Shown piece after piece: positions 1 to 14,445 of a stretch of DNA of 14,445 nucleotides (the stretch's first letter is position 1; every line of letters starts with the position of its first letter). The notes under the pieces were generated by a model. The model saw only the letters and a program-made list of their open reading frames with translations, was not told the origin of the DNA and did no database searches. The stretch lies in contig JBDRLP010000024.1 of NCBI GenBank assembly GCA_043812975.1, positions 1 through 14,445 of the forward strand, in the 5' to 3' direction. Both the position numbers and the translations under genes were made by a program. The stretch comes from Candidatus Iainarchaeum sp. GTDB taxonomy: Archaea; Iainarchaeota; Iainarchaeia; Iainarchaeales; Iainarchaeaceae.

Positions 1-221
1 GATTTGTAAGGCATATCAGCAATAACCATTGCTTTTGGTCTGGCTCTGCAAACAGCTTTTGTATGCAAAAGCATTTCTTCCATTCCAATTTGTTTTGTGC
101 TTTTCAAACCATGAACAACATTAGCAGCTGAATCTCCAATAAGTATTAAATCTACTCCTGCTTTATCAGCTATTGAAGCAGAAGGAAAATCATATGCTGT
201 TAACATTACAATTTTTTTCAA
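1..221 (-). CDS. panB: 3-methyl-2-oxobutanoate hydroxymethyltransferase (ketopantoate hydroxymethyltransferase), N-terminal part; runs off the window edge
   Basis: Not in the ORF track. My translation of the minus strand from TTG at 221 gives MKKIVMLTAYDFPSASIADKAGVDLILIGDSAANVVHGLKSTKQIGMEEMLLHTKAVCRARPKAMVIADMPYK. It contains the PanB motifs MLTAYD, GVDxILxGDS and ADMP. An AAGGT SD-like site lies just upstream. Confidence 0.93.
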   Translation of the reverse strand, partial: MKKIVMLTAYDFPSASIADKAGVDLILIGDSAANVVHGLKSTKQIGMEEMLLHTKAVCRARPKAMVIADMPYK

Positions 222-240
222 AATAATTACCTTAAATTTT

Positions 241-279
241 TAATGTTATAAAAAAGCATTACGAACTAATAATTAAATA
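241..279. promoter_or_regulatory. Divergent panB/ilvE promoter region with archaeal TATA-like boxes
   Basis: TTTATAA on the minus strand (246-252) is about 25 nt upstream of the panB start. TTAAATA on the plus strand (273-279) is 31 nt upstream of the ilvE ATG. An inverted repeat TAATG-N11-CATTA spans 241-261. Confidence 0.5.
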
Positions 280-310
280 GTGTTTGTGATTTGTTTGTAT
301 AAGTGGTTTT

Positions 311-1225
311 ATGGAAGAAACTGAATTTATCTGGATGAACGGGAAAATGGTTCCATGGAAGGACGCTAAAATTCATTTTCTTACTCATGCTTTGCATTAT
401 GGAAGTGCTGTTTTTGAGGGAATTCGGTGTTATAAAACAGATAAAGGTCCTGCTGTATTTCGATTGAAGGATCATTTGGAAAGGCTTTTTTATTCAGCAG
501 ATGTTTTTGGAATGAAAATTCCTTACTCTCAAGAAGAATTGTACAAAGCAACAATTGAAGTTGTCGCAAAAAATAATTTAGAAGAATGTTATATTCGACC
601 ACTTGCGTATTATGGTTATGGACAAATGGGTTTGAACCCAAAAGGAGCTAAGGTTGATGTGGGAATTGCTGCATGGCCATGGGGGTCTTATTTGGGTGAT
701 GAAGGATTAAAGAACGGAATCAGAATGAATATTAGCAAATGGATTAGACCTCCAACAAACATGATGCCCACTAACGCAAAAATTTCCGGGAATTATGTGA
801 ATAGTATTGTTGCAAAGGTTGATTCTGTAAATTCAGGTTTTGAGGAAGCGATTTTGCTGGATCTAAAAGGAAATGTTGCTGAATGCACTGGAGAGAATCT
901 TTTTATTGTAAAAAATAACGAACTTATTGTTCCTCCTACTGAGAACACTTTGAAGGGAATTACTCGGGATAGTATGATGGAAATTGCAAAAGATTTTGGG
1001 ATTACTGTAAAGGAAGAATTTTTCAATCAAGAACAATTACTTAGTGCTGAAGAAGCTTTCCTCACTGGAACTGCTGCCGAGGTTACCCCTATAAGGGAAA
1101 TAAATAACCAGAAAATAGGAGAAGGCAAACTAGGACCGGTTACAAAAAAGATTCAGGAAAAATATTATGAAGTAATCCACGGAAAAGATTCAAAATATGA
1201 AAAGTGGCTGGATTTTGTGAAATAG
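311..1225 (+). CDS. ilvE: Branched-chain amino acid aminotransferase (PLP fold type IV)
   Basis: Motifs HALHYGSAVFEGIR, YIRP, AKISGNY (PLP lysine), ECTGENLF, LKGITRDS and FLTGTAAEVTP. 304 aa. Confidence 0.96.
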   Translation: MEETEFIWMNGKMVPWKDAKIHFLTHALHYGSAVFEGIRCYKTDKGPAVFRLKDHLERLFYSADVFGMKIPYSQEELYKATIEVVAKNNLEECYIRPLAYYGYGQMGLNPKGAKVDVGIAAWPWGSYLGDEGLKNGIRMNISKWIRPPTNMMPTNAKISGNYVNSIVAKVDSVNSGFEEAILLDLKGNVAECTGENLFIVKNNELIVPPTENTLKGITRDSMMEIAKDFGITVKEEFFNQEQLLSAEEAFLTGTAAEVTPIREINNQKIGEGKLGPVTKKIQEKYYEVIHGKDSKYEKWLDFVK

Positions 1226-1774
1226 GTGAGAAACATTTCTGATTACGAAAAACTTTTTGAATTAATGCACCAGAGGCAAAGCATCCGCAAATTCCAGAAA
1301 AAAGAAATTCCAAAAAAGATTATTGAAAAAATTGTTTCTGCAGGAACAACCGCACCTTCTTCTTTTAATTCTCAACCCTGGAAATTTTATGTTATTCAAA
1401 ATGCGGAAAAGAAAAACCAAATCCGGGAACTTTATGAAATGGTTCGTAAAAAGAAAGGTTGGTACAAACAGGATGTTTCTTTTATTGAAAATGCAACTCC
1501 AATAATTGTTACTTGTGAAGATGATGCACATGGAAAAATTATTAGTTGTGGAATGGCAATCCAGAATATGTTTTTAGCTGCTGAATCATTAGGTTTAGGT
1601 TCTTTACCTGCAGGTACCTTAGTAACAGATGAAGAAACTGTTTCCCAAGTAAAAAAAATATGCGAAATTTCTAAAGAAGAAAAAATTATTTTAGGAACTT
1701 TTTTTGGTTATAAGGATGAAACCCCTGAGCGCAAGGAAAGGAAGGATTTGAATTCAATTTTGGAGTTCAAATAA
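1226..1774 (+). CDS. Nitroreductase-family flavoprotein
   Basis: RQSIRKF, APSSFNSQPWKF and GMAIQNMFLAAESLGLGS are nitroreductase signatures. The GTG start immediately follows the ilvE TAG, suggesting co-transcription. Confidence 0.9.
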   Translation: MRNISDYEKLFELMHQRQSIRKFQKKEIPKKIIEKIVSAGTTAPSSFNSQPWKFYVIQNAEKKNQIRELYEMVRKKKGWYKQDVSFIENATPIIVTCEDDAHGKIISCGMAIQNMFLAAESLGLGSLPAGTLVTDEETVSQVKKICEISKEEKIILGTFFGYKDETPERKERKDLNSILEFK

Positions 1775-1777
1775 AAG

Positions 1778-1785
1778 CTTAAATA
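1778..1785 (+). promoter_or_regulatory. TATA box (CTTAAATA) for a leaderless transcript of the MsrQ-like gene
   Basis: 22 nt upstream of ATG 1808, the same spacing seen at several other genes. No SD before the ATG. Confidence 0.55.
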
Positions 1786-1807
1786 ATTCAAAGTACTATT
1801 TTTGTAG

Positions 1808-2515
1808 ATGCCAAAACTATTTGAAGGTGCAAAAAAGAACTGGAAATTTGTTCTATCCTTTCTAGTTATTTCTCTGGTTTTTTGGTTGATTCAGTATGCT
1901 TTCCAAGTGTACGTTCTTGGGATTACTGATGATGGTCAGGCTTTGGTTAGGGCTTCTGCATTTTCAGGAGCGACATTCATAACTCTTTCTTTGCTTTCAA
2001 GTATAATTTTTAAATTTAAACCAACTTTGGCAAAATACTGGACAGTGCGAAGATTGCTTGGAGTAATGGGTTGGTTGTTTATTGCATTGCATTTCAATTT
2101 TGTAATAGATTTTTATTACATGGGAAATCCTGCAGGATTATTTTTTGATTTAAATCCTTTTGCAAATCTAATTATTTTTGGTTTATTCGGATATTTTATT
2201 CTTTTACTATTGACTTTAACCTCAACTGACTGGGCTGTTGGAAAATTAGGGGCAAAGTGGAAACCCTTGCACAGATTGGTTTATTTTTCTTATTGGGCTA
2301 TAGTTACCCACTTCATGCTGATCAATCCGCTTGCATTGATGAACCTTGCGGGATACTTACTATTGCTCCTCACAGGCCTGACTTTACTGGGCGAACTCTA
2401 TTGGTTCATTAAAATAGCTGGGCAAAAAAACTTCAAAACCAAGGCAACAATCGTGGCAATTATTTTGTTTTTACTTTACCTGATTAGTATTTATTTTGGA
2501 TATCTGGTAAATTGA
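1808..2515 (+). CDS. Ferric-reductase-like transmembrane heme-b protein (MsrQ/YedZ family)
   Basis: Multi-TM protein with RRLLG...LH, LTLTS...WKPLHRLVY...H, the YedZ/MsrQ pattern including three conserved His. No msrP in the window, so no gene symbol is given. Confidence 0.82.
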   Translation: MPKLFEGAKKNWKFVLSFLVISLVFWLIQYAFQVYVLGITDDGQALVRASAFSGATFITLSLLSSIIFKFKPTLAKYWTVRRLLGVMGWLFIALHFNFVIDFYYMGNPAGLFFDLNPFANLIIFGLFGYFILLLLTLTSTDWAVGKLGAKWKPLHRLVYFSYWAIVTHFMLINPLALMNLAGYLLLLLTGLTLLGELYWFIKIAGQKNFKTKATIVAIILFLLYLISIYFGYLVN

Positions 2516-2530
2516 TAATTGACAAAAAAT

Positions 2531-2547
2531 CGATAGATATTTAAATT
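2531..2547 (+). promoter_or_regulatory. BRE/TATA promoter of the leader-leuA-ilvBHC-leuB operon
   Basis: CGATAGATA-TTTAAATT, with the TATA-like element at 2540-2547, 20 nt upstream of ATG 2568. This would put the transcription start at or next to the leader ORF ATG. Confidence 0.6.
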
Positions 2548-2567
2548 TCTTCAGCCTATATTATTTC

Positions 2568-2633
2568 ATGAATTCAAGCAATATAAGTAAAGTGGCATTA
2601 ATTCTGTTACTGGTACTTGTATTGCTAGCTTAA
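2568..2633 (+). CDS. Putative Leu/Val/Ile-rich leader (attenuator) peptide, 21 aa MNSSNISKVALILLLVLVLLA
   Basis: ATG AAT TCA AGC AAT ATA AGT AAA GTG GCA TTA ATT CTG TTA CTG GTA CTT GTA TTG CTA GCT TAA: 7 Leu, 3 Val, 2 Ile. It lies between the TATA box and leuA. Too short for the ORF track. Confidence 0.72.
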   Translation: MNSSNISKVALILLLVLVLLA

Positions 2634-2709
2634 ACACCCTGAAAAATTTTTTCGACTTCTGGGGTGTGATATCAAAAAAGATCAGAATTCGTTAGAAAAA
2701 AGGTTTTAA
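2634..2709 (+). promoter_or_regulatory. Structured leader RNA: hairpin ACACCCT...GGGGTGT enclosing a T6 tract, with alternative pairings reaching the leuA SD
   Basis: 2634-2640 pairs with 2661-2667 (6 Watson-Crick + 1 G.U). T6 lies at 2647-2652. Alternatively TTTTTTC (2647-2653) pairs with GAAAAAA (2695-2701) and TTCTG (2657-2661) with CAGAA (2683-2687). SD-like AAGGT at 2700-2704. Pairings were found by eye. Confidence 0.55.
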
Positions 2710-2711
2710 AA

Positions 2712-4265
2712 ATGACAAGAACAATCAAGATTTTCGACACAACCCTTAGAGACGGGGAACAAAGCCCAGGCGCTACCTTAAATCATAATGAAAAAATTCT
2801 GATAGCTAAACAGCTTGAAAGGCTTAATGTGGATATTGTAGAAGCTGGTTTTCCAATTGCTTCAGAGGATGATTTTAAGGCAGTTAATGAGATTGCACAG
2901 GAAATTTCAAAACCAATAGTGTGCGGATTAGCAAGATGTAAAAAAGAAGATATTGATGCTGTTGCAAAGGCGATTGAGCCTGCAAAAAAATCCAGGATTC
3001 ATGTATTCTTAGCAACTTCCCCAATTCACATGAAATACAAATTGAAAATGGAACCTTCACAAGTAATTAAGGAAGCTGAAAAATGGGTTAAGTATGCTAA
3101 AGAATTCACAGAAGATATTGAGTTTTCTCCGGAAGATGCAGGGAGATCAGAACCAGAATTTTTGTATCAAGTTCTTGAAAAAGCAATTGATGCTGGTGCA
3201 ACAACACTGAACATTCCTGATACTGTTGGTTATACTCAGCCACAGGAATATGGTGCAATGATTAAGGGAATAATTGAAAATGTCCCTAATTATTCTGATT
3301 CAATAACTATCAGTGCACACTGCCATGATGATTTGGGATTAAGTGTTGCAAATTCCCTTTCCGGAATAATGAACGGCGTTACACAAGTTGAAGGAACCAT
3401 CAATGGAATTGGTGAAAGAGCAGGAAACACTTCTCTTGAAGAACTAATCATGAACCTTCATGCGCGAGAAGAAGTTTTTGATGCAACAACTAATATTAAT
3501 CTGAAAGAAATTTACAATACAAGCCAGATGGTTTCAAGTTTCACATCATTGCTTGTGCAATCGAATAAAGCGATTGTTGGAAAAAATGCTTTTGCACATG
3601 AAGCAGGAATTCACCAGCATGGTGTTCTTGCAAATAGAGAAGTTTATGAAATAATGAATCCAGAAACAATTGGTAAAGAAACCGAGTTGGTTATCGGAAA
3701 GCACTCCGGAAAAGCAGGGGTTAAAGATTTTCTTGAAAAAAAAGGATTAAATCTTAATGAACAGGAACTGGAAGACATTACAAAAAAAATTAAGGATCTT
3801 GCGGACAAAAAGAAAACAGTTTATCACGAGGACATCATTGCACTTGCTGCTAATCTAAAAAATAAGTTAACTTCTAATCAGGTTTTTGTTAAACTTGAAG
3901 ACATAAAAATCACAACCGGAAATAAGGTTCAGCCAACAGCAGAAGTAACTCTTATTGTTGATGGTGTTTTGAAAAAAAGTACTGGAATTGGCATTGGTCC
4001 TGTTGATGCATCAGCAAAAGCAATTCGTAATGCTGTTGGGGAAGAATTCAAACTCAAGAATTATATTCTCAAAGCAATTACCGGCGGCACTAATGCCTTA
4101 GCAGATGTTTCAATAACTGTTGAGGATAAAAACCACCATGAATTCAGTGCTCAGGCGGTTAATGAGGATATAATCATGGCTTCGGTGGATGCACTCATAA
4201 AAGGTCTAAATAAAGCCTTTTCGTATAAAAAGAGTTCTAAGCTGTTTGGAAAGAAGGGGTTTTAA
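2712..4265 (+). CDS. leuA: 2-isopropylmalate synthase with C-terminal regulatory domain
   Basis: DTTLRDGEQSPG, IHVFLATSPIH, PDTVG, HCHDDLG, GIGERAGN, HEAGIHQHG, and a C-terminal GxGPVDA allosteric domain. 517 aa. Confidence 0.93.
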   Translation: MTRTIKIFDTTLRDGEQSPGATLNHNEKILIAKQLERLNVDIVEAGFPIASEDDFKAVNEIAQEISKPIVCGLARCKKEDIDAVAKAIEPAKKSRIHVFLATSPIHMKYKLKMEPSQVIKEAEKWVKYAKEFTEDIEFSPEDAGRSEPEFLYQVLEKAIDAGATTLNIPDTVGYTQPQEYGAMIKGIIENVPNYSDSITISAHCHDDLGLSVANSLSGIMNGVTQVEGTINGIGERAGNTSLEELIMNLHAREEVFDATTNINLKEIYNTSQMVSSFTSLLVQSNKAIVGKNAFAHEAGIHQHGVLANREVYEIMNPETIGKETELVIGKHSGKAGVKDFLEKKGLNLNEQELEDITKKIKDLADKKKTVYHEDIIALAANLKNKLTSNQVFVKLEDIKITTGNKVQPTAEVTLIVDGVLKKSTGIGIGPVDASAKAIRNAVGEEFKLKNYILKAITGGTNALADVSITVEDKNHHEFSAQAVNEDIIMASVDALIKGLNKAFSYKKSSKLFGKKGF

Positions 4266-5956
4266 TGAAAGGTTCTTTAGCTGTATTGAAAGCATTGAAA
4301 AGAAACAAAGTAGAGGTAATGTTCGGAATTCCCGGAGGCGTGGTTATTCCGTTTTATGATGAAATTTACAAAGATGATGAATTCAGGCACATTCTTGTGA
4401 GGCATGAACAAGCAGGAGCCCATATGGCAGAGGGTTTTGCAAAGGCTTCAGGAAGAACAGGAACCTGCTTAGGAACCTCAGGACCAGGAGCAACCAATTT
4501 AGTTACTGGAATTGCTGATGCATTCATGGATTCAGTTCCGATAGTTGCTTTTGGAGGGCAAGTAATAACTCCATTAATAGGTAAAGATGCTTTTCAGGAA
4601 GCAGATTTAATGGGAATAACAACCCCAATAACAAAACACAATTTCCAAATTACTGATCCGAATGACATTGACACGATTATTGATAATGCTTATTATATTG
4701 CCAATACAAACAGACCAGGCCCGGTTTACGTTGAATTGCCAAAGGATGTTCAGGTTGAAAATGTTACTAAAAAAAACGAATTGAAATTAAAAGGTTATAA
4801 AATTTTGAAAGGTTTTGATTCAGAAGCCGTGAAGAAAGCAGCAAAAATGTTGCTTGAAGCTGAAAGACCGGTAATGCTTATTGGTGGCGGTGCTTTATCA
4901 GGGAATTGTTCAAAAGAAATCAAAGAAATAGCTGAAACTTGTATGATTCCTGTTGCAAGTACTTCGCAGGGAAAAGGAGTTTTTGATGAAAGGCATCCGC
5001 TTTCATTAGGAATGACTGGAATGCATGGTCAGCCTCCTGCGGTTTATGCAATTCAAAAGTGTGATGTGCTTTTTAACATTGGAACAAGATTTGATGACAG
5101 AGTTACAGGAAACCTTTCCGGTTTTGCTCCTGAAGCAAAAGTAATTAACATTGAAATTGATGCAAGTGAATTTAACAAAAACAGGAAATCTGATATAGGA
5201 ATTCTTGGAAATGCAAAAGAAGTTTTACAGGAAATGGTTGGTATTGTTAGACAAATGCAGTGGAAAAATGAAGTTTGGAAAGATAAATTAAAACAATTAC
5301 AGAAAGAATATGGTGAAGAAATTAATATTGATTCTACTCCAATTGACCCAAGAAAACTCATGTATGAAATTCAACAGGTTTTAACTCCTGATACAATTGT
5401 TACAACAGGAGTCGGAGAACATCAAATGGATGTTGCTCACTTCATAAAGTTTTCAAAGCCAAGAAAGTTCCTTACTTCCGGAGGTTTAGGAACAATGGGT
5501 TTTGGTTTTCCTTCAGCAATAGGGGCCAAGGTTTCTTCTCCTGAAAATGAAGTAATTAATGTTGATGGTGATGGTTCTTTTGCAATGACTTTACAGGAAT
5601 TAGCCACTGCTAAAGTGAACAACATTAAAGTTGTGAATGTGATTATGAACAATGGTTATCTTGGGATGGTAAGAAGCTGGAATGACATGTTTTATGGCGG
5701 AAGAAGAAGCCAGGTGTATTTAGGAAAGATTCCTGATTTTACTAAAGTTGCTGAAGCTTATTCATTGAAAGGAATCCGCGTTGATAAGCCAGGTGAAATT
5801 GGCCCTGCTTTGAAAGAAGCATTGAAGAATGATGAAACAACTGTTGTTGAGGTTCACACAAAATCTGATGCAATTGTACTGCCGATTGTTCCTGCTGGTG
5901 CTGCAAACCACGAAATGATTGGGGACAGTATCCCTAAGGAGTTCTTTGACAAGTGA
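4265..5956 (+). CDS. ilvB: Acetolactate (acetohydroxyacid) synthase large subunit
   Basis: FGIPGG, RHEQAGAHMAEG, TSGPGATN, DAFQE, RFDDRVTG, SGGLGTMG and the TPP motif GDGSF...NNGYLGMV. TAATG overlap with leuA. Confidence 0.95.
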   Translation: MKGSLAVLKALKRNKVEVMFGIPGGVVIPFYDEIYKDDEFRHILVRHEQAGAHMAEGFAKASGRTGTCLGTSGPGATNLVTGIADAFMDSVPIVAFGGQVITPLIGKDAFQEADLMGITTPITKHNFQITDPNDIDTIIDNAYYIANTNRPGPVYVELPKDVQVENVTKKNELKLKGYKILKGFDSEAVKKAAKMLLEAERPVMLIGGGALSGNCSKEIKEIAETCMIPVASTSQGKGVFDERHPLSLGMTGMHGQPPAVYAIQKCDVLFNIGTRFDDRVTGNLSGFAPEAKVINIEIDASEFNKNRKSDIGILGNAKEVLQEMVGIVRQMQWKNEVWKDKLKQLQKEYGEEINIDSTPIDPRKLMYEIQQVLTPDTIVTTGVGEHQMDVAHFIKFSKPRKFLTSGGLGTMGFGFPSAIGAKVSSPENEVINVDGDGSFAMTLQELATAKVNNIKVVNVIMNNGYLGMVRSWNDMFYGGRRSQVYLGKIPDFTKVAEAYSLKGIRVDKPGEIGPALKEALKNDETTVVEVHTKSDAIVLPIVPAGAANHEMIGDSIPKEFFDK

Positions 5957-6429
5957 TTTTTATGGAAAAATTTATTATAAAATTGATTGTTGACAACACA
6001 AAAGGAGTAATGGCCAGAATTGCTACTTTGCTTTCAAGAAAAGGTTACAACATAACATCTATTGCTGTTGGTTCTCATCTTGAGGAAGGAGAAGCAAGTA
6101 TTATGCTTACTATTTGGGGCAATGAAACAGAAGTTGAACTTGCAAAAAATATGCTTGAAAAACTCATTAATGTAATTGATATTCATAAGTATCATGAAAG
6201 TGAAGTGATTGAGAAAGAACATTGTTTGTTGAAAATTAAGAAAACTGAGAGTCCGGTTGCAAAACTGAATAACAAAAATGTTGTTGTTTTAAGAGAGAAT
6301 GAAGGAATTATGGTTCTTGAGTATATTGATCATCCAGATAAGGTTGAAGCGCTTATTACAACTGCTGTAAAAGAATTAGATGTTCTTGATATTTCAAGAT
6401 CAGGAACAAATGCAATGTCAATAAAATGA
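5953..6429 (+). CDS. ilvH: Acetolactate synthase small (regulatory, ACT) subunit
   Basis: ACT motif DNTKGVMARIATLLSRKGYNITSIAVG...LEKLINVI and C-terminal SRSG. GTGA overlap with ilvB (alternative ATG at 5962). Confidence 0.9.
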   Translation: MIFMEKFIIKLIVDNTKGVMARIATLLSRKGYNITSIAVGSHLEEGEASIMLTIWGNETEVELAKNMLEKLINVIDIHKYHESEVIEKEHCLLKIKKTESPVAKLNNKNVVVLRENEGIMVLEYIDHPDKVEALITTAVKELDVLDISRSGTNAMSIK

Positions 6430-6463
6430 TTATGCTTGGATTTTCATTTAGGGGGTAGGTAAG

Positions 6464-7450
6464 ATGAAGATATATAGAGAAGAAGATGCGGATTTGAAAA
6501 ATTTAGAAGGAAAAACCATTGCAGTTATTGGTTATGGTGCACAGGGAAAAGCACAGGCACAGTGCATGAAAGATTCTGGATTGAATGTTATTGTTGGATT
6601 AAGAAAAGATAGTTCATCAGTTGAAAAAGCAAAAGAATATGGTTTTGAAGTTTTTATAACCTCTGAGGCAGCTGAGAAAGCAGATATAATTCATTTTTTG
6701 ATTCCTGATGAAAAACAAGCAGAAATTTATACAAAAGATATAGCCCCTCACATGAAAGGAGGGAAAACACTTTCATTTTCACACGGATTCAATATTTGTT
6801 ATAAGTTCATCAAACCTGCTGAAGGAATTGATGTTATAATGGTTGCTCCAAAAAGTCCAGGTACTGAGGAAAGAAAAAGATACTTGGAAGGATTTGGAGT
6901 TCCTGGTTTGATTGCGATAAAACAGGATGCTTCAGGAAACGCAAAACAAACAGCACTTACAATGGCAAAAGCAATTGGACTTACGAGAGCTGGTGTTTTG
7001 GAATGTACTTTTGAACAGGAAACTTATGAGGACTTGTTCGGAGAACAAGCAGTTCTTTGTGGTGGCACGGCCGAGCTGATAAAGGCAGGTTTTGAAACTT
7101 TAGTAGAGAGAGGTTATCCTCCTGAAATGGCTTACTTTGAATGCTTGCACGAGCTGAAACTCATTACTGATTTGATTTATGAGGGTGGTTTGGAACACAT
7201 GTGGAAAGTTGTTTCTAATACTGCTGAGTATGGTGGAAGAACCAGAGGAAAAGCAATTATTGGCCCGCATGTAAAAGAAAGAATGAGTGAACTCCTTGAT
7301 GATATTGAATCAGGAAAATTTGCAAATGAATGGATTACTGAAAGCAAGTCCGGTGGAAACAATTTCAATAAACTAAGAGAAGAACAGGACGCTCATGAAA
7401 TAGAAAAAGTCGGCAAAGAAATCCGTGCGTTGTTCAAGAAGAAAGAGTGA
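6464..7450 (+). CDS. ilvC: Ketol-acid reductoisomerase (short, class I)
   Basis: IAVIGYGAQG, FSHGFNI, MVAPKSPG, EDLFGEQAVLCGG, AYFECLHELKLI, SNTAEYG. SD-like GGGGGTAGGT upstream. Confidence 0.97.
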   Translation: MKIYREEDADLKNLEGKTIAVIGYGAQGKAQAQCMKDSGLNVIVGLRKDSSSVEKAKEYGFEVFITSEAAEKADIIHFLIPDEKQAEIYTKDIAPHMKGGKTLSFSHGFNICYKFIKPAEGIDVIMVAPKSPGTEERKRYLEGFGVPGLIAIKQDASGNAKQTALTMAKAIGLTRAGVLECTFEQETYEDLFGEQAVLCGGTAELIKAGFETLVERGYPPEMAYFECLHELKLITDLIYEGGLEHMWKVVSNTAEYGGRTRGKAIIGPHVKERMSELLDDIESGKFANEWITESKSGGNNFNKLREEQDAHEIEKVGKEIRALFKKKE

Positions 7451-8523
7451 AGCTAATGAACAAAAAAATCGCAGTTTTATCCGGAGATGGTATAGGTCCT
7501 GAAATAACAGAACAGGCAGTACTGGCTCTGAAAAAGATTGCTGAAAAATTTAAACATGAGTTTGAATTTAAGGAAGCCGATATTGGATATGTTGCTTATG
7601 AAAAGCACGGTCATTCACTTCCAAAGGAAACAATAGAAATTTGCAAGAATTCAGATGCTGTTTTGCTAGGGGCAATTGGTGATCCAAGAGCTGAAAAGCT
7701 TCCTCCGCAGGACCAACCAGAAAGAGCTGCATTGCTTCCTCTTAGAAAAATATTTGAATTGTATGCAAACCTTCGCCCAGCAAAAGTATTTCCTGCTCTT
7801 GTTGATGCTTCTCCATTGAAAAAAGAAATTATCGGAGAAGGACTTGACATTATTACTATTCGTGAATTAACCGGCGGAATTTATTTTGGAAAAAAAGATG
7901 TTGCTGAGGATAATTCCTGGAGAAGTGATGAATTAAAATATTCCCGTTTTGAAATTGAAAGAATTGCTAGAAAAGCTTTTGAAATTGCTCGAACAAGACC
8001 AAGAAAAAAAGTTACTTCAATAGATAAGGCAAATGTTTTGTACTCTTCTGTTCTTTGGAGAGAAGTTGTTGAGGAAGTTCATAAGGATTATTCTGATATT
8101 GAATTAGAACATTATTATGTTGATAATGCTGCAATGCAACTGATAAAGAACCCGCATCAATTTGATGTTATTGTTACCTCAAATCTGTTTGGAGATATTC
8201 TTTCTGATGAATCAAGTATGATTACTGGTTCTTTGGGAATGCTTCCAAGTGCTTCATTAGGAGAAGGTTCTTTTGGATTATACGAACCAATTCACGGAAG
8301 TGCTCCAAAGTACACTGGCATGGATGTTGCTAATCCAATTGCAACTATTTTGAGTGCTGCAATGCTTCTCAAGTACTCTTTTGGCCTGGATAAAGAAGCC
8401 AAAGCAATTGAGGATGCGGTTGAAAAAACAATTGAAAAGTACAGAACAAAAGACATTTTTGTTGAAGGCACAACCCTTATTGGTACTAAAGAAATGGGTA
8501 AGAGAATAACTGAAAACATCTAA
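7447..8523 (+). CDS. leuB: 3-isopropylmalate dehydrogenase
   Basis: GDGIGPE, NLRP, RELTGGIYFG, DKANVL, NLFGDILSD, EPIHGSAP. GTGA overlap with ilvC (alternative ATG at 7456). Confidence 0.95.
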   Translation: MKLMNKKIAVLSGDGIGPEITEQAVLALKKIAEKFKHEFEFKEADIGYVAYEKHGHSLPKETIEICKNSDAVLLGAIGDPRAEKLPPQDQPERAALLPLRKIFELYANLRPAKVFPALVDASPLKKEIIGEGLDIITIRELTGGIYFGKKDVAEDNSWRSDELKYSRFEIERIARKAFEIARTRPRKKVTSIDKANVLYSSVLWREVVEEVHKDYSDIELEHYYVDNAAMQLIKNPHQFDVIVTSNLFGDILSDESSMITGSLGMLPSASLGEGSFGLYEPIHGSAPKYTGMDVANPIATILSAAMLLKYSFGLDKEAKAIEDAVEKTIEKYRTKDIFVEGTTLIGTKEMGKRITENI

Positions 8524-8526
8524 AGA

Positions 8527-8534
8527 TTTAAATA
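8527..8534 (+). promoter_or_regulatory. TATA box TTTAAATA for the leaderless 72-aa ORF
   Basis: 21 nt upstream of ATG 8556. Confidence 0.55.
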
Positions 8535-8555
8535 TTATAGAATTCTTCTAAATTT

Positions 8556-8774
8556 ATGAAGCCTAGAAAACCCTATAAGGGTCCTGAGAGAAGAGAAGCT
8601 CAGGAACCCAGAAGAAAAAAAGAAGAAACTACTTTTTTTCGAAGAGGGTTTAAAGGAGTAAAAAAATACTTCAAATGGCTTTATGGTGAAGATGATATTC
8701 TCACAGGAACTGACCGTAGAAAAAGAACCCTTCCCAAAAGAGAATCTGATTGGTCAAAACAAAGATCTGAATAG
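8556..8774 (+). CDS. Small Arg/Lys-rich hypothetical protein (72 aa)
   Basis: Has its own TATA box and a downstream terminator-like hairpin, and fills an otherwise empty gap. Contains YKGPERR and TGTDRR. Confidence 0.65.
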   Translation: MKPRKPYKGPERREAQEPRRKKEETTFFRRGFKGVKKYFKWLYGEDDILTGTDRRKRTLPKRESDWSKQRSE

Positions 8775-8810
8775 TTATAAAAAATTATCAATAATTTGAT
8801 TATATCAGAT

Positions 8811-8840
8811 GCCCCTTCTGAGGGGTTTTTCTATTTTTTT
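8811..8840 (+). terminator. Hairpin + T-tract terminator between convergent genes
   Basis: GCCCCT-TCTG-AGGGGT followed by TTTTCTATTTTTTT. Confidence 0.6.
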
Positions 8841-9709
8841 AATTTTTTTTCAACTTCTTTTGAATTTCCATCAAAATTCTCTTCAAGATAAATAATATTT
8901 TTGTAAAATTTCATTTTTGGAATTTCTTCAAATGCTTCCTTGTACTGGTGTTCTAATGTTCCTTTTTCTGAAATGAAATAATCAGCAAAATCCTTTAGTT
9001 TGAATTTCTTTTCATTATTATCTTCAGAATGAATAACACACGTGTCATAGTTTCCTTTTTCTTTCAACCATTTCGGAGGATCCTTATCCCCAATAGAACC
9101 TATTACCAGATTCTTATTTTCCAATAAATCATCAACCAATTCTTTTTTCAGTTTTGTTCCTTTTTTTAATTCAGTTTCTTTTTTTATTTTTATTATTACA
9201 TGTTTTTTTCCTTTACTTATTATTTCAAACCCTGATTCTAGAAAAACATTAAGCATTTTTCTTTCAAGTTCCTTATTAGTTTCATCAATCAAAATAGGGC
9301 AATCGTACTTTTCAAACAATTCAAAGTTTATGCAGAATCCTTCTCTTCCTGTTTTGCTTGTTGGACCATCAACAATAATCAAATCATATTTTTCTCCCAG
9401 ATTTTTTTTCAATGCCTCTATGTCATACCAGTAGTATCCTTTGTACTCTTTTATCGGAGCATAAATGTATCCGACTCCTAAGTATTTTCCCACGTATTTT
9501 GTATCATGTTCTACAGAATCAACTTTGTATAAGTATGAGAGTATTTGTGAACTTTTTCCAGAACCAATTTCAAGTATTTTGCTTCCTGCTGGAAGATTTT
9601 TCTTTACCCAGTCAAAAAAAGTGTAATGCAAAACGCATTTTTTTCGATTATCTTTCTGGGCTTCCTCAATTTCTTTTACTTCTTTAATGTACTTTTCTTC
9701 ATTATTCAT
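8831..9709 (-). CDS. Class I SAM-dependent methyltransferase-like protein with an extra C-terminal region
   Basis: ILEIGSGKSS (motif I), VDSVEHD and YDLIIVDGP in the N-terminal ~175 aa, then a Lys-rich linker and an unassigned domain. Confidence 0.65.
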   Translation of the reverse strand: MNNEEKYIKEVKEIEEAQKDNRKKCVLHYTFFDWVKKNLPAGSKILEIGSGKSSQILSYLYKVDSVEHDTKYVGKYLGVGYIYAPIKEYKGYYWYDIEALKKNLGEKYDLIIVDGPTSKTGREGFCINFELFEKYDCPILIDETNKELERKMLNVFLESGFEIISKGKKHVIIKIKKETELKKGTKLKKELVDDLLENKNLVIGSIGDKDPPKWLKEKGNYDTCVIHSEDNNEKKFKLKDFADYFISEKGTLEHQYKEAFEEIPKMKFYKNIIYLEENFDGNSKEVEKKLKK

Positions 9710-9870
9710 TTTTTATCTTCCACTGTAAATTCTGCTTCTATTTCATTAGGATCTTTTTTTGGCCCGTATGCTGGTTTTTTTGTTATCCAGCTCCAAATGA
9801 ATTTTGTGATTACTACTGGAATCAGAATAATAAGTAGAATAATATCAAACAATTTTGCCCAAAAACTCAT
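9706..9870 (-). CDS. Small single-pass membrane protein (54 aa), not in the ORF track
   Basis: MSFWAKLFDIILLIILIPVVITKFIWSWITKKPAYGPKKDPNEIEAEFTVEDKK. ATGA overlap with the methyltransferase-like gene. TATA box 22 nt upstream. Confidence 0.72.
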   Translation of the reverse strand: MSFWAKLFDIILLIILIPVVITKFIWSWITKKPAYGPKKDPNEIEAEFTVEDKK

Positions 9871-9892
9871 TTTAGAATTCTTTATGAAAATC

Positions 9893-9953
9893 TTTATATA
9901 ACCTTTAAATCCATATATTTTGAATATTTTTCCAATTCAAAAAAATTTAAATA
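9893..9953. promoter_or_regulatory. Divergent TATA boxes
   Basis: TTATATAAA on minus (9893-9901) is 22 nt before ATG 9870. TTTAAATA on plus (9946-9953) is 22 nt before ATG 9976. Confidence 0.6.
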
Positions 9954-9975
9954 TTAGAAAGCCCTTATAAAATCA

Positions 9976-10863
9976 ATGAATTTCTTGAAAATAGCGCTGA
10001 TTTTTTCCTTATTTGTTTTGGTTAGTGGTTGCCTTGGGGAAATGGGGGAAACCCGTTCTCTGAGTAATGATTCTGATTATTATGGCGATTCTATTGGCGG
10101 AGGTTTTGCAGAGGAAGCAAAATCAGCTCCTAGTTCTGCAATGGATTTTTCACAAAAAGTTGCTCAGGGAGAAAGAGTAGTAATAAAGAGTGGTTCTGCT
10201 TCTGTTGAGGTAGTACAGGGAACTCTTGAACAAAAATTAGTGGAATTAAAACAATTAATTGCAAACAATGGCGGAACAGTTGAAAATATCAGGTATTCAT
10301 CCACTGAAAGCTCTAAGAGTTATAATATCGAGGTTAAGGTTCCTCCCACAAGCTTTGATTCTATTTCTTCCGGATTGCAAAACATTGGAACAATGAAAAG
10401 CCTTTCCACTAATTCTGATGATGTTACTTATGAGTACATTGATTTGGAGGCTCAAATTAAAAATTTAGAAGTTCAAAAACAAAGGTTGCTTGAGATTTAT
10501 ACTAAGGCAGAAACAATTGAAAGTATTGTGGAACTCGAATCTGAAATTAATCGTGTTCAAACCCGGATTGATTCCTCTACTTCGCGTAAGAATTTTATTG
10601 AAAGACAGGCAGCAAGAGCAACTTTGAACATTAACATTTTCGAGGAAGCCCCTATTATTGATAAATCATTAATTCTTCCTCTGAACGATGCGGTTAATAC
10701 TTTGATTGCTGCACTTGGAGTTGGAATAATAATAATTTCCGGTTTGATTGGTTTTGCAATTCCATTTGTAATAGTTCTGCTGATTATAATTGGAATCATA
10801 AAAGTTCTGAGAAAATATCTTTTCAAGAATTTGAAGATTCCTTACTTTGACAAGAAAAAGTGA
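9976..10863 (+). CDS. DUF4349-like membrane/lipoprotein
   Basis: Signal peptide ending LVSGC. The pattern VIKSGSASVEV...GGTVE...VKVP...SDDVTYEYIDLEAQIKNLE...RLLEIY...VELESEINRVQ matches DUF4349 as I recall it. C-terminal TM hairpin. Confidence 0.8.
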   Translation: MNFLKIALIFSLFVLVSGCLGEMGETRSLSNDSDYYGDSIGGGFAEEAKSAPSSAMDFSQKVAQGERVVIKSGSASVEVVQGTLEQKLVELKQLIANNGGTVENIRYSSTESSKSYNIEVKVPPTSFDSISSGLQNIGTMKSLSTNSDDVTYEYIDLEAQIKNLEVQKQRLLEIYTKAETIESIVELESEINRVQTRIDSSTSRKNFIERQAARATLNINIFEEAPIIDKSLILPLNDAVNTLIAALGVGIIIISGLIGFAIPFVIVLLIIIGIIKVLRKYLFKNLKIPYFDKKK

Positions 10864-11903
10864 TTTATATCAAACCATTGATTTGTGCAGTAGTACTTTT
10901 AATAATTTTTTTCAGTGGTTGCCCCAAAACAATACCAGAACCAACTGAACTTCCGGATGATTTTGAAATTACTTATTCTTCGGGTGCAATGCACCTGGAA
11001 TGGGGTGGTTTTGAATTCAAAGCTGCTGCTTCCGGCAAAGCTTACTTGATTAATACTATGGGTATGGAAATGGAAGTTAGAAAAGATTTTACTGTTACTT
11101 ATGAAGAATTATTAGAAATTTATAAAGCTGCAGTTGTAAATGATTTCTTTTCCCTTAATGATTCATATGAAGATCCTTTTGTAATGGATGGAGGGTGGAG
11201 TAAAATAAGCATTTATGCTAATGGTTCAAGGAAAAATGTTTCTATTTCTAATTATCAAAATGATCAGTTTGATGCAGTTAGTAGTAAAGTGGCAGGGTTA
11301 GTAACTTCAAAACTTGGTACTGATGCTTTTTTTCCTAATTTTTTTGATTATTGTGATGAACAAAGAATTGAATGTATAGAAAGACCAATGATTTACAAGT
11401 GCCCAGATGCAAAGTGTGACATTTCTGATCCTGTGTGTGATGAATGGGCTGAGTATTGTAGTTGGGATTATGGTGAAATACCAACACCTACCGGGGAACT
11501 AACTCCTGTGTATTGTGATAAGTTACAGAACCGAGAAGAGTGTATTGATTATTGCACTTGGAATGATTGTTCACAGGAATTATGTGATACTTTGGTTTTT
11601 GAGGCTCCTGAATGCACTGAATGCAGTCCTGGTTGTTGTGAGCATTGTACTGATCTTAGTTATTGTACATCAATAATTGGGTGTGATGTAGCATGGATTT
11701 TGCCAATGGATGGTGCTTGGGAGTTTGGCGGATGCAGTAATATTGATTTGTGCATGGGTTCTGAAGAAGCCTGTGCTGGCTTGTCTTCTAATTATCAGGG
11801 ATATGAAGTAGCTGCAGCAACAGAAGAGAATTCGGATATTGCAGGGATATACCAGAGCATATCTGCGCTTCTTGAATCAGCTTATTTGGATAATTGTGAA
11901 TAG
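10860..11903 (+). CDS. Secreted/lipid-anchored acidic protein with a Cys-rich C-terminal half
   Basis: Lipobox-like FFSGC. 22 Cys in the C-terminal ~185 aa. GTGA overlap with the upstream gene. Confidence 0.8.
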   Translation: MIYIKPLICAVVLLIIFFSGCPKTIPEPTELPDDFEITYSSGAMHLEWGGFEFKAAASGKAYLINTMGMEMEVRKDFTVTYEELLEIYKAAVVNDFFSLNDSYEDPFVMDGGWSKISIYANGSRKNVSISNYQNDQFDAVSSKVAGLVTSKLGTDAFFPNFFDYCDEQRIECIERPMIYKCPDAKCDISDPVCDEWAEYCSWDYGEIPTPTGELTPVYCDKLQNREECIDYCTWNDCSQELCDTLVFEAPECTECSPGCCEHCTDLSYCTSIIGCDVAWILPMDGAWEFGGCSNIDLCMGSEEACAGLSSNYQGYEVAAATEENSDIAGIYQSISALLESAYLDNCE

Positions 11904-11910
11904 TTTTTGA

Positions 11911-12387
11911 TTAATGCCCTTGAAGTTTTGCGCATTCATCAAGGTATAAGCCAAAGAAACTACTGAAGCTATTCATCAATTTTCCTGTTTTTACCTCTCC
12001 AAAAAGTTCCATAAAGTTAGAATACACTTGAAGTCTCATCGTACGTTGAATTTCAGGAGTAAATTGCATGAATTTTTTATTGTGTATTGATTTAATCCCT
12101 TCAACAATCACATTGCGCATATGTGGATTTCCATTTGATACTTCTGCATAATCAATTGCCCTTTTAACTGCTTTTTCCAGAAATGCTTCATAGTCAGAGT
12201 AATATATTGGCAAATTTCCTCTTTCTGTAAGTCTGATTACTTTGCCCCTGTCAGTATCTTTAACAGAATTCAGATGTTCCTTAACAGACTCACGAACTCT
12301 TTTCCTGTGCCTAGATAAGCGTGTAATTATTTTATGATCCAAAAAACCTGTTATTGCATTCCTAGCTTTGAATAATTGGTGCTTCAT
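11911..12387 (-). CDS. Hypothetical protein (158 aa, basic N-terminus)
   Basis: ORF fills the gap. TTAAATA on minus (12410-12416) is 22 nt upstream of the ATG. No motif recognised. Confidence 0.7.
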   Translation of the reverse strand: MKHQLFKARNAITGFLDHKIITRLSRHRKRVRESVKEHLNSVKDTDRGKVIRLTERGNLPIYYSDYEAFLEKAVKRAIDYAEVSNGNPHMRNVIVEGIKSIHNKKFMQFTPEIQRTMRLQVYSNFMELFGEVKTGKLMNSFSSFFGLYLDECAKLQGH

Positions 12388-12484
12388 ACTAAGAACAAAC
12401 TTAGCATACTATTTAACAGTTATGTGTGGGTTTCTCACTTCCACTTTAAAAGCAATTATTCCCTTATTTGTTAGGAGATTTTAA

Positions 12485-13030
12485 ATGGGTAATTTTTATT
12501 TCGATATTGAAACCACTGGTCTTGATGCTAAAAAGAGCAAGATTATTACTATTCAGTATCAGGAACTGGATAGGCATACTGGTGAAGCTATTAGTGATTT
12601 GATTATTCTAAAAGAATGGGAAAGTTCTGAAAGAGATATTATTGAGAAGTTCATTAAGGATTCAAAAATTGATTCAAATTACGCCTTTGATTTTATTCCA
12701 ACCGGTTACAACCTTGGTTTTGAACACAATTTTTTAAGAGAAAGAACAGCAAAGCACAGTCTTAATCCATTAGATATTCTTTCAAAACCTTTCATTGATT
12801 TAAGATCAATCGGTATTTTGATGAATAATGGAGAATTCAAAGGAAGTGGGTTGGATAAAATAACCAATAAGGAAACAGACGGAAGCCAGATTCCTGTTTG
12901 GTATGAGAACAAAGAATACTCTCGCATCATTCAGTACATTGAAAACGAAACCAAGTCTTTCATAGAATTCAATGCTTGGTTGTACAAGGAAATGCCTTCT
13001 CTTTTAGAGAAATTCAAAAGCAAATTATAG
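12485..13030 (+). CDS. RNase H-like / DEDD 3'-5' exonuclease-family protein (YprB/PolB-exo-like)
   Basis: ExoI FDIETTG, ExoII-like GYNLGFE, ExoIII-like YIENE, and the G..IP.WY segment. SD AGGAG at 12473-12477. TATA-like TTTAAAA at 12445-12451. Confidence 0.8.
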   Translation: MGNFYFDIETTGLDAKKSKIITIQYQELDRHTGEAISDLIILKEWESSERDIIEKFIKDSKIDSNYAFDFIPTGYNLGFEHNFLRERTAKHSLNPLDILSKPFIDLRSIGILMNNGEFKGSGLDKITNKETDGSQIPVWYENKEYSRIIQYIENETKSFIEFNAWLYKEMPSLLEKFKSKL

Positions 13031-13033
13031 TTT

Positions 13034-14320
13034 TTAGGTTTTTGTTGGATCTGCTACTTTTCCTAAAAATAGTATCATGCCGGAATCTTTGTCAATGATT
13101 GCGAATATGAACGGGTGATCTGCTTTGAATATTGTCGGGTCACCAATGGATGATGTTTTTTCCATAATAACTGCGGTTGCAGCTGCTGCTTCAGTGCCTT
13201 CCTCATTTACTTCCACAAAAGACTGATGAATGACCTCGCTTATTAACAATCTTTCATCAGAAATTCCAAAAAAATCCGCATTAGGAGAAAAAGCATCTAT
13301 CATGCCTATGTTTGGAAGGTTTTCTTTGAGAAAATACTTTTCCTCAAACTTAAATTTAGGAATATAAATCGGGAGTTCTGTTTTTTGCAATGAATTTCTA
13401 TAAGAATTAATTTTTTGAGCATTAAGAGATTCTTCCAGATTTGAAAGTGAATCCTCTGTTGGAAGAAGTATGAGCATTGAAAGTTTGTCTCCTTTGTAAG
13501 GTAATTCTAAAACCTGTGCTAATTCATCTTCAGCATAATCAAAACCATCATCATTCTTAGTTATTCTCATCATATCTGTCATTACAGTTCCATCAGGGGT
13601 TCTGAATTCTTCTTCTCTTGTATCCTTTGGATCAAACTGGATTTGCCAGGTTCCCTTGAAATAAACAGCATTTGTAAGAACAAGTCTTGTATCGGAGGAA
13701 AGTGTGTTCGGTGGTATTAAATCTTTTATTTTGTCATTGGTTTTATCTTCTACCCAGGTGTTTATAGTGTTTGTAGCCTGTGCTGACTGAGCAAAGTCCA
13801 GTTCCCGAGCTTCTGCTCCATAATAAGTTTTTACAGTGTTTACAAAACCCTCTAACATTTGAAGACTATCATCAGCCCAAATAGCATTCGCTGTACTCAT
13901 TTGGTAGGCATCATTCGGAGAATTAATAGAATTGAATAAGTGTGCAAAAGCACTTTGTCTTTCAGAATCATTTGCAGGAAGATTAAGAACCTGTTGCATT
14001 TCAAGGAGTGTGTTTCCTCTTGCACCTTCCTGTGTCATTCCAAGTGCTGAGGAAAGAGACCATGGGGAAATGAAAACATTTTTTCCTTCTTCATTAATCT
14101 CATTGTACATTTCGAATGCAAAATCATTTGTACCCTGTGCAAGTGTTCCAACTGACTGAACAGTGTAACCAGAATCATCCATTTTTGAAAATTCAACGGG
14201 GATTATAGGATTTCCATTATTTGGATCTGGGGTTGTAGGATCACCATTATTTGGATTTGTATTAGGGCATCCAGCTAAAGCAACTCCAATAAAAAGAAGT
14301 GCAAGTATTGCTTTTTTCAT
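13034..14320 (-). CDS. Serpin (serine protease inhibitor) with lipoprotein signal
   Basis: NVFISPWS, INTWVEDKTNDKIKDL, LTNAVYFKGTW, LELPYKG, IPKFK, hinge EEGTEAAAATAV and FKADHPFIFAI. Signal ends ALAGC. TTTTTAT box 23 nt upstream. Confidence 0.96.
   Translation of the reverse strand: MKKAILALLFIGVALAGCPNTNPNNGDPTTPDPNNGNPIIPVEFSKMDDSGYTVQSVGTLAQGTNDFAFEMYNEINEEGKNVFISPWSLSSALGMTQEGARGNTLLEMQQVLNLPANDSERQSAFAHLFNSINSPNDAYQMSTANAIWADDSLQMLEGFVNTVKTYYGAEARELDFAQSAQATNTINTWVEDKTNDKIKDLIPPNTLSSDTRLVLTNAVYFKGTWQIQFDPKDTREEEFRTPDGTVMTDMMRITKNDDGFDYAEDELAQVLELPYKGDKLSMLILLPTEDSLSNLEESLNAQKINSYRNSLQKTELPIYIPKFKFEEKYFLKENLPNIGMIDAFSPNADFFGISDERLLISEVIHQSFVEVNEEGTEAAAATAVIMEKTSSIGDPTIFKADHPFIFAIIDKDSGMILFLGKVADPTKT
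14206..14256. repeat. Two-copy direct repeat (30-nt period) encoding PNNG(D/N)P in the serpin linker
   Basis: TAGGATTTCCATTATTTGGAT (14206-14226) vs TAGGATCACCATTATTTGGAT (14236-14256), 19/21 identical. Confidence 0.75.
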
Positions 14321-14382
14321 GACAAAATAGGGGTTATTCTAAGATAAAAACCTGTTGTTTTCCTTAGCATTATCTCTAACTT

Positions 14383-14445
14383 TTAACCATAGAACATTAC
14401 TTCATTTTCTCTTGTTTCATTTACGCGTATAAGCTTTGCATAAAC
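14383..14445 (-). CDS. Possible 3' end of a gene entering from the right edge
   Basis: Open minus frame ...VYAKLIRVNETRENEVMFYG-stop. Too short to identify. Confidence 0.3.
   Translation of the reverse strand, partial: VYAKLIRVNETRENEVMFYG

Follow-up and report, generated by a model that had tools for sequence, protein, structure and literature searches.

The stretch of DNA analyzed here (the window) is the 14,445-nt contig C24 of a 1.24 Mb archaeal (DPANN, Iainarchaeota) genome that was assembled in 68 contigs, is 94% complete and encodes TFIIB. A search of public sequencing runs for this archaeon listed one DNA run in which its share is small, and no RNA run. The window carries leuA, ilvB, ilvN, ilvC and leuB in this order (Table 1). 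The gene upstream of them encodes a ferric-reductase-type membrane protein and ends 52 nt 5′ of a short upstream open reading frame (uORF), which sits between a TATA-like hexamer and leuA, the first structural gene. For leuA itself we found at best a weak Shine-Dalgarno-like motif, AAGG, in the window and no TATA-like hexamer at leaderless distance before its start. Elsewhere in the genome, the leuA paralogue as well as leuCD and ilvD directly follow their own promoters, without a uORF. Other features of the window lie beyond the operon. Immediately 3′ of leuB, a 72-codon ORF encodes a small, very basic protein; its ATG is preceded at 29 nt by a TATA-like hexamer. At a gene end farther on, a 5-bp G+C hairpin is followed by T5 and more T-runs; this is the shape of a bacterial intrinsic terminator, though the host is archaeal. 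Lastly, the opposite strand holds a full-length serpin gene (Pfam E 1e-123), here in a small-genome archaeon.

Table 1. Coordinates of the genes, the probable leader and its predicted RNA structures in the window
Feature	Positions	Strand	Basis or remark
Ferric-reductase-type membrane protein	1808-2515		Upstream neighbour
TATA-like promoter element	2537-2546 (hexamer TTTAAA 2540-2545)	+	28 nt ahead of uORF ATG
Probable leader uORF, 21 codons + TAA, MNSSNISKVALILLLVLVLLA	2568-2633	+	ORF read, conservation, synonymous-biased substitutions in frame
Putative regulatory codons (codons 9-20): 7 Leu, 3 Val, 1 Ile	2592-2627	+	
Hairpin inside uORF: codons 4-8 pair with Leu/Val codons near 3′ end	2577-2626	+	Predicted fold
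Hairpin A, 7-bp stem 2634-2640 with 2661-2667	2634-2667	+	Starts at first base after stop
Alternative hairpin B: 2653-2662 (loop + 3′ arm of A) with 2682-2691; 13-nt conserved element 2683-2695	2653-2695	+	
leuA, 2-isopropylmalate synthase with LeuA_dimer regulatory domain	2712-4265	+	Pfam HMGL-like, HCS_D2, LeuA_dimer
ilvB, acetolactate synthase large subunit	4265-5956	+	Pfam TPP_enzyme_N/M/C
ilvN, acetolactate synthase small subunit	5953-6429	+	Pfam ACT_AHAS_ss, ALS_ss_C
ilvC, ketol-acid reductoisomerase	6464-7450	+	Pfam KARI_N, KARI_C
leuB, 3-isopropylmalate dehydrogenase	7447-8523	+	Pfam Iso_dh
72-codon ORF	8556-8774	+	
Hairpin with T-runs at gene end	8812-8850 (hairpin plus T-run 8812-8830)		
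Serpin gene	13034-14320	-	

A preliminary description of this DNA had drawn attention to a 21-codon ORF with a tail of Leu, Val and Ile codons and five types of Leu codon. Reading the sequence confirmed this: 11 of the 13 residues encoded by codons 9-21 are Leu, Val or Ile, the 7 Leu codons among these use five of the six available, and the last of them is the second codon ahead of the stop. To place the promoter element in context, we counted the hexamers TTTAAA, TTTATA and TTTAAT ahead of the first ATG of 1,038 long ORFs genome-wide. Their starts peak at 28-30 nt (29, 34, and 40 hits), compared with 2-17 hits at each of the other distances from 6 to 60 nt. This peak implies that many genes of the genome look leaderless, and the uORF shares their spacing. 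The earlier claim that its TATA-to-ATG distance resembles that of leaderless genes thus holds, with the distance falling on the genome-wide peak, and the hexamer stands at the same distance in most same-family relatives. Judging from this spacing, the uORF probably lies at the 5′ end of a leaderless transcript. We also compared it with a background set of 10,352 ATG ORFs of 15-45 codons, taken from all six frames of the 1.24 Mb genome. Only 4 of these have at least 11 Leu, Val or Ile among their last 13 residues and 17 have at least 10; a TATA-like hexamer 25-31 nt upstream was found for one of the 17, namely the leuA uORF. A uORF with such a tail and such a promoter is far beyond chance.

To see whether relatives carry such uORFs, as the preliminary description had suggested checking, we searched 215 genomes of the phylum and found leuA in 48, all of one order (Iainarchaeales-type); the search turned up no leuA in the rest of the 215. 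These genomes and one cut copy gave 49 leuA loci. In the 450 nt before each leuA we took, among ATG ORFs of 15-45 codons, the one with the most Leu, Val and Ile in its last 13 residues. By this rule, uORFs with at least 7 such residues precede leuA at 45 of the 49 loci, with at least 8 at 41 and with at least 10 at 23, counts that overstate the number of separate events because the relatives are not independent. The same rule gave 0 of 24 for trpE in the same order and 1 of 10 for the leuA paralogue. When applied to the 450 nt before 853 long ORFs of the window's own genome, it reached at least 7 in 6.1%, at least 8 in 2.1%, and at least 10 in 0.1%. The four loci missed by the rule proved to be variant forms. 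At one (L019) the uORF ends in six Leu codons and scores 6. At a second (L116, genome G097), a sequence homologous to the uORF of a sister genome has ACG in place of ATG; the ACG could be a sequencing error, a non-AUG start or the mark of a dead leader. The third (L119) has a Leu-rich, 67-codon frame with an ambiguous start. At the fourth (L016), leuA is internal to an operon whose head lies 1.3 kb upstream, and there a 32-codon uORF ends in a Leu-rich stretch, with a hairpin at the stop codon.

The uORFs are homologous within the window's own family and within three other families. In the remaining families they could not be aligned, yet they still close with five to eight Leu codons in a row. 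The N-terminal parts of the uORFs vary freely, and the Leu/Val-rich end persists with a coding pattern of substitutions (see below), which agrees with what the preliminary description had proposed to look for: conserved short ORFs rich in these residues and otherwise variable in sequence. A TATA-like hexamer lies 25-31 nt upstream of 25 of the 45 uORFs. Despite differing upstream neighbours, the position is always before leuA, with 78-259 nt between the uORF stop and leuA across loci.

If the tail gauges amino acids, its composition should follow the genes behind it. We read the gene content behind leuA for 27 loci using Pfam and tblastn. Where ilvB comes after leuA (14 loci, five families), Val accounts for 34 of 140 tail residues, against 2 of 70 at loci without ilv genes (7 loci, three families; leuA lone, with ilvE, or with leuCDB only). 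The same trend can be followed inside families. Of the second family, two genomes whose tails are Leu-only carry a short, lone leuA and one whose tail combines Leu and Val carries leuA-ilvBNC-ilvD-leuCD; in the third, pure Leu tails precede a lone leuA and the two Val-bearing tails precede leuA-leuBCD-ilvBNC. Since kin are not independent, these comparisons amount to about four separate contrasts for Val versus ilvB. That Val content tracks ilvB in the operon is predicted by an amino-acid gauge and not by the rival explanations weighed below, and this link is the strongest support for the leader-peptide reading. On the sequence comparisons made here, the uORF is likely to be a ribosome-mediated, Leu- and Val-sensing leader peptide for the leuA-ilvBNC-leuB operon.

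A side observation concerns the leuA proteins themselves. At L143, L144, L150, L151, L153, L154, and L157, leuA is short (381-404 residues where the ORF was read) and does not include the LeuA_dimer feedback domain; its absence was assessed by Pfam for L143, L144, L150, and L151 and, for L153, L154, and L157, from a tblastn match ending near residue 350-385. The relatives with a short leuA are those with pure Leu leaders, as if the leader had replaced feedback inhibition.

We next consider the RNA that such a leader would form. The 153-nt stretch that runs from the uORF start codon to leuA has a more stable predicted fold than any of 200 shuffled sequences (z = -3.9). Part of this structure is the hairpin inside the uORF, in which the 5′ part of the reading frame would pair with the regulatory codons. 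Folded alone, the uORF of the window reaches -22.4 kcal/mol (z = -4.9); z falls below -2 in 10 of 22 sequences, and the intra-uORF pairing is predicted in most same-family relatives. Hairpin A follows directly on the stop codon and holds a T6 run (2647-2652) in its loop. Across 22 homologous sequences, 146 of 154 stem cells of hairpin A are paired, a count that leans towards structure because the hairpins were cut by a pairing-seeking rule, and both-sided changes occur at 4 of the 7 stem positions. RNAalifold returned only 3 pairs on the MAFFT leader alignments because these misplace the 3′ arm of A. Hairpins at this place recur among the relatives: folds put the first paired base within 3 nt of the stop at 38 of 45 loci, and a hairpin of -8 kcal/mol or lower starts at the stop at 32 of 45 loci. 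In the window's own genome, such a hairpin starts at only 38 of 500 gene ends and, among ends of random small ORFs, at 51 of 500. In other families, unrelated stems occupy the same place by the stop.

Hairpin B uses the loop and 3′ arm of A and thus excludes it. B is preferred outright in 5 of 14 sequences, and it is favoured in most of the 14 when the 9 nt that follow the stop are masked. Its sequence is conserved and shows no compensatory changes, with one internal mismatch in the window. The 3′ element of B persists even where its 5′ partner is gone (L014 and the second family), and its conservation may therefore have a different cause. Neither A nor B is followed by a T-run in the window, where the sole T6 is the one in the loop of A. 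A scan of 2300-2900 with bacterial-type consensus sequences found no terminator-like site, and promoter-like matches were near expectation. For the same interval, an Rfam cmscan (E up to 10) returned four matches, each weak and to an unrelated family, and none to a leader family (Leu_leader and the like) or a T-box.

These features can be assembled into a model. Transcription would start at or next to the uORF ATG, to judge from the leaderless spacing, and a ribosome trailing the polymerase closely would gauge charged tRNA-Leu and tRNA-Val. When Leu and Val are plentiful, the ribosome would reach the stop and cover the 7 bases that make up the 5′ arm of A. With A blocked, its 3′ part would pair with 2682-2691 to give B, and the operon would be turned down. 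When Leu or Val is scarce, the ribosome would halt at one of its ten Leu and Val codons, each far enough upstream for A to stay free; A would then form first and exclude B, and the operon would be read (A = ON). Bacterial ribosome footprints are assumed here, by which a stall at any Leu/Val codon leaves A free and a ribosome at the stop covers its 5′ arm. Since a stalled ribosome frees A and one at the stop covers it, A should mark scarcity and the ON state. A halt at any regulatory codon would then send the same signal, which makes sense of the presence of many such codons. As wiring, the choice between A and B is a tentative proposal that we hold at slightly less than evenly poised. Premature termination is an evenly balanced candidate for the OFF output; RNA decay, processing or a protein site would be others. 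With no U-run after the hairpins in the window, each of these output steps is conjectural. In this genome, T-runs of at least 5 lie within 60 nt of 45% of gene ends versus 29% of random sites. Archaeal polymerases are known to terminate at oligo-T without a hairpin.

The same sensor could also be wired differently, with the stop hairpin and a T-run acting as a terminator or pause. A ribosome halted at the final Leu codons would block this signal sterically, and starvation would then give read-through without a second hairpin. T-runs in relatives speak for this arrangement. In one family (12 loci), a run of at least 4 T follows the stop hairpin within 15 nt in 10 of 12; most of a second family has T4-T5 after the stop hairpin. 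The window's own genome contains a hairpin with a T-run at the gene end at 8812-8830. Moreover, the Leu codons reach close to the hairpin: at 43 of 45 loci only 1 or 2 codons separate the final Leu/Val codon position from the stop, counted from the stop backwards. However, footprints suggest that a ribosome stalled with its A site on a hungry codon two before the stop would reach only 1-3 bases into the stem, and stalls at upstream Leu codons would leave the hairpin free, which is the wrong sign. The window also has no T-run after its hairpin. We consider this wiring unlikely, while noting that in another family the stop hairpin is followed by T5-T9 and itself resembles a terminator, which suggests termination there and fits A = ON poorly.

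A different kind of explanation is that the conserved element is a structured non-coding RNA or a protein-binding site, riboswitch-like or an operator, in which the ORF is incidental. Both the strong predicted structure (z = -3.9 for the 153 nt, z = -4.9 for the uORF alone) and the 13-nt element, conserved without a coding or pairing reason, would suit it. The pattern of substitutions argues otherwise. For the last nine codons of the uORF, we scored differing codon pairs as synonymous or not in each frame. In the window's own family (12 sequences), the synonymous share is 58% in frame versus 8% and 8% in the other frames; in the second family (8 sequences), it is 53% versus 8% and 1%. Departures from the consensus in these two families number 8 and 0 at the second codon position, 23 and 23 at the first, and 39 and 22 at the third; the second position is T in Leu and Val codons and is nearly invariant. 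Because the synonymous bias appears in the uORF frame only, it points to selection on codons and not merely on RNA pairing; this pattern and the promoter spacing both favour translation of the ORF. Furthermore, non-homologous leaders elsewhere retain an ATG-initiated ORF whose end is rich in Leu, the share of Val varies with the genes of the operon, and Rfam families gave no match. An incidental ORF is thus very improbable.

We likewise weighed the reading that the uORF product is a small hydrophobic peptide with an independent role, either a membrane peptide or the remnant of a signal peptide, which the preliminary description had named as a way in which its proposal could fail. A polar N-terminus followed by 13 hydrophobic residues does recall a signal peptide core. 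Yet a hydrophobic run of this length could not span a membrane, and the composition of the tails does not agree with such a segment. In the last 10 residues of the 45 uORFs (450 residues), we counted 278 Leu, 71 Val, 44 Ala, 17 Gly, 7 Ile, 1 Met, and 0 Phe, which puts Leu at 62%, Val at 16%, and Ile at 1.6%. For comparison, in 1,401 ten-residue hydrophobic stretches of the window's own proteome, Leu, Val, Ile, Phe, and Met contribute 31, 18, 28, 17, and 5% of these five. Our selection rule counts Leu, Val and Ile, and so biases composition to these three and not between them; Phe is allowed. The absence of Phe from the tails could in part be due to this rule, whereas the scarcity of Ile is no artefact of it because Ile is counted like Leu and Val. 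With Phe absent and Ile rare relative to the proteome stretches, the tail is not a generic membrane or signal segment. Free N-terminal variation, a constant place before leuA and a composition that follows the operon add to this, and we regard an independent peptide as highly improbable. The same counts refine what the leader may sense. Sensing of Leu, Val and Ile had been proposed: for Leu and Val, tail composition and the match to the operon support it, but Ile sensing, with 7 of 450 tail residues, is not supported.

Lastly, the uORF might merely aid ribosome loading or reinitiation on leuA as a constitutive enhancer without sensing, a role proposed for bacterial leader genes in a passage of PMC4833913 and compatible with the weak leuA Shine-Dalgarno motif (AAGG at best), but the 78-259 nt between uORF stop and leuA count against it and the Leu/Val-specific codons and operon link would be left unexplained, which makes it just as improbable as the independent peptide.

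Having returned to the Leu- and Val-sensing leader as the preferred reading, we asked about other amino acids in the same genome. A scan of 404 candidate leaderless uORFs of the window's own genome for richness in the cognate amino acid gave nothing convincing for Trp, His, Phe, Thr, or Arg. Its best other Leu and Val candidates were rejected, as they lie inside longer reading frames. For the his operon, the IGPD gene was not found in this genome (94% complete). The scan of other operons that the preliminary description had called for thus yielded no cognate-rich uORF, although the trp operon has a conserved uORF with one Trp codon. In this region, a tRNA-Trp gene (anticodon CCA, interrupted by an intron in some relatives) lies before trpE. 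The uORF, 9-17 codons in length and leaderless in appearance, lies 100-390 nt before the tRNA gene; its single Trp codon is invariant, and it was found in 23 of 26 relatives with enough upstream DNA (loci L162-L188) and in the window's own genome. Some relatives have a stretch with three Trp codons in five upstream of trpE. In the own genome, contig C40 ends within the trp upstream region, and C52 (bases 1-560 on the minus strand, which overlap C40 1-60) supplied the rest. The starts of C52 and C40 share about 150 nt (the region downstream of tRNA-Trp and the trpE start), so the two contigs can probably be joined. We consider the uORF upstream of trpE a candidate Trp leader with a co-transcribed tRNA-Trp.

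Taken together, we lean towards a broader picture in which this DPANN order would practise true ribosome-mediated attenuation. A leaderless leader peptide would have been retuned repeatedly to its operon (Leu, or Leu and Val) and joined to a non-bacterial output, for instance oligo-U or FttA/aCPSF1-dependent termination gated by A. With the Trp uORF and tRNA-Trp, this would make a general form of amino-acid control that arose apart from the bacterial systems. Leader-peptide attenuation is a textbook case of coupled transcription and translation. If the picture is true, use of the ribosome to gauge amino acids would extend to a second domain of life, and would there be combined with a TATA promoter, leaderless mRNA and a different mode of transcription termination. 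The leader is a short, defined element of about 130 nt, and its retuned tails are a natural experiment that argues for function. The finding would also bear on the biosynthetic autonomy of small-genome archaea and the regulation they keep.

Beyond the lineage, leuA is most similar to genes of bacteria (Clostridia, Chloroflexota, Aquificota), at about 50% identity, which hints at an old transfer. We found no homologous leader at the nearest bacterial leuA genes (78 bacterial among 80 loci, the other 2 being archaeal relatives). An ORF with a run of at least 3 Leu is present at 10 of the 80 loci, 1 of the 10 being an archaeal relative, and three bacterial ORFs among these 10 resemble leaders of their own. 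In the literature searched, we found no published leader-peptide attenuation by amino acids in archaea; there it is described for bacteria only. The terms "attenuat" and "leader peptide" are absent from a review of archaeal transcription-translation coupling (PMC8116511). In the portion covered of a 2026 termination review (PMC13675443), uORFs are mentioned for bacteria only, and the covered portion of a Haloferax ribosome profiling study (PMC7261190) reports uORFs without such a role.

The leuA leader looks like the logic of the bacterial leader-peptide attenuators in a new domain and lineage. The attenuator layout that had been claimed for it is present, with the uORF between promoter and leuA and cognate codons for Leu and Val; a hairpin also lies at the stop. 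In enterobacteria, the attenuator leaders of the leu, ilvBN, and ilvGMEDA operons are leuL, ivbL, and ilvL, respectively. Like these, the leader described here is a short ORF between the promoter and the first gene that is rich in codons for the operon products, with predicted hairpins beside its stop and predicted alternative pairings, the choice between which would depend on ribosome position. Unlike these, it belongs to archaeal machinery, with a TATA promoter and a probably leaderless start instead of a Shine-Dalgarno site. It gave no sequence or Rfam match to them. In the window, leuA is not preceded by a terminator made of a hairpin and a U-run, and the regulatory codons would pair with the 5′ part of their own ORF and not with a downstream segment.

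Closer in some respects are leaders that form without a ribosome-binding site. A leaderless form of leader peptide in Corynebacterium was reportedly described by Morbach in 2000. Actinobacterial leaders are known for Corynebacterium glutamicum ilvBNC and for actinobacterial leuA, in the parts drawn on of PMC11857589 and PMC1262725. They too serve branched-chain amino-acid operons and form a leader peptide without a ribosome-binding site; they differ in working with a bacterial polymerase and a terminator and are not homologous, and in the window leuA comes first and leu and ilv genes are joined. Leaderless leader peptides appear as well in Deinococcus deserti, where, in the portion of PMC4007540 relied on, bacterial leaders were predicted from mapped start sites, in contrast to the start placed here by TATA spacing. 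Lastly, the ilv-leu operon of Staphylococcus aureus has a leucine-rich attenuator peptide, according to a portion of PMC5794164. It resembles the leader described here in being Leu-rich and in standing before a joint ilv-leu operon, and differs in being bacterial, in working beside CodY and in not being homologous.

Follow-up and report, generated by a model that had tools for sequence, protein, structure and literature searches.

The leuA Operon and Its Leader Reading Frame

The window analyzed here (the whole stretch of DNA, 14,445 nucleotides) carries leuA (2712-4265), ilvB (4265-5956), ilvN (5953-6429), ilvC (6464-7450), and leuB (7447-8523), all on the forward strand and each named after the best NCBIfam model scoring above its curated cut-off; we propose leuA-ilvB-ilvN-ilvC-leuB (2712-8523) as the candidate genes regulated by the leader described below. 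The host is an uncultured archaeon (its SSU locus reaches 639.7 bits with the archaeal model vs. 466.8 bits with the bacterial model), and the genome encodes a homologue of FttA/aCPSF1. A query of public sequencing runs listed no run, RNA or other, that contains this DNA.

Upstream of leuA, the sequence and the frames of relatives delimit a putatively translated leader frame of 21 codons followed by TAA (2568-2633, forward strand; MNSSNISKVALILLLVLVLLA), with seven leucine, three valine, and two isoleucine codons. Inspection of the sequence 5′ of it revealed a TATA-box-like element, ATATTTAAAT (2537-2546, forward strand), and TTTAAA is placed 28 to 23 bases ahead of the leader's start codon (counted from its A). 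This promoter spacing predicts transcription from the ATG itself or from a base beside it, so that the leader mRNA is probably leaderless. A TATA-like element is found 27-29 bases before the ATG in 11 of the 13 leaders of the window's family (flanks judged by eye), and 35 bases before it in G002 and G003 (by eye). Directly upstream of leuA lies the stretch A6-GG-U4-A5 (2696-2711, forward strand), in which AGGT (2701-2704) is the likely leuA Shine-Dalgarno sequence; most relatives have AGGT or GGTG 7-11 bases 5′ of the start codon, again judged by eye.

Leader frames with a Leu/Val-rich end were present upstream of 19 of the 21 leuA loci first examined, and we collected 48 leaders, from 48 genomes of the archaeal order. 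Excluded from the counts over these 48 are G026 and G057 (ilvE directly upstream, without a leader), G087 (no leader with an ATG start according to the script), G064 C46 (wrong ORF chosen by the script; locus judged by eye only), and the metagenomic locus L177 (a long ORF). In all 48 leaders the leucine run adjoins both the stop codon and a hairpin that follows it.

Helices of the Leader RNA

The region had been put forward on the basis of its letters, in an original prediction that two competing RNA structures follow the leader stop; the strings and complementarities named there are all in the window (see below), including TTAAACACC at 2630-2638 and GGTTTTAA at 2702-2709. The strongest helix was overlooked in that account and lies within the reading frame itself. 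This helix, H0 (2577-2626, forward strand; from the minimum-energy fold and the alignment), consists of an outer stem (2577-2589/2614-2626), in which codons 4-8 pair with the Leu/Val codons, and an inner stem (2591-2597/2605-2611). The leader ORF alone folds with a z-score of -5.9, a stability reached by none of 200 shuffled sequences, and 9 of the 13 pairs of the outer stem change on both sides among 17 aligned sequences, with 85.8% of the cells paired (the H0 and A alignments were fitted to the model structure).

Hairpin A (2634-2667, forward strand; from folding and alignments) starts at the first base after the TAA (2631-2633), and pairs ACACCCT (2634-2640) with GGGGTGT (2661-2667) around a loop of 20 bases. 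In the structure-fitted alignments, 96.4-96.6% of its cells are paired across 16-17 sequences, and 6 (16 sequences) or 5 (17 sequences) of its seven pairs change on both sides; the 17-sequence alignment contains 14 G-U/U-G cells vs. 4 unpaired ones, and such frequent wobble pairs are consistent with an RNA helix on the forward strand. Every one of the 48 leaders has a post-stop hairpin, with its first base between -3 and +6 relative to the stop, and the 45 bases after the stop have a mean fold z-score of -2.03 (negative in 47 of the 48). Folding energy alone gives a mixed picture: A has a fold energy of -8.9 to -10.4 kcal/mol in the window and is borderline against shuffled sequences (z -2.40, with 2 of 200 shuffles as good; z -1.87 for a slightly different cut), while the whole interval 2630-2711 does not stand out (-13.6 kcal/mol, z -0.58; 48 of the 200 shuffles reach this energy). 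It is the comparison with relatives that decides, and from it we conclude that hairpin A is a real, conserved part of the predicted leader RNA. The loop of A contains a run of six U (2647-2652, forward strand), as originally described, but this run is not conserved: only 3 of the 13 leaders of the window's family have five or more U inside the hairpin, and several have runs of 2-3. The sequence directly 3′ of A, GATATCAAAAAAG (2668-2680), is not a U tract; it belongs to an A-rich linker (2668-2682, forward strand) whose A run is kept in the alignment and which leads to a downstream motif.

The second helix after the stop, B, would join two elements recognized in the alignments: the conserved 3′ half of A's loop (TTCGACTTCTG, 2651-2661, forward strand) and the downstream motif (CAGAATTCGTTA, or CAGAAGTCNTTA in relatives; 2683-2694, forward strand), with invariant or near-invariant columns. 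The bulged pairing originally claimed (2647-2653 with 2695-2701, 2654-2656 with 2691-2693, and 2657-2661 with 2683-2687) can be drawn in the window; what is conserved is a continuous register, 2654-2661 with 2683-2690, broken only by a C2656/U2688 mismatch that is peculiar to the window (position 2688, a T here, is G in nearly all aligned rows), whereas the outer extensions are specific to the window. The core is paired in 88.6% of cells in this register, compared to 36-56% when one arm is slid along the other, and in the window B is weak next to A (-6.3 kcal/mol when bulged, -5.3 kcal/mol in the conserved register, vs. -8.9 to -10.4 kcal/mol for A). Unlike A and H0, B has no compensatory change in 17 sequences (0 of 7 pairs), its only changes being from A-U to G-U (seven) and from C-G to U-G (three), and its pairing is no better than that of column-shuffled alignments (189 of 500 as good); thus, conservation of the two arms may have other causes. 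Some genomes of family f21 retain the downstream motif with a loop that lacks its complement (by eye). An alignment of 15 sequences by MAFFT, folded with RNAalifold, recovered only B, because MAFFT misaligned the 3′ arm of A, and for this reason single-sequence covariance models and realignment were used.

The two helices had been described as mutually exclusive, which their overlap does not support: in the window A and the core of B share a single base. In relatives, B extends into the 3′ arm of A by 0-5 pairs (at least two in 8 of 15 sequences, none in 4 of 15), and the mean extension, 1.93 pairs, exceeds the 1.51 obtained after permuting the flanks (p 0.007, a value overstated since the sequences are related), suggesting that A and B compete; with one shared base in the window and none beyond in 4 of the 15 sequences, they could also coexist as a pseudoknot. 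The unconstrained minimum-energy fold prefers a B-type helix in 5 of the 13 members of the window's family. A complementarity between AATTCTG in the regulatory codons (2600-2606) and CAGAATT in the motif (2683-2689) is present in the window, but rests on letters that differ in relatives. We also considered a further helix, C, which belongs to the minimum-energy fold of the window and pairs GAATTC (2570-2575) with 2685-2690. It was not adopted: 71.5% of its cells are paired and its covariation is weak (matched by 26-46 of 500 shuffles, with 5 of the 17 rows unanchored at the true 5′ end), and a second leader of the same genome (the aromatic leader below) opens with the same first 10 bases as the leuA leader and has no such partner.

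Distribution and Composition of the Leaders

The composition of the leaders follows the genes downstream. A Leu+Val leader precedes leuA-ilvBN-ilvC (in the window and in G096), a poly-Leu leader precedes a lone short leuA (G165) or leuA-leuS (G064 C46, by eye), and a Val/Ala/Leu leader precedes ilvBN alone (G064 C49 and G078), so that the same module is also found before ilvB. The element accompanies leuA or ilvB downstream of differing genes (an MsrQ-like gene in the window; ilvE in G149 and G191). Of the genomes with a match, 18 of 19 and 17 of 18 contain it once, and its covariance model matches the window's genome only once. This genome has in addition an aromatic leader, ending in AFGFYFYFWFFK and followed two bases later by a hairpin with A6GGAU6 after it, upstream of pheA, a split transketolase gene, and a DAHP synthase gene; in G006, a leader ending in GSYFYYFFW likewise precedes pheA.

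A whole-genome screen for TATA-preceded short ORFs of biased composition returned 37 candidates. Among the four inspected, only the leuA and pheA leaders have a matching operon downstream; the short ORF at C34:15054 has no same-strand gene downstream, and the gene downstream of that at C27:48237 is unrelated. A LeuA-based scan of metagenome contigs yielded 80 loci, mostly with 47-53% identity, of which the element's model matched L177 only (E 0.004). Scanning genome contigs with a pattern made of the loop and the downstream motif proved too unspecific (at least 120 stretches): the matches inspected, three with archaeal titles and seven from Bacteroidota, were all unrelated, and the Bacteroidota ones lie within a conserved coding gene.

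Could the leader have no regulatory role, being a hydrophobic peptide or a chance ORF, with A as the terminator of the upstream gene? The peptide does resemble a short hydrophobic helix. Yet the element stays with leuA or ilvB while the upstream genes differ, covariation in the RNA links the N-terminal codons to the Leu/Val codons, the composition changes with the pathway (including the aromatic leader before pheA), and a TATA-like box lies between the upstream gene and the hairpin. These comparisons largely refute such a reading, which we consider hardly tenable.

A Proposed Ribosome-Gated Choice Between Two Helices

We favor a reading in which the position of the ribosome on the leader frame decides which helix forms. 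The leader RNA would be about 130 bases long (2568-2694, of which 2630-2711 represents the 3′ half), probably starting at the AUG of the 21-codon Leu/Val/Ile-rich frame, with H0 in the frame, A directly after the UAA, and B formed between the 3′ half of A's loop and the motif 15 bases on. Because A follows the stop without a gap, its 5′ arm must be held by any ribosome whose A site contains the UAA, as had been predicted. In the proposed mechanism this arm would be kept in the mRNA channel so that A could not form, and the loop and the 3′ arm of A would be free to pair with the downstream motif, giving a B that is lengthened by 2-5 pairs at the cost of A in about half of the relatives. A ribosome stalled at the Leu/Val codons would instead leave A free to fold. 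A would then stand for a hungry cell with the operon on, and B without A for a fed cell with the operon off, this being the presumed sign of the switch. When a stop-codon footprint (taken as -15 to +12) was blocked in a nested folding model, which describes equilibrium and is silent on timing, the value for B rose from 0.05 to 0.64 in the window, and its mean from 0.34 to 0.60 across 16 sequences. The read-out would be on the transcript, by FttA-type factor-dependent termination or by cleavage and decay, rather than at the leuA ribosome-binding site. We assign a probability of roughly one half to this reading as a whole (a ribosome-gated choice between A and B as the signal, with a read-out probably on the transcript), in which translation of the frame, the sign, and the read-out are inferred. 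The helices themselves, their conservation, the geometry of stop and hairpin, and the match between composition and regulated genes are what the analysis shows.

In the nature of its read-out, this reading departs from the original models. One of these held that B forms when A does not, and that 2630-2638 then pairs with 2702-2709 and hides the leuA Shine-Dalgarno sequence. In the window this complementarity would add about -1.4 kcal/mol to the bulged B (from -6.3 to -7.7), the 5′ arm of A is strongly complementary to the leuA start in three f21 genomes (G042, G149, and G191; about -10 kcal/mol), and leaderless cysteine leaders of mycobacteria unmask a ribosome-binding site according to Canestrari et al. 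(10.1101/834739). Across 25 sequences, in contrast, the leader segment comprising the stop and the 5′ arm of A pairs no better with its own leuA start (-5.52 kcal/mol; -3.8 in the window) than with those of other genomes (-5.57) or than shuffled arms do (-5.66), with a permutation p of 0.55, and wherever the ribosome is placed, the start region is predicted to be equally accessible (0.51, 0.51, 0.52, and 0.49 in the 25 sequences; 0.70, 0.67, 0.70, and 0.70 in the window, for states without a ribosome, with one at the stop, and with stalled ribosomes). Moreover, the module lies anywhere between 74 and 191 bases from the start codon, and the same module serves ilvB. Shine-Dalgarno masking was rejected on the duplex energies, the permutation, and the predicted accessibility, and is very improbable. 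The other original model, according to which the U6 run becomes open to oligo-U or FttA-dependent termination once A is lost, draws on the presence of this run and of an FttA/aCPSF1 homologue, and archaeal polymerases do stop at oligo-U without a hairpin. Against it, the run is not conserved, as noted above, and lies in the loop of A, where it is unpaired in both states; it is also transcribed before the 3′ arm of A, so that A is absent when the polymerase sits on it. We find this model quite improbable. The accompanying statement that the window has no bacterial-type terminator holds, with no terminator-like sites in 2400-2900; the U runs of the window are the U6 in the loop of A and a U4 at 2704-2707, and no U tract is found 3′ of B.

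Two further explanations assign the post-stop structure a different role. The hairpin might be an "off" element (a terminator or processing signal) that stays open only as long as a ribosome lingers on the last leucine codons or the stop, with B and the downstream motif doing something else, e.g., binding a protein. The leucine run adjoining stop and hairpin in every leader would suit such an arrangement, as would the motif kept in some f21 genomes without the loop complement, and U runs follow the hairpin in other families (U4 or longer within 4 bases in 6 of 9 f21 leaders vs. 3 of 13 in the window's family; U5 or longer within 24 bases in 12 of 18 f11 leaders vs. 2 of 13) and in the aromatic leader; in the two families these runs look terminator-like and would give the hairpin the opposite sign. 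However, no run of U4 or longer follows A in the window and in 10 of the 13 family members, and the first hungry codons are 8-10 codons short of the stop, too far for a ribosome stalled there to reach the hairpin. Starvation would thus favor the "off" fold, and the sign would be wrong unless the timing is special; we regard an "off" hairpin as unlikely. Alternatively, A and B together may be the functional unit, forming an H-type pseudoknot with A as stem 1 and the pairing of loop and motif as stem 2: a compact, mechanically stable fold adjoining the stop, which a terminating ribosome must unwind and a stalled one leaves intact, and which could slow the ribosome on the last leucine codons, or protect or mark the transcript. 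The 5′ strand of the B core lies wholly within A's loop and adjoins A's 3′ arm with 0-1 base shared, and the loops (about 12 bases before stem 2, and 14-16 A-rich bases after stem 1) are long enough by general pseudoknot stereochemistry. Furthermore, the stretch from stop to motif is nearly constant in length (46-50 bases in 15 sequences, counted by hand), B is unable to extend into A in the 4 of 15 relatives mentioned above, and the actinobacterial LEU element before leuA is likewise interpreted, in its description (PMC1262725), as a leader ORF with a pseudoknot. The absence of covariation in B speaks against a pseudoknot, as does the entry of B into the 3′ arm of A by at least two pairs in 8 of 15 sequences, which suggests competition; we hold a pseudoknot to be possible but doubtful.

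Comparison With Known Systems

Leader-peptide control of amino-acid operons is a textbook bacterial mechanism, which requires hairpin-dependent terminators and a coupling of transcription to translation. Archaea have this coupling as well, yet terminate differently. Full-text literature searches yielded no paper on such a leader in an archaeon, and a Haloferax paper raises the idea by analogy only. We suggest tentatively, at somewhat less than even odds, that this small-genome archaeal order gauges amino acids by ribosome via leaderless leader peptides in two or more pathways (Leu/Val and aromatic), without an intrinsic terminator and with a hairpin or pseudoknot that is read by FttA-type termination or cleavage. 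If true, Archaea would gain their first described case of leader-peptide attenuation, coupled to gene expression in a new way. With its compensatory helices, a stop set against a hairpin, and a leader composition matched to the pathway, the element is a well-defined target for mutation with which to ask how ribosome position becomes an expression decision in an archaeal cell.

The classical attenuators (enterobacterial leu, trp, his, and ilv; Rfam Leu_leader RF00512) similarly have a frame of cognate codons before a biosynthetic operon, a hairpin directly after the leader stop whose folding is set by ribosome position, a second helix that uses a neighboring strand, and several operons with matching leaders. 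The element described here differs in its archaeal host, TATA-type promoter, and probably leaderless leader, and in having no GC hairpin with a U tract in the window. In addition, its regulatory codons form the 3′ arm of the in-frame H0 and are not paired with the segment after the stop, and its later helices overlap by only 0-5 bases and could form a pseudoknot. Rfam has no match in the window at the gathering score; the best sub-threshold one in 2400-2800 is an unrelated family (E 0.63).

The actinobacterial LEU element, as presented by Seliverstov et al. (2005; PMC1262725), is also located upstream of leuA, has a candidate frame containing a leucine run, and is without an obvious terminator. 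A conserved pseudoknot, or else an alternative hairpin, is described for it; its base stem pairs the leucine codons with the leuA Shine-Dalgarno sequence, and its authors favored a protein-binding site. In the window, by contrast, the Leu/Val codons pair with codons 4-8, and pairing with the Shine-Dalgarno sequence is unsupported. The probably leaderless leader can be compared with the mycobacterial polycysteine ORFs of Canestrari et al. (10.1101/834739), where a leaderless sensory short ORF is the first cistron, a ribosome stalled at repeated cognate codons changes the mRNA structure, and several loci respond to one amino acid. They differ from the window in that no masking of the leuA start is predicted here and the spacer is variable.

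A general class of H-type RNA pseudoknots lies next to decoding sites. The leader resembles this class in having a GC-rich hairpin loop complementary to a downstream strand, A-rich linkers, and a position against the path of the ribosome; it differs in that no slippery site or extended frame is conserved and the pairing is putative only. With regard to recoding, the open frames past the stop, compared by eye, differ in phase between the window and G014.

Leaders in the window and in related genomes

The window is contig C24 of a genome (1.24 Mb, 94% complete, 35.1% G+C) whose SSU rRNA scores 639.7 bits with the archaeal model, versus 466.8 bits with the bacterial model at one and the same locus. 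The leader frame (2568-2633; 21 codons and TAA) lies in an intergenic gap of 196 bases between an MsrQ-like gene (1808-2515) and leuA (2712-4265), which is followed by ilvB, ilvN, ilvC, and leuB; the best NCBIfam model of each gene exceeds its curated cut-off. Farther along the window, six open frames (8831-9709, minus strand; 9976-10863; 10860-11903; 11911-12387, minus strand; 12485-13030; and 13034-14320, minus strand) lack NCBIfam matches at E 0.001.

After a LeuA search of 61 related genomes, upstream DNA was extracted for 21 loci. At 19 of these, leuA is preceded by a TATA-like box, a small frame with a Leu/Val-run end (typically ...VLVLLA), and a GC-rich hairpin directly past the leader stop; the two exceptions (genomes G026 and G057) have ilvE immediately upstream of leuA. 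In the collection used, 196 genomes make up the whole order, and 48 of them have a LeuA match with E no higher than 1e-60; 31 further upstream stretches were added, and the final set has one leader from each of 48 genomes, of which 46 precede leuA-type genes and two precede ilvB (G026, G057, G087, contig C46 of G064, and locus L177 are omitted from these counts). A covariance model of the post-stop module found matches in 19 of 151 genomes sampled from the order and in 18 of 151 of the phylum sample, one per genome except for a weak second match in G006. A pattern made of the loop and downstream motifs also hits a conserved stretch of protein-coding DNA in numerous Bacteroidota genomes, with a length of 51 bases in every case listed (L041, L050, L055, L057, L060, L104, and L113); these hits have nothing to do with the leader.

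The amino-acid composition of the leaders tracks the downstream genes. The window and G096 have Leu+Val leaders before leuA-ilvB-ilvN-ilvC(-ilvD-leuC), and nearly pure Leu leaders (family f11) precede a lone short leuA (locus L288 of G165; other loci L264-L279) whose product, of ~400 aa, is without the C-terminal part. The post-stop hairpin of f11, with A and U runs on its flanks and then a further U6-U9 run, looks terminator-like. On contig C46 of G064 (L280, L291), read by eye only, a Leu-rich frame precedes a short leuA and leuS (leucyl-tRNA ligase), its stop falling within an 11-pair hairpin. The Val/Ala/Leu leaders MFSAMPSKVLLPVAVLVVLVVALVA and MFEKSTIRFYVALLVAVVAVLAA stand before ilvB-ilvN alone, on contig C49 of G064 (L281:265-411 and L289) and in G078 (L286:272-403); they are richer in Val and Ala, and contain hairpin A, the loop motif, and the downstream motif.

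Aromatic leaders occur as well. The genome holding the window has a second leader, MNSITFTQNESVLARVKSAFGFYFYFWFFK, on the minus strand of contig C52: a 30-codon frame ending AFGFYFYFWFFK (L292:4212-4304), with a TATA-like box upstream, a hairpin 2 bases past the frame, and then A6GGAU6, upstream of genes for chorismate mutase/prephenate dehydratase, a split transketolase, and DAHP synthase (L292:73-4132). The first 10 bases (ATGAATTCAA) are identical in the Leu/Val leader (2568-2577) and the aromatic leader (L292:4295-4304, minus strand). On contig C25 of G006 (L176:1418-1600), recovered as the weak second match of the leuA-leader model, a small frame ending ...GSYFYYFFW, with a GC hairpin immediately after it, precedes a pheA-type gene. 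Since composition matches pathway and aromatic leaders exist, it is very unlikely that the frame encodes a mere hydrophobic peptide, or that the hairpin terminates the upstream gene or is a copy of a mobile hairpin. A TATA-preceded, Ile/Thr-rich small frame (MAITITIIINVTIA) at C34:15054 (plus strand) of the same genome has no same-strand gene behind it and is probably a chance ORF.

Structures within and after the leader frame

Compensatory changes argue that hairpin A, which pairs 2634-2640 with 2661-2667 from the first base after TAA, is a real RNA structure. When 16 sequences are aligned to a model derived solely from the window, 6 of 7 pairs are changed on both sides, with 96.4% of cells paired; a second alignment, of 17 sequences, gives 5 of 7 and 96.6%, and both alignments were fitted to the structure, a bias in A's favour. 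The compensatory arms are visible in raw upstream sequences: ACACCC/GGGTGT in the window, GCGCTCC/GGAGTGC in G006, GCACTTCC/GGAAGTGC in G042, and ATACCTCC/GGGGGGTAT in G027. Wobble pairs are frequent, with 14 cells, and only 4 cells are unpaired, a pattern consistent with a sense-strand RNA helix. In each of the 48 leaders, the distance from the stop to the beginning of the predicted post-stop hairpin is between -3 and +6 bases; for the 45 bases past the stop, z averages -2.03 (negative in 47, below -2 in 23).

The strings and coordinates of the original prediction for 2630..2711 are all correct in the window sequence, and hairpin A is borne out by its relatives. The comparison with shuffles was mixed: A alone (-8.9 kcal/mol with 7 pairs, -10.4 in its minimum-energy version) has a z of -2.40 and the whole leader (2569-2714) one of -4.73, mostly from a helix inside the frame (H0), but 2630-2711 reaches only -13.6 kcal/mol (z -0.58), equalled by 48 of 200 shuffles. 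Folding energies by themselves are indecisive.

Helix B would be formed by the 3′ half of A's loop (TTCGRCTTCTG) and the motif CAGAAGTCNTTA, 14-16 bases past A; both are strongly conserved, and their complementarity keeps a continuous register. The helix core extends from G2654-C2690 to G2661-C2683. This core is 88.6% paired (36-56% with the partner slid by 1-3 columns), but covariation, seen in A, is absent from B: no core pair is altered on both sides, and the pairing equals the expectation from column composition (189 of 500 shuffles). The changes found are A-U to G-U in 7 sequences and C-G to U-G in 3; the outermost C-G pair is unpaired in 10 of 17. T2688 of the window, versus G in nearly all relatives, makes a C/U mismatch in B, and the ilvB-type leaders of G064 and G078 have A at the position of loop C2656, the partner change that would restore the pair being absent. 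The register originally drawn for B (bulge at 2688-2690, U6 at 2647-2652 with GAAAAAA) and the complementarity of AATTCTG (2600-2606) to CAGAATT (2683-2689) both depend on letters peculiar to the window. Energies in the window are -6.3 kcal/mol for that register, -7.7 with its extension over the leuA Shine-Dalgarno (SD), and -5.3 for the conserved register; with 2630-2643 blocked, the best fold has -8.7 kcal/mol.

H0, which is absent from the original prediction, pairs 2577-2589 with 2614-2626 and 2591-2597 with 2605-2611, so that the Leu/Val codons are paired with codons 4-8. For the window ORF, the folding energy is -22.4 kcal/mol (z -5.9), and each of 17 ORFs folded singly gives a long H0-like hairpin (mean z -2.05, 7 below -2); 9 of the 13 outer pairs are changed on both sides in the fitted alignment of 17 sequences, with 85.8% of cells paired. 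H0 pairing accounts for the nucleotide-level conservation of the N-terminal codons (...S/G-N...) and for the non-preferred codons of the leader, which has two CTG codons and one CTA (10% and 6%, respectively, of the Leu codons of long ORFs) but lacks GTT (57% of Val codons).

Proposed fold choice and read-out

Hairpin A and helix B were proposed to be mutually exclusive, and they do compete in a nested folding model, in which competition holds by construction. In this model (means of 16 sequences), pairing probabilities are 0.57 for A and 0.34 for B with no ribosome, 0 and 0.60 with the stop-codon footprint blocked, and 0.52 and 0.39 when a ribosome stalls 7 codons short of the stop; for the window alone, the free RNA gives 0.97 for A and 0.05 for B, and blocking of the footprint gives 0.64 for B. 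Among 13 members of the window's family, 5 have the B-type helix in their unconstrained minimum-energy fold. The B core sits in A's loop, however, with a single base common to both, and B extends into A's 3′ arm by 0-5 pairs (mean 1.9 in 15 sequences; at least 2 in 8, none in 4, one wobble pair in the window). A and B may therefore coexist as a pseudoknot, one of the two main rivals, to which the steady stop-to-motif length (46-50 bases, counted by hand from the sequences) and the A-rich linkers are equally suited; we regard this as rather unlikely.

The reading we prefer, at roughly even odds (about 0.5), is that ribosome position would gate the choice of fold and the chosen fold would be the signal, formation of A meaning "hungry" and operon on, by analogy with classical attenuators, and the read-out acting on the transcript. 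In classical attenuators, the hairpin starts just after the leader stop. The other main rival, that the hairpin is itself the "off" element, we consider improbable; the terminator-like hairpins of f11 would suit it. The interval 2400-2900 of the window contains no terminator-like site, as originally predicted.

Neither output first proposed for this fold choice was upheld. Hiding of the SD by an extended B is not supported in 25 sequences, where the stop/A-5′-arm pairs with its own leuA start region at -5.52 kcal/mol on average, versus -5.57 across genomes and -5.66 with shuffled arms (permutation p 0.55; window value -3.8); predicted accessibility of leuA -14 to +3 is constant, at 0.51 without a ribosome, 0.51 with one at the stop, and 0.52 and 0.49 for stalls 7 and 4 codons earlier. 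Spacer length ahead of the start codon is variable (74-191 bases), and the module serves ilvB too. As for termination by exposure of U6 on loss of A, only 3 of 13 members of the window's family have at least 5 U inside the hairpin, and U6 lies ahead of A's 3′ arm on the transcript. Past the hairpin, 6 of 9 leaders of family f21 have a run of at least U4 within 4 bases, and 12 of 18 f11 leaders have one of at least U5 within 24 bases; these runs make termination a plausible output somewhere in the order. The window has only a U4 (2704-2707) downstream of the hairpin, part of a motif of A-run, G(G), and U-run (2696-2707, A6GGU4) that recurs past the post-stop hairpins of many relatives and the aromatic leader, and doubles as the leuA SD region in the window's family.

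No Rfam family matches the leader, and a full-text literature search found no published leader-peptide attenuation in an archaeon; the excerpted text of a Haloferax small-proteome paper mentions leader peptides by analogy only (PMC10117724). The nearest described likenesses are the actinobacterial LEU element before leuA, with a leader ORF, a pseudoknot, and a base stem with the SD (PMC1262725), and the mycobacterial leaderless polycysteine ORFs (10.1101/834739).

The genome encodes an FttA/aCPSF1 homologue (contig C28:1464-4862; L293, L294), which the family model matches in two pieces, with ~1.4 kb of in-frame sequence between them, within a single 1142-codon open frame; this intervening sequence may be an intein or a domain insertion.
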